In this document: in pieces, positions 1-64,000 of the stretch | Position numbering within the stretch: the stretch's first letter is position 1 | How the letters are laid out: each line of letters begins with the position of its first letter | Source of the DNA: a bacterium | Lineage (GTDB): Bacteria > Patescibacteriota > Minisyncoccia > Phycocordibacterales > Phycocordibacteraceae | Direction of reading: 5' to 3' | Assembly: GCA_023269085.1 (NCBI GenBank) | Contig: JAHFML010000003.1 | Location: 52,863-116,862 of the forward strand | Length of the DNA stretch: 64,000 bases | The notes under the pieces: model-generated | Told to the model about the DNA's origin: nothing | The model's database searches: none | The model's input: only the letters and a program-made list of their open reading frames with translations | Translations under genes and position numbers: made by a program

Positions 1-300
1 TGGCTCGACTTCAGCCCGGTGCGCGGGCACGAACAGGACGGCAGGCGACCGGCGCTTATCGTTTCTCCGCACACGTATAATGCGAAGTCGGGGCTGGCGC
101 TCGCTTGCCCCATAACCTCACAGGTAAAGGGATACCCGTTTGAGGTCGCTTTCAAAGTGAAGCAGGTGCAGGGAGTTATTCTCGTCGACCAGATCCGCGG
201 GGTGGATTGGAAGGAGCGAAGGGCGGAGAAGATCGGTGCCGTTTCCGATTCTGTCATGCATGAGGTTCAAGAGTACCTCAAGAAGCTCATCGCTGAATAA
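1..300 (+). CDS. MazF/PemK-family endoribonuclease toxin (5' end runs off window start)
   Basis: Translation ...RRPALIVSPHTYNAKSGLALACPITSQVKGYPFEV... matches the conserved MazF/PemK core; the ORF continues upstream of position 1. Confidence 0.8.
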   Translation, partial: WLDFSPVRGHEQDGRRPALIVSPHTYNAKSGLALACPITSQVKGYPFEVAFKVKQVQGVILVDQIRGVDWKERRAEKIGAVSDSVMHEVQEYLKKLIAE

Positions 301-433
301 CCACCATGTGACGAAGTAGTTTCCATATAAAAATGTGAAAGTCCGACTTTCCAGAAATTGGGAAGTTGAAAGTGCGAGAGTGAGCCGTCGAAGGCGACCT
401 TCGACGGCCTTCGTTTTGTGCTACAATTAGCCC

Positions 434-730
434 ATGCAACCGACGATTCAAGAAATTGCAGAGAAGGCGAAGCCCGTATTCGAGAAGTACGGCATCTCGT
501 ATGCTGCGCTCTATGGGAGCATTGCGCGCGGTGAAGCGCGCCCAGATAGCGATGCTGATCTGCTTGTCGAGTATGACCGTCCGCTTGGGTTTGAATATTT
601 CGATATGCGCCGCGAGCTTGAAGAGGGTCTCGGCCGGCCGGTCGACATCATCACCGACGCGAGCATGAACAAGTTTTTGCGTCCGTACATCGTTCCCGAC
701 CTCACCCCCATCTATGGAGAAAAGCGATAG
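434..730 (+). CDS. mnt: Minimal nucleotidyltransferase (MNT) antitoxin of a HepT/MNT pair
   Basis: GS...ARGEARPDSDADLLV nucleotidyltransferase motif; overlaps the downstream HepT gene by 17 nt. Confidence 0.85.
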   Translation: MQPTIQEIAEKAKPVFEKYGISYAALYGSIARGEARPDSDADLLVEYDRPLGFEYFDMRRELEEGLGRPVDIITDASMNKFLRPYIVPDLTPIYGEKR

Positions 731-1064
731 TCCGTACCTCGCGCAGATTGCGGAGAATGTCACGAAGATACGAGCCTTTGTCGGCGACGAAGACTTTGAC
801 GCGTTCCTCGCGGACGGGAAGACGCAGAGCGCCGTCTTGATGCAGCTCCAGCAGATCGGCGAGCTCGCGAAGCGTGTTTCGCCGCAAGCGCAAGCGGAGA
901 CGCCATCGGTGCCGTGGCGCGATGTCACTGACTTTCGCAATGTGGTGGCGCATGAATATTATTCGGTGCAGTTGCCGGTCGTGTGGGAAATCATCACCGA
1001 TCAGCTCGCGCCGCTTGAAGTCGCTTGTGTTGAATATCTGAAAGCCCACCCGATACCGGAGTAG
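714..1064 (+). CDS. hepT: HepT (DUF86) RNase toxin
   Basis: C-terminal R-x4-H-x-Y motif (FRNVVAHEY); translationally coupled to MNT. Confidence 0.85.
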   Translation: MEKSDSPYLAQIAENVTKIRAFVGDEDFDAFLADGKTQSAVLMQLQQIGELAKRVSPQAQAETPSVPWRDVTDFRNVVAHEYYSVQLPVVWEIITDQLAPLEVACVEYLKAHPIPE

Positions 1065-1164
1065 GAGCCGCGGCCGGCAGAGCCGGCCGCGTGCTTGTTG
1101 ACGCTTCGGGGGCGAGGTGATACATTACTCGTACGCTCTTCGGGGCTTTATTTTTTACTGCTAC

Positions 1165-1434
1165 ATGGCAAAGACATCCCAGCTCGCGCGAATCGTCAAG
1201 AAGACGAAGCTCGTCGCTAAATATGCTGAAAAGCGCGCCGCCCTCAAGGCGGCGGGCGATGTCGCTGGTCTGCAGAAGCTCCCGAGAAACTCCTCGCCGG
1301 TCCGCTTGAAGAGCCGTTGCGCGATTACTGGTCGTTCGCGTGGCTATATGCGCGCCTTCGGCGTCTCGCGCATCCAGTTCCGCGAGATGGCGCTCGAGGG
1401 CAACATTCCGGGCGTTAAAAAAGCATCATGGTAA
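1165..1434 (+). CDS. rpsN: 30S ribosomal protein S14
   Basis: [29 protein letters not shown]...[39 protein letters not shown]; start taken at the internal Met of ORF 1117. Confidence 0.95.
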
Positions 1435-1832
1435 CAGACCGCATCGGCGATTTCATCATCCGCTTGCAGAACGCCGCGAAGGTGGGCAAGCGCGAGGCCA
1501 CTATGCCGTATTCGGCGCACGTGCTCGCTATCGCCAAGAAGCTCAAGAGCCTCGGCTTCATCGAGACGGTCGAGGTCGAAATAGTCGGCGATTCGACCGT
1601 GAAGAAGAACATCCTCGTCACGCTCGCCTTCGACGCGAAGGGGGCGCCGCGCTTGCGCGGCGTGAAGCGCATCAGCAAGCCGGGTCGTCGGCTCTATGTG
1701 TCCGCGGCCGAGGCGCACACGGTGAAGGGCGGTACGGGGAAGCGCATCATCTCGTCGTCGACCGGCATCGTCTCCGACGTCGAAGCCCGCAAGGGGAATG
1801 TCGGTGGCGAAAATCTCTTTGAGATCTGGTAG
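1428..1832 (+). CDS. rpsH: 30S ribosomal protein S8
   Basis: [16 protein letters not shown]... S8 signature; overlaps rpsN by 7 nt. Confidence 0.95.
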
Positions 1833-1846
1833 CCCTATAATACTCT

Positions 1847-2377
1847 ATGTCACGCCTCGCTAAAAAACCGATTGCCGCAGGGAAGACCGATATCTCGGTC
1901 GCGGGTGGCACCTTGACCGTGAAGGGCACCAAGGGCACCTTGACCAAGCGCGTCCACCCGACGATCGATATTGCGGTCGAAGCGGGCCACGTGACCGTCA
2001 CGCCGAAGGATCGCTCGCGGCTCGCGAAGGCGCTCACGGGCACCTTCGCCTCGCATGTGAAGAACATGGTGCAGGGCGTCGAGACGCCGTTTGTGAAGAA
2101 GCTTATCCTCGAAGGCGTCGGCTACAAGGTCGCGACCGACGGGAAGAATGTTGTGCTCACGGTCGGCTTCTCACACACGGTACCGCTCGCTATCCCCGAG
2201 GGTGTCGTGGCGAAGGTCGAGAAGAATATCATCACGCTCGAGAGCATTGATAAAGAAGTGCTCGGCCAGTTCGCCGCCAACATTCGCCGCGTGAAGCCGC
2301 CAGAGCCATATCTCGGCAAGGGCATCCGCTACGATGGCGAGGTTATCCGTCGCAAGCAGGGCAAGAAGGCCGTCTAG
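1847..2377 (+). CDS. rplF: 50S ribosomal protein L6
   Basis: MSRLAKKPIAAGKTDISVAGGTLTVKGTKGTL...; two L6 repeats. Confidence 0.95.
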   Translation: MSRLAKKPIAAGKTDISVAGGTLTVKGTKGTLTKRVHPTIDIAVEAGHVTVTPKDRSRLAKALTGTFASHVKNMVQGVETPFVKKLILEGVGYKVATDGKNVVLTVGFSHTVPLAIPEGVVAKVEKNIITLESIDKEVLGQFAANIRRVKPPEPYLGKGIRYDGEVIRRKQGKKAV

Positions 2378-2385
2378 TCATTTAT

Positions 2386-2739
2386 ATGCAAACACACGCA
2401 CCCACCACCAAGTCTGAGCTCCGCGAGCGTCGCCACGCGCGCGTCCGCGCTATCGTGAAGGGCACTGCCGAGCGACCGCGCCTCGCCGTCTACCGGAGCA
2501 ATCGCTTTGTCTCGGCCCAGCTCATCGACGACACGGCAGGGAAGACACTCGCGGCGTCGCACGGCCGCGAGTTCAAGGGTGCGCAATCGGTGCAGGCGAA
2601 GTCGGTCGGCACCGCGATGGCCGAGAAGGCGAAGAAGCTCGGTGTCACGACGATCGTCTTCGATCGCGCCGGCTATCGCTATGGCGGGCAGGTGCAGACG
2701 CTTGCCGAAGCCGCGCGCGAAGGAGGTCTCATCTTTTAA
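2386..2739 (+). CDS. rplR: 50S ribosomal protein L18
   Basis: RLAVYRSNRFVSAQLIDD...GYRYGGQVQTLAEAAREGGL. Confidence 0.95.
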   Translation: MQTHAPTTKSELRERRHARVRAIVKGTAERPRLAVYRSNRFVSAQLIDDTAGKTLAASHGREFKGAQSVQAKSVGTAMAEKAKKLGVTTIVFDRAGYRYGGQVQTLAEAAREGGLIF

Positions 2740-2742
2740 TAT

Positions 2743-3327
2743 ATGGCAACCATGACACCAGAAAAAGGAATTGGAGCAGAGGCAACCGCGACACCGATCG
2801 CCGCTACATCGGCACCAACCGCGTCGTCGCGAGGCTCACTCCGTGGCCGCGGGAGCCGGCCGGCTGGCCGTGGTGCTCGCCCGCCGCGCGAGCGCGGAGA
2901 GTTCGACTCGGTCACGATCGACGTCCGTCGCGTGGCGCGCGTTATGGCCGGCGGTCGTCGCTTCAACTTCAGCCTCGTGGTCGTCATCGGCGACAAGAAG
3001 GGTCGGGTCGGCGTCGGCCTTGGCAAGGGTGTCGACACGGCGCTCGCTATCGACAAGGCGACGCGCGACGCGAAGAAGCATCTCTTCACCGTCGCTCGTA
3101 CGCGATCAGGCTCGATCCCGCACGAAGTGATGGCGAAGTACGCCTCATCGACCGTCGAGATTATCCCGTCGGAGGGTCGCGGTCTCGTCGCCGGTACTGC
3201 CGTGCGCACCGTGCTCGATCTCGCCGGTGTCACCGATGTCGTGACCAAGATCCATTCACGTTCGAAGAACAAGCTCACGATCGCCCGCGCGACCATCGAC
3301 GCTTTGAAGCAATTGCGCACCGCCTAG
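2743..3327 (+). CDS. rpsE: 30S ribosomal protein S5
   Basis: VTIDVRRVARVMAGGRRFNFSLVVVIGDKKGRVGVGLGKG... S5 core with an Arg/Gly-rich N-terminal extension. Confidence 0.95.
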   Translation: MATMTPEKGIGAEATATPIAATSAPTASSRGSLRGRGSRPAGRGARPPRERGEFDSVTIDVRRVARVMAGGRRFNFSLVVVIGDKKGRVGVGLGKGVDTALAIDKATRDAKKHLFTVARTRSGSIPHEVMAKYASSTVEIIPSEGRGLVAGTAVRTVLDLAGVTDVVTKIHSRSKNKLTIARATIDALKQLRTA

Positions 3328-3337
3328 CCTCTTTACC

Positions 3338-3790
3338 ATGCAACTCAACACACTAGCTCCGAAGACAAAGAAAGAAAGCCACCCGAAGGTTGGGCGTGGC
3401 GGCAAGCGCGGTAAGACCAGCGGCAAGGGCGGCAAGGGTCAGACCGCGCGCGCCGGGCATCATATCCGCCCGGAGGTACGCGACCGGATCAAGAAACTCC
3501 CCAAGCTCCGCGGCCACGGCAAGAATCGTTCGCGCACCGTCCGCACCAATCGTATCGATGCGGCGGTCGTCAATCTCGCCGCGCTCGAAGCCGCCTTCAA
3601 AGCGGGTGAGGTCGTCTCGCCGGCAGCACTCCTCGCGAAAGGGCTCGTGCGCCGCGCGAAGGGTCGCGCGCCCGAGGTGAAGATCCTCGGCATGGGCACC
3701 TTGACCAAGGCGCTCACGATTCGCGGTTGTGTCCTCTCGGCGACCGCTCTTGCCGCGGTGCTCGCGGTCGGCGGCACCAACAATGATTAA
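3338..3790 (+). CDS. rplO: 50S ribosomal protein L15
   Basis: MQLNTLAPKTKKESHPKVGRGGKRGKTSGKGGKGQ... L15; begins 10 nt after rpsE with no rpmD (L30) in between. Confidence 0.95.
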   Translation: MQLNTLAPKTKKESHPKVGRGGKRGKTSGKGGKGQTARAGHHIRPEVRDRIKKLPKLRGHGKNRSRTVRTNRIDAAVVNLAALEAAFKAGEVVSPAALLAKGLVRRAKGRAPEVKILGMGTLTKALTIRGCVLSATALAAVLAVGGTNND

Positions 3791-5057
3791 TTCTTTTTTG
3801 CATAAGGTGAAGCTGGCGCTCGGCGATGCCGAGATCCGCTTCCGCATCCTCTTCGTCGTCGGCGCACTCGCCATCTTCCGGCTCCTTGCGGCTATTCCCA
3901 TCCCGGGAGTCGACAAGGCGGCGCTCGCGCAATTCTTCGCGAGCAATCAGTTTTTCGGTCTTTTGAATATCTTCTCGGGCGGCGGGCTCGCGCATCTCTC
4001 TATCGTGATGCTCGGCGTCGGCCCTTACATCACCGCTTCTATCGTGATGCAGCTCGCGACGATCGTCTTCCCGCAGGTGAAGGAGGCGTACTTCGAAGAT
4101 GGCGAGGCCGGTCGCGCGAAGTTCATCGAGTGGAGCCGCCTCCTCACGATACCGATCGCGGTCTTGCAGGCTATCGGCTTCCTCTTCTTGCTTCAGAATC
4201 AGCATGTCATCGGTCACTTGAGCACCGTCGCTCTCATCGCGAACATCGCAATCGTCACAGCCGGCTCGCTCCTCCTCATGTGGATCGGTGAGCTCGTGAC
4301 CGAGTTCGGTATTGGCAACGGCGTGTCGCTCATCATCCTCGCGGGTATCCTTGCGAGTGTACCGGCGAGCATCTCGCAGAGCCTCTTCGCCGCCTCGGCC
4401 GCGAACATCCCGGCCTATCTCGGCTTCATCATTCTCGCGGCCGCGATGATCTATGCGGTGGTGGTCGTTTCGGATGCCGAGCGTTCGATACCCATAGCGT
4501 ACGCCCGCGCCGTCCGCGGTGCGGCGATGGCGCAGGGAGCCGCAACGTATCTCCCGATTCGTCTCCTCCAAGCCGGCGTGATACCCATCATCTTTGCGCT
4601 CTCGCTCCTGCTCATCCCGCAGATGGCGCTCTCGATGCTCTCGACTCTGCACGTCTCCTTCGCACAGGGCGCGGCGCTCTGGTACACCGCCTTCCTCTCC
4701 AACCCGTGGCAGTACGGCGCTATCTACTTCGCGCTCGTGGTGCTCTTTACCTACTTCTATACCGCCGTCACCTTCGAGCCGAAGCGCGTCGCCGAGAATC
4801 TCCAGAAGACCGGCGCCTTCGTCCCGGGCGTGCGCCCCGGCCGCGAGACCGAGGAGTATATCAATAACGTGGTCAATCGCGTGACGCTTCCCGGAGCCTG
4901 CTTCCTCGGCCTCCTCGCGGTCTCGCCGTCGATTATCCAAGGGCTCACCGGCGTCACGACGCTCGTCCTTGGCGGCACGGCGCTCCTCATCGCGGTGCAG
5001 GTCATCCTCGACCTCGTGAACAAGATCGACGCCCAAGTCTCGCTTCGAGAATACTAA
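3783..5057 (+). CDS. secY: Preprotein translocase SecY
   Basis: MINSFLHKVKLALGDAEIRFRILFVVGALAIFR...MLGVGPYITASIVMQL...; 10 TM; ATG at 3783. Confidence 0.95.
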   Translation: MINSFLHKVKLALGDAEIRFRILFVVGALAIFRLLAAIPIPGVDKAALAQFFASNQFFGLLNIFSGGGLAHLSIVMLGVGPYITASIVMQLATIVFPQVKEAYFEDGEAGRAKFIEWSRLLTIPIAVLQAIGFLFLLQNQHVIGHLSTVALIANIAIVTAGSLLLMWIGELVTEFGIGNGVSLIILAGILASVPASISQSLFAASAANIPAYLGFIILAAAMIYAVVVVSDAERSIPIAYARAVRGAAMAQGAATYLPIRLLQAGVIPIIFALSLLLIPQMALSMLSTLHVSFAQGAALWYTAFLSNPWQYGAIYFALVVLFTYFYTAVTFEPKRVAENLQKTGAFVPGVRPGRETEEYINNVVNRVTLPGACFLGLLAVSPSIIQGLTGVTTLVLGGTALLIAVQVILDLVNKIDAQVSLREY

Positions 5058-5101
5058 AGCACGCGCCGCTTCGCGGCGTGTGGCGTGCTACTATAACAAC
5101 C

Positions 5102-5665
5102 ATGCAACCACGCACTATTTTTTTTATCGGCAAGCCCGGCTGCGGGAAGGGGACACAGGCGAAATTACTTGCACAAGAGACCGGCTGGCAGATTGTCTCT
5201 GCTGGCGACCAGTTCCGCGCCATCGCGCTCGAGGAGACGCCGGTCGGGCATAAGATCAAGGCGCAGATGGAGGCAGGCGATCTCGCGCCGCACTGGTTCG
5301 CGATGTATCTCTATCTGAAGTCGCTCTTCGCGGCAGACGAGGGCGCGGACATCATCTTCGACGGCTTCAACCGCGAGCTCTCTGAGGCGGTGCTCGTCGT
5401 CGACTCACTCGCGTGGCTCGGGCGCCCGTTCAATATCGTGAACCTTGTCATCTCGGACGAAGAAGTTCTCGCGCGTCTCGCGAAGCGGAAGGAAATAGAG
5501 GGTCGCGCCGATGACAATGTCGTCGAGGAGCGCTTGAAGGAGTTCCATCAGCACACTGATCCTGCGATCGCGATGTTCAGAGATGCGGGCGTCCTCATCG
5601 ACGTGAACGGCGATCAGGGTATCGAAGCTATTTCGGCCGATATCCGTTCGGCACTCGGCGTCTAG
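5102..5665 (+). CDS. adk: Adenylate kinase
   Basis: IFFIGKPGCGKGTQAKLLAQE... P-loop adenylate kinase. Confidence 0.93.
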   Translation: MQPRTIFFIGKPGCGKGTQAKLLAQETGWQIVSAGDQFRAIALEETPVGHKIKAQMEAGDLAPHWFAMYLYLKSLFAADEGADIIFDGFNRELSEAVLVVDSLAWLGRPFNIVNLVISDEEVLARLAKRKEIEGRADDNVVEERLKEFHQHTDPAIAMFRDAGVLIDVNGDQGIEAISADIRSALGV

Positions 5666-5668
5666 CTC

Positions 5669-6436
5669 ATGATTATCAAGACCGAGGCAGAACGCGCGGC
5701 TCTCATTGAAGGCGGCAAAAGGCTCGCGGCTATTCTGCGCGCGCTCGGAGCGAAGGCCGCGCCGGGTGTCACCGCTCACGAGCTCGATGCACTCGCCGAG
5801 GAGATGATACGCACGGGCGGGGACGAGCCCTGCTTCAAGGGCTACACGCCCGAGGGGGCCGCGCGGCCGTACCCGGCCGCGCTCTGCGTCTCCATAAACG
5901 ACGAAGTCGTGCATGGCATCCCGAACGAGTCGGTGAAGATTCTAAAAGAAGGCGACATCGTCGGGCTCGACCTCGGGCTCCGGCACGGTGGCATCGTGGT
6001 CGACGCGGCTATCACGGTCGCCATCGGCGCGGTGAACGAAGAGACTCTGCGGCTCATGCGCGCGACCTCTGCCGCGCTCGCGGCGGGCATCGCGGCCGCC
6101 CTCCCGAGCGGCCGCGTCGGCGACATCGGCCACGCGATACAAGAAGTGATTGAAGACGCAGGCTTCAAAGTGGTCAAAGAGCTCGGCGGGCACGGCGTCG
6201 GCACTCTCGTGCACGAAGAGCCCTTCATCTCGAACTTCGGCAAGCGCGGCACGGGCGAGCTCCTCGAAGAGGGTATGGTGCTCGCCCTCGAGCCTATTGC
6301 TTCGGCGGGCAAGGCGGCGGTCGTTGTCGCGCCGGACGGCTACACTTTCCGTACCAAAGACGGCTCCAAGAGCGCCCACTACGAGCACACCATCTTGCTC
6401 GAGAATGGCGGCGCAACCGTGGTAACGGTTTGTTGA
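5669..6436 (+). CDS. map: Methionine aminopeptidase type I
   Basis: pita-bread fold; metal ligands DxD...H...E...E pattern; conserved position after adk. Confidence 0.93.
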   Translation: MIIKTEAERAALIEGGKRLAAILRALGAKAAPGVTAHELDALAEEMIRTGGDEPCFKGYTPEGAARPYPAALCVSINDEVVHGIPNESVKILKEGDIVGLDLGLRHGGIVVDAAITVAIGAVNEETLRLMRATSAALAAGIAAALPSGRVGDIGHAIQEVIEDAGFKVVKELGGHGVGTLVHEEPFISNFGKRGTGELLEEGMVLALEPIASAGKAAVVVAPDGYTFRTKDGSKSAHYEHTILLENGGATVVTVC

Positions 6437-6517
6437 TAAGCTACTTGCGGAGTAGCGGTCGGCGTACTAATATGACTTTGTGCTATCCAATTAGCAGAAA
6501 GTCTCTTTTTACATAGT

Positions 6518-7645
6518 ATGCATATTTTCCGCCGTAAATTAGAGGACCACATAGTTCAAAACATCGCATCGGGGAAGATTTTGCTCATCTTCGGTCCGCG
6601 ACAAGTTGGTAAGACAACACTAGCAAAGAGAATTCTCGCTGAATACGGAGATCCTGCGGCATACTTCAATTGCGAAGAATTGGCTGTGCGCGAACACCTC
6701 GTCGTCGGCGTCGCAGAGCGGCTCAAAGAACTTGCCGGAGATCATAAGCTCATCGTGCTTGATGAAGCGCAGACGGTCGAAAATATTGGTGCTATCCTCA
6801 AACTCTTTGCCGATACCTATCCGGATACCCAAATCATCGCGACAGGATCTTCGTCATTCGACCTTGCGAACAAAATAAACGAGCCGCTTACTGGCCGCGC
6901 TTTTTCGTATACACTCTTGCCGCTCTCGCTTGAAGAGATTGCGTCGGCAAAAGAGGTCAATCGCGACGAGCTCGACCTCCTCATGCGCTTCGGAGCGTAT
7001 CCGGCGATTGTTGCGGCAAGCACGGTCGCCGACAAAGAGCAGAATCTCAAGAATATAGCGACGAGCTATCTCTACAAAGATATTTTCACTTTTGAGAGAA
7101 TCAAGAGCCCTCTTCACTTTGAGCATCTTTTGAAACTGCTCGCGTATCAAGTTGGTTCTACTGTGTCGCTCAACGAGCTTGCCGAGAGTCTCGGCGTGAG
7201 CCGCCATACGGTCGAGAAATACCTGCGCTTGCTTGAGCAGGCGTATGTGATCCGGCGCGTGTACGCGTTCTCGCGGAACAAGAGGAACGAGATTCGTCGC
7301 GCATTTAAAGTATTCTTCTTGGATAATGGTGTGCGCAATGCGGTCATCAACGATCTGCGCGATATCGGCATGCGCGAAGATGTCGGGCCACTATTCGAGC
7401 AGATGTTCTTCGCCGAGCTGTTGAAGCAGACGACACTTGAAACGCTCTCTCCCGAGGTGCGGTTCTGGCGCACGAAGCAGGGGCTCGAGATCGACTTTAT
7501 CGTTGAGCGTGCGGGAGATCTCCGTGCCTACGAGTGTAAATGGGGTGCCGGAGAGGTATCATTTCGGGCGTTCCAAAACCGGTATCCCGACGCGCATGCA
7601 GAAGTCGTTCACCCAGAGACTTTGCTGGCGGCGTTTGCGCAATGA
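6518..7645 (+). CDS. AAA+ ATPase with DUF4143-like C-terminal domain (COG1373-type)
   Basis: Walker A LLIFGPRQVGKTTLAKRIL, Walker B LIVLDEAQ; occupies the slot where infA-rpmJ-rpsM-rpsK would normally follow map. Confidence 0.75.
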   Translation: MHIFRRKLEDHIVQNIASGKILLIFGPRQVGKTTLAKRILAEYGDPAAYFNCEELAVREHLVVGVAERLKELAGDHKLIVLDEAQTVENIGAILKLFADTYPDTQIIATGSSSFDLANKINEPLTGRAFSYTLLPLSLEEIASAKEVNRDELDLLMRFGAYPAIVAASTVADKEQNLKNIATSYLYKDIFTFERIKSPLHFEHLLKLLAYQVGSTVSLNELAESLGVSRHTVEKYLRLLEQAYVIRRVYAFSRNKRNEIRRAFKVFFLDNGVRNAVINDLRDIGMREDVGPLFEQMFFAELLKQTTLETLSPEVRFWRTKQGLEIDFIVERAGDLRAYECKWGAGEVSFRAFQNRYPDAHAEVVHPETLLAAFAQ

Positions 7646-7736
7646 ACATGTCCTTGCTCGAAGCGTCCGGAGCGCGTATTATCACGGCATAGCCTACAAG
7701 GCGTCCGCCAGCTGGCGGATTAATATTTTTTGAACT

Positions 7737-8213
7737 ATGGCACATCCTAAAGAAGAGAAGACGCTTATTATCTTGAAGCCGGATGCCGTGCATCGCGGTC
7801 TCATGGGCGAGATCGTCACGCGCTTTGAGCGCAAAGGGCTCAAGATTGTCGGCATGAAGATGATTCAACTCGAGGACGCGCTCATCGAGGCGCACTACGC
7901 GCACATCGCCGACAAGCCCTTCTTCGCGGGCATCAAGACCTTTATGAAGCAGTCGCCGGTGGTGGTGATGGCGCTCTCGGGCATCAACGCGGTCGCCGCG
8001 ACGCGCCTCATCGTCGGCCCGACAAAGGGCTATGAGGCCGCGGCGGGCACCATCCGCGGTGATCTCTCGCTCTCGATGCAGAGCAATATCGTGCACGCCT
8101 CTGATAGTCTTGAGTCGAGCGCAGCAGAAGTCGCACGATTCTTCAGTGAAGCCGAAATCTTCGACTACAAGCGCAACGACTTCGACTTCATCCACGCCGA
8201 CGAGGTGTTCTAG
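7737..8213 (+). CDS. ndk: Nucleoside diphosphate kinase
   Basis: EKTLIILKPDAVHRGLMGEIVTRFERKGLKIVGMKM...; NDK active-site region. Confidence 0.93.
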   Translation: MAHPKEEKTLIILKPDAVHRGLMGEIVTRFERKGLKIVGMKMIQLEDALIEAHYAHIADKPFFAGIKTFMKQSPVVVMALSGINAVAATRLIVGPTKGYEAAAGTIRGDLSLSMQSNIVHASDSLESSAAEVARFFSEAEIFDYKRNDFDFIHADEVF

Positions 8214-8512
8214 CCGATAAAAGCGAGTGTTTGTGCGATAATTCAGCGTTTTCCCCACCCCTGCTTGACGGAGGGGGTATAATGAAAGGTAGGAGCTGTT
8301 CTCGAAAACGCAACTTGCCAATCATACGGGACTCCGACAGTTCGTGCGTCTCGGTTTGAGCACTTCGGCCTTACGGCCTCAGTATTCCGACAGTCGTGCG
8401 ATAGGTAACCCACCTGGCAAGACACAGTTGCTTCACTGAGGACAGTTCCGTAGAAAATCCCATCTCTCCCGAGATGGGATTTTCTACGTCCCGAGCGCGC
8501 GTCGAGGGACTG

Positions 8513-8568
8513 CGTGCTACAGTATCCACATGCTTAAACTCACCTCATTCGGCGAGGCGGGGAAGGCG
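8513..8568 (+). repeat. Direct repeat DR-L (~88% identical to 9276..9330); partial duplicate of the 5' end of the downstream beta-CASP RNase gene
   Basis: cgtgctacagtatccacatgcttaaactcacctcattcggcgaggcggggaagg versus cgtgctacagtaccttcatgcttaaactcacatcattcggcggggcggggaagg. Confidence 0.8.
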
Positions 8569-8592
8569 GCAGACTTCTCTTGGACTTGAGCG

Positions 8593-8946
8593 TCAAGGGG
8601 TTGGTAATTCTGCAAGGCATTGCTTCACACCTGTTTTGAACGGTGGCAAATCGTTCTGGATAGTATCCCACACCGCATGGATATCGACCTCGGGATACTC
8701 GTGAATGAGGAAGTCGCGCATTGCCGCGGCCGGCTTCCAGTCGATATTGGGGTACGCCTCGCGCACCGCGTCAGGGATACGCTTGACCGCTTCGCCGATA
8801 ATCTCGAGATTGCGCACGACCGCATCTTGCGTCTTCCCATCTGCGCCAAATGCCTCTGCCGACATGTCGATGGTGTACGACTCGATGCTCGTGATTGCAC
8901 CGATTATATCTGCTAGGTAGAGACGGATGTCGCGCGGAGCGGTCAT
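8593..8946 (-). CDS. hepT: HepT (DUF86) RNase toxin, second copy
   Basis: MTAPRDIRLYLADIIGAI...RDFLIHEY R-x4-H-x-Y motif; 4-nt overlap with upstream MNT. Confidence 0.85.
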   Translation of the reverse strand: MTAPRDIRLYLADIIGAITSIESYTIDMSAEAFGADGKTQDAVVRNLEIIGEAVKRIPDAVREAYPNIDWKPAAAMRDFLIHEYPEVDIHAVWDTIQNDLPPFKTGVKQCLAELPTP

Positions 8947-9221
8947 AGGATGGCGACTTCGTCTTTGAGGATGCGCTCGCGCAGGGCTGGTTTGATGGTG
9001 TCGTAGGCGATAAGGTCGACATTCTTCCCGAGTGTCGCTTCGAGCTCCTGTTTGAGCGTAAGGAACGAGAATAGTCCGTAAGGGCGCTTCATCTCGACGA
9101 GCAGATCGACATCGCGTGCAAACGGCTCGCCGCGCGCGACCGAACCGAACACTCCAGCGCGCGTTACCGCACGCCGCTTCAGTATTGGCGTCACTTTTTC
9201 TCGTACCTCTGCTATTTCCAT
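8943..9221 (-). CDS. mnt: MNT nucleotidyltransferase antitoxin, second copy
   Basis: GVFGSVARGEPFARDVDLLV nucleotidyltransferase motif. Confidence 0.85.
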   Translation of the reverse strand: MEIAEVREKVTPILKRRAVTRAGVFGSVARGEPFARDVDLLVEMKRPYGLFSFLTLKQELEATLGKNVDLIAYDTIKPALRERILKDEVAIL

Positions 9222-9275
9222 ACCTGAGAATCATACCATATTTTTGCGTGGCCGCCCCTTTAGGGTCGGCCGTGT

Positions 9276-9330
9276 CGTGCTACAGTACCTTCATGCTTAA
9301 ACTCACATCATTCGGCGGGGCGGGGAAGGT
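9276..9330 (+). repeat. Direct repeat DR-R (partner of 8513..8568); contains the start codon of the beta-CASP RNase gene
   Basis: see DR-L. Confidence 0.8.
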
Positions 9331-10741
9331 GACGGGCTCTAACTTTTTGATCGAAGGCGTACAGGCTAAAACCGCCGAAGGCGGTTCGCCCGACGCGGCA
9401 CAGAGTGCCGCGTTTAGGGGCAAGATGCTCGTCGACTGCGGTATGGAGCAGGGGGGCGACTTCGCGGTCGCCGAGATCTATGCGCCCTTCGCCTATGATG
9501 CCGCTTCTATCGACGCGCTCGTCGTGACGCACGCGCACCTCGATCATGTCGGGCGTATCCCCAAGCTTGTGCGGGAAGGGTTCAAAGGGAAAATATATAT
9601 GACTCCGCCGACCAAGGATCTCGCGCTCCTCATCCTTCACGATTCCATTAACATCTTGCGCGAAGAAGCGATGCGCCTCGGCAGGGCGCCCTTGTATGAA
9701 GCCGAGGATGTCGAGCGCGCGACCGCACTCATCGAAACGCTCGACTATCATATTGAGAAAGAAGTGGCGCCGGGCCTCTCGGTCTATTATCGCAACACGG
9801 GGCACATCCTCGGCGCGGCGAGCGTGCGCATCACGGATGAAGAGGGCACCGTGCTCGTGCTCACGGGCGACATCGGCAACTCGCCCTCGCCGCTCCTGCC
9901 CGACTGGGAGCCGGTCCCGGGCGCCGATGCGCTCCTCATGGAGAGTGTGTATGGCGACCGGCTCCACCCGGCGCACGCTGATCGCGTCGCGCGCTTGCGC
10001 GAGGCGCTCAAGCGCGCGATAGCGAAGGGCGGCACCATTCTTATCCCATCCTTCTCGATAGAACGCACCCAGCTCATGCTCTATGAGCTCTCCAACTTCT
10101 TCTCGGCGAGCGAGCTCCCGCCGGTGCCCGTCTTCCTCGATTCGCCGCTCGCTATCCATGTGACCGAGGTGTATGAGAAGTATGGCGCGACCTACTTCAA
10201 GAGCGAGGCCGAAGAGGAGATGAAGCGCGAGAAGAGCCTTTTCGAGTTCCCCTTCTTACAGAAGACGCTCGCACCAGAGGACTCGGCCGCGATAGCGAAG
10301 GTGCCGAGCCCGAAGATTATCATCGCGGGCGCGGGCATGAGCCATGGCGGCCGCATCGGCCGCTGGGAGGCGCGCTACTTGCCCGACCCAACCACGACGC
10401 TTCTCATCGTCGGCTACCAAGCCCCCGGCTCGCCGGGCAGGCGCATGGCCGACGGCGCACCGACGGTGCGCCTCGGCGGGCAGACGATTCACAATAGAGC
10501 GACCGTCGAGATTCTCGAGGGTTGGTCGGCGCATGCTGATCGCGACGAGCTTTTGAAATTTGCCGAAGAGGCACTCACCGACAAAAATAAAAAACTCAAG
10601 ACCATCTTCGTCGCGCTCGGCGAGCCTTCGGCCGAACGGTTCCTCGCCCAGCGCATCCATGACTACCTCGGCGCGACCGCCATAGTCCCCGAGCCCGCCG
10701 AGACATGGGAGATCTCGAAGGATGAGGTGAAGAGGGTGTGA
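9293..10741 (+). CDS. MBL-fold beta-CASP family ribonuclease (RNase J/CPSF-like)
   Basis: MLKLTSFGGAGKVTGSNFLIEG...VVTHAHLDHVGRIPKL (HxHxDH); beta-CASP C-terminal motifs; start placed at the internal Met matching the duplicated fragment. Confidence 0.75.
   Translation: MLKLTSFGGAGKVTGSNFLIEGVQAKTAEGGSPDAAQSAAFRGKMLVDCGMEQGGDFAVAEIYAPFAYDAASIDALVVTHAHLDHVGRIPKLVREGFKGKIYMTPPTKDLALLILHDSINILREEAMRLGRAPLYEAEDVERATALIETLDYHIEKEVAPGLSVYYRNTGHILGAASVRITDEEGTVLVLTGDIGNSPSPLLPDWEPVPGADALLMESVYGDRLHPAHADRVARLREALKRAIAKGGTILIPSFSIERTQLMLYELSNFFSASELPPVPVFLDSPLAIHVTEVYEKYGATYFKSEAEEEMKREKSLFEFPFLQKTLAPEDSAAIAKVPSPKIIIAGAGMSHGGRIGRWEARYLPDPTTTLLIVGYQAPGSPGRRMADGAPTVRLGGQTIHNRATVEILEGWSAHADRDELLKFAEEALTDKNKKLKTIFVALGEPSAERFLAQRIHDYLGATAIVPEPAETWEISKDEVKRV
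9366..9418 (+). repeat. In-frame ~53-nt palindromic insertion element (TIR ctaaaac...gtttag, two hairpins), copy 1
   Basis: ctaaaaccgccgaaggcggttcgcccgacgcggcacagagtgccgcgtttagg; ~80% identical to 56629..56678 in gatC. Confidence 0.75.
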
Positions 10742-10760
10742 TGTGGTATGCTTAACTTCT

Positions 10761-10955
10761 ATGGCGAAAGATTGGTCAAAACTCTATAAAAAATACAAAG
10801 GACTGTGGGTTGCTCTTGCGCAAGACGAAGAGACGGTGCTCGGTTTCGGTCCTACGGTGCAAGAGGCCGTCAAGAAGGCCCAGAAAAAAAGCGCCGAGAT
10901 GCCCTACCTCACTCGTGTCCCGAAGAATCTCAATGCGTATGTCGGCGTCATATGA
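10761..10955 (+). CDS. Small hypothetical protein (DUF5678-like)
   Basis: MAKDWSKLYKKYKGLWVAL...EAVKKAQKK pattern. Confidence 0.5.
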   Translation: MAKDWSKLYKKYKGLWVALAQDEETVLGFGPTVQEAVKKAQKKSAEMPYLTRVPKNLNAYVGVI

Positions 10956-11013
10956 AGTTCAGATACGCTCAGCATGAAAACAGAAGAGTTATTTCATGAG
11001 ATAGAAATAAAAA

Positions 11014-11037
11014 TGGTCCGCCAGTGAGGCGGACCAG
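11014..11037 (-). terminator. Rho-independent terminator after the membrane-protein gene
   Basis: ggtccgcc agtg aggcggacc hairpin preceded on the + strand by an A-run (a T-run on the - strand). Confidence 0.5.
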
Positions 11038-11041
11038 ATGA

Positions 11042-11668
11042 TCAAGTAATCATGACAAGAACCGTCACAATCATGAAGAGCCCGTTTTCGAGGGAAAACC
11101 CAGACACCTCAAGTGCTTGAAGCGGGCTAGTTGTCCGGTTGCACAACTTGTGCGGCAGTTCTTCGACAAGCGTGACATTTATCGTCGCGCCGAGGATCCA
11201 CATACCCCACCCGAGCAGCATCCACTCGGTCGGTAAATCGTGTGGCTCGAGATATTGCTTGAGCTGCGGATAGAACGACAAGATGTCGGCTGCAATGCCG
11301 CCCAAAAACAAGATGCGGGCGTTCCACTTTCCTGTTATACCGCCTATCGTAGCCCAAAGGCTGATAGTTACGACTATGCCAAATAGCACGACACTTTCGG
11401 CATGACCGAGGTTGAAAGTAGAGCCTCTTCGGCAGATCGCCAAGATGAGCATTGAGGCGTTCCCAATAAGGAACCCGAATGGCATGCGCCAGCCAGCAAA
11501 TCCTTGCGTATGCGATGCATAAAGTAACATCGCTGAAAGGATGAGCCAGAGGCTGTATGAAGCGGTATTTACTTCTGACGGGTGTTGCCATCCGCCGACG
11601 CCGAGGGGTATATATGCCCCGGCGCTAAGGAGCAGGACAAGCCAGCTCCAATAATCTTTCCGAGACAT
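11042..11668 (-). CDS. Hypothetical polytopic membrane protein
   Basis: ~7 predicted hydrophobic helices; start at MSRKDYWSW. Confidence 0.55.
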   Translation of the reverse strand: MSRKDYWSWLVLLLSAGAYIPLGVGGWQHPSEVNTASYSLWLILSAMLLYASHTQGFAGWRMPFGFLIGNASMLILAICRRGSTFNLGHAESVVLFGIVVTISLWATIGGITGKWNARILFLGGIAADILSFYPQLKQYLEPHDLPTEWMLLGWGMWILGATINVTLVEELPHKLCNRTTSPLQALEVSGFSLENGLFMIVTVLVMIT

Positions 11669-11809
11669 GGTGTTCTCCCAAAGAACAACCTCCAATCGAG
11701 GCGGTAATATATTACCATACTTACTGCCTAGAAGTCAATTTTTGCAACTTGTAGCAAAAGGCCGCTACTTTAAGGCAACGGTCTTTTTGTAAAATGGGGA
11801 AGCGAGGCG

Positions 11810-12157
11810 TTAGCTGACCTGCTTGCTGATGCGTTCGAAGATCTCGGGCTTGGTCGAGGCGAATTCGGCGAGGACCTTGCGGTCGAGGCCGATGTTGGCC
11901 TTCTTCAACTTCGCGATGAAGGTGCTGTAGGACTGGTGCCCGAGCTCGCGGACCGCGGCGTTCAAGCGGACTATCCAGAGCTGACGGAAGACGGTCTTCT
12001 TGTCGCGACGATGGGCGAAGGCGTAGCGACCGGCGCGCATCAGGGCTTCGTGCGCGAAGTTGAGCTTCTTGGAGCGATTGCCGCGATAGCCCTTGGCGCG
12101 CTCGAGGAGATTCGTGCGTCGCTTGAGTGCCATCATGCCGCCTTTGATTCTTGTCAT
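11810..12157 (-). CDS. rplT: 50S ribosomal protein L20
   Basis: MTRIKGGMMALKRRTNLLERAKGYRGNRSKKLNFAHEALMRAGRYAFAHRRDKK. Confidence 0.95.
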   Translation of the reverse strand: MTRIKGGMMALKRRTNLLERAKGYRGNRSKKLNFAHEALMRAGRYAFAHRRDKKTVFRQLWIVRLNAAVRELGHQSYSTFIAKLKKANIGLDRKVLAEFASTKPEIFERISKQVS

Positions 12158-12181
12158 ACGAAAGTAATTAAATAAGGATAA

Positions 12182-12367
12182 TTAGGTGCCGGGGAGGAAG
12201 CGACGCTGCTCCTTGGCGGTGAGGCTGATGGTGATAGCGACGCGCTTGCCCGAGCGCTTCGAGCCGCTCTGCTTCGCATTGAAATGGTTCTGGCCCGCCT
12301 TGCGTGCGACGAGCTTGCCGGTGCGGGTGACGCGGATTCTTTTGGTATACGATTTATTTGTTTTCAT
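12182..12367 (-). CDS. rpmI: 50S ribosomal protein L35
   Basis: MKTNKSYTKRIRVTRTGKLVARKAGQNHFNAKQSG. Confidence 0.93.
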   Translation of the reverse strand: MKTNKSYTKRIRVTRTGKLVARKAGQNHFNAKQSGSKRSGKRVAITISLTAKEQRRFLPGT

Positions 12368-12939
12368 ATTTTGGTTTCGTCTTTCTGTGCTCCGGCAATC
12401 TCCTTTTCGCGTTTGGCTTGAGCTTGGAGATCTCGTTCGATGACGCCGGCAAACCCTTTTGGGCTCCGCGCTATCGGCTCGGCGACCTTGTAGGCGTAGG
12501 GGATGCGGGTGAGGAACTTCTCGAGGCGAACCTTGAGGAACTCCTCGCTCATCCCCTTGTAGCGCCCCTTGAGGAAGAGCTCGGCGCGGACCCGATGGCC
12601 CTCACTGAGCCATTCGGCGGCCTTTTTTGCCTTCAAGGCCATGTCGTTGTCGCCGGTGCCCACTTTGATCTGGACCTCCTTCGTCTCCGAGACTTTGACC
12701 TTCGCCCGGGCTACCTTCTCCTTCTTGCTCCGCTCATATTCGAATTTACCATAATCCATGATCTTCGCAACGGGCGGGGTCGCTGAGGGCGAGATCTCGA
12801 TGAGGTCGACTCCCGCCCTCTTTGCGGCCGCGAGAGCATCAGAAAGTGAGAGAACTCCCAGGTTTTCGCCTTCTGCACCAATAACGCGCAACTCAAGCGC
12901 GCGTATTTCATTATTGATGCGGATGCGTTCGGTAGCCAC
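12364..12939 (-). CDS. infC: Translation initiation factor IF-3
   Basis: INNEIRALELRVIGAEGENLGVLSLSDALAAAKRAGVDLIEISPSATPPVAKIMDYGKFEYE; conserved infC-rpmI-rplT operon. Confidence 0.93.
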   Translation of the reverse strand: MATERIRINNEIRALELRVIGAEGENLGVLSLSDALAAAKRAGVDLIEISPSATPPVAKIMDYGKFEYERSKKEKVARAKVKVSETKEVQIKVGTGDNDMALKAKKAAEWLSEGHRVRAELFLKGRYKGMSEEFLKVRLEKFLTRIPYAYKVAEPIARSPKGFAGVIERDLQAQAKREKEIAGAQKDETKI

Positions 12940-12987
12940 TGGAAGTCACTCGATTGTAGCACAAAAAGGCAGGAATATGCAACTTTT

Positions 12988-13016
12988 TCGCAGATACAAA
13001 AAATGCGCCGACCTGA
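12988..13016 (-). terminator. Rho-independent terminator (minus strand)
   Basis: gcgccgacc ttca ggtcggcgc stem with a T-run on the minus strand. Confidence 0.5.
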
Positions 13017-13030
13017 AGGTCGGCGCAGGA

Positions 13031-13318
13031 TCAGAGTATCTCAAAGAACGGAACGGACGTCACAGGAAACAGATCCGAACTGATGATGGAATCAGGGGAC
13101 AGCACCCACTCGTTGTTCTGAAAGATTAGTAGGTATGTTTGACCCGAGGGAGACCGTACGCGGGTTCCGCGTCTTCCCTTGGGGGGAAAGCATGGCACAA
13201 ACAGGCATTGATTCCGTGTGCCGCGTTTCTCCTGTGCAGGCTGCGTCATAAGCCAAAAGCTCTGAGCGTAGTATCCAACAACATCGCCGGATGTTATTAC
13301 ACCGTTGTGCGAGTCCAT
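13031..13318 (-). CDS. Small hypothetical protein (95 aa)
   Basis: Strong SD (AAGGAG, 5 nt spacing) upstream of ATG; terminator downstream; no recognisable domain. Confidence 0.35.
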   Translation of the reverse strand: MDSHNGVITSGDVVGYYAQSFWLMTQPAQEKRGTRNQCLFVPCFPPKGRRGTRVRSPSGQTYLLIFQNNEWVLSPDSIISSDLFPVTSVPFFEIL

Positions 13319-13400
13319 TTACATCTCCTTTTTTGCGATGAGTTGCGGGAGGGCCCACCCAAATTGCCCGTTGAGAGTAAAGCACGAGGTGAGTGTGGTG

Positions 13401-14342
13401 TCAATCGCCGCGGAGCTGATCGGGAGAGGTGAGAACGATCTCGGCCTGGCCCTGGTAGGAGGTGATCTTGCCGATCAGGGTGACCGTCTTGCCAGCATAT
13501 TTGGAAAGGTCGCCGAATTTTTTCACATCGTCGGCGAAGATGACGCCCGAGAAGGGGCAACCTTTGTAGGACTTGCAAAAGTCGAGGAAGACGGTGCCGC
13601 TCTTGCTCGTGTAGGCGTCGACGAGCGTGCCGCGCACCGAGGCAGTCGCGCCGATGTGCGCGGGAGCGTCGGTGGTGGCGATGGTGCCGATAGAAACGGG
13701 CGCGGCCGCGCTAGCGGCCGCGTTGGTGCCCGCATAGGCCGTGAATAATTTCTTCAAGATATTCTCATACGTCTGTCGCAGGGTCGGGTCGGTGCCGATT
13801 TCCAATAACTCATCATTTACGTTGGTCGCCGAATTCGTCCAGTTGTAGCTCCCGAGCGCATAGGCCGAATCGGTGACGAGCGCTTTGATATGCATGATGC
13901 CCGAGCCGCTCGCGTGTTTCTCGGTCTCGACCGGGATACCGGCCGCGACGAGCTCCGCGATGATCGGCTTGTCGTAGCTCTTAGCGCTCTCACCGCTGTC
14001 GACGAGCCCGCGCACCTCGACCCCGCGCCCCTTCGCCGCGACGAGCGCGTCGGCAACATCCTTGAGCGTGAACTCATAGATGGCGAAATAAATATGACTC
14101 TTCGCCGCATTGATGAGCGCAATGAGCTCTTTGTCATTCTGCTTTTGGTCGAGCGAGTAGAGCACGCGGGTCGTGCCTGCCTTCGGCTCGGCGACGGTCG
14201 TAGCGGGGACGCTCACACACGTACCTGCCACCGATCCCTTGTCGCTCGCCATCGCGTAGCCAATCGTTCCCGATGCGAGCACGAGCACGAGCGCCACCCC
14301 GGCACGAATCAGTTTCTGCTTCATGGCTGTAGTATAATCCAT
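13401..14342 (-). CDS. Secreted/membrane-anchored phospholipase D-family nuclease (Nuc-like) with C-terminal OB-fold-like domain
   Basis: N-terminal signal/TM region (LIRAGVALVLVLASG); HxK motif (GIMHIKALV) of PLD/Nuc nucleases; C-terminal beta-rich domain. Confidence 0.7.
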   Translation of the reverse strand: MDYTTAMKQKLIRAGVALVLVLASGTIGYAMASDKGSVAGTCVSVPATTVAEPKAGTTRVLYSLDQKQNDKELIALINAAKSHIYFAIYEFTLKDVADALVAAKGRGVEVRGLVDSGESAKSYDKPIIAELVAAGIPVETEKHASGSGIMHIKALVTDSAYALGSYNWTNSATNVNDELLEIGTDPTLRQTYENILKKLFTAYAGTNAAASAAAPVSIGTIATTDAPAHIGATASVRGTLVDAYTSKSGTVFLDFCKSYKGCPFSGVIFADDVKKFGDLSKYAGKTVTLIGKITSYQGQAEIVLTSPDQLRGD

Positions 14343-14344
14343 TT

Positions 14345-15046
14345 ATGGCACTCGTATTCGACATTGAGACGGTGGGGGAGAAGTGGGAGGCGCTTGATGA
14401 GACGACCCAGCATAACCTCTCGTGGTACTTGCGTGAGTCGTCGCGCTCGGAGGAGGAGTTTGAATATGAGATGAAAGAGTTGAAGGAGGGCATGGGCCTC
14501 TCGCCTCTGACCGGCAGTGTCGTCGCTATTGGTGTTTTCGATACGGAAAAAGAGAAAGGCGCGGTCTATTTCTCGGCGCCGGGCGAAACGATCGAGGCGC
14601 ACGAAGAGGGCGGCATCAAGTATGAAGCGATGGAGGAGAAGGAGATGCTTGAGAAGTTCTGGCAGGTCGCCACGGTGTGCAATGAGTTCGTCTCCTTCAA
14701 TGGTCGCGGCTTCGACGCGCCTTTCCTCGCTATTCGCTCGCTCGTGCACGGGGTCCGCCCGACGAAGGATCTACTCAGCAATCGCTACCTCTCGCTCCAG
14801 CGAGGCTGTGCGCATATCGACCTGATGGACCAACTCACCTTCTACGGCGCGGCGCGCTTCCGCAAATCGCTCCACCTCTTTTGTCGGGCGCTCGGTATCG
14901 AGAGCCCGAAGGCGGGTGGCACGACCGGCGACGACGTCGCGGCCCTCTATGCCAATAAAAAATATGAGGACATTGCGCGCTACAACGCGGGCGACCTCTT
15001 CGCCACCGCGGCACTCTATCACCGTTGGCACGATACGCTACGATAG
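14345..15046 (+). CDS. RNase H-like 3'-5' exonuclease (PolB-exo/YprB-like)
   Basis: MALVFDIETVG (Exo I motif), ...FNGRGFDAPFL (Exo II), ...YNAGDLFATAALY (Exo III). Confidence 0.65.
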   Translation: MALVFDIETVGEKWEALDETTQHNLSWYLRESSRSEEEFEYEMKELKEGMGLSPLTGSVVAIGVFDTEKEKGAVYFSAPGETIEAHEEGGIKYEAMEEKEMLEKFWQVATVCNEFVSFNGRGFDAPFLAIRSLVHGVRPTKDLLSNRYLSLQRGCAHIDLMDQLTFYGAARFRKSLHLFCRALGIESPKAGGTTGDDVAALYANKKYEDIARYNAGDLFATAALYHRWHDTLR

Positions 15047-15069
15047 TCGCTTTGTGATATGGTGAGCAC

Positions 15070-15543
15070 ATGAAAGGCGAGCGAGATATCCTGTGGCTCT
15101 TCGACTTCGCGCTCATCGCGAAGATGTTGAATGGCGCGCTTGAGACGCTCGCGGCCTTGCTCGTGCTATTCGTGCCGCCGGCATTCGTCATCAAGGTAGT
15201 CGAGTGGGCGACGAGCGGCGAGCTCGCACAGGATCCGACCGACCCCATCGCGACGCTTATCCGATCGACCGCACACACTTTCACCATCCACACGCATTAT
15301 CTCCTCGCGCTCTATCTCGCGCTCCACGGTGTCGTGAAGGTCGCGCTCGTCATCGGCATCTTCGCGAAGAAGCGAATCGCATACCCGCTCTTTATGCTTG
15401 CGCTCGCACTCTTCGGCGCGTATGAGCTCTATCGAGGGCTCCTCCTCAACGAGCTACTCCTCCAAGCGCTTGGCGCGTTCGATTTCGCGCTCCTGCTCCT
15501 CACGGCGTACGAGTATCGGCAGAGGTATCCGCTCCCTGCTTGA
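15070..15543 (+). CDS. DUF2127-like membrane protein
   Basis: 4 TM helices; pattern typical of DUF2127. Confidence 0.5.
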   Translation: MKGERDILWLFDFALIAKMLNGALETLAALLVLFVPPAFVIKVVEWATSGELAQDPTDPIATLIRSTAHTFTIHTHYLLALYLALHGVVKVALVIGIFAKKRIAYPLFMLALALFGAYELYRGLLLNELLLQALGAFDFALLLLTAYEYRQRYPLPA

Positions 15544-16126
15544 ATCGGCTGGCGAGCACATTGTGCCGGCCTATGAAGAAGAGAATGATGAGGAAGATTG
15601 CCGCGATGCCCCAGCGCACCGGCCCGATGAGCTCGGTGGTGAGCGTACCGAACCAATACGAAGCGGCGAAGAGCGCCGTCGTCCAGACGCTCGCGGCGGC
15701 GGTCACGACGAGGATAAAGGTGCCGAGCGGCGAGCCGAAGAAGCCGCTTGTCGTGTAGGTGGGGAAGCGCGCACCGGGGATGAAGCGCGCGGAGAAGACC
15801 GTGATGGCGAAACGCGTCTCGAGCCAGCCTCTGAAGGGGGCGGTCATCTCGTGATCAACGTAGCGCGCGAACCACGGGTGCTTGCTCGCGAGCCAGCCGA
15901 TACCGTAGAGCAGAATGTCGCCGAAGATGATGCCCGCATAGAGTGAAGCGAGGGCGAGCGGGATCGAGATAATATGGTCAGCCGCGAGGAGGCCGACGAT
16001 GATGGTCGTCGGGTCCTCGACGAAGAAGACGCCGATCATGATGGCCGCCGCGAAGAGGAATGGGCTCGCTGCTGCGCCGATGATGAAATTGTAGAGGAAA
16101 TGAAGATGCATGGGCCGCTTCAGCAT
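15500..16126 (-). CDS. DedA/VTT-domain membrane protein
   Basis: DedA-like motif region (GIIFGDILLYGIGW...); multiple TM helices. Confidence 0.65.
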   Translation of the reverse strand: MLKRPMHLHFLYNFIIGAAASPFLFAAAIMIGVFFVEDPTTIIVGLLAADHIISIPLALASLYAGIIFGDILLYGIGWLASKHPWFARYVDHEMTAPFRGWLETRFAITVFSARFIPGARFPTYTTSGFFGSPLGTFILVVTAAASVWTTALFAASYWFGTLTTELIGPVRWGIAAIFLIILFFIGRHNVLASRFKQGADTSADTRTP

Positions 16127-16170
16127 AGCAAATTTTTCTTTGTCGCGGGCGTAGTACAATAGGCGGACGT

Positions 16171-16749
16171 ATGCAAAGTGATGCTACCGATCAAGAAATC
16201 GTCCGCCGGACGCTCCATGATAAAGAATCCTTCGCGCTCCTCATCGAGCGATATGAGGCGAAGCTCCTGCGCTACCTCGAACGACTCGGCGTTGGCGTGA
16301 GAGAAGATCGGGAGGATATCTTGCAGAACGCCTTCGTGAAGGCCTACAAGAATTTGAACAGCTTCGACCCCGAACTCGAGTTCTCTTCGTGGATGTATCG
16401 CATCACGCACAACGAGGCGATGAGCTTCTTCCGGGCGAAGCGCGCGCGGCCGCAGGTGATCTTGAGCGAGGACGGTGAGTTGCTCCTCACCGAGTTGCGT
16501 GATGAATCGTCTGACACGGCGGCCATAGCCGAGCATCGTCTCGATAGCGAAGAGCTCGCGCGCGCGTTTGCAGAGCTCGAGCCGAAGTACCGCACGGCGC
16601 TCGTGCTCCGCTTCTTCGAGGACCGCTCCTACAACGAGATGTCGGACATTCTGCAGGTACCCGTCGGGACCGTCTCGACGCTCCTCTATCGAGCGAAGAG
16701 GGAGCTCAAGAAAGTATTACCCGAGCATCACCGTGCGAATCATTTTTGA
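16171..16749 (+). CDS. ECF-family RNA polymerase sigma factor
   Basis: sigma-70 region 2 (FVKAYKNLNSFDPELEFSSWMYRITHNEAMSFFR) and region 4 (YNEMSDILQVPVGTVSTLLYRAKREL). Confidence 0.88.
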   Translation: MQSDATDQEIVRRTLHDKESFALLIERYEAKLLRYLERLGVGVREDREDILQNAFVKAYKNLNSFDPELEFSSWMYRITHNEAMSFFRAKRARPQVILSEDGELLLTELRDESSDTAAIAEHRLDSEELARAFAELEPKYRTALVLRFFEDRSYNEMSDILQVPVGTVSTLLYRAKRELKKVLPEHHRANHF

Positions 16750-17654
16750 ATACCATGACCACCATGCCGCCATCTCACCATCACGACGATCCGCTCACGA
16801 AGCGGGTCCTTGAGCGCATCAGTGACGAGCACGTGCGCCCGCGCTGGGAGTTCGTAGTGAAGAATTACTTTTTTTGGGGACTCGGCGCGCTCGCGGTCTT
16901 GCTCGGCGCTCTCGCCGTGTCAGCTATCCTCTTCGAGGTCACCAATGTTGACTGGCGGCTCGCATCGGCGACGCATGGGAGTCTCGCCGCACTCATCCTC
17001 GCCGCCGCGCCGTATCTCTGGATCGTGGCGCTCATCGTGTTCGTTGTGGTCGGATATCGCAATGTCCGCCTGACGAGCCGCGGCTATCGGTATCGGCTTT
17101 CGACCATCGCGCTCGGGGCGGTCCTCACCTCGCTCACGCTCGGGAGCGCGCTCCATATGGGCGGCTTCAGCAGAGCGATTGAAGAATCGATCGGCGATCA
17201 TCCCGCCTTCTATCGCCCTATCCTCGCGACGGAACAGTCATGGTGGAATGCGCCCGAGAAGGGTCTCATCGGCGGTGTGGTGACAGCGGTCGCGCCGGAC
17301 ATCGCGTCCTTCACGGTGCGCGGGTTCGACGGCGCGACCTGGCAGGTCGACGGCGACGACCTCCTGCTTCGCGATCGCACGACGGTCGCGCGCGGCGGCA
17401 TGGTGCGCATTGTCGGCGTGCCGCTCGTCTCGACGAGCACATCGGGGACATTTTTCCATGCTTGCTTCGTTTTCCCCTTCGCGCCGATGATGGGCTGGCG
17501 CCATATGATGCCACCTCCGCCCTTGGCGACCCTTGCCTCGACGAGCGGGCACGAGTCTCCAGCCGAGCGCAGTGCCGAGTGTCGCGGCATTCAGCCCTAT
17601 CACGACCTCCGTCAAGTCGAGACCGATGATGCCGCCGCCTCGAACGAGAATTAG
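16746..17654 (+). CDS. Putative anti-sigma factor / membrane protein coupled to the ECF sigma
   Basis: 4-nt overlap with the sigma gene; N-terminal cytoplasmic segment then TM helices. Confidence 0.5.
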   Translation: MNTMTTMPPSHHHDDPLTKRVLERISDEHVRPRWEFVVKNYFFWGLGALAVLLGALAVSAILFEVTNVDWRLASATHGSLAALILAAAPYLWIVALIVFVVVGYRNVRLTSRGYRYRLSTIALGAVLTSLTLGSALHMGGFSRAIEESIGDHPAFYRPILATEQSWWNAPEKGLIGGVVTAVAPDIASFTVRGFDGATWQVDGDDLLLRDRTTVARGGMVRIVGVPLVSTSTSGTFFHACFVFPFAPMMGWRHMMPPPPLATLASTSGHESPAERSAECRGIQPYHDLRQVETDDAAASNEN

Positions 17655-17754
17655 TTTGTGCATATCTGGTTTGCACGAGTGCGCTGGGGGCTTGCTTTTT
17701 TGCATAATGTGTGCTAGTCTAAAACCTAGATAGAACCTTGCCATTACGCACGTT

Positions 17755-17813
17755 CGCCACAGCAGAAAGGGGCTTTCGCCAGTCGGCAGGCTCGGCCGTT
17801 TTCTGCTGTGGCG
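17755..17813 (+). promoter_or_regulatory. Conserved 5' leader stem-loop of DGR-1 target gene (paralogue at 54000..54058)
   Basis: cgccacagcagaaa...tttctgctgtggcg 14-bp stem with an inner hairpin; ~85% identical to the copy upstream of the second DGR target, with compensatory changes in the inner stem. Confidence 0.7.
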
Positions 17814-17887
17814 AACCGAATATGTCGGTGCGTCGTACAGCACGCGACAATATCAGCAATGATAGTCGCACAAAAGGAGATCGCATC

Positions 17888-18604
17888 ATGTTGACCGACT
17901 CTCGCACCATCGCTCAAGCATACGGTCTTGGGCAAAAAGTTTTCTCCGCCGGCGAGGTTGCCGGTATGACGCCAGAGCTTTGGAATGCTCTGGCTCAAGA
18001 CGCGCGATTGTTTGCGCAGCTTCCGGCGATGATCCGCGGCTCTTTGGCGGATGCGTTGGCTGAACAGCGCGAACAGCAACCCAAGTTCTTCACTCACATC
18101 GCGACGACCAACCTTGCCGCGACTGTGGGCAAAAAGACGAGGAAGTGTTTCGTTGGCAGTCGCTATACGTATCGCGACAACGACTTCGACAACTGGCTTC
18201 CCGCCAATCAGCCATCCGCCGATGCCTGCGTTATCACAACGCTTGCTTCTGAGCAGGACTGGACGTTTGCCGAAGCCGCTGCCAAAGTCCTAGGTGTTGG
18301 CGCTGGCACGAACATCATCTTGCTCGGCAAAGCGCTCATCGAGAACGGTCATATCATGACCTTGGCGCAAGCTGAAGAAATGATCGAAGCCAACGAGCAC
18401 GGCGAGAACACCGGTATGCACCGCGATGGTCGGGGCAATTTCTTCTTCGTGGAAACGGAGGACGAAAATAATCCCGTCTCGGTTGGCGGCGTCGGTCGCG
18501 TTGAGCGCGCTTGGGTCGCGTACGTCGGCTGGCTCGTCAGCGGCGATCGCTGGGACGCTGGCGGTCGGCTCCTCGTCCGCAACTTGGACGCTTCGAAACT
18601 CTGA
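17888..18604 (+). CDS. DGR-1 target protein with C-terminal variable region
   Basis: SD AAAGGAGA 7 nt upstream of ATG 17888; C-terminal 36 codons form the VR. Confidence 0.75.
   Translation: MLTDSRTIAQAYGLGQKVFSAGEVAGMTPELWNALAQDARLFAQLPAMIRGSLADALAEQREQQPKFFTHIATTNLAATVGKKTRKCFVGSRYTYRDNDFDNWLPANQPSADACVITTLASEQDWTFAEAAAKVLGVGAGTNIILLGKALIENGHIMTLAQAEEMIEANEHGENTGMHRDGRGNFFFVETEDENNPVSVGGVGRVERAWVAYVGWLVSGDRWDAGGRLLVRNLDASKL
18475..18583 (+). repeat. DGR-1 variable repeat (VR)
   Basis: 109 nt aligning to the TR at 18863..18971; ~20 mismatches, 19 at TR adenines. Confidence 0.9.
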
Positions 18605-18862
18605 CACTTGGTCTCTTTCGAGTGTCCTCTAATTACTCCTCTCACGTATTACGCGTGCGAGGAGTATACTTTTGTCTGAACACGCTGGCATCTTCGGTTC
18701 CCAAACTTGAGGTGGCGAGGTTCCGGGTAAGTTCACCCGAAAAAAGAAATATAAGTTGGTGTGTCGCGCTGGTGGGCTCACGGCCCCGAATAAGATACAG
18801 CTCAGAGAGCATTCGATGGGTGGTAACCTTCGCTGGTGGTAAGGATGGTGCGACACACAAAG

Positions 18863-18971
18863 CGTCTCGGTTGGCAACGTCAATCGCGATGAGCGCGATT
18901 GGAACGCGAACGTCAACCGGCTCGACAACGACAATCGCTGGAACGCTGACAATCGGCTCCTCGTCCGCAAC
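18863..18971 (+). repeat. DGR-1 template repeat (TR)
   Basis: Intergenic; rich in AAC/AAT/GAC codons in the VR frame; all but one difference from the VR are at adenines. Confidence 0.9.
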
Positions 18972-18976
18972 AGATC

Positions 18977-19336
18977 TTACTTTCTCTCGCTTTCTGCGGG
19001 AGTTTTCTTTTCAAGATATGAACGCCATGCGACCAGCATTTTGCTTGCATCAACAAGTAGTCCGCTTATACGTACATGTTGAGCGTTCGTAATCGCATTA
19101 CTCTCCCACCCGACAAGTAGAAGGAATTTCGCCACATCGAGTCGGGCAATTGAGATGTTGAGCGCAGAAATCTTTTGCGCGGACGGAAGATATGCCGCAG
19201 AAAAGGCAGATTCAAGCGTGTCGAGAAGAGCCGTGTCAATTCTCGTACCGATAGTCTGTCGCTTCGTTTTGGCAACGTGAGGGAGTGCTGCTTGCCAAGC
19301 GAGATACGCCTCCTTCAATTTCGATACTACGGGCAC
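18977..19336 (-). CDS. avd: Accessory variability determinant (Avd) homologue, DGR-1
   Basis: 119-aa four-helix-bundle-type protein; resembles Bordetella phage Avd; homologous to the 55141..55509 ORF; GTG start. Confidence 0.7.
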   Translation of the reverse strand: MPVVSKLKEAYLAWQAALPHVAKTKRQTIGTRIDTALLDTLESAFSAAYLPSAQKISALNISIARLDVAKFLLLVGWESNAITNAQHVRISGLLVDASKMLVAWRSYLEKKTPAESERK

Positions 19337-19361
19337 GAGCTTTTCTTGTTGCGGAAACGTC

Positions 19362-19373
19362 GGGGGGGGGGGG
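19362..19373 (+). repeat. Homopolymeric G12 tract in the 50-nt divergent avd/RT intergenic region
   Basis: cgtcGGGGGGGGGGGGtacgttcagaagaATG; lies 14 nt upstream of the RT ATG and 26 nt upstream of the avd start. Confidence 0.95.
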
Positions 19374-19386
19374 TACGTTCAGAAGA

Positions 19387-20409
19387 ATGGATAGAATAAA
19401 TATCACTCATTCCTTCGACAATATCACCTTGGTAGATAATTTGCTCGACGCGTGGAAAGAATTCTTGCGCGGCAAACAGAAGAGGAAAGACGTGCAAGTA
19501 TTCGGATATAATCTAATTGAAAATATAAAAAGCATCCACGCGGACCTCATTTCCGGCATCTACCAGCACGGCCAGTACGAGCACTTCAAAATCAACGACC
19601 CAAAGCCCCGCGACATCCACAAAGCGAGCGTGCGCGACCGGCTCGTGCACCATGCCATTTATCGCATTCTCTACCCATTCTTCGATCGCACTTTTATCAG
19701 CGACTCCTACTCCTGCCGCAATGGGAAGGGGACGCACAAAGCCATGAATCGCTTTAGAGCCTTTGCGCGCAAAGTATCGAAGAATGACACGCGCACTGCT
19801 TGGGTCTTGAAGTGCGACATACGCAAGTTCTTCGCATCGATTGATCAGCCAACGCTCCTCGCCCTCTTGAGAGAACGCATTTCAGACGAACGCACCCTGC
19901 TACTCCTGCAACGAGTTATCGAGAGCTTCTCAAGTACAGCGAGAGGGAAAGGCCTCCCGCTCGGCAATCTCACCTCACAGCTCCTCGTGAACATCTACAT
20001 GAACGAGTCCGATCAATTCGTGAAGCATATACTCAAAGCGAAATACTATATCCGCTATGCCGATGACTTCGTATTCATCTCCCACGATCGCAGAGAACTC
20101 GAGGCGCTTCTGCCTCGTGTCGATGCCTTTTTGCGCGACCGGCTCAAGCTCGAATTGCACCCGAATAAAGTCTCAATCGCCACGCTCGCTTCGGGTATCG
20201 ACTTCTTGGGCTGGGTGCATTTCTCTGACCATCGCGTCTTGCGAGGCGCGACGAAGCGACGGATGTTGCGGAGGATTGAAGAGACGAGCGACAAGCCGGA
20301 GGTGATGAGCTCGTATCTGGGGATGCTAGAGCATGGAAATGGGTACAAGTTGCGAGAAGAGATTATGTATTTGCATACACTCACCGAGGCGCGTACCATG
20401 GTGGCATGA
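19387..20409 (+). CDS. DGR-type reverse transcriptase, DGR-1
   Basis: RT motifs including YADD and the DGR-characteristic LGNLTSQ (motif 4, in place of the group II QGxxxSP); start could alternatively be the upstream in-frame ATG at 19285. Confidence 0.9.
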   Translation: MDRINITHSFDNITLVDNLLDAWKEFLRGKQKRKDVQVFGYNLIENIKSIHADLISGIYQHGQYEHFKINDPKPRDIHKASVRDRLVHHAIYRILYPFFDRTFISDSYSCRNGKGTHKAMNRFRAFARKVSKNDTRTAWVLKCDIRKFFASIDQPTLLALLRERISDERTLLLLQRVIESFSSTARGKGLPLGNLTSQLLVNIYMNESDQFVKHILKAKYYIRYADDFVFISHDRRELEALLPRVDAFLRDRLKLELHPNKVSIATLASGIDFLGWVHFSDHRVLRGATKRRMLRRIEETSDKPEVMSSYLGMLEHGNGYKLREEIMYLHTLTEARTMVA

Positions 20410-20903
20410 AGCGTATCTTGGTTGCAACCATACTTTTTCTCGCGTTCTGCGGGCTCTCGGATTCGGTCTATCTCGCCGAGCACGAGGCGACCAGCACGCC
20501 GCTCGTCTGCAATATTCAGGGTCTTACCGGTTGTAACATCGTCGCGACAAGTTCCTACTCGCACCTCTTCGGCATCCCGACGGCACAGCTCGGCATTGCG
20601 TTCTACAGCGTTCTCTTCATTATCGCCGCGCTCGAACTCGCGCTTTTCACCAAGGTCTTGCGTCGCGCGCTGCAAGGGCTCTCGCTTGTCGGCACGGTCG
20701 CCTCGGTTGTCTTTGTTGGCCTGCAAGTCTTCGTGATTCACGCCTACTGCATCTATTGCCTTGCGTCAGCGATTATTGAAGTCATCATCTTCGCGCTCGC
20801 GCTCGGTATCGAGCCGGTCGAGGTGAAGGACAAAAAGAGGAATGAACCGCCGCTAGCTCCTCCGCAGTTTGAGTCGCACCTGTCGATGCCGCCACTTTCG
20901 TAG
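20406..20903 (+). CDS. VKOR-family thiol-disulfide oxidoreductase (membrane)
   Basis: Loop cysteines CNIQGLTGC and TM CxxC (CIYC); 4-5 TM. Confidence 0.65.
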   Translation: MKRILVATILFLAFCGLSDSVYLAEHEATSTPLVCNIQGLTGCNIVATSSYSHLFGIPTAQLGIAFYSVLFIIAALELALFTKVLRRALQGLSLVGTVASVVFVGLQVFVIHAYCIYCLASAIIEVIIFALALGIEPVEVKDKKRNEPPLAPPQFESHLSMPPLS

Positions 20904-20905
20904 AT

Positions 20906-22069
20906 ATGCGTTCCACATTTCTCACCCTCCTCGCCGCACTCATGCTCCCGACGAGTGCTCTGGCCGCACCTGCGGCGACGAAGCCAGCGTCCTTCTCGGC
21001 GGCGCAGTCGCTCACGGCCGCGAGCTCGTCTCCTGGGAATGCGTATGTCGCGGGCGCGTCGGTCGTCCTCACCGCACCCGTGGCGGGCGATCTCTCGGCA
21101 GTGGCCGGCTCGCTCGTGACGGCCGCGCCTGTTGGCGGCGACGATCTACTCCTCGCCGGCTCGATCAATTCTCGGGCGAGCGTCGCGGGCGATGTCCGTG
21201 CCGTGGGCGGGAGTATTGCTATTGACGCGCCCGTCGCCGGCGATCTCTTTGCAGTCGGCCTCACGGTGCAGGACAGCGGTCGGGTCGGGGGGAGCGTGTT
21301 TATCATCGGCGCGAACACGACGCTCGCGAATGGTGCTGCCGGGCCAGTAACGATTTATGCGAATAATATATCGCTTGGTGGCATCTTCACGGGAGATGTG
21401 CAGTTGAGTGCGATAGGGCATATCGCGCTCTTGCCGGGTACGGTGATTCGCGGGAAGCTGATCTATGACGCTCCCGAGCGGGCGGTCATCCCGGCGACGG
21501 CGGAGATCATCGGCGATACAGTGTATACGAATACCTCCTATCTCCCTGACACGAACGCTTCGCAGATGCTTGCCTTCGCGAGCGTTGGGTTCTTCATTAT
21601 CGTACGCATTGTCGGTGCATTGCTTCTCGCTGGCCTTCTCGCCGGTCTCTTCCCGAGCTTCGCCGACACGATTGCTGACCAGATGGTGCTGATGCCGCGA
21701 CGTAGTCTCTTCTTGACGATACTTCTCGGTTTCGCTGGTATCGTCGCAACGCCGGTGGTCATCGGCGTGCTCTCGCTCACCTTCGTCGGCATTGGTCTCG
21801 CGCTCCTACTGCTTGTCTTGTATGCACTCTTCATTCTGCTCGCTTTCCTCTATGCGGGCATCATTGCGGGTACGCTTCTCACGCGACAGTTCCTGCATCG
21901 CGAGCAAGTCTTGTGGCACGACGGCGTGCTCGGTATGACGCTCGTTTCGCTCATTGGGCTCGTGCCGATTGTCGGCGTGTGGGCACTCGCACTCTTCGTA
22001 TTCTTGACGCTCGGCATACTTCTACGACTTTGTTTCGTCTTTGCTTTTTCGCATGACGGTCGTGATTGA
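20906..22069 (+). CDS. Signal-peptide protein with bactofilin-like (polymer-forming) repeats and C-terminal multi-TM anchor
   Basis: Signal peptide MRSTFLTLLAALMLPTSALA; repeated AGDxxAVGGS... units; 4-5 C-terminal TM helices. Confidence 0.5.
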   Translation: MRSTFLTLLAALMLPTSALAAPAATKPASFSAAQSLTAASSSPGNAYVAGASVVLTAPVAGDLSAVAGSLVTAAPVGGDDLLLAGSINSRASVAGDVRAVGGSIAIDAPVAGDLFAVGLTVQDSGRVGGSVFIIGANTTLANGAAGPVTIYANNISLGGIFTGDVQLSAIGHIALLPGTVIRGKLIYDAPERAVIPATAEIIGDTVYTNTSYLPDTNASQMLAFASVGFFIIVRIVGALLLAGLLAGLFPSFADTIADQMVLMPRRSLFLTILLGFAGIVATPVVIGVLSLTFVGIGLALLLLVLYALFILLAFLYAGIIAGTLLTRQFLHREQVLWHDGVLGMTLVSLIGLVPIVGVWALALFVFLTLGILLRLCFVFAFSHDGRD

Positions 22070-22088
22070 GGGACTTTCAGAACGGAAG

Positions 22089-22727
22089 ATGCGCGCGAAG
22101 AAGATTGTCGCGTATCTGAAGAAGGCGTATCCGGAGCCCTCGAGCGAGCTGAACCACGAGACGCCGTTTCAATTTGTCGTCGCGGTCGTGCTCTCGGCGC
22201 AGTGTTCCGATAAGGCGGTGAACAGAGTGACGGCAGAGCTTTTCAAAAAATATAAAACACCTCGCGACTTTGCCGCCGCGAATCTCGCGACGTTTACGAA
22301 AGAGATTTCATCGGTGACCTTCTTCCGTAACAAGGCAAAAGCGATTATTGTGACGGCGAAAGAGGTAGAGGCGCGGCACGACTCTGTCGTGCCGCGCACC
22401 GAATCTGAACTTGTCGCCCTCCCCGGTATCGGCTACAAGACCGCGCATGTGGTCTTGGGCGAGCTCTATGACCTCTGGGAGGGGATCGCGACCGACACGC
22501 ATGTGAAGCGCTTCGCGCTCCGCTTCGACCTCACGAGCGAGACGGACCCGACGAAGATTTCAAAAGCGCTCGAAGCGCTCATATCAAAAAAAGATTGGAA
22601 GTATGTGAACAATGGCCTTGTTCTCTATGGCCGCTATGTTTGCCCGGCCCGCCCGCATGACTGCGCCTCGCATCCTCTGACCCTCCTCTATCCGCCCGCC
22701 GCGCTCCGGTGGGTAAAAGTGAAATAA
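22089..22727 (+). CDS. nth: Endonuclease III
   Basis: HhH-GPD motif (LVALPGIGYKTAHVVL), catalytic Lys/Asp, C-terminal Cys cluster. Confidence 0.88.
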   Translation: MRAKKIVAYLKKAYPEPSSELNHETPFQFVVAVVLSAQCSDKAVNRVTAELFKKYKTPRDFAAANLATFTKEISSVTFFRNKAKAIIVTAKEVEARHDSVVPRTESELVALPGIGYKTAHVVLGELYDLWEGIATDTHVKRFALRFDLTSETDPTKISKALEALISKKDWKYVNNGLVLYGRYVCPARPHDCASHPLTLLYPPAALRWVKVK

Positions 22728-22740
22728 GTGGACTGAAGAT

Positions 22741-23783
22741 TCCCCTTTGAAATGCAATTGCTCTAACATGGAGCAATATGCAAAAGCGCCAAGAATTCAA
22801 ACATTTACAACAGAAGGACAGAGACCGTATTCATGATCTGTATCTGTTCGGCCACAGCCAGAAAGGCATCGCGGAAGTACTCGGGGTGAGCCCGGGCACC
22901 ATCTCGCGAGAACTGAAGCGGTATGACAAACGCACCTGGCGGTACTCCGCCACGAGAGCGCAAGAGGACGCAGAGCTGAAGCGTCTGCACAGCAAGCGCC
23001 CCGGCATGAAGATTGCCGAGAACCACGCACTGCGCCAGCAGGTCATTCAAGAACTAAAGAAACTCCGTTCCCCAGACGAGATTGCGGGACGCATGAAGAA
23101 AGAGGGAGTGTCACCACGAGTCGGCAAGAACGCTATATACAAATGGCTGTACAGCGAGGACGGCAAAGCATACTGTCGGTATCTCTGCACCAAACGAACC
23201 AAACCAAGAGGGCGTCGGTACCTTGAGGCACGTGTCCTCATTCCCGATCGAAAGTCCCACAGAACAAGGCCGGATTCCCCAGGGCTCATCCATACCGAAG
23301 GAGACTTGTTCGTATCACCACAAAAGTCAGGATCAACTGTATGTGGCCTTCTCGTGGTGGAAAAAGAGAGCAAGCTATACTCGGGTGCGCTCATTTCAAA
23401 CAAGAGCGCCGCGTTCATCGTACCCGCAATGCGACGAGCAACCCGAGCCGTCAGTGCAGACACCTGTACGCTCGACAATGGCATTGAGAACATCTGCCAT
23501 CGAAACTTCGACGTGGACACCTACTTCTGCGACCCAGGGACACCGACCCAGAAGCCGGATGTTGAGGGGTCAATCGGGCTCGTACGTCGCTGGTTCCTGC
23601 CAAAAGGAACTGACCTGTCCACCGTCTCCAATGAGACATACCAGTCGCAACTGCACCTGCTGAATCACAAGTATCGGAGGTCGCTCGGATACCGGAGTGC
23701 GTATGAAGACGCCCTTGAGCGAGGTATCATCAAACGAGTGCCGAGGGTTTCATTACAAATGGCGATTGCATTTCGCTAGGGAA
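22741..23783. mobile_element. IS30-family insertion sequence (~1.04 kb)
   Basis: Imperfect terminal IRs (CCCTTTGAAATGCAATTGC ... GCGATTGCATTTCGCTAGGG) bracket a single transposase ORF. Confidence 0.75.
22778..23779 (+). CDS. IS30-family DDE transposase
   Basis: N-terminal HTH (HSQKGIAEVLGVSPGTISRELKR), C-terminal DDE-type catalytic domain; ORF ends inside the right IR. Confidence 0.85.
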   Translation: MQKRQEFKHLQQKDRDRIHDLYLFGHSQKGIAEVLGVSPGTISRELKRYDKRTWRYSATRAQEDAELKRLHSKRPGMKIAENHALRQQVIQELKKLRSPDEIAGRMKKEGVSPRVGKNAIYKWLYSEDGKAYCRYLCTKRTKPRGRRYLEARVLIPDRKSHRTRPDSPGLIHTEGDLFVSPQKSGSTVCGLLVVEKESKLYSGALISNKSAAFIVPAMRRATRAVSADTCTLDNGIENICHRNFDVDTYFCDPGTPTQKPDVEGSIGLVRRWFLPKGTDLSTVSNETYQSQLHLLNHKYRRSLGYRSAYEDALERGIIKRVPRVSLQMAIAFR

Positions 23784-23898
23784 TTTACAGACAAAAAAGT
23801 TTGCGCGCTAGGCAAGAAGGTGTATAGTAAAAGTCTAACCGCACCACCTCTGTCTTCGGGCAGGGGTGGTTTGTTTCTGGAGGGAGTATACTAAAAAA

Positions 23899-24462
23899 AT
23901 GGTTTTGAACTTGAAAGAACGAGCGGCTGTTTATATCGACGGGAGCAACACTTACAACAAATTAAAATCTCTTGGGTTGCCGGAAAGTACGAAGAGGTTC
24001 GATTTCTCCGCGTTTGTGTCGCATATCGTCGGGGAACGATCTCTGGTCTCTCAAAGGTACTATGTCGGGATTGTTCGTAATCATGACACTACCGAAAAGA
24101 GCGAGACGCTTGTGCGCAAGCAACAGCAATTCTTGGAAACGCTACGGCTATCAGGATTTGAAATCAAACCGGGGAAAATCATGTATGACGGTGGTCGCAT
24201 ACGAGAAAAAGGTGTCGATGTAAAATTGGCGATTGATTTGGTCATTGGTGCGGCGGAAGATTTATACGACATCGCGATTGTCATCAGCTCAGATACTGAT
24301 CTTATACCGGCAATAAAATATGTTTTGAACGGAAAGAACAAGAAGGTCGAGTATGTTGGATTCGCTGGCGCGCCCTCACTCGGGATGAGTAAGGAGTGCA
24401 GTACGCAACGCCTTTTCTCGAAAGAGGATCTTTCCCCGTTTCAATTCCTTAAAGAAAATTAA
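23899..24462 (+). CDS. NYN-domain (LabA-like) putative RNase
   Basis: AVYIDGSN...VDVKLAIDLV...ISSDTDLIPAI NYN/PIN-like motifs. Confidence 0.75.
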   Translation: MVLNLKERAAVYIDGSNTYNKLKSLGLPESTKRFDFSAFVSHIVGERSLVSQRYYVGIVRNHDTTEKSETLVRKQQQFLETLRLSGFEIKPGKIMYDGGRIREKGVDVKLAIDLVIGAAEDLYDIAIVISSDTDLIPAIKYVLNGKNKKVEYVGFAGAPSLGMSKECSTQRLFSKEDLSPFQFLKEN

Positions 24463-25299
24463 ATGTTAGCAGTATCGAAATTCAGAACGACCGTGTGGCG
24501 CTACTACCGAGAGCAGGGGCGGCATGATTTGCCGTGGAGGAAGACGCAGGATTTGTATCACATTCTCGTTTCTGAAGTGATGTTGCAACAGACGCAGGTA
24601 CATCGGGTACTCCCGATGTATGCCGAGTTCACGAAGCGTTTCCCGACGGCGCGGCGGCTTGCCGCCGCGCCGCTCTCTGAAGTGCTCAAAGTGTGGCAAG
24701 GGCTCGGCTACAATCGCCGCGCGAAAATGTTGCACCAAGCGGCGAAGGAAATTGAAGCACGCCCGACAAGGTTCGACCTTGAGGATTCGGATGTAAGGTC
24801 GAACCTTGTCGGGCGGCTCGAGGCGTTGCCCGGGGTGGGGCACTACACCGCGCGAGCCGTCGCGGCCTTCGCCTACAACGAAGACACCATCGTCATTGAG
24901 ACGAATATTCGCACGGCGGTTATCCATCACTTTTTTGCCGAGAGAACCGACAAAGTCTCGGATGCGGAAATTACTGAAGTACTCGCGCGCGCCCTGCCGC
25001 GAGGCGGGGCGCGCGACTGGTACAGCGCGCTCATGGACTATGGCGCGCACTTAAAGCAGATCGGCATCTCGCACAATGCCCGCACACAGGCGTCGGCGAA
25101 GCAGTCGAAGTTCGCGGGTTCGCTCAGGCAAGCGCGCGGGGCTCTCTTGCGAGAGCTCGCGCGCGGCGCGCAGAGCGCGCCGCATCTCCGCAACCTTTTG
25201 GGCGTCGACCGGCGCGACCAGGTGAACGCCGCTCTCAACGCGCTCCTCACCGAAGGCTTTCTGCAAAAAGAAAAAGGGAAGTATCGCCTTGCCGGCTAA
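24463..25299 (+). CDS. HhH-GPD DNA glycosylase (MutY/Nth-like) with C-terminal winged-helix-like domain
   Basis: LVSEVMLQQTQVHRVLPMY...LPGVGHYTARAVAAFAY HhH-GPD; no obvious 4Fe-4S Cys cluster. Confidence 0.7.
   Translation: MLAVSKFRTTVWRYYREQGRHDLPWRKTQDLYHILVSEVMLQQTQVHRVLPMYAEFTKRFPTARRLAAAPLSEVLKVWQGLGYNRRAKMLHQAAKEIEARPTRFDLEDSDVRSNLVGRLEALPGVGHYTARAVAAFAYNEDTIVIETNIRTAVIHHFFAERTDKVSDAEITEVLARALPRGGARDWYSALMDYGAHLKQIGISHNARTQASAKQSKFAGSLRQARGALLRELARGAQSAPHLRNLLGVDRRDQVNAALNALLTEGFLQKEKGKYRLAG
24762..24813 (+). repeat. In-frame perfect palindrome (19-bp arms, 14-nt spacer) inside the glycosylase gene
   Basis: cccgacaaggttcgacctt gaggattcggatgt aaggtcgaaccttgtcggg. Confidence 0.9.
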
Positions 25300-26477
25300 C
25301 GGAAATCTTTGATACACAAGGTTGCGATGGTGCCCGCGATCATGACGAATCCGCCCGTGAGCGCGAAGAAAAGCGGATAATTATAGTGACTGCAAAATAG
25401 GATTAGCGTGCCTGCGAGCGGTGCGAGTATGTTCGAGAGTGGCCACACGCCGCGGAAGACGCTCACTGACACGATGTCTTGTTCGGAGACACGGCGGAAG
25501 AAGTGCCCCTCGGTCATACTCTCGATCAAGGCCGCGCCGACGCGAGTTGCGAGCAGAACGGTGATGATAACGAGCACTGATGAGTGCGCGGTGATGAGGC
25601 CGATCGACGAGAGCGCCGCCCCTGCAATGATGAAGCCCGCGAGCATCATCTCCTTGTCGCCGAGGACACGATCGGCGACCCATCCGGCGGGATATTCGAT
25701 AAGGACATAGGGCAGAAGCATGAGCGAGAAGACCCAGCCGAGCTCGCTCCACGGGAGGCCGAGCACGCCGTGGAGGTAGACCGGCACATAGAGCGGCGCC
25801 CACATATAGAACATATACAAAATAAGATGGCCGATAGTGACTGCCGCGAGGTCGCGATTGTGCACGAGGTGGTGGAGCGTGTCGTGCACATGAGAGGGAT
25901 TGGGCGCCGTTCCATGGGGCAATTTGCGGAGCGAGAAGATGACGATGAAAGGCACGAGCACTGCGGCGGCGGTGAAGAAGACGAACGAGTAGCTCTCGGT
26001 CGACGCGAGCAGGGTGCCGATAAGAAGCGGCGCGACAAGGGAGCCGAGGTTGCCGCCGGTGAGGAACAATGTCCGTGCGCGGCCAGTCGTGCTCTCGCCG
26101 TCTATCGTCGCTTCGAGGAGAAGGTCGAGGCCGTAGTAGAGAATAGGCTGGAGTGATATGACGAGCACGACAAAAATCGCGCTCGCGATCGTGCTCGGCG
26201 CCGCCGCGACCGCGAAGAGCAGGATCATCGTGGTGAAGACTGAGGCGAGTGTGAGCCACTGAGCGCCCGTGCGCGCGACGATGCGCGGCAAGAAGAAGAA
26301 GAGTGCGAGCGCGGCCGCCGCGCCGAGCGCGATCGCGAAGCCGATGAGTGCCGCGGGGATGAAGGTGAGGAGATACGAGATGAGCGTGTAGCTCACCAAG
26401 GTTGATGAGACCGCGATAAAAAAGTTCCCGAGAAATAGCGTCGTCCGTGCGGGCATGGTTATCGTAGAGTTTAGCAT
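25296..26477 (-). CDS. MFS transporter
   Basis: 12 TM; start uncertain (26477 or 26456). Confidence 0.8.
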   Translation of the reverse strand: MLNSTITMPARTTLFLGNFFIAVSSTLVSYTLISYLLTFIPAALIGFAIALGAAAALALFFFLPRIVARTGAQWLTLASVFTTMILLFAVAAAPSTIASAIFVVLVISLQPILYYGLDLLLEATIDGESTTGRARTLFLTGGNLGSLVAPLLIGTLLASTESYSFVFFTAAAVLVPFIVIFSLRKLPHGTAPNPSHVHDTLHHLVHNRDLAAVTIGHLILYMFYMWAPLYVPVYLHGVLGLPWSELGWVFSLMLLPYVLIEYPAGWVADRVLGDKEMMLAGFIIAGAALSSIGLITAHSSVLVIITVLLATRVGAALIESMTEGHFFRRVSEQDIVSVSVFRGVWPLSNILAPLAGTLILFCSHYNYPLFFALTGGFVMIAGTIATLCIKDFR

Positions 26478-26492
26478 GAACGAAATCAATTT

Positions 26493-26517
26493 CGGGTGGA
26501 CACTAGGTGTCCACCCG
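26493..26517 (+). repeat. 25-bp inverted-repeat element copy 1 (cgggtggacac-tag-gtgtccacccg)
   Basis: 11-bp perfect arms with a 3-nt spacer; 4 copies in the window. Confidence 0.95.
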
Positions 26518-26609
26518 TGTGTTTGCATATTGTCGCGCTCTGTGGCATGCTCACAGCGGACCCCGAGACGCGTTTTGGGGATGTTCCACAAACTGTGAAG
26601 GAGAAAATC

Positions 26610-27155
26610 ATGGACGAGTCCATGCAATTTGATGTGCTGAAGGGTACGGCAATGTTACCTGCCTGCAAACTCAAATCGGGTGTTCTGCGACGTCTCGTTG
26701 AGGAGATGTTTTACGAAAGTCACGGGAGCGCGCAGACATTTGCGTCCATATTTCAGGGCCATATGTTTCTGCAAAGCATATCAAATGGAATGGTTAACTG
26801 GACACGATGTCCCGGACTAGGGATGCAGACACGCGCTTATATGGTCGGGTCTGCGCGAAGTGACGAGGAAACGCAGAATCTGTGCGTAGCGTGGGTAGCG
26901 GGGTCGCGTGAGGAAATCGTATGGGTTATCGTCAAGACCTCACGCGCCGCCGGGCCGAGAGCGGAGGTGTCGCCAATCAGCGATACCGAAGTTGATGTGT
27001 TTTTGCAAGAGCGATTGGCGAACGCGAATTGGCATTTAAACGCCATCGTTCAGCATCTGAACACGCAACTCTGCATGCTTGAAGAGAGGCGTAGGAATCT
27101 GACCTCTGCTCACTATCTACTTGCGGGCGCGTTGAGGCGGATTGATTGGCCATAA
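26610..27155 (+). CDS. Hypothetical protein (181 aa)
   Basis: SD AAGGAGA 5 nt upstream; terminator downstream; bracketed by IR-element copies 1 and 2. Confidence 0.55.
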   Translation: MDESMQFDVLKGTAMLPACKLKSGVLRRLVEEMFYESHGSAQTFASIFQGHMFLQSISNGMVNWTRCPGLGMQTRAYMVGSARSDEETQNLCVAWVAGSREEIVWVIVKTSRAAGPRAEVSPISDTEVDVFLQERLANANWHLNAIVQHLNTQLCMLEERRRNLTSAHYLLAGALRRIDWP

Positions 27156-27175
27156 TCAGACCGCCGCGAAAAAAT

Positions 27176-27216
27176 CGCGGGCACGCCAGAGGCGTGCCCG
27201 CGGTTTCTCTTTTTTA
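27176..27216 (+). terminator. Rho-independent terminator
   Basis: cgcgggcacgcc agag gcgtgcccgcg + tttctctttttt. Confidence 0.7.
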
Positions 27217-27228
27217 CTTCTATCCTCG

Positions 27229-27253
27229 TGGGTGGACACTAGGTGTCCACCCA
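27229..27253 (+). repeat. 25-bp inverted-repeat element copy 2
   Basis: tgggtggacactaggtgtccaccca. Confidence 0.95.
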
Positions 27254-27255
27254 TT

Positions 27256-29184
27256 TTACATACCGATGAGGACAGGGATGACCATCGGCGCTTTGTTGGT
27301 GCGCGCGAAGAGGAATCCGGCGACGACGTCGGTGAGATTATTCTTCACGTAGTCGAGATCGATCGGGTTCATCCCGTTCGTCGAATCTTCGATCGTCTTC
27401 TTGATCAAGATGCGCGCTTCGTTCAAGAGCGACTGGCTCTCGCGCAGGTAGATGAAGCCGCGGCTGATGATGTCGGGGCTCTTGCGAAGCTTGCCGGTCT
27501 TCAGGTTGACGCTCGCGATGATGACGAACATGCCGTCCTTGGCGAGCGACTGGCGGTCGCGGATAACGACCTCCTGCAAATCGCCGATAGTGAAGCCGTC
27601 GACGACGAGCGGTGCTGAGGGGACCTTCTCTTTGTGCACGACCATTTCCTTGCCGTCGATGATGTCGATGACGATGCCGTTGTCGGGGATGATGACGTTC
27701 TCCCTCGGGAAGCCGGCTTGCTCGACCGCGCGCGCGTGGCAGGTGGTCATCGAGCGGTAGCCGTAGCTCGGCATGAAGAACTTCGGATGCACCTTCTGAT
27801 TGATCCACACGAGCTCGCCTGAGTTGCCGTGGCCGGTCGAGTGCACATCCGAAGAGCGGTAGTGGATGATGGTCACGTTGTTGCGATACAAATTGTCCTT
27901 CAATTTTTGCACCGAGATCTCGTTGCCCGGGATGACGGAGGAGGAGAGGACGACGGTATCGCGATCGTTGAACTGGATGTACTTGTGCTGCTTGGTCGCG
28001 ATGCGCATGAGGGCCGCGAACTCTTCGCCCTGCGCGCCGGTCGCAAGCACGATGATCTTATTCGGCGGGTAGTCCTGCATGTCCTGCGCCTGGATCAGCG
28101 TATCTTTGTTGACGGTGAGGAGGCCGGCGCGCTCGGCGATCTCGATATTGGTCTTGATCGAGCGGCCTTCGGTGACGACCTTCTTGCCGTACTTCTCAGC
28201 GAACTGGATGATGTTGATCATGCGCTCGAACTGCGATGCGAAGGTGCCGATGATAAGGCGGCTCTGCACCGTCTTGACGATCTCCTCGAGGGTGAGGAGG
28301 ACGCGCGCCTCGGGGATAGAGAAGCCGTCGCGCTCGGCGTTGGTCGAGTCGGCGATGAAGAAGAGGTTATCGTCTTTGCCGATGTCGCCCCAGGTCTTCT
28401 GTTCGATCTCGGTCGGGACGCCGTCGACATGGTCGAGCTTCAAGTCGCCGGTGATGACCACGTTGCCGTAGGGCGTGCTCATCGAGACACCCATCGAGTC
28501 GGGAATAGAGTGCGTGACGGGGAAGAACTTCACTTTGGTCTTCCCGAGCGTTACCTCAGAGCCGACTTCGATTTCGTTGATGACCGGCGCGGGAACGTCT
28601 GGATACTCCTCTTGGCGGCGCTGGATCATGATGCTGGTCGCGCGACGCGTGTAGAGGGGCGGATTGCCGAAGCGGGGGAGGAGGAAGGGGATGCCGCCGA
28701 TATGGTCGAGGTGGCCGTGGGTGATGATGACCGCGCGGATACGATCCATGTTCTTCTCGAGGAACTTCGTGTTCGGGAGCGTGTAGTCGACGCCGGACAT
28801 GTTCTCTTCGTCTTTGAAGTGGAAGCCCGCGTCCATCACGATAATGTCGCCGTTCACATCGATAGCGACCATGTTGCGGCCGACCTCTTCGGCGCCGCCC
28901 AAGGGGACGATGCGAACAACGTTCTCGCCCGGCTTCTCGGGATAATAATCGGTCGTGCGCGGGGCGCGCGTGCCGCCGACGCCGGGGCGCCGGAGGATGC
29001 GCTGGATGCGCCGAGTGACGCCGCCCGGGCGGGAACCGCCGCGTGCGGTGCTGTCGCCAGTGCGTCGCGGGCCGCTGCGATGCGGAGGGCGCGTGGGGTG
29101 CTCGTGCGGTGTCGCTTCTGGACGCGGAGTGTGTGTCGGATGTGCTGGTGTCGGCGCGGGGGCCGGAGCAGGTGCTTGGTTCAT
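27256..29184 (-). CDS. rnj: Ribonuclease J
   Basis: MBL HxHxDH (ITHGHLDHIGG), beta-CASP and C-terminal domains; ~95-aa Pro/Arg/Thr-rich low-complexity N-terminal extension. Confidence 0.88.
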   Translation of the reverse strand: MNQAPAPAPAPTPAHPTHTPRPEATPHEHPTRPPHRSGPRRTGDSTARGGSRPGGVTRRIQRILRRPGVGGTRAPRTTDYYPEKPGENVVRIVPLGGAEEVGRNMVAIDVNGDIIVMDAGFHFKDEENMSGVDYTLPNTKFLEKNMDRIRAVIITHGHLDHIGGIPFLLPRFGNPPLYTRRATSIMIQRRQEEYPDVPAPVINEIEVGSEVTLGKTKVKFFPVTHSIPDSMGVSMSTPYGNVVITGDLKLDHVDGVPTEIEQKTWGDIGKDDNLFFIADSTNAERDGFSIPEARVLLTLEEIVKTVQSRLIIGTFASQFERMINIIQFAEKYGKKVVTEGRSIKTNIEIAERAGLLTVNKDTLIQAQDMQDYPPNKIIVLATGAQGEEFAALMRIATKQHKYIQFNDRDTVVLSSSVIPGNEISVQKLKDNLYRNNVTIIHYRSSDVHSTGHGNSGELVWINQKVHPKFFMPSYGYRSMTTCHARAVEQAGFPRENVIIPDNGIVIDIIDGKEMVVHKEKVPSAPLVVDGFTIGDLQEVVIRDRQSLAKDGMFVIIASVNLKTGKLRKSPDIISRGFIYLRESQSLLNEARILIKKTIEDSTNGMNPIDLDYVKNNLTDVVAGFLFARTNKAPMVIPVLIGM

Positions 29185-29255
29185 ACTGGTTGAGTGGTTA
29201 TTCGGGCTTGTAAAATAATTAATGAGACCCGTACGAAAATGATAAGAAACTTTTT

Positions 29256-30992
29256 CTAGCGAGCGAAGAACGGCCAGACCGCGTCGGTCGCGCGATACCA
29301 CGAGGCGATCGTCGCGAAGCGATCAGAGGGAGTGATGATCTGAGGGAGCACGACGCCGGAGAGATCAGAGGGAATCGCGTAGATGAAGTCAGGCGAGTAG
29401 ATGAAGGCGGCAGGATAGTCGGCCGAAACTAGGTCTTCTATCTTCTGCAGAGCTTTGACGCGCGTCTCGGTATCTGTGGTCGTGCGTGCGTTCTCGAGTA
29501 GTGTGTCGACGGACTTATTCGCATAGAGGGCGATGTTCAGCCCGGGGTCGTTACGCTCTTGAGAATCCCAGAAGGCGTAGAGGTCTTGATCGCGGCCGAT
29601 GACCTCTCCATAGAGAAGAGCATCATACTTACGCGGGCGGATGACGTTCTGTGACAGGTCGCCCGGCTCATAGAGCTCGATAGCGACGCCCACGCCGAGT
29701 TTCTCCCACCCCGCCTTTACCGCACCCGCGACATTCTTGAGTTCAGGAACATTACTTGTGCGGATGGTGATGGTGGGAATCGTGAGCTTTGCTTTCGTTC
29801 CGCCTTGGGCGAATTGCCAGACACGCGACGAGCCGTCGTATGTCCAGCCACTCATGGTCAATACCTGGGCCGCGTTCGTAATCGGGTCGCTCGTCGTTGG
29901 GATGGTCGTTTGAGTTACATTCCCGCCAGGGGGAACGGGCCCTAGTATCGGTGTCGCGTAGCCGCCCAGAACCGAGGTGATAATAGCTTTACGGTCGATG
30001 GCCAACGAAAGCGCCTTGCGTACTTCAGTCCGCGCATAAATCTTTTGCTGATCGGGATTCCAGAACACGCCGAAGACGCGCGCATACGGTGCGGTTACGA
30101 CATGCGTCGAAGGAATGCCATATGCGCTCTCTATTGAACCGTTCTTGAGCGCATTCGCCTTATCATCACTGTTCGTGTAGAAGGTGAAGGTAATCTCGTC
30201 GAGATATGGCCGACCAAGTACATATTTCTGATTCGCGCCGAGCGATACGCTCTTGATAAGACCGGACGCATCGCGCGAGATGCTCACAATCTTGAACGGT
30301 CCGTTCCCGACAGGATTCGTCTCGAGGGTAGAGAAGGGGAACTCTGTGGTACCGATGCTCTGCCAGAGGTGCGCCGGCAGGATGCCAAGCGTTGTGAGAC
30401 CGATGAATGGCGAATAAGGCTTCGTGAGCGTGAAGCGCACCGTCCCCTTATCGACGGCGACGACTGACACGCCTGACCAGTTCGCGTACTCCGGGCTCTT
30501 GAGCGCGGGGTCCTGCGCTTTCTTCACAGTGAAGACGACATCATCTGCTGTTATTGGCGTCCCATCGGTAAAGAGGGCGTTAGGACGCAGGGTGAAGGTG
30601 TAGATTTTACCGTCGTCGCTCACCGTGTAGTCGCTCGCGAGCACCGGCACGAGATTGCCCTTGCCGCCGATGCCCATGAGTCCTGCGTAGGTTAGGCTTG
30701 ACAGATCACGATCGGCGTCGCTGATAGCGAGAAGCGGATTTATGAATTGTGGAGAACCTATTTCTCCTTCAGAGAGCGTGCCGCCATAAGTCGGTACTTG
30801 CACCAAGAGCGCCTGCTCGAGAGCCATGAAGCTCGCAATCGACGAAATGACAACGCCGAGAGCGAGTATTGAGAAAATAGCGCGGTCGCCGCGCGAGAGC
30901 GCGACGACATACTCGCTCGCATGTTCGAACATCGCGGCGCGCCGAATGCGTTTCATTTCTGCTCGCCAATCCGGGCGGCTGTCATCCGTCAT
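29256..30992 (-). CDS. ABC transporter substrate-binding protein, family 5 (peptide/nickel type)
   Basis: SBP_bac_5-like length and motifs; N-terminal TM anchor. Confidence 0.75.
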   Translation of the reverse strand: MTDDSRPDWRAEMKRIRRAAMFEHASEYVVALSRGDRAIFSILALGVVISSIASFMALEQALLVQVPTYGGTLSEGEIGSPQFINPLLAISDADRDLSSLTYAGLMGIGGKGNLVPVLASDYTVSDDGKIYTFTLRPNALFTDGTPITADDVVFTVKKAQDPALKSPEYANWSGVSVVAVDKGTVRFTLTKPYSPFIGLTTLGILPAHLWQSIGTTEFPFSTLETNPVGNGPFKIVSISRDASGLIKSVSLGANQKYVLGRPYLDEITFTFYTNSDDKANALKNGSIESAYGIPSTHVVTAPYARVFGVFWNPDQQKIYARTEVRKALSLAIDRKAIITSVLGGYATPILGPVPPGGNVTQTTIPTTSDPITNAAQVLTMSGWTYDGSSRVWQFAQGGTKAKLTIPTITIRTSNVPELKNVAGAVKAGWEKLGVGVAIELYEPGDLSQNVIRPRKYDALLYGEVIGRDQDLYAFWDSQERNDPGLNIALYANKSVDTLLENARTTTDTETRVKALQKIEDLVSADYPAAFIYSPDFIYAIPSDLSGVVLPQIITPSDRFATIASWYRATDAVWPFFAR

Positions 30993-31228
30993 GCTCCTGA
31001 CAGAAGGAAGCTCGCTATCGCCGCAAGTACGAGCAAAATCGCGATAAGTACGGTCGCGTTGAATAGGAATTTCTCCGCGCCTCTGCGCTTGTAGAAAGTT
31101 GACGCGAAATTATCACCGCCGAAGGCTCCGCCGAGGGTCGCGCCGCGCTGTTGGAGCACGATGCCGACGATAAGGAGCAGGGCGAGGGTGATCTCTGCGT
31201 ACGGTAGTGCCGATACGAGTGCTTCCAT
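30989..31228 (-). CDS. secG: Preprotein translocase SecG
   Basis: Two TM helices with Gly-rich loop (LLIVGIVLQQRGATLGGAFGG). Confidence 0.7.
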   Translation of the reverse strand: MEALVSALPYAEITLALLLIVGIVLQQRGATLGGAFGGDNFASTFYKRRGAEKFLFNATVLIAILLVLAAIASFLLSGA

Positions 31229-31279
31229 CTGTGCTCTCAAGATACCATGCCGCCCGCGCGTCGTGCAAGTCGATGAAAA

Positions 31280-31304
31280 CGGGTGGACACTAGGTGTCCA
31301 CCCG
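31280..31304 (+). repeat. 25-bp inverted-repeat element copy 3
   Basis: cgggtggacactaggtgtccacccg. Confidence 0.95.
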
Positions 31305-31336
31305 TCTGTCGCCTACCGGCATCGCATATTATTCAA

Positions 31337-31384
31337 TCAAAGCTCGTCCGGGCGGATGCCTGCGTACTTCAAGATCTCGTGCAA
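31337..31384 (-). pseudogene. hicA: hicA C-terminal remnant fused out of frame to the hicB 3' end
   Basis: +1 frame encodes ...QDTLHEILKYAGIRPDEL, matching the HicA C-terminus (compare intact HicA 33976..34185 ...LVRIAKHTGLTSEDL); the rest of hicA is absent. Confidence 0.55.
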
Positions 31385-31542
31385 AGTGTCTTGTACCCGC
31401 CGATGGCGTCCTCGGCCATCTGGTGCGCCTGTTCGACGGTCTTGCCGTAAGTAATGCATCCGGGCAGAGAGGGAACAATGACGGTATAGCCGCCCTCCGG
31501 CTCCGGCCGCAGGATTATTTGGTACGACGCCGTCTTTTTCAT
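31369..31542 (-). CDS. hicB: HicB-family antitoxin (orphan)
   Basis: MKKTASYQIILRPEPEGGYTVIVPSLPGCITYGKTVEQAHQMAEDAIGGY. Confidence 0.75.
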   Translation of the reverse strand: MKKTASYQIILRPEPEGGYTVIVPSLPGCITYGKTVEQAHQMAEDAIGGYKTLCTRS

Positions 31543-31650
31543 GGCTGCATTGTACCATATTCGTACAAAAAGTTGCATCACGTCGCACAGGGTCTATACT
31601 TCGAACACCAGTGCTCGGGCGATTATTCATTTATATAGATACAAAAGACT

Positions 31651-31956
31651 ATGACAAAGAAACTGTCACTTATACCGCTTGGCGACAAGATTGTGGTCCT
31701 GCCGTCAGAAAAGGAAGGCGAGAAGAAGCTCGCCTCGGGCATCATCATCCCCGAGACGGTGGACAAGGAGAAGCCGGCGCAGGGCACGGTGGTCGCAACA
31801 GGCCCGGGAAAATATGAAGACGGCACACGCATCCCGATGCAGGTCGCGGTCGGCGACCTCGTCCTCTTCAGCAAGTACGGCTACGACGAAGTGAAGGTCG
31901 ACGGTGAAGACTATTACATCCTTGCGGAGTCGAATGTGCTCGGCATTATTAACTAG
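31651..31956 (+). CDS. groES: Co-chaperonin GroES
   Basis: LSLIPLGDKIVVLPSEKEGEKKLASGIIIPETVDKEKPAQGTVVATGPG. Confidence 0.95.
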   Translation: MTKKLSLIPLGDKIVVLPSEKEGEKKLASGIIIPETVDKEKPAQGTVVATGPGKYEDGTRIPMQVAVGDLVLFSKYGYDEVKVDGEDYYILAESNVLGIIN

Positions 31957-32009
31957 CAATTAGGCGCTGGGCTCTAGGAATGAACATCCAGCTAGAGCCT
32001 AATGCCTAA

Positions 32010-33668
<1,659 letters not shown>

Positions 33669-33700
33669 CAACATTGTGAAAGTCTGACTTTCACAAACAG

Positions 33701-33733
33701 CGCGGCGGGGCAGAGCCCCGCCGCGCTTTTGTG
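33701..33733 (+). terminator. Rho-independent terminator after groEL
   Basis: cgcggcggggc agag ccccgccgcg + cttttgtgg. Confidence 0.7.
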
Positions 33734-33746
33734 GTACAATCGAGTT

Positions 33747-33995
33747 ATGAATAAGTTAGCTAACCAGCCAACAAAGCGCCCTTCTTTTGCCGTCGAGTTC
33801 GACCGCGAGGTGGATGGTCGCTGGATTGCCGAGATAACTCGACTCCCGGGCGCTATGGCCTATGGCGCGACGAGGCGCGAGGCACTTGAGCGCGTCTATG
33901 CGATCGCACTCCGCACGCTCGCCGACAATGTCGAGCAGGGCGCTCTCTTTACGCCGGTCTCGCGCATGTTCGGCTATGGAATGGCGAGCCGTTAA
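33747..33995 (+). CDS. hicB: HicB-family antitoxin
   Basis: FAVEFDREVDGRWIAEITRLPGAMAYGATRREALERVYAIAL. Confidence 0.75.
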   Translation: MNKLANQPTKRPSFAVEFDREVDGRWIAEITRLPGAMAYGATRREALERVYAIALRTLADNVEQGALFTPVSRMFGYGMASR

Positions 33996-34185
33996 GGCTC
34001 CGCGCGTGTTGAAGGCGCTCATTGCGAAGGGTTGGGTTATCAAACGACAGAAAGGTTCGCATCGTATTCTCGCGCGGCATGGCCAACCGAATTTTACTTT
34101 TGCTTTTCATCTACAAGAAGAAATCGGCCCGCACATGCTTGTGCGCATCGCTAAACATACCGGGCTCACATCAGAGGATTTGTAG
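33976..34185 (+). CDS. hicA: HicA-family mRNA interferase toxin
   Basis: MEWRAVKAPRVLKALIAKGWVIKRQKGSHRILARHGQPNFTFAFHLQEE...; overlaps hicB by 20 nt. Confidence 0.8.
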   Translation: MEWRAVKAPRVLKALIAKGWVIKRQKGSHRILARHGQPNFTFAFHLQEEIGPHMLVRIAKHTGLTSEDL

Positions 34186-34331
34186 TCGCAGAGCGTTGCC
34201 ACCGAGATTATCGCCTCGCGTAAATAAATCACCAGCAAAAATACATAGGGTAGTCCTATGTATTGAACACACGCGGCCGCCCATTGGGGCGGCCGCAGGT
34301 TGGATTATAATAGCAAGCGTTACCATGACTG

Positions 34332-35165
34332 ATGAGGTATACTTTTGCTATGAATAATGAGCGGCCTCAAAAATCGCTTTCATCTGAAGAGAATATTGAA
34401 CGAGAACAACCAACTCGAACACCAGAAGTTCACCATGACTGGCCATTGATTACCTATGAGTACTCAAGACTGTATCTCGACCTAGCAGACAAACACCTTG
34501 AGAAAGATGACCCGCTGCGTGCAAGAATTGTTGACTATTTTTCCGAGTCGGAACGACTAGAACATGAGTTGAGAACGCTGTTTGCAGGACTCGATGACGA
34601 CGAGATTCATCAGAGAATGGAAGATGTGGCGAAACAGCTTTTCGATAGAACATTCTTCGTTGAACATTACCAGAAAATCTTTGAGCGTATGGACGCCCAC
34701 AATGGAATAAAGGAACGGACGATCGAGCGTCCAATGGCGACGCAGGAAGAATACGATCTCGGCACCTATAAAGAAGGATTGGAACGGCAAGTAAGAGACG
34801 CTTGTTTCCTTTTGAGCAAAAAGGGTTACAAGACGTTCGAATCAGGCTTTCGCGAGAAGGAGGACGATCGAGATCAGTATCTCGGTGTGAGTAACAAGAC
34901 AGTTGAAATACCCGATGAGGTTATCGCGCGTCTCAAAGAAAAACAATTCGAGGTGTCGATTATTCGCCAAAATGACAGGACTATCATAAATATTCATCCT
35001 GAAAAGACAGACGCGGTTACTCTGGAGGAATGGGAGGAGATCTGGAATGAATTGGCACGAGGTATGCCTGCGGCGAAATCAGAAGATTTTTCTGGAGTCA
35101 AAATATACGAACTCCACCGCACCTTCCGGGAACGACAAGATGTTCTGAGGCGTTTGCATTTCTAA
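34332..35165 (+). CDS. Hypothetical protein (277 aa), low-GC
   Basis: Acidic, Glu/Arg-rich; no recognisable domain; GC clearly below flanking genes. Confidence 0.5.
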   Translation: MRYTFAMNNERPQKSLSSEENIEREQPTRTPEVHHDWPLITYEYSRLYLDLADKHLEKDDPLRARIVDYFSESERLEHELRTLFAGLDDDEIHQRMEDVAKQLFDRTFFVEHYQKIFERMDAHNGIKERTIERPMATQEEYDLGTYKEGLERQVRDACFLLSKKGYKTFESGFREKEDDRDQYLGVSNKTVEIPDEVIARLKEKQFEVSIIRQNDRTIINIHPEKTDAVTLEEWEEIWNELARGMPAAKSEDFSGVKIYELHRTFRERQDVLRRLHF

Positions 35166-35326
35166 CAGCGTTCTCGTATAGTGTCTCTAACGCATCTTGG
35201 CGTCGCTCTTTGGCTTGTCTGCTTTGTGAGTTGGCGGGCCGCGGAGCTTTTTTCCGACTCGCTTGTCTGCCGACAGGCAGGCGTCGGAATGATTCGTGAT
35301 TTACTAAAACATTACCGATAATCATT

Positions 35327-36532
35327 ATGGCAACAGCAGAATTCAATCGTGCGAAGCCGCACATGAACGTGGGCACCATCGGCCACGTTGACCACGGCAA
35401 GACGACCCTCACCGCCGGCATTCTCAATATCCTCTCGAAGCTTACGGCCGAGGGCTATGCCGCTCGCGTCGAAGGCGTCGACAACATCGACAGCGCACCA
35501 GAGGAGAAGGCGCGCGGTATCACTATCGCGCTCCACCACTCTGAGTATGAGTCGCCGAACCGCCACTACGCGCACATCGATGCGCCGGGCCACGCCGACT
35601 ATATCAAGAACATGATCACCGGCGCCGCCCAGATGGACGGAGCGGTTCTCGTGGTCGCCGCGACCGACGGCGTGATGCCGCAGACGCGCGAGCACATCCT
35701 CCTCGCAAAGCAGGTGGGCCTCAAGAAGCTTATCGTCTTCCTCAACAAGGTGGACATGGTGGACGAGCCGGACCTCATCGACCTCGTCGAAGAAGAGATC
35801 CGCGAGCTCCTCACCAAGCAGGGCTACGACGGCGCGAATACGCCGATTATCCGTGGCTCGGGGCTCAAGGCGCTCGAGGCAACTGACGTGAGCGACGAAT
35901 GGGCGCAGAAGGTGAAGACTCTCGTCGACACGATGGACACTTACTTCGATCTCCCTGAGCGCGAAGTCAACAAGCCGTTCCTCATGCCGATCGAGGACAT
36001 CTTCTCGATCGAAGGTCGCGGCACCGTCGTCACGGGTCGCATCGAGCGCGGTATGGTCAAGGTCGGCGAAGAAGTCGAGATCATCGGCATCAAGCCGACG
36101 ATGAAGTCGACCGTCACCGGTATCGAAATGTTCAACAAACAGCTCTCGGAGGGTCAGGCAGGCGACAACGCCGGCATCCTCCTCCGCGGCACCAAGAAGG
36201 AGGATGTGCATCGCGGCCAGGTCCTCGCGAAGACGGGCTCGGTCACGCCGCACACCGACTTCGAGGCCGAGGTCTATGTCCTTGGCAAGGACGAAGGCGG
36301 TCGTCACACGCCGTTCTTCTCGGGCTACAAGCCGCAGTTCTATATCCGCACCACCGACGTGACGGGCGAAGTCACGCTCCCGGAGGGTAAGGAGATGGTC
36401 ATGCCGGGTGACACCGTCACCTTCAAGGTGAAGCTCACCGCACCGGTCGCGCTCGAAGCGCAGCAGCACTTTGCTATTCGCGAAGGCGGCCGCACCGTCG
36501 GCGCCGGCGTCGTGACTAAGATCACGGCATAA
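35327..36532 (+). CDS. tuf: Elongation factor Tu
   Basis: [22 protein letters not shown] GTPase motifs. Confidence 0.98.
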
Positions 36533-36556
36533 GTCATTAGCAGAATCCACACTCAT

Positions 36557-36991
36557 ATGGAACCAACCACGGAAGTAAAACCGAAAGCGACTAAAACTTC
36601 CTCAGGAAGTTCGTCCGACACTTCGCGAAGCGAAGTGTCTAGGAAGCGTGTTTCGAAGAAGGTCGCGGCCGTCGCTCCGGTAGTCGAGCACAAGCTCCGG
36701 ATCCGGGTTCGCGCCTATGAGCACAAGATTCTCGATCTCTCGGTGAAGCAGATCATGGACACAGCGGCGCGTTTCGACGCGGTGATCGTGGGCCCTGTCC
36801 CGCTCCCGACCGAGATCAAGCGTTGGACAGTGAACCGCTCGACCTTCGTCCACAAGGACGCGCGCGAGCAGTTCGAGATGCGCATCCATAAGCGCCTCAT
36901 CGACATCCGGAACCCGTCGCCGAAGGTGATCGAGGCCCTCACGAACCTCAATCTCCCCTCCGGTGTGACGATTGATGTGAAGATGGTGTAG
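36557..36991 (+). CDS. rpsJ: 30S ribosomal protein S10 with ~42-aa Lys/Ser-rich N-terminal extension
   Basis: ...HKLRIRVRAYEHKILDLSVKQIMDTAARFDAVIVGPVPLPTEIKRWTVNRSTFVHKDAREQFEMRIHKRLIDI. Confidence 0.9.
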   Translation: MEPTTEVKPKATKTSSGSSSDTSRSEVSRKRVSKKVAAVAPVVEHKLRIRVRAYEHKILDLSVKQIMDTAARFDAVIVGPVPLPTEIKRWTVNRSTFVHKDAREQFEMRIHKRLIDIRNPSPKVIEALTNLNLPSGVTIDVKMV

Positions 36992-37004
36992 ACGCCAAGA
37001 AAAA

Positions 37005-37045
37005 AGCACGCGGGCGCCCCAGAGGGGCGCCCGCGTGCTTTTTTG
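37005..37045 (+). terminator. Strong rho-independent terminator directly after rpsJ
   Basis: agcacgcgggcgcccc agag gggcgcccgcgtgct + tttttg. Confidence 0.85.
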
Positions 37046-37093
37046 CTCCAACTGTGGTATCAGAAGAGAGGATTCACAACCAAGGAGACAGAG

Positions 37094-37552
37094 ATGTCAC
37101 AGACACCAGAACTTCGTATCATCTATTACGACACAGGCCTCCCGCGGGAGATTTCTAGTGAAATCCGCAGGAAGAATGCGGCAACTTGGGAAGAAACGAC
37201 TCTTCGAGGCGTCTTCCATTCGATTACGGTGAAGGGTGCCGTCGTTTCGGCAAAAATCGTCTTTCGCTGTTTTGTCGAGACCAAAAGCGCGACGACAAGG
37301 AAGCCGTCCGGTTTTTTCGCAAGATTCATGAAGCGAGAAAGTGATTCTGCCACAGAAGTCATCGAGGTGGTCGATCGGTGGAGTTGTGTCGGCGAAGATC
37401 TAGTGGGCATCGATTTCTGCGGTGAGTACAAACGTTTTTTGCTCGATACCATGAAGCGGAAAGGTATTGCGGTATTGGATACGACAATCAGTACCGTCTT
37501 CGACCCCATCCACGCACGGCTCTTCTATGAGTTGCGGAAGAAAAAGAAGTAA
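37094..37552 (+). CDS. Hypothetical protein (152 aa) inserted between rpsJ and rplC
   Basis: SD AAGGAGA 5 nt upstream of ATG; own terminators on both sides; lower GC; no recognisable domain. Confidence 0.55.
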   Translation: MSQTPELRIIYYDTGLPREISSEIRRKNAATWEETTLRGVFHSITVKGAVVSAKIVFRCFVETKSATTRKPSGFFARFMKRESDSATEVIEVVDRWSCVGEDLVGIDFCGEYKRFLLDTMKRKGIAVLDTTISTVFDPIHARLFYELRKKKK

Positions 37553-37560
37553 CCCCTCTC

Positions 37561-37582
37561 ACGGCCCGCTCGCGCGGGCCGT
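37561..37582 (+). terminator. Terminator-like hairpin after the inserted gene
   Basis: ggcccgctcgcgcgggcc followed by gttgttct. Confidence 0.45.
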
Positions 37583-37597
37583 TGTTCTGCCCGGGAT

Positions 37598-37626
37598 TTG
37601 CAAATTTTGCCTACCTCGTGTAGAGT
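37598..37626 (+). promoter_or_regulatory. Candidate sigma-70-type promoter for rplC-rplD-rplW-rplB
   Basis: TTGCAA -17 nt- TAGAGT. Confidence 0.35.
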
Positions 37627-37665
37627 GCTTGAAACGCTACGTACCTCGCCTTGAGGGACCTCCAG

Positions 37666-37700
37666 CAAATCGCGCCACGCGATTGCTGTGGCGCGATTTG
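37666..37700 (+). promoter_or_regulatory. 13-bp-stem leader hairpin immediately upstream of rplC (possible autoregulatory/attenuator element)
   Basis: caaatcgcgccac gcgattgct gtggcgcgatttg. Confidence 0.45.
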
Positions 37701-37711
37701 CTTTGACCCAC

Positions 37712-38347
37712 ATGAAATTCATCCTCGCCACCAAAGAGAACATGACCCGCGTCTTCGCGGAGGATGGTCGCGCCTATGCGGGCACTATCCTCTCGGTCGC
37801 GCCGATGACGGTCACGCAGGTGAAGACGGCTGAAGGGAAGGACGGCTACGCGGCGGTACAGGTGGGCACCGGCGAACGCAAGACGAAGAACATCAGCAAG
37901 GCGGTCTTGGGCCACACGGGTGGCAAGGGCTATGAGGCTATCCGCGAATTCCGCCTGCCTACCGGTCAGGCAGGTGATGGCGACGTAGCCGAGGTGGGCG
38001 CGACGCTCGATGCCTCAGTCTTCGCGAAGGGCGATATGGTCGAGGTCTCGGGTCTCACCAAGGGCAAGGGCTTTGCCGGCGTGGTGAAGCGCCACGGCTT
38101 CCACGGTGGCCCGCGCTCGCACGGTCAGAAGCACACCGAGCGCTCGCCGGGCTCTATCGGCGGCTCAGGCGGGCGCGCCGGTGGGCGCGTCGTGAAGGGG
38201 AAGAAGATGGCGGGCCGCATGGGTACCGATCGGGTGACGGTCGCCAATCTCAAGGTCCTCGCGGTCGACGCAAAAGCAGGGATGATAGTCATCTCGGGCG
38301 CCGTGCCGGGTCGTCGCGGCACACTCCTCGAAGTCGTGTCCGCATAA
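37712..38347 (+). CDS. rplC: 50S ribosomal protein L3
   Basis: MKFILATKENMTRVFAEDGRAYAGTILSVAP... Confidence 0.95.
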   Translation: MKFILATKENMTRVFAEDGRAYAGTILSVAPMTVTQVKTAEGKDGYAAVQVGTGERKTKNISKAVLGHTGGKGYEAIREFRLPTGQAGDGDVAEVGATLDASVFAKGDMVEVSGLTKGKGFAGVVKRHGFHGGPRSHGQKHTERSPGSIGGSGGRAGGRVVKGKKMAGRMGTDRVTVANLKVLAVDAKAGMIVISGAVPGRRGTLLEVVSA

Positions 38348-38357
38348 TTTCAATACT

Positions 38358-39080
38358 ATGACTACTGCAAAAGACATGAAAGAGATAAAGACGGTCGCGC
38401 CGACGACATTCGAACTCCCTGTCTATTCGATGGAAGGGAAGAAAGTCTCGACGGCCATACTCCCGGAAGCGATTTTCAATGCACCGTGGAAGACTGATCT
38501 CGTGCACCAGGTGACCACCGCGATGCAGGCCAACCTGCGCCAGAACCGCGCCCACACCAAGGACCGCGCCGAGGTCTCGGGCGGTGGCCGTAAGCCGTGG
38601 AAGCAGAAGGGCACCGGCCAAGCGCGCCATAGCTCGACCCGTTCGCCGATATGGCGTCACGGCGGCGTGACCTTCGGCCCGCGCAATGAGCGCGACTACA
38701 GCGAGAAGATCAACAAGAAGATGCGCATGGGCGCGCTCCTCTCGGTGCTCTCTCACAAGGCGAAGGACGGTGAAATTATCTTGGTTGACTCATTCGGCTT
38801 CACGGCACCGAAGACCGCACTCGCGAAGACGGCGCTCGGGAAGCTTGCTGTCGGTGCCGGTGCAGAAGCTTTGGTGACGAAGAAGAAGAACGCCGCGCTC
38901 CTCGCACTCGCCGCGTACGACGAGAACACGATCAAGAGCTTCGCCAACTTCGGCAATCTCACGACCGAGGAGGCGCGCAATCTGAACCCGCTCTCGATCA
39001 TGTCCTGCAAGTATCTCATTATCGAGAAGCCGGTTGAGACGTTTGCCGCTCTCGCGACGCGCCTCGGCAAAAATACATAA
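38358..39080 (+). CDS. rplD: 50S ribosomal protein L4
   Basis: L4 family; ...RAEVSGGGRKPWKQKGTGQARHSSTRSPIWRHGG. Confidence 0.95.
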   Translation: MTTAKDMKEIKTVAPTTFELPVYSMEGKKVSTAILPEAIFNAPWKTDLVHQVTTAMQANLRQNRAHTKDRAEVSGGGRKPWKQKGTGQARHSSTRSPIWRHGGVTFGPRNERDYSEKINKKMRMGALLSVLSHKAKDGEIILVDSFGFTAPKTALAKTALGKLAVGAGAEALVTKKKNAALLALAAYDENTIKSFANFGNLTTEEARNLNPLSIMSCKYLIIEKPVETFAALATRLGKNT

Positions 39081-39086
39081 TTATAT

Positions 39087-39452
39087 ATGGCAATCTTCGG
39101 CGACAAAAAGAAAGAAAAGAAGGAGGTTACGAGCGTGGTACGTCACGCGCACGCGGTCAACGCGACCCACGGGAGCGCGCACGACATCATCCGCGCGCCG
39201 TGGTTCTCTGAGAAGGCGCTCCTCGGCACCGACAAGGGCGTGTATGTCTTCGCCGTCGCCCCGCGCGCAACCTCGGCACAGGTCGCGGGCGCCATCCGCG
39301 AGATCTACAAGGTGACGCCGAAGTCGGTCCACCTCGCGAACTTGCCGGGCAAGAAGAAGGCGATGCGCTCGCGCCACGGCATGGGGCAACGCGCCGCACG
39401 GAGCAAGGCCTATGTCTATTTGAACGCGGGCGACAGCATCCAGTTTGCCTAA
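39087..39452 (+). CDS. rplW: 50S ribosomal protein L23
   Basis: HDIIRAPWFSEKALLGTDKGVYVFAVAPRATSAQVAGAIREIYKV. Confidence 0.93.
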   Translation: MAIFGDKKKEKKEVTSVVRHAHAVNATHGSAHDIIRAPWFSEKALLGTDKGVYVFAVAPRATSAQVAGAIREIYKVTPKSVHLANLPGKKKAMRSRHGMGQRAARSKAYVYLNAGDSIQFA

Positions 39453-39472
39453 AGCCTAGCGCCTAATTATCT

Positions 39473-40321
39473 ATGAAAACCTACAGCCCAACCACCAAGA
39501 GCCGCCGATCGATGACCACCTTGCCCTACAAGGAGCTCCTCTCGGGCGACGCGCCCTACAAGCCGCTTCTCGCCGCTAAGAAGCGTCAGGGCGGTCGCAA
39601 CGCCTTCGGCCGGATAACGACGCGTCATCAAGGTGGCGGGCACAAGCGCCGTTTGCGCGAGATCGACTTCTCCTTCAACAAGAAGAACATTCCCGCCAAG
39701 ATCGAGACGGTCGAGTATGATCCCTTCCGCTCGGCCTTCATCGGCCTCGCGCTCTATCGCGATGGCGAGCGTCGCTATGTCGTCCTGCCGAAGAGCGTCG
39801 GCGTCGGAGCGACTTTCGTCGTCGCCGAGGACGCGCCGCTCACGCCGGGCAACCGTCTTCCGATAGGGAAGATCCCGGTGGGCACCTCGATTTATAATAT
39901 TGAAATCGCTCCGGGCACAGGCGCCGCGCTCGTCCGTTCGGCGGGCACCTTCGCCGAGGTGGTCGCGCACGACGCGGGCTATGCGCAGATCAAGCTCCCC
40001 TCGACCGAGATCCGCCGCGTCTCGGATCTCGCATGGGCCAGCATCGGCGCGGTCGGCAACGAAGAGTACAATCTCGTCGTCATTGGCAAGGCCGGTCGCT
40101 CGCGTTGGCTCGGCATCCGCCCGACAGTGCGCGGCACCGCGATGAACCCGGTTGACCACCCGCACGGCGGCGGTGAAGGGCGTCAGGGCCGCGGGCTTCG
40201 TCGCGCCAAGACCAAGTGGGGTAAGCCGAGTGGCAAGGGCCAGAAGACGCGCACGCCGAAGAAATACTCAAACGTCTTCATCGTCTCGCGCCGCAAGGTC
40301 GGCAAGAAGCGCAAGGGCTAA
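39473..40321 (+). CDS. rplB: 50S ribosomal protein L2
   Basis: GRNAFGRITTRHQGGGHKRRLREIDF...VRGTAMNPVDHPHGGGEG. Confidence 0.97.
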   Translation: MKTYSPTTKSRRSMTTLPYKELLSGDAPYKPLLAAKKRQGGRNAFGRITTRHQGGGHKRRLREIDFSFNKKNIPAKIETVEYDPFRSAFIGLALYRDGERRYVVLPKSVGVGATFVVAEDAPLTPGNRLPIGKIPVGTSIYNIEIAPGTGAALVRSAGTFAEVVAHDAGYAQIKLPSTEIRRVSDLAWASIGAVGNEEYNLVVIGKAGRSRWLGIRPTVRGTAMNPVDHPHGGGEGRQGRGLRRAKTKWGKPSGKGQKTRTPKKYSNVFIVSRRKVGKKRKG

Positions 40322-40334
40322 TTTCACAAAAACA

Positions 40335-40370
40335 GAAAGCACGCGGCGCCTCCGGCGCCGCGTGCTTTCT
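40335..40370 (+). terminator. Rho-independent terminator after rplB (the cluster ends here; no rpsS follows)
   Basis: gaaagcacgcggcgcc tcc ggcgccgcgtgctttc. Confidence 0.75.
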
Positions 40371-40406
40371 CATCGCCTATCCCCACCCCACCCCTTTACC
40401 TCCCCC

Positions 40407-40419
40407 TCGGGGGGGGGGG
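40407..40419 (+). repeat. Homopolymeric G13 tract 40 nt upstream of the surface-protein gene
   Basis: cctcGGGGGGGGGGGGGtacgctacag; flanks closely resemble the G12 tract region of DGR-1 (cgtcG12tacgttcag). Confidence 0.95.
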
Positions 40420-40459
40420 GGTACGCTACAGGTATATCCACCGCGCATAACCCATACCC

Positions 40460-41374
40460 ATGAAAGAACTAACTCGTTCAACGCTCGTCGCCATCGTCGC
40501 CTCATCGCTCTCCCTCCTCGCCTTCTACGCGGTGAGCGCTGGCGCACAATCAGCCTGGACTCCAGCTCCAGCTAACGCTCCCTCAGGCAACGTGGCAGGC
40601 CCCCTCACCACGGGCGCAACCGGTCAGAGCAAAGCCGGTAACCTCATGCTCAACACCGACGGCACCCTCGCCAACGGCCTCATCGTCGCGAATGGGAATG
40701 TGGGTATTGGGACGGTGGCGCCATACTTGCCACTCGTCGTTTATAGTTCGTCAGCCAATGGTTCTGCTGTAGCGCTTGACAGACCGGCTGGCTTGGCTGG
40801 GATGTATCAGGTAAGAACAAACGGATCTCCTCGATGGGTTTTTGGTGCAGACCAAACAACAGAGAGTGGCTCGAATTCCGGATCAAACTTTCGAATTATC
40901 GGGTATAATGATGACGGTCTTGGATTAAATAACGCATTAACAATAAATAGATCCTCCGGCAACGTCGGTATTGGAACGACGAATCCGAACGTCTCGAAGG
41001 GGGCTGGCGGGTATGTCGACGCCAAAGACGTCTATCTCCGTGACGCCGGGAAGTGGGCGAGTGAGGTTGGTGGGAGTGGGAGTATCGTAGCAGGATGCGC
41101 AAAAAATAGGAGAGCAGTTGATTTTTGCGGAAGAGTTAACAACAACCCAGCAGGACTAATCGCTGATGTTTGTTGGGGAGGCGCATCATTTACTACTATT
41201 GAAATAGGCACCCTCGGAGCGGATTGGGGAGCGAGTACCGTTTATACGACAAAGACATTTTCTTGCCCGAGCGGATCCACTGTTCGACTCGTTGGGACTA
41301 TGGGCGAAGGCTGTGGGAGTAACTCATATTCGTCGTCTAGCGTATCACTGGATACCTTTTTCTGTATCAAATAA
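40460..41374 (+). CDS. Secreted Gly/Asn-rich repeat protein (fibre/surface-protein-like)
   Basis: Signal peptide (LVAIVASSLSLLAFYAVSAGAQS); repeated NGNVGIGT / SGNVGIGTTNP motifs; C-terminal Cys-rich region. Confidence 0.6.
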   Translation: MKELTRSTLVAIVASSLSLLAFYAVSAGAQSAWTPAPANAPSGNVAGPLTTGATGQSKAGNLMLNTDGTLANGLIVANGNVGIGTVAPYLPLVVYSSSANGSAVALDRPAGLAGMYQVRTNGSPRWVFGADQTTESGSNSGSNFRIIGYNDDGLGLNNALTINRSSGNVGIGTTNPNVSKGAGGYVDAKDVYLRDAGKWASEVGGSGSIVAGCAKNRRAVDFCGRVNNNPAGLIADVCWGGASFTTIEIGTLGADWGASTVYTTKTFSCPSGSTVRLVGTMGEGCGSNSYSSSSVSLDTFFCIK

Positions 41375-41520
41375 CCTGCTCGATACTCGCGAAAAGCGCG
41401 TGCCGCATTTGTTCATTTCAACCCATCAAGATGTTCTCCGCACGTTCTCTCACAATGAGAAAATTGTTTTGCACACCTTGGTGCTGAAGGTTTGAGTGGG
41501 CATAGCGTATACTAAATCAA

Positions 41521-42267
41521 ATGGCCTCGCTCTCTTCGATACCAACATCATTCGTTCCGCATCAGGCGGCGGTTGAGCGCCGTCAATTCAGCAGCGACTT
41601 CTCAAGCGCGTTCTCCTTCTTCGCCTACCTCGTGCTCCTCATCGTCTTCGCGCTCGCTCTCGGCGTATTCTTTTACGGCCGCATCTTATCCTCGACACAA
41701 GCGTCCAGGGAGGCTGAACTTACCAAAGCCGAAGCGGCTATCGACCAGGCGACCGTGGACGATTTCGTGCACTTGCGCGATCGCCTCAATTCCTCGCAGT
41801 CTTTATTGGGGAAGCATGTCGCGTTATCGAACGTGTTCTCGACGCTTCAGACCATCCTTCCTTCAAGCGTGCGCCTCTCGTCTCTGCACATAGCGCTCGA
41901 TGATACTGGTGCAGTCAAGATAGAGGGGAGCGGTTTCGCGAAGAGCTTCAATTCACTCGCCTTCGCATCGGAAGTGTTCTCTGCGGACAGCAGTATCAAA
42001 GAGGTCATATTCTCCAGGATAGGCGTCACAAAAGATTCGACGATCGCGTTCAATCTCGCGGCGTCTATCGACCCAAAGCTGATTGCTTATTCGCCGAGCA
42101 CGAGCGTGCCGGATCTCTCTGGCATGTCGAGCGTTCCGAGCATGCCGGCGTTGTCACTGCCAACCGTAGCGACTTCGAGCATTATGGCGACATCAAGCGC
42201 TCCCGCCAAGGTCGCGTCATCGTCTAAGCCGACAAGCAAGCCGGCCGCTAAGTCTCGCGTACCATGA
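41521..42267 (+). CDS. PilN-like type IV pilus assembly protein
   Basis: Single N-terminal TM then periplasmic domain; Ser/Pro-rich C-terminal tail. Confidence 0.45.
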   Translation: MASLSSIPTSFVPHQAAVERRQFSSDFSSAFSFFAYLVLLIVFALALGVFFYGRILSSTQASREAELTKAEAAIDQATVDDFVHLRDRLNSSQSLLGKHVALSNVFSTLQTILPSSVRLSSLHIALDDTGAVKIEGSGFAKSFNSLAFASEVFSADSSIKEVIFSRIGVTKDSTIAFNLAASIDPKLIAYSPSTSVPDLSGMSSVPSMPALSLPTVATSSIMATSSAPAKVASSSKPTSKPAAKSRVP

Positions 42268-42818
42268 ACAACCGCATTCTCCCCAGTCTCGCGCTCCTTA
42301 TCGCCATCGGCATCTTCTTCGCCTATGTGAATCCGACGTGGACAGGGTCCATCGCTACTGCCCGGGCGGCAATCGCGGTCGATGATGCGTCGCTCGTTAC
42401 GGCTAGGCACTATGTCACAGAGCAGAACGAGCTTGCCGCCGAGCGTGATGCTATCGATCCGAAAGATCTCTCTGCGCTCACGGCCTTCCTCCCCGATTCG
42501 GTCAATAACGTCGGTCTCATTCTCGATCTGAATACGCTCGCCGCACGAACCGGGTTCTCGATTACGGCCATAGACGTGACGGGGAATACCGACAAGAAGA
42601 CAAGTGTATCCTCAACGCCGTCCGGCTCGCCGAACGAGCTCGTCGGTACGGTAGACTTGGCGCTATCGGCGCAAGGGACATTCTCGTCTCTAAAATCATT
42701 TTTGGCCGGTATCGAGAGGAGCGGACGACTGCTTGATGTGCAGGACATGGTCGTGCGTGACTCCGAGACAGGCGTGTATACCTATCAGATGCGTATCCGC
42801 CTCTATTGGCTCCGTTAA
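42264..42818 (+). CDS. PilO-like type IV pilus assembly protein
   Basis: N-terminal TM, coiled-coil segment, C-terminal PilO-like domain; 4-nt overlap with upstream gene. Confidence 0.5.
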   Translation: MNNRILPSLALLIAIGIFFAYVNPTWTGSIATARAAIAVDDASLVTARHYVTEQNELAAERDAIDPKDLSALTAFLPDSVNNVGLILDLNTLAARTGFSITAIDVTGNTDKKTSVSSTPSGSPNELVGTVDLALSAQGTFSSLKSFLAGIERSGRLLDVQDMVVRDSETGVYTYQMRIRLYWLR

Positions 42819-42830
42819 TCATTTGAGAAC

Positions 42831-43112
42831 ATGAAATCAAATCCTGTACCCTTCATCATCGCAACAGTCCTTGTCGGTATCGGCGCGTACTGGTTTTTCT
42901 TCGTCAATGGCACGGAACAACCGTCATTGACGATGAATTCGACGCAGAATGGTGCCCAAGCCAAGTTCCAGGCGCTCGCGAGCCAATTGCAGTCGATTTC
43001 GTTCGATACGCGCATATTTTCCGATCCGAATTTCGTATCGCTCGTCAGTCTCACCACATCGATAACACCAGAAACGAAGGGCACCATCGATCCGTTCGGC
43101 CCTATCCGCTAG
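42831..43112 (+). CDS. Small membrane protein (PilP-like?) in pilus operon
   Basis: N-terminal TM; position between pilO-like and pilB. Confidence 0.35.
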   Translation: MKSNPVPFIIATVLVGIGAYWFFFVNGTEQPSLTMNSTQNGAQAKFQALASQLQSISFDTRIFSDPNFVSLVSLTTSITPETKGTIDPFGPIR

Positions 43113-43136
43113 CCGTATGCGGCACCCTGCTTCAGA

Positions 43137-44930
43137 ATGAATCTTCTCGAACTTCTCGTCGACAAGAACATGATCTCCGCGCAGGATCGCGTGGAGATTG
43201 AGAAGGCGCTCGGCGAGAAGCAGTCGCTCGCCGAAGCGTTCACGGCGCATAATTTGTCTTTGGCCGATACACTTTCTGCAGTCAGCTCGCTCTACGGCAT
43301 TCCATCAAGGCTTCTCGGTGATCCACCGGCAAATGAAGAAGTTTTCTCTTATATCCCGATTGATTCGGCGCGGCACTATGGTTTCGTCCCGCTCGACGAG
43401 GTTGACGGCGCGCTTGAGGTCGGCATCATCGATCCTGATAATATCGAAGCGCTCGACGCGCTCCAGTTCATCTCGGGCAAGATAGGGATTCCGTATAAGA
43501 TATTCCTCATCACCCGAGAAGATTTCGATAGAGTGCTCGAAGCGTATGCGAATCTCTCGGGTGAAGTGGGGAAGGCGCTTTCTGAATACGAGACGACCAA
43601 GAAGACTCCGCTATCGGGCGCATCGGTCGCCGCCGCGGGAGGTGAAGAAGAGGCTCTCGGTATCGAGGAGTTGAATCTCTCGGGCAAGAGTGAAGCGCTG
43701 AAGGAGGACGCGCCGGTGACGAAGATCGTGTCGACTATCCTGCGCTACGCGATCGAAGGTCACTCGTCCGACATCCATATCGAGCCGTCGCCGACAAAGA
43801 CGCGGGTCCGCTTCCGCATGGACGGGAATCTGCATACCTCGCTCGAATTGCCGAGCAAGGTGCACGAAGCGGTCGTCGCGCGTGTGAAGATCCTGGCGAA
43901 GCTCCGTCTTGACGAGAAGCGCAAGCCGCAGGACGGGCGCTTCTCGGCGAATGTGGATCGGCGGCGCATCGACTTTCGCGTGTCGACATTCCCGACCGAG
44001 TTCGGCGAGAAGGTCGTGATGCGTATTCTCGACCAGTCGGACGCGACGGCGACGCTCGAGACGCTCGGGTTTTCTGCGAATGACCTCGTCAGCGTTCGGA
44101 ACATGATGAAATCTCCCTACGGGATCATCCTTATCGCCGGACCGACCGGAAGCGGTAAGTCGACGACACTCTTCGCCATGCTCTCCGAGCTCGATCGCGA
44201 GACGAACAATGTCGTCTCGCTCGAAGACCCAGTCGAATACCAGATTGCCGGCGTTGCGCAGAGCCAGGTGCGGCCCGAGATCGGCTACACCTTCGCGACC
44301 GGGCTCCGCTCCATCCTGCGTCAGGACCCGGACATCATCATGGTCGGCGAGATCCGCGATAAGGAGACGGCGGTGCTCGCTGTCCAAGCCGCGCTCACCG
44401 GTCACCTCGTCTTCACGACGGTGCACACCAACACCGCTTCGGGAGCGATACCGCGCCTTATCGACATGGGCGTTGACCCGTTCCTCATCGCGCCGACGCT
44501 GATCGCGGTCGTCGGCCAGCGTCTCGTACGCAAGCTCTGCAGTGAGGGAGGGAAATCGTTCCCGGTGAGCGACAGCCTCAAGCAGTATCTAGATCGCGAT
44601 TTCGCCGATCTGCCAGAGGAGTACCGCGCTAAACTACCTCCATTCGAACAGTTCTATCACGCCACGCCGACGCCAGCCTGTTCTGACGGTACGCGCGGCC
44701 GGCTCGGCATCTTCGAGATACTGCGCATGAACAAAGAGCTCGAAAGCATCGTCTTGACCTCGCCTGTCGAGGAGAAGATTTATGAAGTAGCGCGCGAGGG
44801 CGGTATGCTGACCATGCGCGAAGACGCGCTTATTAAAGCGAGTGTCGGGGATATACCATTTGAAGACGTGAATTCGCTCGGCGGCGAGCTATTCCCAGAA
44901 GAAGAGGAGACGGTGCCCAAGCCGGGATAG
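43137..44930 (+). CDS. pilB: Type IV pilus assembly ATPase PilB (GspE family)
   Basis: N-terminal GspE_N domain; Walker A GPTGSGKSTT; Asp/His boxes. Confidence 0.92.
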   Translation: MNLLELLVDKNMISAQDRVEIEKALGEKQSLAEAFTAHNLSLADTLSAVSSLYGIPSRLLGDPPANEEVFSYIPIDSARHYGFVPLDEVDGALEVGIIDPDNIEALDALQFISGKIGIPYKIFLITREDFDRVLEAYANLSGEVGKALSEYETTKKTPLSGASVAAAGGEEEALGIEELNLSGKSEALKEDAPVTKIVSTILRYAIEGHSSDIHIEPSPTKTRVRFRMDGNLHTSLELPSKVHEAVVARVKILAKLRLDEKRKPQDGRFSANVDRRRIDFRVSTFPTEFGEKVVMRILDQSDATATLETLGFSANDLVSVRNMMKSPYGIILIAGPTGSGKSTTLFAMLSELDRETNNVVSLEDPVEYQIAGVAQSQVRPEIGYTFATGLRSILRQDPDIIMVGEIRDKETAVLAVQAALTGHLVFTTVHTNTASGAIPRLIDMGVDPFLIAPTLIAVVGQRLVRKLCSEGGKSFPVSDSLKQYLDRDFADLPEEYRAKLPPFEQFYHATPTPACSDGTRGRLGIFEILRMNKELESIVLTSPVEEKIYEVAREGGMLTMREDALIKASVGDIPFEDVNSLGGELFPEEEETVPKPG

Positions 44931-44949
44931 TCTGTAGTATACTGTAGAC

Positions 44950-45348
44950 ATGGCCTATCATATTTATCTTATCGATGATGATCGATTCCTGCTCGATCTC
45001 TATGCGCTCAAGTTCAAGAATGCCGGTCATGAAGTGAGCACGTTCAATGGCGGGGAAGAGTTGCTTGCCGCTCTGCGAGAAGAAGGTGCAAAAATGCCCG
45101 ATGCACTCTTGATTGACGTCATCATGCCGAATCTTACCGGTTTCGATACGATCGAGATGCTACGTAAGGAGCAGCTTGCGAAAGAGGCGAAGGTCATCTT
45201 CCTCTCTAATCAAGGACAGGACTCAGACTTCGAGAAGGCGAAGAAGCTCGGCGCCGATGGGTACATCATCAAGGCTTCGGCAATCCCGTCTGAAGTGCTC
45301 GCCGAGACCGTGCGGATAATCGAAGCCGCCGCGCCGGTGGTCGCATAA
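44950..45348 (+). CDS. Single-domain response regulator (REC)
   Basis: YLIDDD...phospho-acceptor D in LLIDVIMP...K in YIIKA. Confidence 0.85.
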   Translation: MAYHIYLIDDDRFLLDLYALKFKNAGHEVSTFNGGEELLAALREEGAKMPDALLIDVIMPNLTGFDTIEMLRKEQLAKEAKVIFLSNQGQDSDFEKAKKLGADGYIIKASAIPSEVLAETVRIIEAAAPVVA

Positions 45349-45352
45349 TCCT

Positions 45353-46414
45353 ATGATCGCCGACAAACGCCTCGAAGAACTGCTCGATCTCACTGTGAGC
45401 CAAGGCGGGTCCGACCTCCACCTATTCGCGGGAGGGTCGCCCGTCATGCGCATCTCGGGCGAGCTCGTGACACTTACGAAGTATGCGCCTTTCACTCCCG
45501 ACGAGACGAATGCCGTGCTGAAGAGCATCACCCCTCCCGAGCGATGGGCTATCTTTGAAGAGCGGCAGGCTATCGACCTCTCGTATTCGCACAAGGCCGA
45601 CGCGCGCTTCCGCGTCAACGGCTACCGCGTCCAAGGGACGACCGCGCTCGCGCTCCGGCTCATCCCGCGCACGATCCACTCGTTCTCCGAGTTGAATCTG
45701 CCGCCGATCCTCGAAGTCTTCACTCAGCATAAACAGGGCTTCTTCATCGTTGTGGGGCCGGTCGGGCAGGGCAAATCGACTACGCTTGCGACGATGCTGA
45801 ACCGCATCAACGAGTCGCGTGCCGAGCATATCCTCACCATCGAGGATCCGGTCGAATACATCTTCACGCCGAAGCTCTCGCTCATCCATCAACGTGAAGT
45901 CTTTATCGACGCTCCCGATTTCAAGACAGCGCTCCAGGGCTCCTTCCGCGAGGACGTCGACGTGATCATGGTCGGCGAGATGCGCGATTATGAGACGATC
46001 TCCTCGGCGGTGACCGCCGCCGAGACCGGCCACCTCGTCTTCTCGACTCTGCACACCAACTCCGCCGCGCAGACGATCGATCGCATCATCGACATGTTCC
46101 CGGCTGAACAGCAGAGCCAGGTGCGCGTCCAGCTCGCCGGGAGCCTCACGGGTATCTTCTCGCAGAGGCTCGTCCCGCGCATCTCGGGCGGCCTCATCCC
46201 CGCCTACGAGCTTCTCATCAACAATAACGCGGTGAGTACCCTCATTCGCGATGCGCGCACGCACGAGATCAATGCCGTGATCCAGACCTCGTCGCAGGAG
46301 GGCATGATCGACCTCGACCGGTCGCTCGCCGAGCTCGTTCAGCGCGGAGAAGTAACCGTCGAGCACGCCTACGAGCACGCGCTCGACCCCAAGACCTTTG
46401 AGACGTATCTATAA
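45353..46414 (+). CDS. pilT: Twitching-motility retraction ATPase PilT
   Basis: GSDLHL, Walker A GPVGQGKSTT, PilT-type motifs. Confidence 0.9.
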   Translation: MIADKRLEELLDLTVSQGGSDLHLFAGGSPVMRISGELVTLTKYAPFTPDETNAVLKSITPPERWAIFEERQAIDLSYSHKADARFRVNGYRVQGTTALALRLIPRTIHSFSELNLPPILEVFTQHKQGFFIVVGPVGQGKSTTLATMLNRINESRAEHILTIEDPVEYIFTPKLSLIHQREVFIDAPDFKTALQGSFREDVDVIMVGEMRDYETISSAVTAAETGHLVFSTLHTNSAAQTIDRIIDMFPAEQQSQVRVQLAGSLTGIFSQRLVPRISGGLIPAYELLINNNAVSTLIRDARTHEINAVIQTSSQEGMIDLDRSLAELVQRGEVTVEHAYEHALDPKTFETYL

Positions 46415-46435
46415 TCCAGACCTCACCCTTGCACC

Positions 46436-47641
46436 ATGCTCTTTACCTACCACGCGATTGATTCTGACGGCCACGAGCGGGACGGGACCATCGAAGCGTT
46501 GTCGCAGGACATCGCCATCTCGGCACTCCAGCGCCGCAATCTCGTCATCTCCTCTATCAAGTCGGGCGAGAAGAGTTCCGTATTCGAATTCAAATTCTCT
46601 TTTTCTCATGGCGTTTCCAACAAAGAGGTCGTCATCCTCTCGCGCCAGATCGCTACGCTCTTCAGCGCGCAGGTCTCGGCGCTCCGTGTGTTCCGCCTCC
46701 TCTCCTCAGAAGTCGATAACAAGAATCTGGCGGATATACTCGGTACCGTCGCCGATGAGCTCCAGGGCGGGAGCCCTATAAGCAAAGCGCTCGCGCACCA
46801 TCCGGAGGTCTTCTCTGTCTTCTATGTGAACATGGTGCGAGCGGGAGAGGAGTCGGGCCGCCTGCCCGAGACCTTTGAATACCTCGCCGACTATCTCGAT
46901 CGCTCTTACGACATTGTGAGCAAGGCGGAGAACGCGCTCATCTATCCGGTATTCGTTATCGCTATTTTCTTCATCGTCATGTGGCTCATGCTTACGCTCG
47001 TCATACCGAAGATCAGCGCGGTGCTGGTCGACTCGGGGCAGGCGGTTCCCTTCTATACGGCGGTCATCATCGGCCTGTCGAACTTCCTCGTCCACTACGG
47101 CATCTTCATCATCGTGGCGCTCGTCATCGCCGGCTTCTATGTGTGGCAGATCGGCAAGACGAAGCAGGGTAAGCTCGTTCTCGACGGCCTGAAGCTCATG
47201 GTCCCGTATGTCGGCAATCTCTACAGCAAGCTCTATCTCGCCCGCATCGCGGACAACTTCGCGACGATGCTCCTCTCAGGCGTCTCGGTGGTCGAGGCTA
47301 TCGATATCACCTCGTCGGTTGTCGGCAATGTCGCCTACGAGGCGGTGCTCTCGCAGGTCGCGCTCGACGTGAAGGGCGGTTCGTCGATATCCGACGCACT
47401 TGCGAAACATCAGGAGATGCCGGGCATCATGGTCGCGATGACCAAGGTCGGCGAAGAGACCGGCGAGCTCGGCAAGATCCTCACGATGCTTGCCAAGTTC
47501 TACAACCGCGAAGTGACGAACGCCGTCGACACGCTCGTCGGCCTCATCGAGCCTATTATGATCGTCGCGCTCGGCCTCGGCGTCGGCATCCTGCTCGCGG
47601 CCGTCCTCATGCCGATCTACAACCTCGCGGGGGCGTTCTAA
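46436..47641 (+). CDS. pilC: Type IV pilus platform protein PilC (GspF family)
   Basis: Two GspF repeats, 3 TM segments. Confidence 0.9.
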   Translation: MLFTYHAIDSDGHERDGTIEALSQDIAISALQRRNLVISSIKSGEKSSVFEFKFSFSHGVSNKEVVILSRQIATLFSAQVSALRVFRLLSSEVDNKNLADILGTVADELQGGSPISKALAHHPEVFSVFYVNMVRAGEESGRLPETFEYLADYLDRSYDIVSKAENALIYPVFVIAIFFIVMWLMLTLVIPKISAVLVDSGQAVPFYTAVIIGLSNFLVHYGIFIIVALVIAGFYVWQIGKTKQGKLVLDGLKLMVPYVGNLYSKLYLARIADNFATMLLSGVSVVEAIDITSSVVGNVAYEAVLSQVALDVKGGSSISDALAKHQEMPGIMVAMTKVGEETGELGKILTMLAKFYNREVTNAVDTLVGLIEPIMIVALGLGVGILLAAVLMPIYNLAGAF

Positions 47642-47826
47642 ACGATTGGAAGAAGGCTATAGAAAAGGAGGAACCGCCCTCAAGCGTGGCGGTTCCCGAG
47701 TGAACTTAGTCAGTATACACTGAACAATAGTCTTTGCAAGGCGACGGTGGGCAGGTTATCCACACCGGTCTCCCACAATTGGCTTGCGAGGCGTATACTG
47801 TAGCCATTAACCGTTTACAATAAATT

Positions 47827-48327
47827 ATGTACAAGAATCGTTCACGTGGTTTCACCCTTATTGAATTGCTCGTCGTCATCGCCATCATCGGCGTCTTGTC
47901 GGCCGTCGTCCTCGCTTCGCTCAACACCGCGCGTAGCAAGGGTAACGATGCGGCTATCAAGTCGAATCTCGGCACGGTGTTGACCCAGTCGGCTATCTAT
48001 TATGATACGTATAGCGCCTATGTGAGCGCCGGAACACCAGCTGCAGTTGGAACTCCGACAGTCGCTGCGTGTGGTACTGCGACCTCGTTGTTCGCAGATG
48101 CAAACGTAACACAGGCACTGATCTCTTCCGACAAGGCAGCAGGAGGTCCTGGTACGACGCTCGCCAACATGACGAAAACATACTGTGGTTTTACCGGAAG
48201 TCTTGCTACGTGGGTTGTCTATACCGTTCTCTTGAATAACGGAGCCACAGGACAGTCATGGTGTGTCGATAGCTCGGGGAACTCGAAGCAGATAGCGACG
48301 CCTGCGGGAGCCCTTGCTAATTGTTAG
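47827..48327 (+). CDS. Type IV pilin (major pilin candidate)
   Basis: Prepilin leader + GFTLIELLVVIAIIGVL N-methylation motif. Confidence 0.9.
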   Translation: MYKNRSRGFTLIELLVVIAIIGVLSAVVLASLNTARSKGNDAAIKSNLGTVLTQSAIYYDTYSAYVSAGTPAAVGTPTVAACGTATSLFADANVTQALISSDKAAGGPGTTLANMTKTYCGFTGSLATWVVYTVLLNNGATGQSWCVDSSGNSKQIATPAGALANC

Positions 48328-48357
48328 TCGGCTCAGTTAGGTAAGTTCTCTAAAAGA

Positions 48358-48390
48358 AATCCCCCGCCTTGCGCGGGGGATTTCTTTTTC
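48358..48390 (+). terminator. Rho-independent terminator after pilin 1
   Basis: aaatcccccgc cttg cgcgggggattt + ctttttc. Confidence 0.8.
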
Positions 48391-48410
48391 GGTGCTACAA
48401 TGAGGCGCAT

Positions 48411-48920
48411 ATGATGTATATAAAAAAGAATGCAGGGTTTACCCTTATCGAGCTCATGGTCGTTATCTCTATCATCGGTGTGTTGTCAGCTATCGTCCTC
48501 GCCTCGATGACGGCCGCGCGTAATAAGGGCGCGAACGCGGCGGTGAAGGCCGACCTGAATGGCGTTATTAAGCAGGCAGAGATTTATTTCTACGCTCATA
48601 GCAATGCTTATGGCACAGCCGCACCAAGCAATACAGATTGTGGTGTAGCCGCAAACCAAGTGGGCGTGTTCGCTGATACCAATATCTCTGCGGCGCTCGT
48701 CGCGGCCAAGTCAGCCGAGGGCGGCACCGCGCTCTACTGCACTATGCCAGCGACGGGGACTGCCTACGCAGTCGCTGTCCCGCTCAAGGGTGGCGGGTAT
48801 TGGTGTGTGGACAGCACCGGCATTGCGCGGAGCGCGACTGCGGGCGGCACTGCCTACACCGGCACGAACGGCGCGTCGCCTGCGGCGGTCACGAACGCGA
48901 CGACCTATAAGTGCAACTAG
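48411..48920 (+). CDS. Type IV pilin, second copy
   Basis: MMYIKKNAGFTLIELMVVISIIGVLSAIVLAS; paralogous to pilin 1. Confidence 0.88.
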   Translation: MMYIKKNAGFTLIELMVVISIIGVLSAIVLASMTAARNKGANAAVKADLNGVIKQAEIYFYAHSNAYGTAAPSNTDCGVAANQVGVFADTNISAALVAAKSAEGGTALYCTMPATGTAYAVAVPLKGGGYWCVDSTGIARSATAGGTAYTGTNGASPAAVTNATTYKCN

Positions 48921-48926
48921 CGCGGC

Positions 48927-49694
48927 ATGACGCTACTACTTAGCGTCGCCTTCTTCACTCTCGGGGCGGTCGCCGCGAGCTTCGCGGGCGTGCTCGCGGC
49001 GCGCTACCACACGGGGCAGAGCTGGGTGCGCGGGCGATCAAGATGCGACGCGTGCGGCAAGACGCTTGCGCCGCACACGCTTCTGCCGATCTTTTCGCAC
49101 CTCATCTCGCGTGGCCGCGCGCGCTGTTGCGGCGCGCGGCTCTCAGGCGCGTCGCCCGTGGCTGAAGCGCTCCTCGGTGCGCTCTTCGTTCTTGCCTATC
49201 TGAAGCTCGACCTCACGCTTGCGCTCCCGTTCCTCCTCCTCGCGCTCACCATGCTCCTCGCGCTCGTGCTCTATGACCTCGCGCACCAGATACTGCCGAC
49301 GGCATTTCTCGCGGTCTTCGGCGCGGCCGCAGCGGCCGCGGGATTCCTGCAAGCGGCGTCGCTTGATGAATTCTTCACGACCTTCCTGCTCGCGGCACTC
49401 TTCGCCGCGTTCCTGCTCGCGATTCACTTCTTCTCGCGCGGGCGCGCGATGGGATTCGCGGACGCGCCGCTCGTCTTCGGTCTTGCTCTCATGGGCGGCG
49501 CGACCGCCTTCACAGGCTTCGTCTTCTCCTTCTGGATCGGTGCCGTTGTGGGCATAGCGTTATTGGCAGGGAGGCTGGGTGGCTTTAGAATGAATAGCGA
49601 GGTCCCCTTCGCGCCGTTTCTCGCCGCCGGCTTCATCCTCGCGTACTTCACCCAATGGAACATTCTCACGCTCATCGAGGCTTCACTCTCATAG
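48927..49694 (+). CDS. pilD: Prepilin peptidase PilD (A24 family)
   Basis: N-terminal CxxC...CxxC zinc motifs; catalytic Asp region (MGFADAPL); 8 TM. Confidence 0.85.
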   Translation: MTLLLSVAFFTLGAVAASFAGVLAARYHTGQSWVRGRSRCDACGKTLAPHTLLPIFSHLISRGRARCCGARLSGASPVAEALLGALFVLAYLKLDLTLALPFLLLALTMLLALVLYDLAHQILPTAFLAVFGAAAAAAGFLQAASLDEFFTTFLLAALFAAFLLAIHFFSRGRAMGFADAPLVFGLALMGGATAFTGFVFSFWIGAVVGIALLAGRLGGFRMNSEVPFAPFLAAGFILAYFTQWNILTLIEASLS

Positions 49695-50305
49695 AACTTC
49701 TCATCGTGAGTGGGATTATTGTCGTCATCACGGGCATCGTTTTCGTGAACCAGAGCACCTTCAACAAGACACTCATTCTCTCGAACACCGCCTACGATAT
49801 CGCTCTTTCGATCCAGGCCGCCGAGACCTATGGCATGGGCGGTCATTCGGTCGGTATCTCGCCGGTCGGGTATGGTTTGCATTTCGACAGCAATTTCCCC
49901 AAAGAGTACAAACTTTTCGCCGACATATCTCCTCAGTCCTCAAGCGGGTCGGCTTGTCATGCGCCGGGCAACACGCAGGGCGGGCTGGACGCACAGCCAG
50001 GGAATTGTGTCTATGATGCGGGGAATGATTCTCTTGTTTTGACGTATGGTCTCGGGAATGGTATCAGCATCAGTGAGTTCTGTGCGTACCCGGCGTGGGG
50101 GAAATATTGTGCGAGCACCGGGCTGACGTCGCTCGATGTGGTATTTTCTCGTCCGAACGCGGCTCCGCTTATCAGTACGAGCGGGGCGTACACCGCATCC
50201 GCGAAATCGGCATGTCTCGCCGCGATTTCTCCACAGGGCGGGATTCGTTCCGTCGTAATCTCTGCATCGGGAGAGATAGAAGTAAGGCAGACCGCTTGTC
50301 CATGA
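49655..50305 (+). CDS. Pseudopilin/minor pilin 1
   Basis: RGFTLIELLIVSGIIVVITGIVF prepilin motif; overlaps pilD 3' end. Confidence 0.8.
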   Translation: MEHSHAHRGFTLIELLIVSGIIVVITGIVFVNQSTFNKTLILSNTAYDIALSIQAAETYGMGGHSVGISPVGYGLHFDSNFPKEYKLFADISPQSSSGSACHAPGNTQGGLDAQPGNCVYDAGNDSLVLTYGLGNGISISEFCAYPAWGKYCASTGLTSLDVVFSRPNAAPLISTSGAYTASAKSACLAAISPQGGIRSVVISASGEIEVRQTACP

Positions 50306-50835
50306 ATATGCCGTTGTCGCACTACCGTATGAAGAAGGTCGCTCGCGCGTTTACGCTCATTGAGCTCATGGTAGCGCTCGGGCTCTTCGCGGTCATCATG
50401 ACGATCGCCGCCGGCTCGTATCTCACGATGATCAACGCGAATCGTCATGCGCAGGCGCTCGCGAAGGGCGTCGATAATCTCTCCTTCGCGCTCGAGGTGA
50501 TGACGCGCACGATCAGCACCGGATCGCACTATGACCAGATTGGCACACACGAACTGACTTTCTTGAATAAAGACGGTGTTTCGGTCACGTACGCGGTCGC
50601 GAATAACGCATTACGGCAGACTGTTGGCGGCGTGACGGCGGTACTCACCGATCCGTCGGTCACCATCGGTTCGAGCCAGTTAACATTCATTATCACCGGC
50701 AAACAGTCGGTAAATAGCGATCAAGAACAGGCGCGCGTGCAGATCAACGTGCACGGGAGCGTCAATGTCGGGCCGGGCTCGACTAAGTCGTTCGATATCG
50801 AGACGCTCGCGACGATGCGCGGGAGCGACCTATGA
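50302..50835 (+). CDS. Pseudopilin/minor pilin 2
   Basis: AFTLIELMVALGLFAVIMTIAAGSY; start 50302 or 50329. Confidence 0.8.
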   Translation: MNMPLSHYRMKKVARAFTLIELMVALGLFAVIMTIAAGSYLTMINANRHAQALAKGVDNLSFALEVMTRTISTGSHYDQIGTHELTFLNKDGVSVTYAVANNALRQTVGGVTAVLTDPSVTIGSSQLTFIITGKQSVNSDQEQARVQINVHGSVNVGPGSTKSFDIETLATMRGSDL

Positions 50836-50836
50836 T

Positions 50837-51421
50837 ATGAAAGGCTTCACCCTCATCGAGACTCTTGTGGCGGTGACTATCGTTACGGTTGCCGTTTCGG
50901 GAGCTATTTTCTCTGCGAACAGCGCAATGGTCGCCGCGCAAGTCTCGCGCGATCGGCTTACCGCCTCATATCTCGCTCAAGAGGGCGTCGAATATGTTCG
51001 CGCGATGCGCGATGATGCGTTCCTCCAGGAATATCATGCCGGTAATGCGAACGCGTCTGCTGATGCTTGGAACAGCTTTACCAACGGAGCGCCCGGGTCG
51101 ACGCCATGGTCGATCAGGGGGTGTGTCGATGTGACTTGTACGCTCGATCCGTTGCGCTCTATGGGTTCGGTAGGGAACGGGTCATCGCTTAATTCGTGCG
51201 GCCAAGGGAATGGCAATGCCTGTACGCCGCTTTACTTCGCGAACGGCGCGTATACACAGCAGGACAATATATCAGGCGGCGTGAAGACACCCTTCACTCG
51301 TACGATCCAAGCGACCGCCATTTCCAGCACGGAAGAAAGCATCGTCTCGATCGTAACGTGGAATCTCCATGGAACTCAGTTCACGGCGAGTACGGCCGCC
51401 CATCTCACGCCATGGCAATAA
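50837..51421 (+). CDS. Pseudopilin/minor pilin 3
   Basis: MKGFTLIETLVAVTIVTVAVSGAIF. Confidence 0.8.
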   Translation: MKGFTLIETLVAVTIVTVAVSGAIFSANSAMVAAQVSRDRLTASYLAQEGVEYVRAMRDDAFLQEYHAGNANASADAWNSFTNGAPGSTPWSIRGCVDVTCTLDPLRSMGSVGNGSSLNSCGQGNGNACTPLYFANGAYTQQDNISGGVKTPFTRTIQATAISSTEESIVSIVTWNLHGTQFTASTAAHLTPWQ

Positions 51422-51906
51422 AAAAGACACCACGAGGGTTCGCGCTTCTTATCGCCATTATCTTCATGTCGGTGATGCTCTCCTTCGGGCTGACCTTGAG
51501 CTCGCTCGGGTATAAGCAGGAGCTGCTCTCGTCGAGCGTCGCGCAGTCGCGGGTCGCCTTCTATGCCGCCGATTCGATGCTCGAGTGTGTGCTCTATATG
51601 GACCAGCAATTGGGCACCTTCGCTTATCCATCGGTCGACCCGGGAGCTCCGCCAAGCATGTCTTCTTGCGGCGATGGCGCTGTCATCTCGCCGGCAGAGA
51701 CTTGGTATATGAACAAGTGGGTGGTCAGTGGGCGCTTCTCCCTCGATGACGGAGCGCATTGTGCCGATTTCATGGTGTCGAAGCCGGATCCTGGCGTCTC
51801 TGGCGGCGTAACATATCTTTATTCGCAGGGGTATGATGTCTCTTGTTCATCGGTAGGTTTAAATAATGTCCGGTTTGCTTCGCGCGGGATCACGGCTCAC
51901 TATTGA
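51412..51906 (+). CDS. PilX/GspK-like minor pilin lacking Glu5
   Basis: MAIKKTPRGFALLIAIIFMSVMLSFGL. Confidence 0.6.
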   Translation: MAIKKTPRGFALLIAIIFMSVMLSFGLTLSSLGYKQELLSSSVAQSRVAFYAADSMLECVLYMDQQLGTFAYPSVDPGAPPSMSSCGDGAVISPAETWYMNKWVVSGRFSLDDGAHCADFMVSKPDPGVSGGVTYLYSQGYDVSCSSVGLNNVRFASRGITAHY

Positions 51907-51913
51907 TGGGTAA

Positions 51914-53956
<2,043 letters not shown>

Positions 53957-53999
53957 TGCTATCCTCTACGCAGGTTTTAGGTCTTTTCACTTGTGCATC

Positions 54000-54058
54000 C
54001 GCCACAGCAGAAAGGGGCTTCCGCCAACCGGCGGACTAGGCCGTTTTCTGCTGTGGCG
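54000..54058 (+). promoter_or_regulatory. Conserved 5' leader stem-loop of DGR-2 target gene
   Basis: cgccacagcagaaa...tttctgctgtggcg; paralogue of 17755..17813. Confidence 0.7.
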
Positions 54059-54120
54059 AACCGAATAGGTACGCTTGAACAGCACTGTAAAAACGCTCTT
54101 CCCAAGCCAAGGAGAAAGTC

Positions 54121-54714
54121 ATGAGCGCACAACAGAAGCAAATCACGAAACTAGTGGCCGCTCTGGTCGAGTTTTCTGACCAGTTCGGCCAGATGTCGAC
54201 CGAGGATTGCCAATGGGCAATCCAAAACACGAAAGCGGCAATCGGCCTCTTCGTAGAGGCGGTGAGGAATCGCCCGATAGCAGCTCTGGTCGGGTTGCCA
54301 GAAGGCACGGTCATCCGTCGCGTGAAGGTCGACCGCTCGCATTCTCCGCAGAAAATGGTGAACGCGACCGGCCGTAGGCAGTACATCGACAAGGACATCC
54401 TCGCGACGATGCCTTTGGGCGAAGGCGACGAGGTGGATGTGTACTTCGTACCGACCAAGCGCTTCGTTTTGGCAAGTGAGGTCTCGGCGTTTCTCGCGCA
54501 GTATGGTCTCGTTCCCGACCCGCGCGCGCAAACGGCGGTGAACGAAGCCGATCCGACCTTCGCCGACGACCATCCGAACGGAACGCAATGGAGCGATTTT
54601 TGCTACCTGACGTTCTACCGCTGGTATGACGAGCGGGACGTGTACTGCAACCGCGACGACCGCGTCTGGCGCGGCTATTGGTTCCTCTCGGGTGTCCCGA
54701 CTCCCCGCAAGTAA
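54121..54714 (+). CDS. DGR-2 target protein with C-terminal variable region
   Basis: SD AAGGAGA 5 nt upstream; VR occupies the last ~36 codons (…CYLTFYRWYDERDVYCNRDDRVWRGYWFLSGVPTPRK). Confidence 0.75.
   Translation: MSAQQKQITKLVAALVEFSDQFGQMSTEDCQWAIQNTKAAIGLFVEAVRNRPIAALVGLPEGTVIRRVKVDRSHSPQKMVNATGRRQYIDKDILATMPLGEGDEVDVYFVPTKRFVLASEVSAFLAQYGLVPDPRAQTAVNEADPTFADDHPNGTQWSDFCYLTFYRWYDERDVYCNRDDRVWRGYWFLSGVPTPRK
54601..54707 (+). repeat. DGR-2 variable repeat (VR)
   Basis: 107 nt aligning to 55025..55131; ~14 mismatches, all at TR adenines. Confidence 0.9.
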
Positions 54715-54763
54715 GTCCTCGGGTCTTTGAGTATAAGAACTCTTTAGACCCTTAACCCTTTGT

Positions 54764-54792
54764 GCGCCGCTTTCCCAAGCGGCGCATTTTGT
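54764..54792 (+). terminator. Rho-independent terminator after DGR-2 target
   Basis: gcgccgc tttcccaa gcggcgc + attttgt. Confidence 0.7.
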
Positions 54793-55024
54793 ATATGATG
54801 CAAATGGTAGTAGGCGAATACGGAAGCGATTACGGTTTCTTCCTGCCGAATCCAGTATCCGTACGTTGAGAACGTGTGCGATTACGGTTGCATATGGAGG
54901 ATGTACGCAGAAACTTCAAAAAATGAAGATACTTGGTGTGAAGTGCTGGCGCATTACCGATGCCGAATACGATTCAACCTTGAGAATACTCGATGGGTGG
55001 TGGCACAGATGGCGCTCCATACAT

Positions 55025-55131
55025 TGCTACCTGACGTTCAACCGCTGGAATGACGAGCGGAACGTGAACTGCAACCGCAACGACAACGACTGGAACGACA
55101 ATTGGTTCCTCTCGGGTGTCCCGACTCCCCG
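55025..55131 (+). repeat. DGR-2 template repeat (TR)
   Basis: AAC-rich in VR frame (…NRWNDERNVNCNRNDNDWNDNWF…); intergenic. Confidence 0.9.
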
Positions 55132-55140
55132 TAACTCTCT

Positions 55141-55509
55141 TCATTTCTCGCCCGAACCTCTATGTTCGGGCGAGTTTTGTTTAACGAGCTGCCCATTCCA
55201 TCCACCAAGCATTCTCCCGACCTCCTCAAGTGGCATCGAGAGAGCGATGTATTTCTTCGTATCGAGCGATTTGGTCTCCCAGAGGATGAGTAAGAATATT
55301 TTTAGCGTATCGAGTTTACGAATAGCGAGACGCACCCACGGCTGTTTCTCAGTTTTTGAGAGAAAGCTTGCACTTGCGACTGCTTCAATCAACGCAACGA
55401 ATTCCGCGTCAACTGTTCCACCGAGCGTGTGCCGATGGGTCTTCGGTATGGTTTGATAAAATCCATACCATATAATATACGCATGCTTAATACGCTCGAG
55501 CACCGGCAA
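55141..55509 (-). CDS. avd: Avd homologue, DGR-2
   Basis: 122 aa; ...LSMPLEEVGRMLGGWNGQLVKQ resembles the Avd C-terminus; TTG start. Confidence 0.7.
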   Translation of the reverse strand: MPVLERIKHAYIIWYGFYQTIPKTHRHTLGGTVDAEFVALIEAVASASFLSKTEKQPWVRLAIRKLDTLKIFLLILWETKSLDTKKYIALSMPLEEVGRMLGGWNGQLVKQNSPEHRGSGEK

Positions 55510-55516
55510 GAGCCTC

Positions 55517-55526
55517 GGGGGGGGGG
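55517..55526 (+). repeat. Homopolymeric G10 tract between divergent avd-2 and RT-2
   Basis: agcctcGGGGGGGGGGagcttcgaag; 8 nt upstream of avd-2 start. Confidence 0.95.
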
Positions 55527-55606
55527 AGCTTCGAAGAATCGAATTCGTTCATACCTATGAGCATATCATCTCGATCGAGAACCTTCTCGACGCGTGGCGA
55601 GAATTC

Positions 55607-56542
55607 GTGAGAGGGAAGAAGAAGCGTGCGGATGTGCAAGAGTTCGAGAGAGACTTGATGCAAAATGTCATATCGTTGCATCGTTATCTCGTGTCTGGCG
55701 CGTACCAGCACGGCCAGTACGAGCGCTTCAAAATCAACGACCCCAAGCCTCGCGACATCCACAAAGCGAGCGTGCGCGATCGGCTCGTGCACCATGCCAT
55801 CTATCGCATTCTATATCCATTCTTCGACCGCACTTTCATCAGCGACTCCTATTCCTGCCGCAATGGGAAGGGAACGCACAGAGCCATGAATCGCTTTAGA
55901 GCCTTTGCGCGCAAAGTATCGAAGAATGACACGCGCACTGCTTGGGTCTTGAAGTGCGACATACGCAAGTTCTTCGCCTCGATTGATCAGTCAACGCTCC
56001 TCGTCATCTTGAAGAGACGCATAACAGACGAACGCACGCTGACACTTCTGCAACGAGTTATCGAGAGCTTCCGCACACCCTGTGCAACACCTGGTGTTGC
56101 ACAAAAAGGCCTCCCGCTTGGCAACCTTACCTCACAACTCCTCGTGAACATCTACATGAACGAGTTCGATCAATTCGTGAAGCACGCGCTCAAAGCAAGA
56201 TACTATCTCCGCTATGCCGATGACTTCGTATTCATCTCTCACGACCGCAGAGAGCTCGAGGCGCTTCTGCCTCGGGTCGATGCCTTTTTGCGCGACCGGC
56301 TCAAGCTCGAACTGCATCCAGACAAAGTCTCAATCGCCACGCTCGCTTCGGGTATCGACTTCTTGGGCTGGGTGCATTTCTCTGACCATCGCGTTGTGCG
56401 AGGCGCGACGAAGCGGCGGATGTTGCGGAGGATTGAAGAGATGGGTGGCAAGCCAGAGGTGGTGAGCTCGTATCTGGGGATGCTCTCGCACGGGAACGCG
56501 TACCGGCTTGTTGCTCATATTTCAGAACAGAAGGAAAAGTGA
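55607..56542 (+). CDS. DGR-type reverse transcriptase, DGR-2
   Basis: ~85% identical to RT-1; YADD and LGNLTSQ motifs; no ATG equivalent to RT-1 Met1 (ATG->ATC), so the true N-terminus is unclear. Confidence 0.85.
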   Translation: MRGKKKRADVQEFERDLMQNVISLHRYLVSGAYQHGQYERFKINDPKPRDIHKASVRDRLVHHAIYRILYPFFDRTFISDSYSCRNGKGTHRAMNRFRAFARKVSKNDTRTAWVLKCDIRKFFASIDQSTLLVILKRRITDERTLTLLQRVIESFRTPCATPGVAQKGLPLGNLTSQLLVNIYMNEFDQFVKHALKARYYLRYADDFVFISHDRRELEALLPRVDAFLRDRLKLELHPDKVSIATLASGIDFLGWVHFSDHRVVRGATKRRMLRRIEEMGGKPEVVSSYLGMLSHGNAYRLVAHISEQKEK

Positions 56543-56555
56543 TACAGTAGAAACC

Positions 56556-56900
56556 ATGGCGACTACAGAGGAGGTGAAGAAGCTCGCGGCCTTGGCGCGG
56601 ATTACCATTGCCGACGAAGAACTCACGACTAAAACCGCCCAAGGCGGTTCGTCCGACGCCGCAGAAGCGGCGTTTAGGAAGTTTACGAGTGAGTTTGACG
56701 CTATCTTGGCGTATGTCGGCCAGCTCGAGGAGCTCGAGTTGCCCGAGGGCTTGGTGGGAGAGAAGCCGGCCTTGCGGAACATCTTTCGTGATGACGCAGA
56801 GCCGTATCCCGCGCGCACCTTTACCGAAAAGATTACAGCGCAATTTCCGGCACGTTCGGGCGACGCGCTCTTGGTGAAGCAAATCATTTCTCATGAATAA
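56556..56900 (+). CDS. gatC: Glu/Asp-tRNA amidotransferase subunit C
   Basis: MATTEEVKKLAALARITIADEEL...ILAYVGQLEELEL...ALRNIFRDD; carries an in-frame 50-nt element. Confidence 0.85.
   Translation: MATTEEVKKLAALARITIADEELTTKTAQGGSSDAAEAAFRKFTSEFDAILAYVGQLEELELPEGLVGEKPALRNIFRDDAEPYPARTFTEKITAQFPARSGDALLVKQIISHE
56629..56678 (+). repeat. In-frame ~50-nt palindromic insertion element, copy 2 (in gatC)
   Basis: ctaaaaccgcccaaggcggttcgtccgacgccgcagaagcggcgtttagg; encodes TKTAQGGSSDAAEAAFR. Confidence 0.75.
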
Positions 56901-58341
56901 AGAAAAATTGAATGAGTTGACGATTGGTGAGGCCGCCCGCGCGCTCCGCCTGCCTGACGGCAGTCAGGCGCGCGTCACCGTTCGTGAATTATGGGACGCT
57001 TGCATCGAAGCGGCCAAAGCGAAGAACCCCGAGCTGAACGCCTATCTCGAAATTTTTGATGCTGACGAGGCGGCTATTGCCGACGCACAAAAGAGAATAA
57101 ATGAAGAAGGGGACAAAGCACCACTTCTCTGCGGCATCCCGCTCGCTATTAAAGACAACATCTTGATAGAAGGCCACATCGCGAGTGCCGCGAGCCGGAT
57201 GCTTGAGAACTATCGCGCGACCTACGACGCTACCGTCATCGAGAAGCTCAGGGTGGCGGGCGCGCTCTTCATCGGGCGCACCAACATGGACGAGTTCGCG
57301 ATGGGTTCGTCGACTGAGCACTCGGCCTTCGTGAAGACGCGCAACCCGCACGACCCTGCGCGCGTGCCGGGTGGCTCATCGGGCGGCTCGGCGGCGGCGG
57401 TCGCCGCGCACATGGCGATCGCGGCTCTCGGCACCGACACGGGTGGCTCTATCCGCCAGCCCGCCGCACTCACCGGCCTCGTCGGGTTGAAGCCGACCTA
57501 TGGCGAGGTCTCGCGCTCGGGCGCTATCGCGATGGGCTCGTCGCTCGATCAGATCGGCCCGCTCGCGAAGACAGCTGAAGACGCGAAGATTATTTTCGAT
57601 ACAATACGCGGCGTTGATCCGCTCGATTCGACGACGATTCCTGACGGTCTCTATCCAGTACAAAAAGTGGGGCTGAAGCTGCGCATCGGTGTCCCGCGTG
57701 CGCTCCTCGGCGACAATGTTACGGCCGATGTGCGCGCCGCCTTCGATGCCACCCTCGAGAGACTCGTGCAGGCCGGCCACACGCTCGTCGATATCGAGCT
57801 CCCGACGAGCGCGCACTCGCTCGCGGCCTATTATGTCATCATGCCGGCCGAGGTATCGACCAATCTCGCGCGGCTCGACGGTATCCGTTATGGTCACGCC
57901 GTGCGTGGCGCGACTCTGCTCGACGACTACCTGCTCTCTCGTACCGAAGGCTTCGGAGAAGAGACGCGCCGCCGCATCCTGCTTGGCACCTTCGTCCTCT
58001 CCTCGGGCTATATCGACGCCTACTATCGCAAGGCGCACGCCGCGCGCGACGTGCTCCGCCACGAATATAACGAAGCCTTCAAGAAGGTCGACGTCATCGC
58101 TTTCCCCACGACGCTCTCGCCCGCGTTCAAGTTCGGCGAAAAGAGCGACCCGATCTCTATGTATCTCGAAGACATCTTCACGGTGACGGCCAACCTCACC
58201 GGCATGCCCGCGCTCTCAACACCGATGGGCACGGTCGAGCGGGAAGGGAAGCAGCTCCCGATCGGCATCCACTTCACTGCGCCGCATCAGGCCGAAGAAA
58301 CACTCTTCACCATAGCCTCTCTTGTTGAACATTCGGCATAG
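56893..58341 (+). CDS. gatA: Glutamyl-tRNA(Gln) amidotransferase subunit A
   Basis: Amidase signature GGSSGGSAAAVAA...GTDTGGSIRQPA. Confidence 0.95.
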   Translation: MNKEKLNELTIGEAARALRLPDGSQARVTVRELWDACIEAAKAKNPELNAYLEIFDADEAAIADAQKRINEEGDKAPLLCGIPLAIKDNILIEGHIASAASRMLENYRATYDATVIEKLRVAGALFIGRTNMDEFAMGSSTEHSAFVKTRNPHDPARVPGGSSGGSAAAVAAHMAIAALGTDTGGSIRQPAALTGLVGLKPTYGEVSRSGAIAMGSSLDQIGPLAKTAEDAKIIFDTIRGVDPLDSTTIPDGLYPVQKVGLKLRIGVPRALLGDNVTADVRAAFDATLERLVQAGHTLVDIELPTSAHSLAAYYVIMPAEVSTNLARLDGIRYGHAVRGATLLDDYLLSRTEGFGEETRRRILLGTFVLSSGYIDAYYRKAHAARDVLRHEYNEAFKKVDVIAFPTTLSPAFKFGEKSDPISMYLEDIFTVTANLTGMPALSTPMGTVEREGKQLPIGIHFTAPHQAEETLFTIASLVEHSA

Positions 58342-58353
58342 TATACTGACGCT

Positions 58354-58932
58354 ATGCAGATCCCTGATCAGCTGAACGTCGAGTTCTTTTTCCGTCTCCT
58401 TTACGAATGCCTTCACGGCGCGTGTATGGGTGGCGCCAATGGCGCAATTTTTTCTGCATGGCTCGCGCAGCTCTGGCTCTGGATCGTCCTCATCGGGTAT
58501 CTGCTCGCGATTGTCGGGCTCATCATGATCGTCTATACGACCATGCGTATCTTCGAGCTTCGTAAACGCGAAGAGGAGCACTATGGCACGCTCATTATCT
58601 CGCCGGACGCGGGTGGTGCGAATCCGCGTTGGCTCCACATCGAGACGCTCGCCAAGAGCGCGAACACGAGCGATCTGCGCACCGCTATTATCGAGGCCGA
58701 CATCATGCTCGACGATATGCTCACCACGCAGGGCTACACAGGCGACGGCGTCGCCGAGAAGTTGAAGAATGTCGAGCGTTCTGACTTCGCGACAAGGGAT
58801 GACGCGTGGACGGCGCATAAGGTACGCAACCAGATAGCGCACGAGGGCTCGGCCTTCGACCTCTCTGAGGTACTCGCCCGCCGCACCCTCGCTCACTACG
58901 AAGCTGTCTTCCGCGAATTTGGGATGCTTTGA
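58354..58932 (+). CDS. Hypothetical membrane protein
   Basis: One N-terminal TM then a ~120-aa soluble domain; no recognisable family. Confidence 0.45.
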   Translation: MQIPDQLNVEFFFRLLYECLHGACMGGANGAIFSAWLAQLWLWIVLIGYLLAIVGLIMIVYTTMRIFELRKREEEHYGTLIISPDAGGANPRWLHIETLAKSANTSDLRTAIIEADIMLDDMLTTQGYTGDGVAEKLKNVERSDFATRDDAWTAHKVRNQIAHEGSAFDLSEVLARRTLAHYEAVFREFGML

Positions 58933-59007
58933 GTTGCAAAGCGATTGAGAAGCGGTATAGTGTACCTATCGCAGAGACGCAGGGTCTCTTGCGGTTATGA
59001 GAATATA

Positions 59008-59297
59008 GCGGGGTAGAGGAGAGGTACCTCGGGAGGCTTGAGTTATTCGGGCGTGCGCGCGAGCAATTGCGCGTAAGATCATCTGTCAAATTCGGCGAAC
59101 CCCTCTCGCGAAAACGAAAGGCAACACCGAGCCAAGCTTTGCGAATAATCGCAAGGAAGGTGTAGAGACTAGACGGCAGACATCCTGAGCGTAGTCGAAG
59201 GATGAAGGCATAGTCCAGACCACAAACGAAAGGCAATGAAAATTGTAGTGGTAAGCATAACCTCCAGACCCTGGTTCGATTCCAGGCCCCGCAACAA
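59008..59297 (+). ncRNA. ssrA: Candidate tmRNA-like RNA (tRNA-like T-arm plus acceptor-like 3' end); identity uncertain
   Basis: 3' end ...CCTGG-TTCGATT-CCAGG-CCCCGCA-A mimics T-arm plus acceptor strand; complementary GCGGGG ~285 nt upstream; 410-nt ORF-free interval; followed by a strong terminator; tag ORF not confidently identified. Confidence 0.4.
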
Positions 59298-59306
59298 ACA
59301 AAACAG

Positions 59307-59337
59307 AAAGCCGCCGCAAGGCGGCTTTCTGTTTGCT
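59307..59337. terminator. Bidirectional rho-independent terminator
   Basis: gaaagccgcc gcaa ggcggctttc + tgtttgc. Confidence 0.75.
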
Positions 59338-59344
59338 TCAGAAT

Positions 59345-60616
59345 TCAAAAGAAGGGTGAAGGAGTCGAGAGATCATCGGGCAAGATGGGTGAACGAAATG
59401 CGAGGGAAGGCGCGAGCGCGGTAAGGCGCTTTTCGCAATCATCGGGCTCTTGTCCCGGGATGGGCATCATCTGACGCGGGTCGCCACAGTGTATAAGAGC
59501 GAATTCGGCGAGTCGGGCGATTTCAGTCTTGAATGCGTTCGAGTCAGCATAGCCGCTTGCGGCCTGTAGTTTGGGCTCGAGAGTGGTGAATGGACGCTTT
59601 GGGTCGCCGGTCGCGGCGATGAGACGCGCGACCGCGAGGATGTGCGCCGCTCGCTCCTTCGGGTTGTATCCGAAGATTTCGTTTATATCGGTGAGCACGA
59701 GCCAGTCGAGGATATGATGCGCGGCGTCTTTGAGGCCTTCAGCTATGCGTAAACGTCTGGCAAGGACACTTATTTCCGCGTGGGTGTCGAGAAGAGTGTC
59801 AAGAACTTCTATGGGTTCGATGAGTGTGAGAGAGCCGGAGGCTTTGCCGGAGTGAGCGTTCTCTTCAAGCGATGCGGCTATCTGATTGACGCATTGGCGT
59901 ACCATCTCTTGAAACAGTCGCGAATTCTGATGGCCGTTCTTCATCACGCTCACGAGATGGTTTTCGCCCATCGTGAGCGCGCGCACCACGGGCTGCATGT
60001 CCGCGTAGGTGACCTTCTTGTTGGGGCGAGCTTTGGGCATCTCGACGAGAAGGTAGGTGAGCGCATCACTCGGATCGCGCGTCGGGTCGGTGAATATCGC
60101 GGTGATCGCCTTCAAGTCCTTCTTCGTGCCACCTATGGTGCGCAAAAAATAGAGAAGATTTTCCTCGGCTACTTCGGAGAGAAACTGTAGTCTTTGGTCG
60201 ATAGCCTTCTGTATCCGTTCTTCGTTTTCCGGACTGTTTTCTTCTTCGAGAAGAGCATCGTAATCTATTGGCGGCGCACCGGCGGCAACCTCCTCGCGCA
60301 TCTTCTCGACAGGTGACATGCCGAGATCGTCATGAGGGAAGTGGTTCCATACGCCCGTCATGATCTCGAAGGCATCTATGAAGGTATCCTCGTTTCCAGA
60401 ATGTCGAGCGATGAAGTCAGCGAAAGCAGATTGGAAGTCTTTGAATGGATAGGAGCGTGGTGAGACCATGCCGAGCTTTGTTGCGGCGACGGCCGCTTCG
60501 AATCCGAGCGTGTGCGGGAGTTGAGCGTTCGTAACGAGCGCTTCATAATCACGCTGTATCTCAGCGCGCAACTCTTCTATCGGGCGTTCGAGGTCGGGCT
60601 TGGTGTACGATTTCAT
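59345..60616 (-). CDS. Hypothetical protein (423 aa) co-transcribed with Fic
   Basis: 4-nt overlap with upstream Fic gene; no recognisable domain. Confidence 0.55.
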   Translation of the reverse strand: MKSYTKPDLERPIEELRAEIQRDYEALVTNAQLPHTLGFEAAVAATKLGMVSPRSYPFKDFQSAFADFIARHSGNEDTFIDAFEIMTGVWNHFPHDDLGMSPVEKMREEVAAGAPPIDYDALLEEENSPENEERIQKAIDQRLQFLSEVAEENLLYFLRTIGGTKKDLKAITAIFTDPTRDPSDALTYLLVEMPKARPNKKVTYADMQPVVRALTMGENHLVSVMKNGHQNSRLFQEMVRQCVNQIAASLEENAHSGKASGSLTLIEPIEVLDTLLDTHAEISVLARRLRIAEGLKDAAHHILDWLVLTDINEIFGYNPKERAAHILAVARLIAATGDPKRPFTTLEPKLQAASGYADSNAFKTEIARLAEFALIHCGDPRQMMPIPGQEPDDCEKRLTALAPSLAFRSPILPDDLSTPSPFF

Positions 60617-61680
60617 GGTCGTGTCTTCTTATACCGCGTCGCACGGCCTTGGCCGAGACGCATGATGAGCAAGTGGCTTACGAGACGAAGAAGCGTTTTT
60701 TTGATGGTCGGTACGGCGACAGATCCGTGAAGGCGATTGTGTATCTCGCGGACGGATAGCTCGCTCCCGTCCGCGAAGAGCTCGTAGACGACGATCTGCT
60801 TAGGCGAGAGGAGCATCTCGGGGTGTTTCTCGCCGAGGAGCTTCTCAGCACGCGTCGACTGCGCGAGGAGCGCATCAAGGAAGAACTCGACCCACGGGGT
60901 TACGTCCTCGTCATCGGTCTTGTGACGCTTCTGCGTCTGCCGCAGAGCGAGATAGTAGTCGGTCGTGCGTTCCTCGATAATCTCGTCGAGCGACACGTAG
61001 GGAATGTACGCGTATCCGGCACGCAGGAGGAGCAGGTTTGTGAGCGCGCGCGACAGGCGGCCGTTGCCATCGTGGAATGGGTGGATAGCGAGGAACTCAA
61101 AAATAAAGTTCGCGATCACGAGCAGAGGATGCGTATCAACTTGCGCATCGCGTTCGTTGAACCACGCGACCGCGTCTCCCATTTCCTTTTTCACGAGATA
61201 CGGAGGGGTAGGGCGAAAGAGCACGATCTCTTCACTATCACCGCCACGCATAACGACGACATTGTCGGTCGTCTTGTACGCGCCCTTATGAAGGGCGTCT
61301 TTCTGTGCGAAGTGCAAGAGAATCTCATGGAATTGCAAGGTACGATTCTCGGAGAGTGGCAGATCGGCGAAATGGTCAAATATCCTGCCGAGCAGGTCAG
61401 CATAGCCAGCGACCTCTTCTTCGTCGCGGCCGACCGGCGGTTTCGACTTCAATCCGCGCAGAAGCCGTGCGACTTCGTCATCGCTCAAGTTCGAACCTTC
61501 GATACGCGTCGAGGATCCGGTCGAGGTGATGATGACGGACGTACGCAGACGATCCAAGATTTTCTGGCTCATTTCGGCCGTGCCGCGCCAACGCCCCTTG
61601 AACTCGTCGATGGCCGCGATGCGAGTTACTATATCGTTGGTCAGCTTTATCCTCTTGTTGAATCGATCGTTCATGATCAT
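60613..61680 (-). CDS. Fic-family protein (Fic_N-Fic-wHTH architecture)
   Basis: Canonical active-site motif HPFHDGNGRLSRAL; N-terminal IDEFKGRW Fic_N-like segment; C-terminal wHTH-like region. Confidence 0.85.
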   Translation of the reverse strand: MIMNDRFNKRIKLTNDIVTRIAAIDEFKGRWRGTAEMSQKILDRLRTSVIITSTGSSTRIEGSNLSDDEVARLLRGLKSKPPVGRDEEEVAGYADLLGRIFDHFADLPLSENRTLQFHEILLHFAQKDALHKGAYKTTDNVVVMRGGDSEEIVLFRPTPPYLVKKEMGDAVAWFNERDAQVDTHPLLVIANFIFEFLAIHPFHDGNGRLSRALTNLLLLRAGYAYIPYVSLDEIIEERTTDYYLALRQTQKRHKTDDEDVTPWVEFFLDALLAQSTRAEKLLGEKHPEMLLSPKQIVVYELFADGSELSVREIHNRLHGSVAVPTIKKTLLRLVSHLLIMRLGQGRATRYKKTRP

Positions 61681-61791
61681 ATATAAGCTATATATCCGAT
61701 TATATACGATAGTATCCGATTAGGCAATAGAGCGAGGGAGTGGCGGGGCGAGACTTTTTAGAGACCACGATCTAGGTCGCGGCTTTCGTGT

Positions 61792-62409
61792 GTGTCTAGA
61801 AGAGGTATACTTCCAAATGTGGAAACAGAGATTGAAGCAAAATTTCCCGATATAGATGCCGAAGCGTTACGCGTAACCCTCAAACAAAAAGGGGCGACTC
61901 TCGAACATGCAGAAGTATTAATGCGTCGCAAGAATTACGACTATCCAGATAAGCGGCTTGATAAGATTGGTGGATGGATTCGTGTTCGCGATGAAGGAAA
62001 CAAAGTGACTTTGAGCTACAAACAACTGAATGATCGGACATTGCACGGCACCAAAGAGGTCAGTGTTGTTGTTGATGATTTCGATAAGACTGGTCAATTC
62101 CTTGAAGCAATCGGGATGGAGGCAAAAGCGTACCAAGAAACCAAGCGAGAAAAGTGGAAATATATGGACGTTGAGGTGACTATCGACACGTGGCCATGGG
62201 TGCCGACTTTTGTTGAGCTCGAAGGACCGACTGAAGAAGTGGTGAGAAATGTCGCTGCAAATCTCGGATTCGATTGGAGCAAGGCAATGCACGGAAGCGT
62301 CGAGACTATCTATCAGATGCACTACGACTTCACCGAAGAAGAAATCGATAATTGGGAATCGATCACCTTTATTGCTCCACCCGATTGGTTGTTGGTGAAA
62401 AAGAAGTGA
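61792..62409 (+). CDS. CYTH-domain protein (triphosphate tunnel metalloenzyme)
   Basis: N-terminal ExExK motif (VETEIEAKF); GTG start (alternative GTG at 61819). Confidence 0.65.
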   Translation: MSRRGILPNVETEIEAKFPDIDAEALRVTLKQKGATLEHAEVLMRRKNYDYPDKRLDKIGGWIRVRDEGNKVTLSYKQLNDRTLHGTKEVSVVVDDFDKTGQFLEAIGMEAKAYQETKREKWKYMDVEVTIDTWPWVPTFVELEGPTEEVVRNVAANLGFDWSKAMHGSVETIYQMHYDFTEEEIDNWESITFIAPPDWLLVKKK

Positions 62410-62419
62410 GTATCGACCT

Positions 62420-62938
62420 ATGGAAATCAAATCAACGCTCATCAACCGTTCTGGTCAGACGCTCGCGACTGAGTATCGGGACATCGATTCAGTCGAGGAG
62501 GTTGGTAATAAAAAAGTGCATGGTGTCCATGCCTTTTGCTTCGTGGGCGACAAGCTCGTCGTCGTGTATGCGGCCGCGAAGGGATACTGGACGCCGCCAG
62601 GTGGCGGGGTAGAAGCGGGCGAGACGGTGGAAGAAGCCACTGCTCGTGAGGTACAGGAGGAGACGAACATGCGCGTGCTCAAGCAACGGCCAATAGGCAC
62701 GCTTACCGTTTTCGAACCGGAAGAGACAAAGTTCCAAGTTCGTTCGGTCTGCATCGTCGAACCAATCGGCCCGTTCGTTGCCGACGCTGATCCCGATGAA
62801 GGAGTGACGGAGATCAAACTCATTGACCCTGCCGATATAAAGAAGTATTTCGACTGGGGCGAAATTGGCGATCATATGTTGCGCCGCGCGCTCGAGATCA
62901 AGGGGCAGATGGAGGCCGAGGCGGGACCTATGCTATGA
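62420..62938 (+). CDS. Nudix hydrolase
   Basis: Nudix box GGGVEAGETVEEATAREVQEETNM. Confidence 0.85.
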   Translation: MEIKSTLINRSGQTLATEYRDIDSVEEVGNKKVHGVHAFCFVGDKLVVVYAAAKGYWTPPGGGVEAGETVEEATAREVQEETNMRVLKQRPIGTLTVFEPEETKFQVRSVCIVEPIGPFVADADPDEGVTEIKLIDPADIKKYFDWGEIGDHMLRRALEIKGQMEAEAGPML

Positions 62939-62948
62939 TCACTCGACT

Positions 62949-63848
62949 ATGTGGCAAGTTTTCAGCTTCTTTTCCGTTTTGTCAGGAACGATCGAAGAGA
63001 CGCTCGATAAGGCGACGATGGTCGGCAGTAGAGCAGTCGACATCGTCGGCGCTTCATGGATCCGTAATGCGGCGCTGTTGCTAATTACTTTCTTGGGCGG
63101 ATTGATTCTCGAGACTCATGTGCCGCGACTGGTGTGGTCTATGCCCATTCTCATCCTTGGGACTTTCTATGCGGTGCAGGCATTGTTCTATACCGGTCTC
63201 CTCCGGCATGTCGAGATTACGACGTCGAGCTTGATGGACACCTTCATCCCGCTCATATTTCTCCTCGTCGACATACTTTTCATCGGTACGCCGTTCCTCC
63301 CACGGCAAGTGATCGGCATCATTACGCTGGTCATTGGCGGCGGTCTATTCTTTTGGAAGCGCGAGAATATAACGCGCATGCAAATGCGGCTCATGCTTGC
63401 CGCGTTCTTTTTCGACCTACTCATTTACGGCCTCGAGAGCTATTCTTTCAAGTCGCTATTCGCGACCGGTTCAATCTCGGCACCTGATTTCTTGTGGAGC
63501 ATGTGGGCGGTGATGGTCGCCGTGCTCTCGGTCATGTTCATCGCGGTCTGCGGGTATCAGCGGACATTACCGAGAGTATCGCAGTATGCCGGGTACCTGC
63601 GCGGCTCTCTCAAGGCAAAGACCGCGGACTACATCGGATCATCTCTTTATTTGCAGGCTCTCACGCTCGCGTCGGTCTCTCAAGTGGTGGCGATGAAATC
63701 TATCTATCCGCTCATCCTCATCGGAGTGGCGGGCGTCGCGCAGGGGCATCTCAAGATTAACCTCGACGAGACGCTCGGCCGCAAGACATTGTTCAAAAAA
63801 GTTCTCGCTTCAGGCATCATCTGCGTGGGTGTGTATCTTATTCATTAG
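62949..63848 (+). CDS. DMT/EamA-like polytopic membrane transporter
   Basis: ~10 TM helices in two halves. Confidence 0.55.
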   Translation: MWQVFSFFSVLSGTIEETLDKATMVGSRAVDIVGASWIRNAALLLITFLGGLILETHVPRLVWSMPILILGTFYAVQALFYTGLLRHVEITTSSLMDTFIPLIFLLVDILFIGTPFLPRQVIGIITLVIGGGLFFWKRENITRMQMRLMLAAFFFDLLIYGLESYSFKSLFATGSISAPDFLWSMWAVMVAVLSVMFIAVCGYQRTLPRVSQYAGYLRGSLKAKTADYIGSSLYLQALTLASVSQVVAMKSIYPLILIGVAGVAQGHLKINLDETLGRKTLFKKVLASGIICVGVYLIH

Positions 63849-63876
63849 CCGAATCGAGAACTGCTATACTCACTGC

Positions 63877-64000
63877 ATGAATATGCCACTCTACGAATCG
63901 CGGCCGATAACGGCAGGAGAGCGCAAGGCGGCGCTCGAGACGCTGGTTGCACAGACCGCGCCGAGCCGCGAATATTATCTGCTCGTCGTCGGCGCCATCG
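63877..64000 (+). CDS. Hypothetical protein, 3' end beyond window
   Basis: ORF MNMPLYESRPITAGERKAALETLVAQT... runs off the window end. Confidence 0.3.
   Translation, partial: MNMPLYESRPITAGERKAALETLVAQTAPSREYYLLVVGAI

Follow-up and report, generated by a model that had tools for sequence, protein, structure and literature searches.

A second DGR in a Patescibacteria genome with a slippery G10 tract that may switch its mutator on and off

Introduction

The window analysed here, a 64,000-nt stretch of a Patescibacteria contig, had been annotated from its letters as carrying two DGRs, the second of which (DGR-2) was described as having its own TR, avd and RT. DGRs of the CPR group were reportedly first surveyed by Paul et al. 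in 2017. The locus raises two questions: whether DGR-2 is a genuine DGR, and how its RT could be made from a frame that offers no canonical start codon next to a run of ten G residues. All elements listed in the first-pass annotation were found, at identical positions or shifted by 1–3 nt, and the claim of a second DGR was borne out by the adenine-specific TR/VR differences, the homology of Avd and RT, and 160 cassettes built alike. Features lie on the plus strand unless stated otherwise.

Identity and layout of DGR-2

DGR-2 is very probably a genuine Patescibacteria (CPR) DGR of the TR-(avd)-RT type, which has rewritten roughly 25 variable codons at the end of a 197-aa target. The layout of target with VR, TR, reversed avd and RT was common to 160 loci from Patescibacteria genomes (80 loci) and metagenomes (80 loci). 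In a tblastn comparison with these relatives, RT-2 was covered from residues 1–7 to approximately 324–334 at 57–75% identity. Wherever avd was matched, it lay on the opposite strand just upstream of RT. TR/VR pairs of 90 nt or more occupied the same places in 64 genome loci and in the two cassettes of the window, with mismatches overwhelmingly at TR adenines.

The order TR-(avd)-RT represents architecture B3, which accounts for 90% of CPR DGRs (Wu et al. 2018, PMC5758913), and DGR clade 2 is restricted to Patescibacteria and has targets without known domains (Roux et al. 2021, PMC8144416). In DGR-2, avd likewise lies reversed between TR and RT, and the RT falls within the Patescibacteria clade. 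Further features shared with the B3/clade 2 DGRs are the order and orientation of TR, reversed avd and RT, a target directly upstream with a C-terminal VR, the host lineage, and a target without recognisable domain or signal peptide; no difference was found that would place DGR-2 outside this group. DGR-2 is ordinary in kind, a further member of a large and already surveyed group. Its value lies in traits that appear to belong to the whole CPR group and not to DGR-2 alone: a hypervariable repeat exactly where expression of avd and RT must be set, an RT often lacking a normal start codon, and a compact, apparently autonomous TR RNA with a well-defined 5' domain and 3' motif. In the literature searched, the repeat in the avd-RT gap, the frequent lack of a canonical RT start and the structured RNA 5' of TR were unreported.

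Adenine-specific differences between VR and TR

A repeat finder aligned the VR (54600..54710) with the TR (55024..55134) over 111 nt at 88% identity. The VR encodes the final 37 residues of the target, and the TR contains 28 adenines, many of them in the register of AAC or AAT codons. Counted base by base, the two repeats differ at 13 positions, 12 of which are TR adenines (A>T 5, A>G 5, A>C 2), so that 12 of the 28 TR adenines are altered (hypergeometric P = 8.5e-8 for at least 12 of 13 mismatches on TR A). The 12 changes are confined to 10 codons (AAC, AAT, GAC), in all of which the amino acid is altered. The only other mismatch is a T>C at VR position 54708, three bases from the 3' end. The adenine bias proposed earlier therefore held, while the proposed count of about 14 mismatches, all at adenines, did not. 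No other VR for TR-2 was found in the 64-kb window, the next-best site matching 42 of 83 non-A positions. That VR and TR represent a plain local duplication and not a product of retrohoming is virtually inconceivable: all that speaks for it is the existence of a 111-nt repeat, and it is refuted by the base-specific mismatch pattern (12 of 13 differences at TR adenines), with Avd and RT adjacent and 64 related cassettes displaying the same pattern.

The last A-to-N change in VR-2 is at 54676. The remaining 34 nt (54677..54710) are G+C-rich and carry no A-to-N change despite the presence of TR adenines, the T>C at 54708 being the sole difference. The first-pass annotation had suggested comparing the IMH-like 3' ends of VR and TR; a segment of similar appearance without A-to-N changes is present, but its two copies differ by one base only. 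The IMH of the Bordetella phage is 34 bp long, and the 3' segment of VR-2 is alike in length and composition (PMC5758913); we infer that it would serve as an IMH-like anchor.

VR-2 was identical in both independent contigs that carry it, and thus this comparison of consensus contigs gave no direct sign of continuing diversification in DGR-2. The 90% cluster of the target protein has one member.

Target gene and its flanks

The target ORF (54121..54714, 197 aa) and the minus-strand avd ORF (55141..55509) were found exactly as first annotated. Upstream of the target, a consensus scan identified a promoter-like site at 53937..53965 (TTGACA-17-TATCCT with TG before the second hexamer, score 10/12), a call made from the consensus match only. 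It is followed at 54000..54070 by a conserved inverted repeat, CCACAGCAGAAA...TTTCTGCTGTGG, that presumably forms a hairpin in the 5' leader of the target transcript. The predicted fold is strong (-50.8 kcal/mol, z = -7.2). The segment is 90% identical to positions 17755-17825, located 5' of the DGR-1 target, with unrelated flanks on both, and at least 13 related loci have the stem sequence ahead of their target genes.

The target protein consists of an N-terminal helical region and a C-terminal domain that contains the VR. Among its 145 homologues, all those with a named organism belong to Patescibacteria or to an unclassified 'bacterium', and none contains a Pfam domain. The hypervariable columns of the family alignment coincide exactly with the AAC codons of TR. 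An AF2 model of the target has a pLDDT of 89.9. Fold matches to C-type-lectin-like proteins were weak but recurrent, and the C-terminal domain may be a divergent form of the C-type-lectin fold, which is that of the DGR variable proteins Mtd, TvpA and those of archaea and Thermus. As previously noted, the targets of DGR-1 and DGR-2 are unrelated, with no detectable similarity (hhalign probability 0.1%).

RNA folding predicted an imperfect hairpin at 54721..54751, 10 nt past the VR end; hairpins of other sequence occupy the same place in most relatives examined. It is followed by an 11-bp stem and TTTGTATATG (54762..54793), identified by a terminator scan as an intrinsic-terminator-like end of the target transcript. 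A strong hairpin with a T tract occurs at this place in most relatives examined. The target would accordingly be transcribed from its own promoter and terminated just past the VR.

A structured TR RNA

Next to the target terminator, the consensus scan identified a second promoter-like site (54772..54799, TTCCCA-16-TATGAT) with a predicted start at approximately 54806. In the relatives, hexamers resembling TATACT, TACAAT or TATGAT likewise follow directly after the T tract of the terminator.

Between this site and TR, covariation across 61 aligned loci revealed a structured domain (54859..55022). It comprises a hairpin at 54873-54896 and a 12-bp long-range helix pairing 54936-54947 with 55011-55022, which encloses hairpins at 54951-54963 and 54977-54998 and ends 1 nt 5' of TR. 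Compensatory changes occurred in 29 of the 31 pairs (RNAalifold, 61 loci); 95.1% of cells were paired, versus 32-52% when the partners were slid, and none of 500 shuffles reached the observed values. A profile built without the rows of the window matched 54859-55030 with an E-value of 1.4e-44, and a search of Rfam returned no family for the domain. The same conserved domain is present on both TR RNAs of the window, those of DGR-1 and DGR-2.

At the other end of TR, a terminator scan identified the motif AACTCTCTTCATTTCTC (55133-55149), a G+C-rich hairpin (55147-55174) and TTTTGTTT, together spanning 55133..55182 and overlapping the 3' end of avd-2 on the opposite strand. Most of the 66 related cassettes listed contain the motif and the hairpin with GTTTTGTTTT, with stems of varying sequence, and the region presumably forms the 3' end of the TR RNA. 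TR-2 thus apparently sits in an autonomous RNA of approximately 380 nt whose 5' domain is strongly backed by covariation. This non-coding RNA would run from about 54806 to 55182, with both ends predicted, starting at the promoter that abuts the target terminator and consisting of the structured 5' domain, the 111-nt TR, the AACTCTCTTCATTTCTC motif and the terminator hairpin. The 5' domain offers a defined substrate for the reconstitution of CPR DGRs in vitro.

avd-2 and RT-2

avd-2, the accessory variability determinant, is located on the minus strand at 55141..55509 and encodes 122 aa from a TTG start. It aligned over its full length with the profiles NF033474 (DivGenRetAVD; E 1.5e-15, 57 bits) and PF22296 (bAvd; E 1e-9, 39.3 bits). 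These scores lie below the curated NCBIfam and Pfam cut-offs (80 and 40, respectively), which counts against the reading of the locus as a DGR. The gene product is 86% identical to the Avd of a Kaiserbacteria MAG and 30% identical to Avd-1.

The coding region of RT-2 extends from 55538 to 56542, as homology to the relatives begins at the ATC codon at 55538. The product matched RVT_1 with an E-value of 3.8e-25; none of its matches in the profile library was a DGR-specific RT model. The motif (I/L/V)GxxxSQ is diagnostic of DGR RTs. In RT-2, LGNLTSQ and the YADD motif are intact, as is the frame over 334 codons. The interval 55607..56542 previously assigned to RT covers no more than the part from the first canonical start, a GTG. 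The open frame reaches back to 55460, and conservation with the relatives extends over the 23 codons that precede 55607 (YEHIISIENLLDAWREF). Between the stop at 55457 and the GTG at 55607, no ATG, GTG or TTG occurs in the RT-2 frame. The first-pass annotation was right that RT-2 lacks an ATG equivalent to Met1 of RT-1; none of these three codons is found at or near the site. With no canonical start and a conserved N-terminus upstream of the GTG, expression of full-length RT-2 requires something unusual.

The missing start had also been taken as a hint of a pseudogene, for which it is weak evidence. Among the 132 relatives with a G-run, 44 have no canonical start in frame downstream of the run, and those start-less relatives that were examined have VRs mutated at adenines. 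Since a third of the relatives share the lack of an ATG, it is not a private lesion of RT-2. Codon differences between the cores of RT-1 and RT-2 (31 synonymous versus 27 non-synonymous) indicate purifying selection on the RT-2 core.

Comparison with the DGR of Bordetella phage BPP-1

The DGR of phage BPP-1, with the order mtd-avd-TR-brt, is the mechanistic prototype. It shares with DGR-2 the A-to-N mutagenesis of a C-terminal VR from TR, the pair of Avd and RT, an invariant G+C-rich 3' segment of approximately 34 nt resembling the IMH, and a hairpin just 3' of the VR (an inverted repeat after the IMH in BPP-1). In contrast to the phage element, DGR-2 is chromosomal in a cell, and its avd, placed between TR and RT, is encoded by the other strand, which precludes a co-transcript of avd, TR, spacer and RT. 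TR apparently belongs to a separate short RNA that has a structured 5' domain of its own, a terminator approximately 50 nt past TR takes the place of the ~140-nt spacer, and the 3' ends of VR and TR differ by one base, compared to several differences between IMH and IMH*.

By analogy with BPP-1, Avd-2 and RT-2, divergently expressed from the gap that bears the G10 tract, would bind the TR RNA; TR would be copied into cDNA with misincorporation opposite adenines, and the cDNA would replace the VR with the 34-nt 3' segment as a putative IMH-like anchor. The A-specific outcome is seen in the sequence; the other steps are taken from the Bordetella phage model, whose different avd/spacer layout speaks against a simple transfer.

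The G10 tract and expression of RT-2

The G10 homopolymer (55517..55526) lies between the divergent genes, at a distance of 7 nt from the TTG of avd and of 11 nt from the first RT codon that is conserved, and is assigned to neither strand. Of 149 related loci, 132 have a run of G6 to G14, usually G8-G13, at this spot; in at least 13 of the remaining 17, another simple repeat takes its place, such as (CTGG)n, (TTGG)n, (GT)n, (TC)n or (GATTGCT)n. As unrelated repeats replace the G-run, it is the repetitiveness of the gap and not its sequence that is conserved. In 72 loci of the genome collection (L002-L081), the avd-RT gaps contain 62 homopolymers of at least 8 nt in 3.3 kb, compared to four G/C runs of this length in the other ~594 kb. 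Two of six near-identical contig pairs (at least 97%) differ only in tract length (G11 versus G10 with 600-nt flanks 100% identical, and G13 versus G11 with flanks 99.7% identical), while the other four have the same length; in one further pair of 95.5% identity, the length of a (GT)n repeat differs. Both available assemblies of DGR-2 have G10, and an exact-pattern scan of metagenomes gave no hits. ATG follows the run in 75 of the 132 relatives, in 30 of them exactly 13 nt after it and behind a TAnnnT hexamer. RT-1 displays this family-standard layout, with G12, TACGTT, 7 nt and the ATG at 19387.

Judged from sequence, the slippery tract, which recurs throughout the family, may switch the mutator on and off. 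More generally, the avd-RT gap of Patescibacteria could be a conserved contingency locus whose repeats toggle Avd and RT through promoter spacing in loci with an ATG behind the repeat, as in DGR-1, or through reading frame and initiation of RT in loci without one, as in DGR-2 (OFF at G10, ON at G9 or G12), a proposal that we rate somewhat short of even. Known SSR contingency loci include poly-G/C tracts in the promoters of Neisseria porA and opc and of Bordetella fim, the G/C tracts of Campylobacter, and TA repeats between the divergent Haemophilus genes hifA and hifB. The DGR gaps resemble them in the position of the repeat in a promoter or 5' region, in DGR-2 between two divergent genes, in tract lengths that vary between near-identical sequences, and in the use of different repeat types at one position in different lineages. 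They differ in that the DGR genes encode enzymes of a targeted mutator and not a surface structure, and in that the gap repeat is known from sequence. No report of SSR phase switches in Patescibacteria was found in the literature searched. If the gap is a contingency locus, targeted protein hypermutation would be a stochastically switched trait, with each of the two DGRs in this genome switching on its own; a switch would also suggest, in a form open to testing, how bacteria with very small genomes keep the cost of a mutator in check.

For RT-2 itself, phase-variable gating is a tentative explanation about which we have some doubt. In this account, G10 would be a hypermutable switch, RT-2 would be OFF as sequenced, and the target would be mutated only in a sub-population; at G9 or G12, the RT frame would be joined to the ATG at 55483 to yield MLNTLEHRQEPRGG-ELRRIEFVHTYEH..., or slippage of RNA polymerase or ribosomes on the G-run could provide a low level of the fusion. 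The frame of this ATG is open into the run, and its distance to the codon at 55538 is 55 nt, one too many. The near-restriction of long G/C runs to the gaps, the prevalence of G6-G14 with other repeats where it is absent, and the two contig pairs with differing tracts are all consistent with such a switch. In one Kaiserbacteria MAG with paralogous DGRs, the upstream ATG is in frame at G9 (L029) and out of frame at G10 (L021). However, an in-frame upstream ATG was found in 8 of 23 start-less relatives, as expected by chance (one third), and in the 75 relatives in which ATG follows the run, the run lies outside the coding frame, and any effect of it would need to be transcriptional. Four of the six near-identical pairs have the same tract length, and homopolymer lengths are error-prone in short-read assemblies.

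We consider it rather unlikely that RT-2 is instead expressed constitutively, and then probably weakly, from a near-cognate codon 3' of the tract. The initiator would most likely be the ATC at 55538, 11 nt past the run, with the run being part of a promoter or ribosome-binding region and not a switch. This ATC is the first codon homologous to the RTs of the relatives, the ATG-bearing relatives typically have their ATG at the similar distance of 13 nt, and one relative (L041) has TAGAGT, 7 nt and ATT, mimicking the TAnnnT, 7 nt and ATG of that group. Constitutive initiation would also agree with the third of the family that lacks a canonical start and, where examined, has A-mutated VRs. However, relatives whose ATG lies three codons upstream have an Ile codon at this position just as often, a presence that protein conservation explains, and an ATH codon is missing from the position in 10 of the 23 start-less relatives. 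In the bacteria studied, ATC initiates very poorly, which also argues against this account, and a sequence-specific role of the G-run fails to explain its exchange for unrelated repeats.

Relation between DGR-1 and DGR-2

The first-pass annotation described RT-2 and avd-2 as homologous to their DGR-1 counterparts but diverged. Homology was confirmed, and divergence holds for avd and for the ends of RT, but not for the RT cores (19546-20320 versus 55688-56475), which are 92-95% identical in nucleotides (approximately 93% overall) and 90% identical in amino acids. Outside the core, avd, TR, target and RT N-terminus are unrelated or far apart. The 50 N-terminal residues of RT-2 are up to 76% identical to those of other relatives and 48% identical to RT-1, indicating that this N-terminus is conserved in its own right. 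Near-identical RT cores beside very different Avds provide a natural experiment on the specificity among RT, Avd and RNA.

Given these cores, RT-2 might not be made at all, DGR-2 being either a relic or served in trans by RT-1, located 36 kb away, which would act on the TR-2 RNA, possibly with Avd-2. RT-1 has its ATG at 19387 in the standard layout and RT-2 has no canonical start, the conserved 5' domain is present on both TR RNAs, and the VR is identical in the contigs carrying it. We nevertheless regard this as improbable: the 334-codon frame and the catalytic motifs of RT-2 are intact with a synonymous excess compared to RT-1, its N-terminus is closer to that of other relatives, and the 44 equally start-less relatives are mostly the sole DGR on their contig. 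In addition, the low identity of Avd-1 and Avd-2 and the different RT termini may enforce cognate pairing.

Cross-talk between the two systems had been considered unlikely from their TR and VR sequences. This stands for homing of cDNA to the wrong VR, as TR-1 matched VR-2 no better than background, but not at the protein level: with RT cores this similar and a conserved 5' domain common to both TR RNAs, cross-talk between DGR-1 and DGR-2 at the level of RT is plausible from sequence comparison. Several DGRs per genome occur in approximately 10% of DGR-bearing genomes, and three MAGs among the relatives contain two DGRs each; a pair of DGRs in a single genome is nothing unusual.

Features of DGR-2 and its relatives

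A repeat finder identified a direct repeat of 111 nt with 88% identity (54600-54710 and 55024-55134) in DGR-2, one of two diversity-generating retroelements (DGRs) ~36 kb apart in the window. The upstream copy, the variable repeat (VR), forms the end of an ORF at 54121..54714 (197 aa); the downstream copy is the template repeat (TR). A position-by-position comparison revealed 13 differences, 12 of which are located at adenines of the TR (A>T 5, A>G 5, A>C 2), while the remaining one is a T>C at VR 54708, three bases before the homology ends. The first-pass annotation had counted ~14 mismatches, all at TR adenines, and thus was slightly off in number and in the single exception. The differences are not random with respect to base identity: given 28 adenines among the 111 TR bases, the probability of at least 12 of 13 random differences falling on adenines is P = 8.5e-8. 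The 12 adenine changes are spread over ten AAC/AAT/GAC codons and each alters the amino acid. No adenine change occurred in the 34-nt G+C-rich segment past 54676, despite adenines in the template. The ten diversified codons show that homing has occurred at some time. The VR is the same in both independent contigs carrying the target, and the 90% cluster of the target protein has one member, which neither shows nor excludes present activity. No further VR of either TR was found within the window, and nothing else fits TR-2 at non-adenine positions. A 114-nt repeat pair at 47848/48435 was rejected as a third TR/VR pair, as its mismatches are distributed over all bases and it sits in paralogous pilin-like genes.

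An ORF on the minus strand (55141..55509) matches models of the accessory variability determinant Avd (NF033474, E 1.5e-15; PF22296, E 1e-9), both just below the curated cut-offs. The ORF ending at 56542 encodes a reverse transcriptase (RT; RVT_1, E 3.8e-25) with intact YADD and LGNLTSQ. A scan using one genome per species yielded 584 candidates related to RT-2, of which the 80 best all derive from Patescibacteria MAGs or unclassified bins (57–69% identity) and include Kaiserbacteria, Paceibacterota, Nomurabacteria, and Yanofskybacteria, many being labelled Saccharibacteria by automated pipelines. A metagenome scan provided 80 further relatives with identities of up to 75% (individual loci carry L numbers, e.g. 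L020). Wherever avd was matched in these relatives, it is located on the opposite strand directly upstream of the RT gene. A TR/VR pair of 94–144 nt placed as in DGR-2 was identified in 64 genome loci and in the two window cassettes; the TR ends at most ~50 nt from the avd stop, the VR lies ~400–530 nt further upstream, and the mismatches are overwhelmingly on TR adenines. DGR-2 is a regular, well-formed member of a known and abundant group of Patescibacteria DGRs and, as a DGR, ordinary. Its earlier identification as a second DGR was correct and, except for the number of mismatches and the start of RT-2, its coordinates and description were accurate too. The interest of DGR-2 lies in features shared with its relatives: a repeat in the avd-RT gap, an RT gene without a canonical start codon, and a structured, apparently autonomous TR RNA. 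None of the three was found in the papers that could be read or searched.

The cassette is flanked by ligA, gatC, gatA, and type IV pilus genes, indicating that the window is chromosomal. One Candidatus Kaiserbacteria MAG contains the closest avd (86%) together with a target homologue of 52% identity, and the host assignment is based on the affiliation of the closest avd and target relatives, which belong to Candidatus Kaiserbacteria and Paceibacterota MAGs. Among the 80 best genome matches, three MAGs harbor two DGRs of this family each (L002/L003, L021/L029, L031/L073); paired DGRs are therefore recurrent in these small genomes. Across the TR and antisense to avd runs a spurious plus-strand ORF (54866-55456, 196 aa). 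On public contigs, gene callers took this ORF (177–183 aa products) in place of avd and set the RT-2 start at ATG 55658 (294 aa), so that automatic annotation of the cassette misses avd and truncates RT.

A simple repeat in the avd-RT gap

The avd-RT gap of DGR-2 contains a run of ten guanines (G10, 55517-55526); 11 nt separate it from codon 55538 downstream, and the avd TTG on the opposite strand is 7 nt away. In DGR-1, this position is taken by G12 (19362-19373), behind which come TACGTT, 7 nt, and ATG 19387. Among 149 related loci with both gene starts present, 132 have a run of G6–G14 in this gap (mode 9–10), and at least 13 of the 17 loci without a G run hold another simple repeat at the same spot, such as (CTGG)6–11, (TTGG)10, (GT)7–15, (TC)17, or (GATTGCT)10. 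In the 72 genome-collection loci measured, 62 homopolymer runs of at least 8 nt occur within 3.3 kb of avd-RT gaps; the remaining ~594 kb holds four such runs of G or C. We further compared tract lengths between contig pairs whose 600-nt flanks are ≥97% identical (n = 6). The tract differed in two of the six (G11 vs G10 with 100% identical flanks, G13 vs G11 with 99.7%), and a (GT)n tract differed in an additional pair with 95.5% identical flanks. Another assembly of the strain studied here (L082) likewise has G10, and an exact-pattern scan of JGI metagenomes for the flanks of the DGR-2 tract, aimed at length variants, returned no matches. Since unrelated repeats share one position and length varies where nothing else does, selection appears to favor a mutable tract and not a particular motif. 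According to general background in abstracts, such a repeat pattern is the signature of contingency loci; the literature search yielded no report tying such repeats to DGRs or Patescibacteria.

Poly-C runs of 40–50 nt end or gap contigs at the avd-RT junction in two loci (L033:1-49, L043:738-791). Such runs probably arose from the G tract as artefacts during sequencing or assembly, a caution that tract lengths from short-read assemblies need read-level confirmation.

Of the 132 loci, 75 have an in-frame ATG after the run, which in 30 of them lies exactly 13 nt downstream, and 46 of the 132 have a TAnnnT hexamer immediately 3' of the run. This layout resembles a -10 element located 7 nt ahead of the start codon; the mRNA would then be leaderless or nearly so, with the run in the promoter spacer. 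The window has three G runs of at least 8 nt, two at the DGRs and the third (G13, 40409-40421) upstream of a secreted-protein gene. This G13 is followed by TACGCT, the layout of DGR-1. About 40 nt downstream of it, ATG 40460 begins the gene for a 304-aa protein whose N-terminus resembles a signal peptide, and the site may be a further promoter under repeat control.

RT-2 lacks a canonical start codon

No ATG, GTG, or TTG occurs in the RT-2 frame from the stop at 55457 to GTG 55607, confirming that RT-2 has no ATG equivalent to Met1 of RT-1. The start had been placed at 55607, which has to be revised: homology to relatives already begins at codon 55538 (ATC), the stretch YEHIISIENLLDAWREF precedes GTG 55607 in frame, and the first 50 residues share up to 76% identity with other relatives. 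DGR-2 is one of 44 among the 132 G-run loci in which no canonical in-frame start occurs past the run and the run lies within the open RT frame.

Three explanations remain. The tract may gate the frame or initiation of RT-2, which would be OFF as sequenced: ATG 55483 enters the run one base out of frame, so that G9 or G12 would fuse it to RT-2. An in-frame upstream ATG was, however, present in 8 of 23 start-less relatives, which equals the chance expectation. In one Kaiserbacteria MAG with two paralogous DGRs, the avd-RT gaps are nearly identical but one G apart: the same upstream ATGs share the RT frame in L029, which has G9, but not in L021, which has G10. Alternatively, RT-2 may be weakly initiated at a near-cognate codon, e.g. 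ATC 55538, or no RT-2 protein may be made and RT-1 would act in trans. Simple decay of RT-2 is disfavored by the intact reading frame, by 31 synonymous versus 27 non-synonymous codons in the core compared to RT-1, and by the adenine-mutated VRs of the start-less relatives examined (e.g. L020 9/9, L041 13/13, L060 20/20).

A conserved structured RNA surrounds the TR

In an alignment of 61 loci, a region of ~165 nt 5' of the TR is conserved. RNAalifold predicted a hairpin and a 12-bp long-range helix around two hairpins, with compensatory changes at 29 of the 31 pairs. For the named structure, 95.1% of cells were paired, compared to 72.7% in shuffles and 32–52% with slid partners; the covariation score was 0.71 compared to ≤0.20 in the control, and none of 500 shuffles matched any observed measure. 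In DGR-2, the long-range helix (54936-54947 with 55011-55022, plus strand) ends one base before the TR. A profile of this domain built with both window sequences left out recovered DGR-2 (54859-55030, E 1.4e-44) and the DGR-1 copy (E 3.3e-21), and no further copy in the window. Rfam contained no TR-RNA or hairpin family matching the whole window at gathering threshold or the DGR-2 region at E up to 5, where just chance-level sRNA matches on terminators were obtained.

In the majority of the 66 listed cassettes, the 3' side of the TR carries a motif, (C)GCAACTCTCTTCATTTCTC; next come a G+C-rich hairpin, variable in sequence, and GTTTTGTTTT. In DGR-2 the corresponding positions are 55133-55149, 55147-55174 (called an intrinsic terminator by the scan), and 55175-55182. 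Upstream, the end of the target gene has a predicted hairpin (54721-54751, RNA fold) and a terminator (54762-54787 plus T tract), which is abutted by a promoter-like TTCCCA-16-TATGAT (54772-54799), the latter two from scans. A comparable terminator followed by a -10-like hexamer occurs in most relatives examined. The simplest reading is a separate RNA of ~380 nt, with predicted ends at ~54806 and 55182, that would comprise the 5' domain, the TR, the 3' motif, and the terminator. In the Bordetella phage element, in contrast, the template RNA belongs to an avd-TR-spacer-RT transcript.

Two contigs of sample ERZ27279563, L001 and L082, depart from the window from window-equivalent position 54938 and up to 54912, respectively, and are otherwise identical to it. 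Both proved to be chimeric assemblies joined to a different DGR within the conserved RNA domain, which breaks or chimerises assemblies, and were therefore rejected as an independent view of the VR-to-TR interval. L082 begins with the end of a different target type (...GDGRWVNAYWDVPGRQWGGVGAFAFPV and stop), homologous to the targets of L011, L041, and L028. Therefore, a third DGR exists in the sample, possibly in the same genome outside the window.

Relation between DGR-1 and DGR-2

A cassette-wide alignment of both DGRs revealed two islands of similarity only. One is the RT core (19546-20320 and 55688-56475), with 92–95% nucleotide identity. RT residues 51–313 are 90% identical between RT-1 and RT-2 but 66–75% identical to the outside relatives compared, whereas identity between the copies drops to 48% over the first 50 residues and to 30% for the Avd proteins. 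This contrast indicates homogenisation of the RT cores inside this genome, through gene conversion or a recent partial duplication. Comparison with outside relatives gave no direction, both cores being ~70–75% identical to each. The earlier description of RT-2 and avd-2 as homologous to their DGR-1 counterparts but diverged thus applies to Avd and the RT ends and not to the RT core. Cross-talk had been regarded as unlikely. This should hold for homing, each cDNA being directed to its own VR only, since TR-1 and TR-2 are unrelated. At the enzyme level, cross-talk is a live possibility, as the RT cores are near-identical and the RNA domain is shared.

The other island is an inverted repeat (CCAYAGCAGAAA, 20–45 nt, TYTCTGCTRTGG) located just upstream of both targets (17755-17825 and 54000-54070). 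Despite the unrelated targets, the two copies match at 90% over 70 nt. The outer stem sequence is conserved and the inner part variable. The same repeat precedes the targets of at least 13 relatives (L003, L005, L008, L009, L011, L013, L027, L030, L061, L089, L092, L131, L134). In DGR-2 it is positioned downstream of a promoter-like site and is, thus, probably part of the 5' leader; it could represent an RNA hairpin or a protein-binding palindrome.

The target protein

No similarity between target-1 and target-2 was detectable, in agreement with the first-pass annotation. Target-2 has 145 homologues, all of ~200 aa and none with a Pfam domain or informative name; every one with an organism name is assigned to Patescibacteria or to an unclassified 'bacterium'. 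Pfam and NCBIfam searches of the targets gave no match, a PDB sequence search with the target family profile gave none below E 0.1, and Foldseek searches against PDB and BFVD gave no significant match. The family alignment displays a conserved scaffold, C[YC]L.F.RW..ER.V.C.R....W...W[FW][LF][SA]GV, and its variable columns are the positions where TR-2 has AAC or AAT.

Other elements in the window

A tRNA gene at 59007-59295 is split in the anticodon loop by a 217-nt group I intron (Rfam RF00028, 59030-59235, 56 bits), and ARAGORN found the split tRNA only with introns allowed. The call, Ser(tga), is doubtful since the mature tRNA of 72 nt has no long variable arm. A hairpin-forming repeat of ~35–50 nt (CTAAAACCGCCSAAGGCGGTTCGYCCGACGC...) is present in frame in three unrelated genes (9366-9400, 36591-36625, 56629-56663), which encode a beta-CASP/MBL-type protein (..AKTAEGGSPDAAQSAAFRG..), an S10-like ribosomal protein N-terminus, and GatC (..TKTAQGGSSDAAEAAFRK..). 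Similar small palindromic elements, inserted in frame within genes, occur for example in Rickettsia. Finally, a perfect palindrome, GGGTGGACAC(C)TAGGTGTCCACCC, occurs in four copies (26478-26517, 27214-27253, 31265-31304, 52236-52275). The copy at 52236 sits inside the ligA ORF, and at least one copy is therefore carried in frame in an essential gene.

Follow-up and report, generated by a model that had tools for sequence, protein, structure and literature searches.

A slippery repeat where avd and the reverse transcriptase overlap as a probable switch of diversity-generating retroelements in uncultured Patescibacteria

Simple-sequence contingency loci, such as the poly-G/C and tetranucleotide repeats in the 5' coding regions of Campylobacter, Neisseria and Haemophilus genes, typically carry an uninterrupted repeat of about 8-13 units just after the start codon (see also PMC8355987 and PMC5084427). 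Their unit length is not a multiple of 3, repeat number differs between near-identical strains, and consensus genomes show a mixture of in-frame and out-of-frame states. In a second kind of system, including the Haemophilus influenzae hifA/hifB (TA)n repeat and the promoter-spacer tracts of Neisseria porA/opc and Bordetella fim (PMC1891110), a single repeat between divergently transcribed genes, or between the -35 and -10 boxes, sets the expression of both genes or of the downstream gene. Diversity-generating retroelements (DGRs) are especially common in Patescibacteria (CPR) and DPANN lineages. In the canonical DGR of Bordetella phage BPP-1, avd, TR and brt appear to be co-directional. Here we describe DGRs of uncultured Patescibacteria with an RT of the DGR class, an Avd four-helix bundle, a TR/VR pair with adenine-specific changes and a variable C-terminal domain in the target, as in BPP-1, but in which avd is inverted and convergent with TR, its 5' end overlaps the 5' end of RT, and a repeat resembling those of contingency loci sits in that overlap. 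Among the papers whose text we could search, we found no report of a repeat at the avd-RT junction, and the text of the large DGR survey (PMC5758913) contained no mention of a homopolymer, a G-rich element, or an opposite-strand or reverse orientation.

The 64-kb stretch of DNA analysed here (the window) contains two such elements. In DGR-2, a G10 run occupies 55517-55526 on the plus strand, flanked by C and A, between avd-2 (55141-55509, minus strand) and RT-2 (55527-56542, plus strand). In DGR-1, a G12 run occupies 19362-19373 between avd-1 (18977-19336, minus strand) and RT-1 (19387-20409, plus strand). Both are real DGRs. The RTs matched RVT_1 (E-values of 3.8e-25 for RT-2 and 3.1e-24 for RT-1), and the Avd proteins matched the bAvd-like family PF22296 (E-value of 1e-9 for Avd-2, at 39.3 bits just under the 40-bit cut-off, and 8e-4 for Avd-1). 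Avd had 2129 database homologues. TR-1 and VR-1 differ at 20 positions, of which 19 are TR adenines. TR-2 (55024-55134, plus strand) and VR-2 (54600-54710, plus strand), which lies at the 3' end of the target gene at 54121-54714, differ at 13 positions, of which 12 are TR adenines. The tract and VR-2 are only about 0.9 kb apart.

The only other G or C run longer than 6 in the window is a G13 run at 40409-40421, which is not part of a DGR. A 10-G word was expected 0.04 times in dinucleotide-preserving shuffles and was found 8 times, in these three tracts. The G13 run lies 88 nt downstream of rplB and 38 nt upstream of a 304-aa ORF with a signal-peptide-like N-terminus (40460-41374), is followed directly by a -10-like TACGCT, and is not in the frame of that ORF. 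In another assembly (a contig of ERZ27297709), the distance between rplB and this ORF is exactly 1 nt shorter while every other spacing compared matches the window, although we cannot say that the tract is the site of this difference.

A sequence-only reading had proposed that the G10 tract is functional, because a homopolymer lies at the same position in both DGRs, and had noted that a minus-strand ATG frame would join Avd-2 if the tract were one nucleotide shorter. We confirmed the latter. The ATG at 55552-55550 opens a frame reading MNEFDSSKLPPPEALAGARAY* that ends at 55487, and removing one G joins it to Avd-2 in a complete 136-aa ORF. In DGR-1, the equivalent ATG frame (19410-19408) needs +1 or -2 nt, so the two tracts are out of phase in different directions, as that reading had stated. 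Its description of the two junctions as paralogous requires correction, as Avd-1 and Avd-2 are 30% identical while the RTs are 81% identical, and the junctions have two different architectures (see below).

We next determined how widespread the tract is by collecting 80 RT relatives from GTDB genomes, all Patescibacteria, and 80 from metagenomes. In total, 583 relatives were found in Patescibacteria genomes, and the metagenome scan found no relative closer than 73% RT identity. Almost all of the 160 loci have avd divergent from RT with only about 30 nt between the annotated starts, and about 150 carry a repeat at this junction. About 85% have a G-run of 6-14 on the RT sense strand, the commonest lengths being 10 (39 loci), 9 (34), 11 (19) and 8 (17). 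In 820 kb of these loci, 127 G/C runs of at least 8 lie at the avd-RT junction and 4 lie elsewhere. Loci without a G-run have another simple repeat at the same place, namely (GT)n in seven loci, (CTGG)n in three, and (GGCGGCT)n and (CT)n in one each. So what is conserved is the presence of a repeat rather than its sequence, and the unit lengths of 1, 2, 4 and 7 are never multiples of three.

Repeat number also changes faster than point substitutions accumulate. Of nine pairs of loci that are at least 99.3% identical and come from independent assemblies, four differ in repeat number. Loci L103 and L104 (related loci are numbered with the prefix L) have G11 and G10 with no other difference in 1.3 kb, and L129 and L135 have G11 and G10 with one mismatch in 4.1 kb. 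L019 and L101 have (GT)9 and (GT)8, and L052 and L100 have (GT)10 and (GT)7. L135 has a full avd ORF, whereas that of L129 is truncated at 50 aa. The other five pairs have equal lengths. These include L081, a strain 99.6% identical to the DGR-2 of the window from another sample, which also has G10 and was the only usable same-strain contig recovered with gatA, VKOR, rplB, RT-1 and the 304-aa ORF. The three (CTGG)n loci occupy three different phases, and 11 of 13 clusters at 75% or more RT nucleotide identity contain more than one tract length.

Homopolymer lengths in assemblies can be wrong. Many contigs end at the tract, and three begin there with artificial C41-52 runs. Assemblies of these DGRs tend to break at this point, which will hide the avd-RT linkage in surveys. 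Still, an artefactual tract or a neutral mutational hotspot is very unlikely, as an independent assembly gave the same G10, uninterrupted runs persist across more than 100 lineages that share less than 75% nucleotide identity, the tract is specific to this position, and neighbouring codons show signals of selection.

To investigate where avd starts, we first examined its annotated start codon. The avd-2 TTG lies at 55509-55507, 7 nt from the tract. Across 142 loci, the codon at this position is TTG 51, CTG 18, TTA 17, CTA 9, GTG 8, CTC 7 and CTT 4 times, which indicates a conserved leucine rather than a dedicated start and places the start of the ORF on the far side of the tract. TTG is nevertheless three-fold enriched among the Leu codons at this position (48% against 16% elsewhere in avd), so a short Avd may also be made from it. 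Stop-codon avoidance between the tract and the Leu codon was uninformative, because all three frames are almost stop-free there.

On the far side of the tract, three independent nucleotide-level signals appear on the strand antisense to RT. First, the conserved His of the RT N-terminus (F-x-H-x-Y) is encoded by CAT in 104 of 105 loci, against 52% of His codons elsewhere in the same genes, which gives an antisense ATG. Second, the antisense frame from this ATG to the tract is stop-free in 105 of 105 loci, where 74 are expected from the 3.8% frequency of TTA/CTA/TCA codons elsewhere. The result holds in 84 of 85 clusters at 75% nucleotide identity. Third, the codon before the Ile of the I-I-S motif ends in T in 92 of 92 two-fold-degenerate cases, against a 56% background, creating a minus-strand TAnnnT hexamer exactly 7 nt upstream of the ATG in 93 of 105 loci. 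In avd-2 this hexamer is TATGCT (55560-55565, minus strand), and we propose that the true 5' end of avd-2 spans 55487-55552 on the minus strand. In avd-1 the corresponding layout is TATTGT-N7-ATG (19408-19423, minus strand), with the ATG antisense to the RT-1 His codon, and the frame is out at G12 and in at G13 or G10. In agreement with this, 81 of the 120 best Avd homologues in the protein database were called with an M...PP(P)... N-terminal extension, the closest being MNELDSSKRPPPPALLPVLERIKHAY.

A -10 box 7 nt before an ATG is the signature of a leaderless mRNA. Long ORFs in the window have almost no Shine-Dalgarno motifs upstream, and many first genes have TATAAT-like boxes 5-7 nt before the ATG, for example ligA at 51932 and the genes at 1847, 14345, 15070, 41521 and 47827. 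This organism therefore appears to rely largely on leaderless mRNAs, although transcription starts were inferred from sequence only. The suggestion of the sequence-only reading that the tract occupies a Shine-Dalgarno position is thus irrelevant, as the tract is poly-C on the avd strand. A G-run 11-13 nt before the RT-1 start position could in principle pair with the anti-SD sequence, but a ribosome-binding or RNA-structure role is largely refuted by the scarcity of such motifs and by the (GT)n, (CT)n and (CTGG)n replacements in relatives. The four putative 5' mRNA regions were predicted to fold no more stably than shuffles (z between -0.9 and +1.7), and an Rfam search gave only two unrelated sub-threshold hits. 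A sub-threshold Rfam hit (ncS54, 30 bits against a 43-bit gathering score) covers 54713-54793, directly after the target gene's stop, where a GC-rich hairpin followed by T's looks like an ordinary terminator between VR-2 and TR-2.

We next looked at the start of RT, which distinguished two types of junction. In type A, which includes DGR-1, a TAnnnT box directly follows the run in 40 of 68 RTs that have their own ATG, against a 1.4% background, and in 25 loci the layout is exactly G(n)|TAnnnT|N7|ATG. In DGR-1, TACGTT-N7-ATG (19374-19389) immediately follows the tract. In the DGR-1-like subgroup, a TTGCxx box lies 7-8 nt before the run, which thus forms most of a promoter spacer of 16-19 nt, and the two loci with a 17-nt spacer (L104 and L105) are also the two with avd in frame. 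In DGR-1 itself, the G12 run between the -35-like TTGCGG (19349-19354) and the -10-like TACGTT (19374-19379) gives a 19-nt spacer and an out-of-frame avd, whereas G10 would give 17 nt and an in-frame avd.

Type B comprises 44 loci, including DGR-2. Their RTs have no ATG, GTG or TTG between the run and the conserved N-terminus, and only one has a -10 box after the run. In RT-2 the frame is open through the tract and the first such codon is the GTG at 55607, which would remove the conserved N-terminus (IISIENLLDAWREF). The ATC at 55538 aligned with the conserved Ile at M+3 of other RTs rather than with their Met. Of the 44 type B loci, 31 have an ATG upstream of the run in the frame that is in register with the avd codons, compared with 15 of 68 type A loci, and at least 10 show TAGAAT-N7-ATG there. 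For about a quarter of the start-less RTs no upstream ATG was found. In DGR-2, TATAAT (55471-55476) lies 6 nt upstream of an ATG at 55483, the proposed true start of RT-2, which the sequence-only reading had missed. The frame (55483-55560) begins MLNTLEHRQEPRGGG... and at G10 reads MLNTLEHRQEPRGGGASKNRIRSYL*. Because the avd and RT frames are reverse complements in codon register, the same tract length puts both in frame, and an in-silico G9 yields a complete 352-aa RT-2 and the 136-aa Avd-2. Peptides expected from the long forms include MNEFDSSKLPPPR... and MLNTLEHRQEPRGGELR... L163, whose Avd is 89% identical to Avd-2, is in frame for both long forms, with a run interrupted as G2-T-G8.

These results are best explained by a hypermutable repeat that acts, through slipped-strand mispairing during replication, as a frame switch for avd in all junction types, as a frame switch for RT in type B and as a promoter-spacer setting for RT in type A. 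In this model, which we favour with reasonable though not strong confidence, avd is transcribed as a leaderless mRNA from an ATG about 8 codons into RT on the opposite strand, and the ORF runs about 10 codons, crosses the repeat as poly-proline and continues into the Avd four-helix bundle. In type B, RT would cross the same repeat as poly-glycine. Both DGRs of the window would then be seen in an out-of-frame state, DGR-2 being one nucleotide too long and DGR-1 one too short. Translation of the long forms, reversible switching within populations and its effect on DGR activity are inferred rather than observed. In contrast to the contingency loci named above, the genes concerned here are those of a targeted-mutagenesis retroelement rather than a surface or restriction-modification gene, and one repeat lies in two ORFs at once, on opposite strands and in register, an arrangement for which we know of no precedent.

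The in-frame phase was not enriched. Phases 0, 1 and 2 count 39, 66 and 37. Only 26% of loci (37/142) are in frame and the phase that is one nucleotide too long is the commonest (66/142). DGR-2 of the window and loci L081, L004, L164 and L165, all close relatives, share this phase, and both DGRs of the window are out of frame even though their VRs show adenine mutagenesis. This may point to slippage by RNA polymerase or to a +1 shift of ribosomes (tRNA-Pro on CCC-C or tRNA-Gly on GGG-G) on a fairly stable tract, giving constitutively low Avd and RT levels. Runs of C and G are probably classical +1 frameshift sites, and genes that are out of frame in the DNA are probably expressed through slippage in Thermus dnaX, IS element transposases and prfB. 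Those sites have a fixed length and sequence, however, whereas here length varies among strains and repeat type among lineages. We consider this alternative unlikely, as the di-, tetra- and heptanucleotide repeats in about 10% of loci are substrates for DNA rather than ribosome slippage, all three phases are well populated, repeat number differs between near-identical strains, and L163 is fixed in frame with an interrupted tract. A leaky OFF state, with a short Avd made from the TTG, also remains possible.

A purely transcriptional role, as in porA, opc, fim or hif, fits type A and the non-DGR tracts. Besides the G13 run at 40409, locus L072 carries G10-TATAAT-N6-ATG (3404-3413) in front of a secreted repeat protein just after the RT gene, and G10-TGATAT-N6-ATG (5253-5262) in front of a second Avd-like gene, which suggests a general design of a G-run plus -10 box for switchable leaderless genes in these bacteria. 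As a sole explanation, such a role is doubtful. It does not explain type B, the CAT and wobble-T selection, the stop-free antisense frame, the non-start Leu codons at the avd start or repeat units that are never multiples of 3, and the 40-nt (CTGG)n and (GGCGGCT)n arrays cannot fit inside a 17-nt spacer.

It is somewhat more likely than not that this design, in which one repeat switches both avd and RT and hence the whole targeted-hypermutation machinery, is standard in a large clade of Patescibacteria DGRs. DGR activity would then be a heritable, stochastic subpopulation trait, with mutagenesis running only in a minority of cells at any time as bet-hedging layered on targeted hypermutation, and whether a DGR is active could be read from the tract length in metagenomic reads. 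Annotation pipelines would then start avd and RT at wrong or truncated positions in most of these genomes. Long spurious plus-strand ORFs at 54866-55456 and 18511-19092 run through TR and the antisense of avd, and gene callers report them (177-183 aa in the public records) in place of avd, which is not called at all in those records.

Further variation was found among the junctions. A subgroup of seven RTs lacks the F-x-H-x-Y motif, and their only ATG after the run is out of frame with RT. On the other strand, avd forms starting MSNPPP... or MISSY...PPP... occur in the database, representing a third junction variant. In L081, which is otherwise 99.6% identical over 7.5 kb, the sequence upstream of TR-2 (positions 1-331, compared with window 54475-54805) is unrelated to the window's target-gene 3' end and VR-2, so that the target region is rearranged or replaced, or the contig is chimeric at its end. 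Lastly, RT-1 (19387-20409) and RT-2 (55538-56542) share long identical stretches despite their divergent Avd proteins and different junction types. The two DGRs look mosaic, through either gene conversion of the RT body or exchange of the avd/junction module.

Follow-up and report, generated by a model that had tools for sequence, protein, structure and literature searches.

An in-frame 51-nt insertion in a patescibacterial gatC gene and its family of miniature two-hairpin elements, probably mobile DNA

Related systems and the gatC element

Palindromic inserts that sit in frame in housekeeping genes have been described in Rickettsia (RPE; PMC10969869). The repeat reported here resembles them, as both are repeated palindromic elements in unrelated housekeeping genes of a reduced-genome bacterium, always in frame and with the peptide at tolerated positions; both also occur between genes, and a transposase is known for neither. 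In our data the frame was intact in 62 copies within open reading frames (ORFs), representing 38 host-protein families. RPE differ in being about 100-150 bp long (roughly three times longer) and in forming sequence-similar families with a conserved peptide in Rickettsia, whereas the present element measures 49-56 nt, conserves only its structure and 13 unpaired nucleotides, is read in four frames, is dyad-symmetric, has a centre complementary to its junctions and resides in Patescibacteria, a phylum unrelated to Rickettsia; neither the RPE length, nor a sequence-defined peptide family, nor a Rickettsia host was found. The two are set apart on the described features of RPE. The element is an in-frame palindromic repeat element, distinguished by its very small size, its definition by structure rather than sequence, the complementarity of its centre to its junctions, its long conservation and its wide occurrence in Patescibacteria.

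The IS200/IS605 group (IS608, PMC3201880, PMC5934647; REP-RAYT, PMC3333891) offers a second comparison, IS608 being the nearest precedent in mechanism as RPE are in biology. In IS608, a guide sequence lies 5' of each hairpin foot and recognises the cleavage and target sites by base pairing (PMC3201880); an altered guide retargets integration (PMC5934647). The likeness lies in hairpins near both ends, a short sequence 5' of a hairpin foot that pairs with the junction or target, a target choice that follows the guide, the possibility of precise loss, and recognition by structure rather than sequence. In the present element, NCC 5' of hairpin 2 pairs with GGN' at the 3' junction. IS608, however, places its two guides and two cleavages on a single strand, uses 4-nt sites that include non-canonical pairs, and leaves no flanking repeat. 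In this element the right-end-like arrangement is repeated at the 3' end of either strand, pairing of the centre with the left junction being confined to the minus-strand fold; a single centre is shared by both junctions, the pairing is 3 bp long, a 2-nt direct repeat flanks the unit, and no Y1 transposase was found in the searches reported below, so that the element falls outside the IS200/IS605 definition. REPs carry a GTAG box, which this element lacks.

MITEs (Correia/NEMIS, ERIC, RUP and others) are likewise small, non-autonomous and dispersed, with short TIRs (here CTAAA...TTTAG) and a short flanking repeat; the ends of our element read CTAAA(A)C and GTTTAG, and the empty allele has one GN', the filled allele two. 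Copies of a MITE within one genome are normally close in sequence and have ends matching a resident IS, whereas copies of this element share the junction nucleotides only, are few per genome and have no parental IS in sight; neither IS-matching ends nor near-identical copies were found. Integron attC sites are, like the element, recombination-type sites conserved in fold and not in sequence, and both have AAC...GTT at their hairpin feet. But attC sites consist of one bulged hairpin each, located at the ends of cassettes beside an integrase, whereas the element has two hairpins and lies inside genes, with neither cassette nor IntI in its surroundings; of the attC boxes RYYYAAC / GTTRRRY, its CTAAAAC / GTTTAGG match the AAC/GTT portion only. 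Translational bypass (T4 gene 60 gap, mitochondrial byps), with its frame-interrupting gap and matched take-off and landing codons, does not describe it either, the frame being continuous in every genic copy.

The family of tiny two-hairpin elements is apparently undescribed. Rfam at the gathering score gave no match to the element in the window and 15 further loci, and a sensitive Rfam scan (E up to 10) of 56560-56750 returned chance-level matches only (E >= 0.7). No description was found in Rfam or in the incompletely covered literature on MITEs and palindromic in-frame elements of Patescibacteria/CPR. Hammerhead and other ribozyme cores were rejected, as the sequence does not fit and holds no CUGAUGA/GAAA hammerhead core, and a tRNA T-loop reading of GTTCGNCC does not fit the sequence.

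The gatC copy, its empty sites and the wider family

Within the window, that is, the whole 64,000-nt stretch of DNA analysed here, the gatC ORF matches Pfam GatC (PF02686) over residues 41-107 and is followed by gatA. A sequence-only reading had placed inside gatC a second in-frame copy of a repeated element of about 50 nt. The exact string (CTAAAACCGCCCAAGGCGGTTCGTCCGACGCCGCAGAAGCGGCGTTTAGG) was found there, in frame within the ORF, and encodes the peptide that had been read from it, T-TKTAQGGSSDAAEAAFR-KF; alignment confirmed that the insert lies between the N-terminal helix of GatC and the conserved segment (FDAILAYV). The ~50-nt repeat stood as described; what that reading had overlooked is the rpsJ copy (the third), the 2-nt repeat at the flanks and the true inserted unit, which in gatC, including one flanking GA, is 51 nt or 17 codons. 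Our analysis adds a family of about 96 copies, its anatomy, the empty site, the covariation of flank and centre, and evidence for constraint. The coordinates are collected in Table 1.

Table 1. Element copies in the window and the parts of the gatC copy
Feature	Position	Strand	Description
gatC CDS	56556..56900	+	114 aa (97 aa + 17-aa insert); Pfam GatC; 990 homologues; alignments
Left GA of the 2-nt direct repeat (GN', N' = A)	56627..56628	+	second GA at 56678-56679; single GA in the empty allele
Element copy 2	56629..56678	+	50 nt as matched, CTAAAAC-H1-TTCGTCCGAC-H2-GTTTAGG; inside gatC; exact pattern match
Hairpin 1 of copy 2	56633..56649	+	AACCGCC / loop CAA / GGCGGTT; DNA fold, family covariation, orthologues
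Unpaired centre CGTCC of copy 2 (CG-N-CC, N = T)	56650..56654	+	TCC pairs with GGA at 56677-56679; mirror folds on both strands
Hairpin 2 of copy 2	56655..56674	+	GACGCCGC / loop AGAA / GCGGCGTT; then TA bulge, then junction helix; fold and covariation
Element copy 1	9366..9418	+	53 nt, N = C, flanks GG..G; in frame in beta-CASP/MBL hydrolase gene (9293-10741)
Element copy 3	36591..36643	+	53 nt, N = T, flanks GA..A; in frame, N-terminal tail of rpsJ (S10, 36557-36991)

Folded as DNA, the gatC copy reached a minimum free energy of -18.1 kcal/mol (z = -5.4), and none of 200 shuffles folded equally well. Two hairpins formed in each of the three window copies as single-stranded DNA (z -4.7 to -5.5; 0/200 shuffles match), and the folds on the two strands are mirror images; on the minus strand, the centre of the gatC element pairs across the left junction. 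The compensatory change that had been claimed for hairpin 2 holds: its arms are GACGCCGC/GCGGCGTT in gatC versus GACGCGGCAC/GTGCCGCGTT in copy 1, with different stems that both pair.

GatC normally has no insert at this position, as the sequence-only reading had supposed. The modal length was 96-97 aa among the best 120 homologues, versus 114 aa in the window, and in the alignment of these 120 the 17 extra residues between ...AELx and KFTSEFDAILAYV were present only in the window protein and in P0002, P0004, P0005 and P0054, leaving a 17-residue gap in all others; about 95% of close GatC homologues lack the residues. GatC of the closest relative (P0003) is 92% identical outside the insert and does not contain it. 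At the DNA level, the empty gatC site reads GCGA|AGTTC (L073), versus ACGA[51 nt]AGTTT in the window, and the empty gene reads ...GAGCTCGCGA|AGTTCACG..., versus ...GAACTCACGA[CTAAAAC...GTTTAGGA]AGTTTACG... in the window. From this comparison of empty and filled DNA (gatC of P0003 against the window), the gain or loss amounts to 51 nt; the empty allele has a single GA dinucleotide, and the filled one has GA on each side of the element. The Kaiserbacteria gatC of L065 is empty at the window's insertion site and carries a near-identical 50-nt element at another, after LELPK. In a GatC tree, which rests on 97 residues and is poorly resolved, filled alleles were interspersed with empty ones: the window protein has the empty P0003 as its sister, and P0002 groups nearest the empty P0008. 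The 92%-identical filled/empty pair by itself implies either precise loss or a second gain at an identical site. No decayed 17-residue inserts were seen among the aligned GatC homologues.

The pattern CTAAAACN{11,15}TTCGYCCGACN{12,20}GTYTAGG (in generalised form, CTAAAAC-N11-15-TTCGYCCGAC-N12-20-GTYTAGG) had three matches in the window, where shuffles gave an expectation of 0.00. A covariance model run over every window position recovered exactly the same three full copies, all on the + strand, and scored the gatC copy at 60.9 bits (model R1, E = 7e-16). Copy 1 sits in the turn between FLIEG and GKMLVDCG of the hydrolase and has orthologous copies in L008, L055, L058, L070 and L072, and related copies of the rpsJ element were found in the S10 genes of L081, L082 and L083. 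Outside the window we found about 93 further copies in roughly 50 Patescibacteria genomes. The scan of species-representative genomes gave 73 exact-pattern matches in 72 loci of about 50 assemblies (counted by record names), and a covariance model built from 23 copies then turned up about 18 others, of greater divergence, within the same 620 kb. All exact matches came from Patescibacteria MAGs, mostly of Paceibacterota/Parcubacteria lineages such as Kaiserbacteria, except for one in a Planctomycetota MAG, which lacks the hairpins and lies within the number of chance matches (about three) estimated beforehand. The viral contigs scanned gave no match and hence no sign of a phage source.

Each unit has the anatomy GN' | CTAA-[hairpin 1]-(T)CG-N-CC-[hairpin 2]-(Y)TAG | GN', with a core of 49-55 nt and the flanking 2-nt direct repeat, giving an inserted length in genes of 51, 54 or 57 nt. 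Across copies the stem sequences are almost unrelated and pairing is kept. In the family alignment (A5), stem cells were paired in 98.0% of cases versus 84.3% in shuffles, 12/20 stem pairs had changed on both sides, and none of 500 shuffles reached the observed values. In the diverged copies the hairpin feet also covary (AAC..GTT to ATC..GAT or AGC..GCT; GAC..GTY to GAAC..GTTY). Only the unpaired CTAA, (T)CG-N-CC and (Y)TAGG are invariant, a conservation that in pattern-derived copies is partly ascertainment, the unbiased sets being small, of 5 and 4 sequences. Within a genome the copies are dissimilar; the three in the window and the five in REEB12 all have different stems. Some intergenic copies have particular neighbours: a tandem pair (L048 5593-5697) shares a common GG junction and lies some 250 nt away from a 16S rRNA gene, with a remnant-like CCCTAAttatTTTAGGG just upstream, and two others (L018 3760-3814; L069 74-127) adjoin an opposite-strand tRNA gene at its first base (5' end).

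The flanks follow the centre. Among 76 copies, position -2 was G in 72 and position -1 equalled +1 (G 50, A 12, C 14). RNAalifold paired the central N with +1 (pair 34-67: CG 49, GC 12, UA 9), and under a relaxed parse the -1 base was complementary to N in 103 of 107 copies. The initial set contained a single N = A copy, which did not fit the N-N' rule, and T at -1 was absent from all copies then known. We predicted GT upstream of N = A copies; in a metagenome scan, 3/3 matches had GT upstream and 2/3 had T at +1, and all four Watson-Crick states of N/N' occur. In the + strand fold, NCC pairs with GGN' (the last element base and two flanking bases) across a TA bulge beyond hairpin 2, and in the - strand fold GN'C of the centre meets the left junction in the mirror-image pairing. 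Both junctions are thus complementary to a single 5-nt centre. The whole element is dyad-symmetric, and with N = G the centre TCGGCCGA is a perfect palindrome, so the orientation of such copies is unassignable and their two strands obtain equal covariance-model scores. For the 2-nt repeat, three origins are compatible with the sequence: genuine duplication of the target, a recombination core, or a 3' end belonging to the element itself. With a 2-nt core, as in serine recombination, identical flanking dinucleotides would also be expected, but a core of that type would not by itself explain a complementary centre.

The ORFs considered for genic copies had at least 100 codons; several proteins have more than one site, and the other copies are intergenic. 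Judged from flanking-peptide motifs, the hosts would include a beta-CASP hydrolase, PheS, GatB, GatC, MiaA, UvrC, ArgRS, RsmA, a UvrD-like helicase, a translational GTPase and S10, with Pfam confirmation of identity covering the window genes only. Genic copies use four reading frames with unrelated peptides (AKTAEGGSPDAS..FR; LKLPNGSSPD..GLG; GLNQSEGLVGRTGKPVLG; PKPSSGRSGEPS..FS), and by frame the element yields AKTAEGGSPD.., LKLPNGSSPD.., GLNQSEGLVGRT.. and PKPSSGRSGE... The two frames that hold the element's TAA and TAG are used by no genic copy, and genes are never split by a copy. Copies 53, 50 or 56 nt long (54, 51 and 57 nt with one flanking repeat) make up 61/76, and lengths other than 2 mod 3 belong mostly to intergenic copies. 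None of the 38 independent families has the stop frame, an outcome with a probability of ~2e-7 if frame were irrelevant. This statistic suggests that ribosomes read through the element, which would then be translated with its host gene.

Inheritance, constraint and the nature of the element

Four further species (L074-L077) carry the element at exactly the window's gatC site. Among the five orthologues, flanking third codon positions were 41-59% identical and 8/51 were invariant, indicating that flanking synonymous sites are near saturation. Within the element, 11/17 third positions were invariant (Fisher p = 2.6e-4 against the flanks), and the unpaired core was invariant at 13/13 positions, including 5/5 third positions (n = 5; probability for the latter ~1e-4). 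The hairpins changed on both arms: hairpin 2 from GAC..GTT to GGC..GCT in all four species and from GCCGC/GCGGC to ACTGC/GCAGT, and hairpin 1 from AAC..GTT to AGT..ACT in two. The rpsJ copies, found by protein similarity only, gave the same pattern of constraint, and in two of them hairpin 1 is longer by 3 bp per arm, exactly two codons. A beta-CASP protein search for unbiased orthologues returned mainly short fragments without the insert, most homologues having a 6-residue turn there.

Same-site copies from different species are more alike than different-site copies of one genome, which shows that the copies are old and vertically inherited. They are inherited vertically over the long term, under nucleotide-level constraint, and are occasionally lost precisely. 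A selfish insert that is merely read through should decay, and these copies do not, which points to some function or conserving force absent from a mobile-element account. Template switching between arms could keep the stems complementary without selection, but it cannot keep 13 unpaired bases constant. Each copy might serve the cell as a DNA or RNA site bound by protein; otherwise preservation of the fold itself might matter, for example if only folded copies can be removed precisely.

Structures selected as RNA usually tolerate G.U pairs and not A.C. Among ~1,500 stem pairs, 96-97% were Watson-Crick, with 17 G.T and 22 A.C. Relative to the host gene, N = C copies were sense in 31 cases and antisense in 11, and N = T copies were all sense. 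An antisense copy occupies the same UvrD-like helicase site in two species (L057 and L063), one of the two containing a 30-nt nested hairpin inside the loop of hairpin 2, and one RsmA site is filled in opposite orientations in different species; these helicase and RsmA copies lie at L057 4643-4737 and 7914-7978, L063 2176-2228 and 4201-4253, and L029 3245-3297. With neighbouring genes taken as a proxy for replication direction, the copies showed no fixed orientation. The stem-pair statistics, the presence of both orientations and the lack of an Rfam match together suggest that the element is recognised as DNA, whether on one or the other strand or as a cruciform; an RNA role for the sense copies is compatible with this evidence.

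A structured, dyad-symmetric 50-nt repeat, inserted in frame with a 2-nt repeat, polymorphic for presence and absence, complementary between centre and junctions in all four states and constrained at the nucleotide level, is, or was, probably a mobile DNA element. On balance we favour the view that the gatC insert belongs to a family of miniature, two-hairpin mobile DNA elements of Patescibacteria that are translated through. A putative structure-specific enzyme would recognise the hairpins, and the centre would act as a guide that selects a GN' target and presents the junctions for cleavage, on the same principle as the IS608 guides. Genic insertions would survive in the four stop-free frames and at positions tolerated by the protein. 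To judge from the frame statistics, the element would be transcribed and translated with its gene, forming a 17-residue loop and helix extension in GatC. Against mobility, the copies within a genome show no apparent recent copying, which is atypical for a MITE.

No transposase or nuclease linked to the element was found. Pfam revealed no Y1/HUH enzyme in the window, and a tblastn search of 620 kb of flanking DNA with IS608 TnpA and RAYT sequences, a weak test, had no match. The sole transposase gene of the window is of the IS30 family (22778-23779; NCBIfam NF033563, 126.7 bits; TIRs CCCTTTGAAATGCAATTGC / GCGATTGCATTTCGCTAGGG). IS30 elements make 2-3-bp duplications; as the mobilising enzyme, this transposase was rejected because its terminal repeats (CCCTTTGAAATGCAATTGC...) are unrelated to the element. 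The DGR reverse transcriptase just upstream of gatC was rejected as a partner too, since the other two copies lie far from either DGR and relatives carry the element without a DGR.

A more specific version of the mobile reading, which we put forward tentatively and consider improbable as it stands, is a new type of self-guided nucleic-acid element whose 5-nt centre (CG-N-CC), in a folded single strand, reads the 2-nt target and both junctions through Watson-Crick pairs and whose folded copies can be excised precisely, out of DNA or possibly out of mRNA. Such excisability would explain selection on the hairpins and core at each essential-gene locus. If true, this would be the smallest known programmable (guide-bearing) mobile element and a bacterial counterpart of structure-triggered transposon excision.

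Alternatively, the element might be a DNA site that benefits the host, bound or processed by a conserved DNA-binding or structure-specific protein, with mobility ancient or incidental and purifying selection on each copy; it might help to organise the nucleoid, restart replication or support recombination. The nucleotide constraint seen where copies are vertically inherited, which covers the unpaired core and the two hairpins alike, speaks for such domestication, as do the greater likeness of orthologous-site copies than of copies of one genome, the dyad symmetry and strict Watson-Crick stems that suit recognition as DNA, the persistence of both orientations and the low copy number per genome. 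Yet close relatives live without the copy (the empty gatC alleles), the genic positions look opportunistic, being loops and tails of unrelated proteins, a candidate protein is not known, the density is only ~1 per 20 kb in the window, and orientation relative to neighbouring genes is inconsistent; we regard this explanation as unlikely. The fixed junction nucleotides and free stems are also the conservation pattern of functional RNAs, and the element might be a structured RNA in the mRNA, with a three-way-junction-like fold (P1 CUA/UAG, two hairpins, junction CGNCC) that serves as a binding site for a regulatory protein or ligand, as a processing site or as a mini-intron, the centre pairing with the 5' and 3' junctions in turn as an internal guide. 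The ability of the centre to pair with both junctions and the excess of sense copies among N = C and N = T elements agree with this, and constraint at each essential-gene locus would be natural if removal or binding mattered. In animals, an RNA-level system excises inverted-repeat transposons from mRNAs (PMC12779559), which lends the idea a precedent. But the frame is never broken and the inserted length in genes is a multiple of three, which would be needless if the element were removed from RNA; G.U is no commoner than A.C, antisense copies are real and persist in orthologues (L063/L057 helicase, RsmA), no Rfam family matches, and intergenic and tandem copies exist. An mRNA structure therefore seems to us quite unlikely.

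An ordinary lineage-specific protein insertion, kept for its peptide and with incidental hairpins, is scarcely credible. It would account for the reading in frame and for the AlphaFold2 prediction for GatC alone, a hint only given its low confidence (pLDDT 58), that the second half of the insert extends the conserved GatC helix; but the same nucleotide element gives four unrelated peptides in four frames, also lies between genes, has invariant synonymous core positions and has stems that covary.

Patescibacteria have genomes of about 1 Mb, almost all of it essential. If the mobile, translated reading is true, they tolerate a widespread structured element in translation and repair genes (GatC, GatB, PheS, ArgRS, MiaA, S10, UvrC, UvrD-like helicase), and inserts of 17-19 residues in Patescibacteria proteins would be explained, which matters for annotation and structure work. 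A 50-nt unit that seems to choose its target through base pairs with its own centre would be a minimal reprogrammable targeting module, comparable in principle to the IS608 guides. Nucleotide-level conservation that outlasts synonymous sites is unexpected for junk and points to an enzyme or function to look for.

Other features of the window

Two DGR-like cassettes lie at 17738-20409 and 54000-56542, the second between ligA and gatC; in L065 and L073, ligA adjoins gatC directly. Their reverse transcriptases (19285-20409 and 55607-56542; Pfam RVT_1) are 92-94% identical, and imperfect template/variable-like repeat pairs are present in both (18475-18583 / 18863-18971, 82%; 54600-54710 / 55024-55134, 88%), together with a bAvd-like gene at 55141-55509 (-).

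A smaller palindrome, GCCTGCCTGACGGCAGTCAGGCG, occurs at 56948-56970 (+) and 35260-35282 (-). The former copy is in frame in the N-terminus of gatA and encodes LPDGSQA, and GatA of L065 is 5 residues shorter there; the latter lies upstream of tuf, with a compensatory change of GAC/GTC to GTC/GAC. Motifs such as LPAGRQ and LPDGT were seen in the S10 tails of relatives, and this palindrome may be another in-frame mini-element family. A perfect palindrome, GGGTGGACAC(T/C)TAGTGTCCACCC, is present in four copies at gene ends (26495-26517, 27231-27253, 31282-31304 and 52253-52275) and looks terminator-like or REP-like.

A HepT-like ribonuclease toxin gene (8593-9234, -) is the immediate upstream neighbour, in divergent orientation, of the beta-CASP gene holding copy 1. 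Finally, positions 59008-59293 contain a tRNA gene with a group I intron in the anticodon loop (Rfam RF00028, 59030-59235, 56.2 bits), which was missed by ARAGORN and by the Rfam tRNA model; group I introns have recently been reported in Patescibacteria tRNA genes (PMC13011429), and this case fits.

Follow-up and report, generated by a model that had tools for sequence, protein, structure and literature searches.

An initiator tRNA gene split by a group I intron, facing an operon of a Fic protein and a swappable second gene in a patescibacterial genome

In a genome of the Patescibacteria, the gene for the initiator tRNA is interrupted by a group I intron. The RNA encoded on the plus strand at 59007-59294 of the window (the whole 64,000-nucleotide stretch of DNA analysed here) is a tRNA-fMet(CAU) gene that carries a 217-nt group I intron at 33/34, that is, between U33 and C34. 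Facing it lies a two-gene operon, which would be transcribed toward the terminator at 59301-59334 with the gene for a Fic protein first and that for a protein of 423 residues, p423, second. We are confident of the overall reading: an intron-split tRNA-fMet gene with a convergent operon of a self-inhibited, resident Fic and a swappable second gene. The identity of the RNA, the exact splice junction, the conservation of its structure, the class of the Fic protein and the variability of the cassette were all observed here. The locus contains these features:

58934..58961, plus strand: candidate sigma-70-like promoter TTGCAA-16-TATAGT (9/12 in a consensus scan; its position fits, its function is presumed)
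59007..59038, plus strand: 5' exon, tRNA-fMet positions 1-33 (ARAGORN -i and relatives)
59039..59255, plus strand: group I intron, 217 nt, with a core resembling the Azoarcus (IC3) type (Rfam RF00028)
59256..59294, plus strand: 3' exon, tRNA-fMet positions 34-73 (relatives and fold of the spliced product)
59301..59334, no strand assigned: bidirectional intrinsic terminator hairpin (15 pairs including 8 G-C, with a T-run on either strand)
59345..60616, minus strand: p423, a rare all-alpha protein of 423 aa, second gene of the Fic operon
60613..61680, minus strand: class II (SoFic-like) Fic, predicted AMP-transferase, with a C-terminal wHTH (Pfam, PADLOC and PDB matches)
61699..61727, minus strand: candidate sigma-70-like promoter TTGCCT-17-TATAAT (10/12 consensus; presumed function)

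The two exons supply every part of a tRNA. In the 5' exon, which begins 46 nt downstream of the candidate promoter, we find A1, acceptor residues G2-G7, a D-arm (GAGG/CCTC with A11:U24), the anticodon-stem strand GGAGG, and C32 U33. The 3' exon contributes the CAU anticodon, the opposing strand CCTCC, a 4-nt variable loop, the T-arm, the acceptor strand CCCCGC, A72 and the discriminator A73; CCA is absent from the gene sequence. Default tRNA and tmRNA finders report nothing at 59007-59294; with -i, ARAGORN recognises an interrupted tRNA at 59007-59295. The label that ARAGORN attaches to it, tRNA-Ser(tga), stems from its assumed 37/38 intron and was rejected. The spliced 71-nt RNA folds into a cloverleaf (-31.6 kcal/mol, RNAfold), and ARAGORN calls it tRNA-Met(cat). 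A 21-nt probe from the tRNA 3' end occurs once in the window and has no match in 100 shuffles; together with the RF00028 E-value of 1.4e-11, this places the features seen in the sequence far beyond chance. No second tRNA was found within the window.

Where exactly is the gene interrupted? Among 7 x 13 combinations of boundaries, only U59038|/G59255| satisfies the U...G rule and leaves a 7-nt anticodon loop, and the same U...G boundaries recur in 13 distant and 7 close homologues. Relatives confirm the junction. At 24 related metagenome loci with the gene order gatC-gatA-p192-tRNA, the exons are contiguous and there is no intron; these syntenic alleles equal exon 1 plus exon 2, so that precise excision restores the host gene, and Rfam calls them plain tRNA (58.9 bits at locus L132, for example). 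At least 10 relatives have the same intron with the same ends, and others carry a different group I intron at 36/37. Positions 2-32 of the tRNA are identical across more than 40 related loci, and the 3' exon shares 87-95% identity with the corresponding half of the tRNA in intron-less relatives.

Several traits identify the tRNA as an initiator. Both the splice rule and the intron-less alleles give CAU as the anticodon. Position 1:72 lacks a Watson-Crick pair, A1 lying opposite A72; among relatives position 1 is A, C or T, always with A72 opposite. The D-stem contains A11:U24. Classically, the anticodon stem of a bacterial initiator needs three G-C pairs in a row (29-31:39-41). Here GGAGG/CCTCC gives G30-C40 and G31-C39 but A29-U41. 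Homologues in other Patescibacteria likewise have two G-C pairs at this place; outside the CPR, homologues of this intron class have GGG/CCC. With two of the three pairs, the case for an initiator is made by the 1:72 mismatch, A11:U24 and homology.

The intron matches RF00028 over model positions 1-253 with 56.2 bits, above the gathering score of 50, and contains no ORF. We call it IC3-like in the sense of resemblance to Azoarcus-type introns, judged by sequence similarity and by a core-pattern scan. Its predicted elements are:

P1, 59036-59042/59046-59052, 7 bp, with the wobble U59038-G59050 at the 5' splice site
P2, 59055-59062/59067-59074, GCAA loop
P3, 59082-59087/59175-59180
P4, 59091-59097/59125-59131
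P5, about 59101-59121
P6, 59137-59143/59150-59156
P7, 59167-59171/59211-59215
P8, 59181-59185/59200-59204
P9, 59219-59223/59248-59252
P9a, 59233-59237/59242-59246, GAAA loop
terminal (omega) G, 59255, preceding CATAACC

Checked base by base, all predicted helices pair, including the P3-P9 core with the G-binding helix P7 and the P3/P7 pseudoknot. In 14 distant homologues 29 of 54 pairs show compensatory changes, as do 13 of 59 in 8 close ones, and these changes back P2, P3, P5, P6, P8, P9 and P9a; P4 and P7 give no covariation signal because both are invariant.

From the established group I mechanism we predict that the intron at 59039-59255 splices itself in a guanosine-dependent reaction. 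Transcription would run from about 58961 to the terminator, and the intron would fold into its P1-P9 core. An external guanosine would then attack after U59038, which is held in the U-G wobble of P1, and the freed 5' exon would attack after the terminal G59255. In this way ...GGCU would be joined to CAUAACC... to yield a 71-nt tRNA, to which CCA would be added later.

Two other explanations of this RNA deserve consideration. An earlier note on this DNA had proposed a tmRNA (ssrA)-like gene and saw in its 3' end a possible attachment site for an island. The landmarks it named are present: the T-arm CCTGG TTCGATT CCAGG at 59270-59286 followed by CCCCGC and A, a complementary GCGGGG at 59008-59013 about 280 nt upstream, an ORF-free interval of about 412 nt between called genes (58933-59344), and the strong terminator with its 15-bp hairpin. 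Acceptor and T-arm halves some 280 nt apart, followed by a terminator, are indeed the gross layout of a tmRNA, but the acceptor/T-arm module and the spacing between halves are all that the two have in common. What lies between the halves is a full-length group I intron. The window RNA has a D-arm and both anticodon-stem strands, making a full anticodon arm; it has no pseudoknot series and no G3-U70 (3:70 is C-G), and the tag ORF that the note was unable to read cannot be read because none exists. ARAGORN, run with default settings and with -m, detects no tmRNA, and the best match among the Rfam tmRNA families, 17 nt of the T-arm aligned to beta_tmRNA, scores 6.7 bits where the gathering score is 84. 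In relatives this gene encodes an uninterrupted tRNA of 71 nt; these intron-less alleles refute the tmRNA reading, to which we assign next to no probability. Could the interrupted tRNA instead be a pseudogene in decay, its intron no longer active? One C-A mismatch in P4 and a peripheral hairpin between P9 and P9a that is shorter than in relatives speak for it. The mismatch is common to several close relatives, however, and exon positions 2-33 are the same as in intron-less relatives. The intron retains 88 of the 92 core columns that are invariant in homologues (two of the four deviations form one compensatory pair), its stem changes are compensatory, and the promoter-like site and the terminator are intact. 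Decay is thus very improbable, and we keep to the reading of an intron-split tRNA-fMet gene.

On the other side of the terminator, which sits between the convergent tRNA gene and Fic operon, the Fic protein by its sequence is a class II, self-inhibited member of the common SoFic-like type that probably has AMP-transferase activity. Its candidate promoter lies 19 nt upstream of the start codon. As the earlier note had said, the active site is intact: HPFHDGNGRLSR at residues 200-211 (61048-61083), with HPFHDGNGR, has the class II motif HxFx(D/E)GNGRxxR. The same chain contains the inhibitory motif (S/T)xxxE(G/N) as STRIEG (residues 57-62, 61495-61512), which aligns with SNRLEG of PDB 8uqu, so a separate antitoxin is not needed. 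The protein matches Pfam Fic (6.4e-16), PADLOC SoFic (1e-41) and PDB 8uqu (E 4e-40 over residues 21-352). At E<=1e-40 its subfamily counts at least 7,983 members; it is distinct from the NCBIfam SoFic equivalog, against which the protein scores 52 bits with a cutoff of 550. Orthologues with 83-84% identity occupy the same place relative to ligA-gatC-gatA-p192-tRNA at loci L192 and L194; this position and identity in the nearest relatives make Fic look vertically inherited, a long-term resident of the locus in this lineage.

The second gene is a swappable cassette. In the window it is p423, which weakly resembles cyclin/TFIIB helical folds and overlaps the Fic stop by 4 nt (ATGA), an arrangement that implies translational coupling. 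After orthologous Fic genes we find instead a 158-aa protein (L192/L193), a 127-aa protein plus an AEP-TOTE/SF2 helicase (L194), an AEP-TOTE (PrimPol-like) helicase (L152, L153) or no gene at all (L150). TOTE is used here solely as a Pfam name, PF22548 being the 'TOTE conflict system' domain; no paper describing it turned up in the literature library searched. A tentative count of two p423 paralogues at L007 was rejected, as tblastn gives one match.

What holds these genes together? The earlier note had suggested a Fic toxin with a target or immunity partner. The operon itself stands; the toxin/immunity part is weakened by STRIEG, by the differing downstream genes and by family sizes, which are unequal (more than 7,900 for the Fic subfamily, about 17 known members for p423). 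A dedicated pair, in which p423 neutralises or activates Fic or is AMPylated by it, would account for the ATGA overlap. It would also fit the recurrence of Fic-wHTH followed by p423 at the divergent locus L189, where p423 is 65% and Fic only 37% identical, the presence of a different Fic one gene upstream of p423 at L005, and a nearby Fic in three of the eight informative p423 contexts, more than expected for an unrelated gene. On these grounds Fic and p423 may be functionally coupled. Yet Fic has the inhibitory motif in its own chain, p423 occurs without any Fic at L003/L004, L006, L007 and L188, and orthologous Fic genes have unrelated partners or none. Known Fic/Doc antitoxins (VbhA/VbhT, Phd/Doc) are small and encoded upstream. 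Here the partner is downstream and 423 aa long, and no small upstream antitoxin gives an inhibitory helix in trans. We therefore regard a dedicated pair as unlikely.

The idea of an integration hotspot or island, also put forward in the earlier note, fares in a similar way. The part that stands is hypervariability: each relative examined has a different stretch between the tRNA 3' end and Fic, and synteny upstream of the tRNA is kept in about 50 relatives and broken directly downstream. At L132 the tRNA is separated by 0.4 kb from the homologue of a gene that in the window is 5.2 kb downstream, at L153 a tyrosine integrase adjoins the tRNA, and p423 homologues often occur among restriction-modification, Shedu, Pif1 and RadC genes. 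All this would suit an island of Fic and p423, perhaps with CYTH, NUDIX and neighbours, integrated at the tRNA 3' end. But no integrase is present among called genes, either in the window or in the next 9 kb. A search with exact words of at least 11 nt and fuzzy 20-30-mers of the tRNA 3' end found no repeat of 12 nt or more within 11 kb downstream, only one 11-nt chance match. Composition does not shift either, G+C being 0.54-0.58 as in the flanks. These three results leave a bounded island unsupported. Fic itself, moreover, is kept at the locus in the nearest relatives while the content downstream of the tRNA changes, and p423 was not found in viral contigs. We consider an island improbable, about as much so as a dedicated pair. 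Somewhat better placed, if still doubtful, is the suggestion that the tRNA-Fic gap is a site of cassette exchange and that Fic, as sensor or regulator, is the unchanging part of a polymorphic conflict (defence-like) module of two genes, the second of which is swapped: p423, the 158-aa protein, the 127-aa protein with the PrimPol-helicase, or the PrimPol-helicase alone. If cassette exchange is the explanation, p423, with helices that weakly resemble cyclin/TFIIB folds, would be a Fic substrate or a new effector.

Three consequences follow from the intron-split gene and its neighbouring operon. As default finders report nothing, the initiator tRNA of this genome would be scored as missing, a known artefact of Patescibacteria genome annotation (PMC13011429). 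The Fic locus, where the downstream gene is exchangeable, is a compact system in which one could test what SoFic-type enzymes have as partners in organisms with ultra-small genomes. The tRNA gene adjacent to the operon is also polymorphic in the clade, being intron-less, interrupted by the IC3-like intron at 33/34, or interrupted by a different group I intron at 36/37. The 60 syntenic loci thus form a natural series in which one orthologous essential tRNA gene is empty, has the 33/34 intron or has the unrelated 36/37 intron; the series could help to date gains and losses of the intron and to find out whether such introns spread without homing endonucleases.

How does the locus compare with known systems? 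Its intron core strings GUCAAAUUCGGCGAA, CCGAGCCAAGC and GGUGUAGAGACUAGACGGCA are near-identical to those of the Azoarcus pre-tRNA-Ile(CAU) IC3 intron. The two introns also share small size (about 205-217 nt) and a P9 region with a GAAA tetraloop, whereas their P2, P5, P6 and P8 sequences differ. The Azoarcus type lies at 36/37 of tRNA-Ile2, after CAU, in contrast to 33/34 of an initiator tRNA in the window. Our core-pattern scan matched many tRNA(CAU) introns of betaproteobacteria.

The interrupted tRNA is a situation already described. Group I introns at 33/34 of tRNA-Met/fMet are known from cyanobacteria and Patescibacteria (Nakagawa et al., mSystems 2026, PMC13011429, and older studies of cyanobacteria cited there), the patescibacterial cases being two complete genomes of Microgenomatia in which the 5' exon ends GGCT (PMC13011429). 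Host gene type, insertion site, U|...G| boundaries, 5' exon GGCT and guide GGGC are shared with the window, as are the lack of a homing-endonuclease ORF and the escape of the gene from default tRNA finders. The window copy differs in coming from a Kaiserbacteria-like lineage, known from draft and metagenome data only, and in a P1 extended by 3 bp. Its core is Azoarcus/IC3-like by resemblance, whereas no IC-class tRNA introns were reported in the survey of 95 complete Patescibacteria genomes (PMC13011429).

The Fic protein shares with SoFic and other class II enzymes (PADLOC SoFic; PDB 3eqx, 3zcn, 8uqu) the N-terminal inhibitory helix, the active-site motif, the C-terminal wHTH and its size (about 350 aa), but its gene is the first of an operon whose second gene varies. 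Loci that pair Fic with an AEP-TOTE SF2 helicase have an orthologous Fic at the same locus and the same tight coupling (a 4-nt overlap or a 3-nt gap); in the window, p423 stands in place of the primase-helicase, to which it bears no similarity.

The RNA gene beside the Fic operon had been read in an earlier note as tmRNA (ssrA)-like. The features named there, a tRNA-like T-arm and acceptor strand, a distant GCGGGG and a hairpin after the RNA, are all present:

59008-59013, GCGGGG
59270-59293, T-arm CCTGG-TTCGATT-CCAGG plus CCCCGC-A
59301-59334, 15-bp hairpin with T-runs on either strand

The tmRNA reading itself is refuted. Default ARAGORN reports neither tRNA nor tmRNA in the whole window, and ARAGORN -m reports no tmRNA. 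Of all Rfam families, only RF00028, the group I catalytic intron, passes its threshold anywhere in the 64 kb; its match at 59030-59235 covers the full model (56.2 bits against a gathering score of 50, E 1.4e-11); a permissive scan of 58900-59400 yields nothing else credible. The top Rfam match to tmRNA, a 17-nt T-arm, scores 6.7 bits where the threshold is 84. When introns are allowed, ARAGORN reports a tRNA at 59007-59295 that is split by a 217-nt insert. We conclude that the gene encodes an initiator tRNA split by an intron, of a kind already published.

Where are the exons joined? Candidate boundaries were enumerated and compared on three features: U as the last base of the 5' exon, a terminal intron G and a 7-nt anticodon loop. 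A single pair, after U59038 and after G59255, shows all of them; the gene is then a tRNA(CAU) interrupted between positions 33 and 34. Joining the exons gives a 71-nt RNA with a canonical cloverleaf fold (-31.6 kcal/mol), which ARAGORN calls tRNA-Met(cat); CCA is not in the gene sequence. A1 unpaired opposite A72, A11:U24 in the D-stem, and G30-C40 with G31-C39 in the anticodon stem point to initiator identity. The third classical initiator G-C pair is absent, being A29-U41 here and likewise in other Patescibacteria homologues.

The intron's predicted helices are nearly complete: P1 7/7, P2 8/8 (GCAA loop), P3 6/6, P4 6/7, P6 7/7, P7 5/5, P8 5/5, P9 5/5 and P9a 5/5 (GAAA loop). Its P6-P7 core string, scanned against species-representative genomes, occurs at 120 or more loci in many phyla, among them Kaiserbacteria, Nomurabacteria, Saccharibacteria, Parcubacteria, Omnitrophota and Planctomycetia. 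At many of these ARAGORN places an insert at position 33-36 of a tRNA(cat), and 13 share the boundaries GGCT/ and G/CATAACC (slash, splice site). In the distant-set alignment, which includes the window, compensatory double changes occur at 29 of 54 predicted pairs; within the close clade they occur at 13 of 59, with P6 and P8 rebuilt from different sequences. Of 92 columns that are invariant in the distant set, the window's intron departs from 4, and two of these departures together form a compensatory A-U pair in place of G-C. Because of these compensatory changes and few deviations, the intron appears, from alignment, to be under selection for structure. In L133, which holds a close relative of this intron, a ~30-nt insertion adds a hairpin to the P1 loop (GTGAGGTATCCCGCTGGAAGCGGGACTCAT), which shows that this loop can accommodate extra sequence.

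A scan of metagenomes with the 192-aa protein encoded upstream of the tRNA (p192) recovered 60 loci that keep the order gatC-gatA-p192-tRNA. The exons directly abut at 24 of them, and Rfam sees a plain tRNA there (L132 at 58.9 bits, L174, L135). At least 10 carry an intron of the window's type (TGA..TT(C/G)GGGC ... GTAG(T/C)GGTAAG). At least eight (L131, L141, L143, L145, L153, L154, L155, L181) carry another group I intron, 244-250 nt long and inserted after CAT at 36/37 (junction GGCTCAT/GTGAAAA...; RF00028 60-69 bits; for example L145 1650-1897), which shares only 55% identity with the window's intron at 33/34. The gene thus exists in three allelic states within one clade. In relatives L130, L146, L148, L150, L151, L161, L163, L165 and L167, a 17-18-nt piece of the tRNA 5' exon is also repeated exactly, once or twice, 60-150 nt ahead of the tRNA gene, perhaps marking a second tRNA or a remnant. 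The window has no such copies.

The earlier note also proposed an integration hotspot or island. Conserved gene order does end at the tRNA: a gene whose homologue follows the tRNA by 0.4 kb in L132 is found 5.2 kb downstream in the window. Neither the window nor the 9 kb beyond it contains an integrase, G+C does not shift, and a search for a direct repeat of the RNA's 3' end found none (the 21-nt end occurs once in the window, with 0 matches across 100 shuffles). We conclude that the junction is variable but that a bounded island cannot be demonstrated.

The two-gene operon was described correctly, with an intact Fic active site and an ATGA overlap:

60613-61680, minus strand, Fic ORF, 355 aa
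59345-60616, minus strand, p423 ORF, 423 aa

The Fic protein matches Pfam Fic (6.4e-16), PADLOC SoFic (1e-41) and, weakly, a wHTH; its closest solved structure is 8uqu (E 4e-40), which aligns with residues 21-352, the C-terminal wHTH among them. The catalytic motif HPFHDGNGRLSR is intact. The N-terminal STRIEG fits (S/T)xxxE(G/N), the inhibitory motif of class II in the classification of Fic proteins reported by Engel et al. (2012). With STRIEG in the same protein, Fic would carry its own inhibitor, and by its motifs it is a member of a common, self-inhibited class. Patescibacteria contribute many of the subfamily's 7,983 or more proteins (E<=1e-40). Divergent from Fic, at 61792-62938 (+), are genes for a CYTH-domain protein (205 aa) and a NUDIX hydrolase (172 aa), around which G+C falls to 0.47-0.50; CYTH is near Fic in L192 too.

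The nearest Fic orthologues (83-84% identical) occupy the same location, convergent on an intron-less tRNA-fMet beside p192-gatA-gatC-ligA.

Genes downstream of Fic in the window and in relatives (identity to the window's Fic)
Window: p423, 4-nt overlap
L192 / L193 (83%): 158-aa protein
L194 (84%): 127-aa protein (4-nt overlap), then 715-aa AEP-TOTE/SF2 helicase; Fic and helicase at 1385-4961, plus strand
L152 (47%): 711-aa AEP-TOTE helicase (PF22548 1.4e-77; PADLOC PrimPol 2.5e-69); Fic and helicase at 5126-8341, minus strand
L153 (48%): the helicase as in L152, truncated; Fic and helicase at 2620-4263, minus strand
L150 (46%): no gene; Fic abuts the tRNA

In L152, L194 and L153 the Fic orthologues are tightly coupled to a 711-715-aa fusion of a PrimPol-like domain (Pfam AEP-TOTE) and SF2 helicase; in L153 a tyrosine integrase lies between the truncated helicase and the tRNA. 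None of the relatives' downstream proteins resembles p423. Since these genes differ beside orthologous Fic, Fic is the constant element and its downstream gene the variable one.

p423 matches no family in Pfam, NCBIfam or PADLOC. Its homologues number only 17 in 5.8 billion proteins, a profile search gives 33 cluster representatives out of 1.84 billion, and none was found in viral contigs. The structure prediction that the earlier note called for gave a confident all-alpha AlphaFold model (pLDDT 85), but no significant Foldseek match, TFIIB and cyclin T1 ranking best. A Fic-wHTH gene lies directly upstream of p423 in the window and in L189, where p423 is 65% and Fic 37% identical to the window's. 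In L005 a different Fic (213 aa) is one gene away, within a restriction-modification/Shedu/HEPN cluster; L003/L004, L006, L007 and L188 have no Fic nearby, and the L190 and L191 contexts end at the contig edge. The only open novelty of the locus lies in the gene that is exchanged after Fic and in the orphan family of p423.

A complete diversity-generating retroelement lies nearby, at 54121-56542 (+):

54121-54714, target ORF, 197 aa, variable repeat at its 3' end (54600-54710)
55024-55134, template repeat, 88% identical
55607-56542, reverse transcriptase

At each of the 12 positions where the two copies differ within the repeat body, the template has an adenine. In the nearest relatives, L192 and L194, ligA directly adjoins gatC, so the retroelement is an insertion in the window's lineage; its reverse transcriptase also occurs in L167 and L172.

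How does the intron compare with known ones? Its core is nearly the same as that of the Azoarcus IC3 intron, and the additional P7.1/P7.2 helices typical of class IA are missing. The intron may be of IC3 type, whereas the survey of complete genomes by Nakagawa et al. (mSystems 2026, PMC13011429) places none of the Patescibacteria tRNA introns in class IC. The same survey names tRNA-fMet 33/34 as a classical intron site, reports two Patescibacteria genomes whose Met(CAU) gene has an intron at 33/34, and notes that such genes are missed or mislabelled by standard tools. In the supplementary sequence of one of the two, the 5' exon ends in GGCT and the intron begins with caaaatgggct. The window's intron is a further case of this already described kind.
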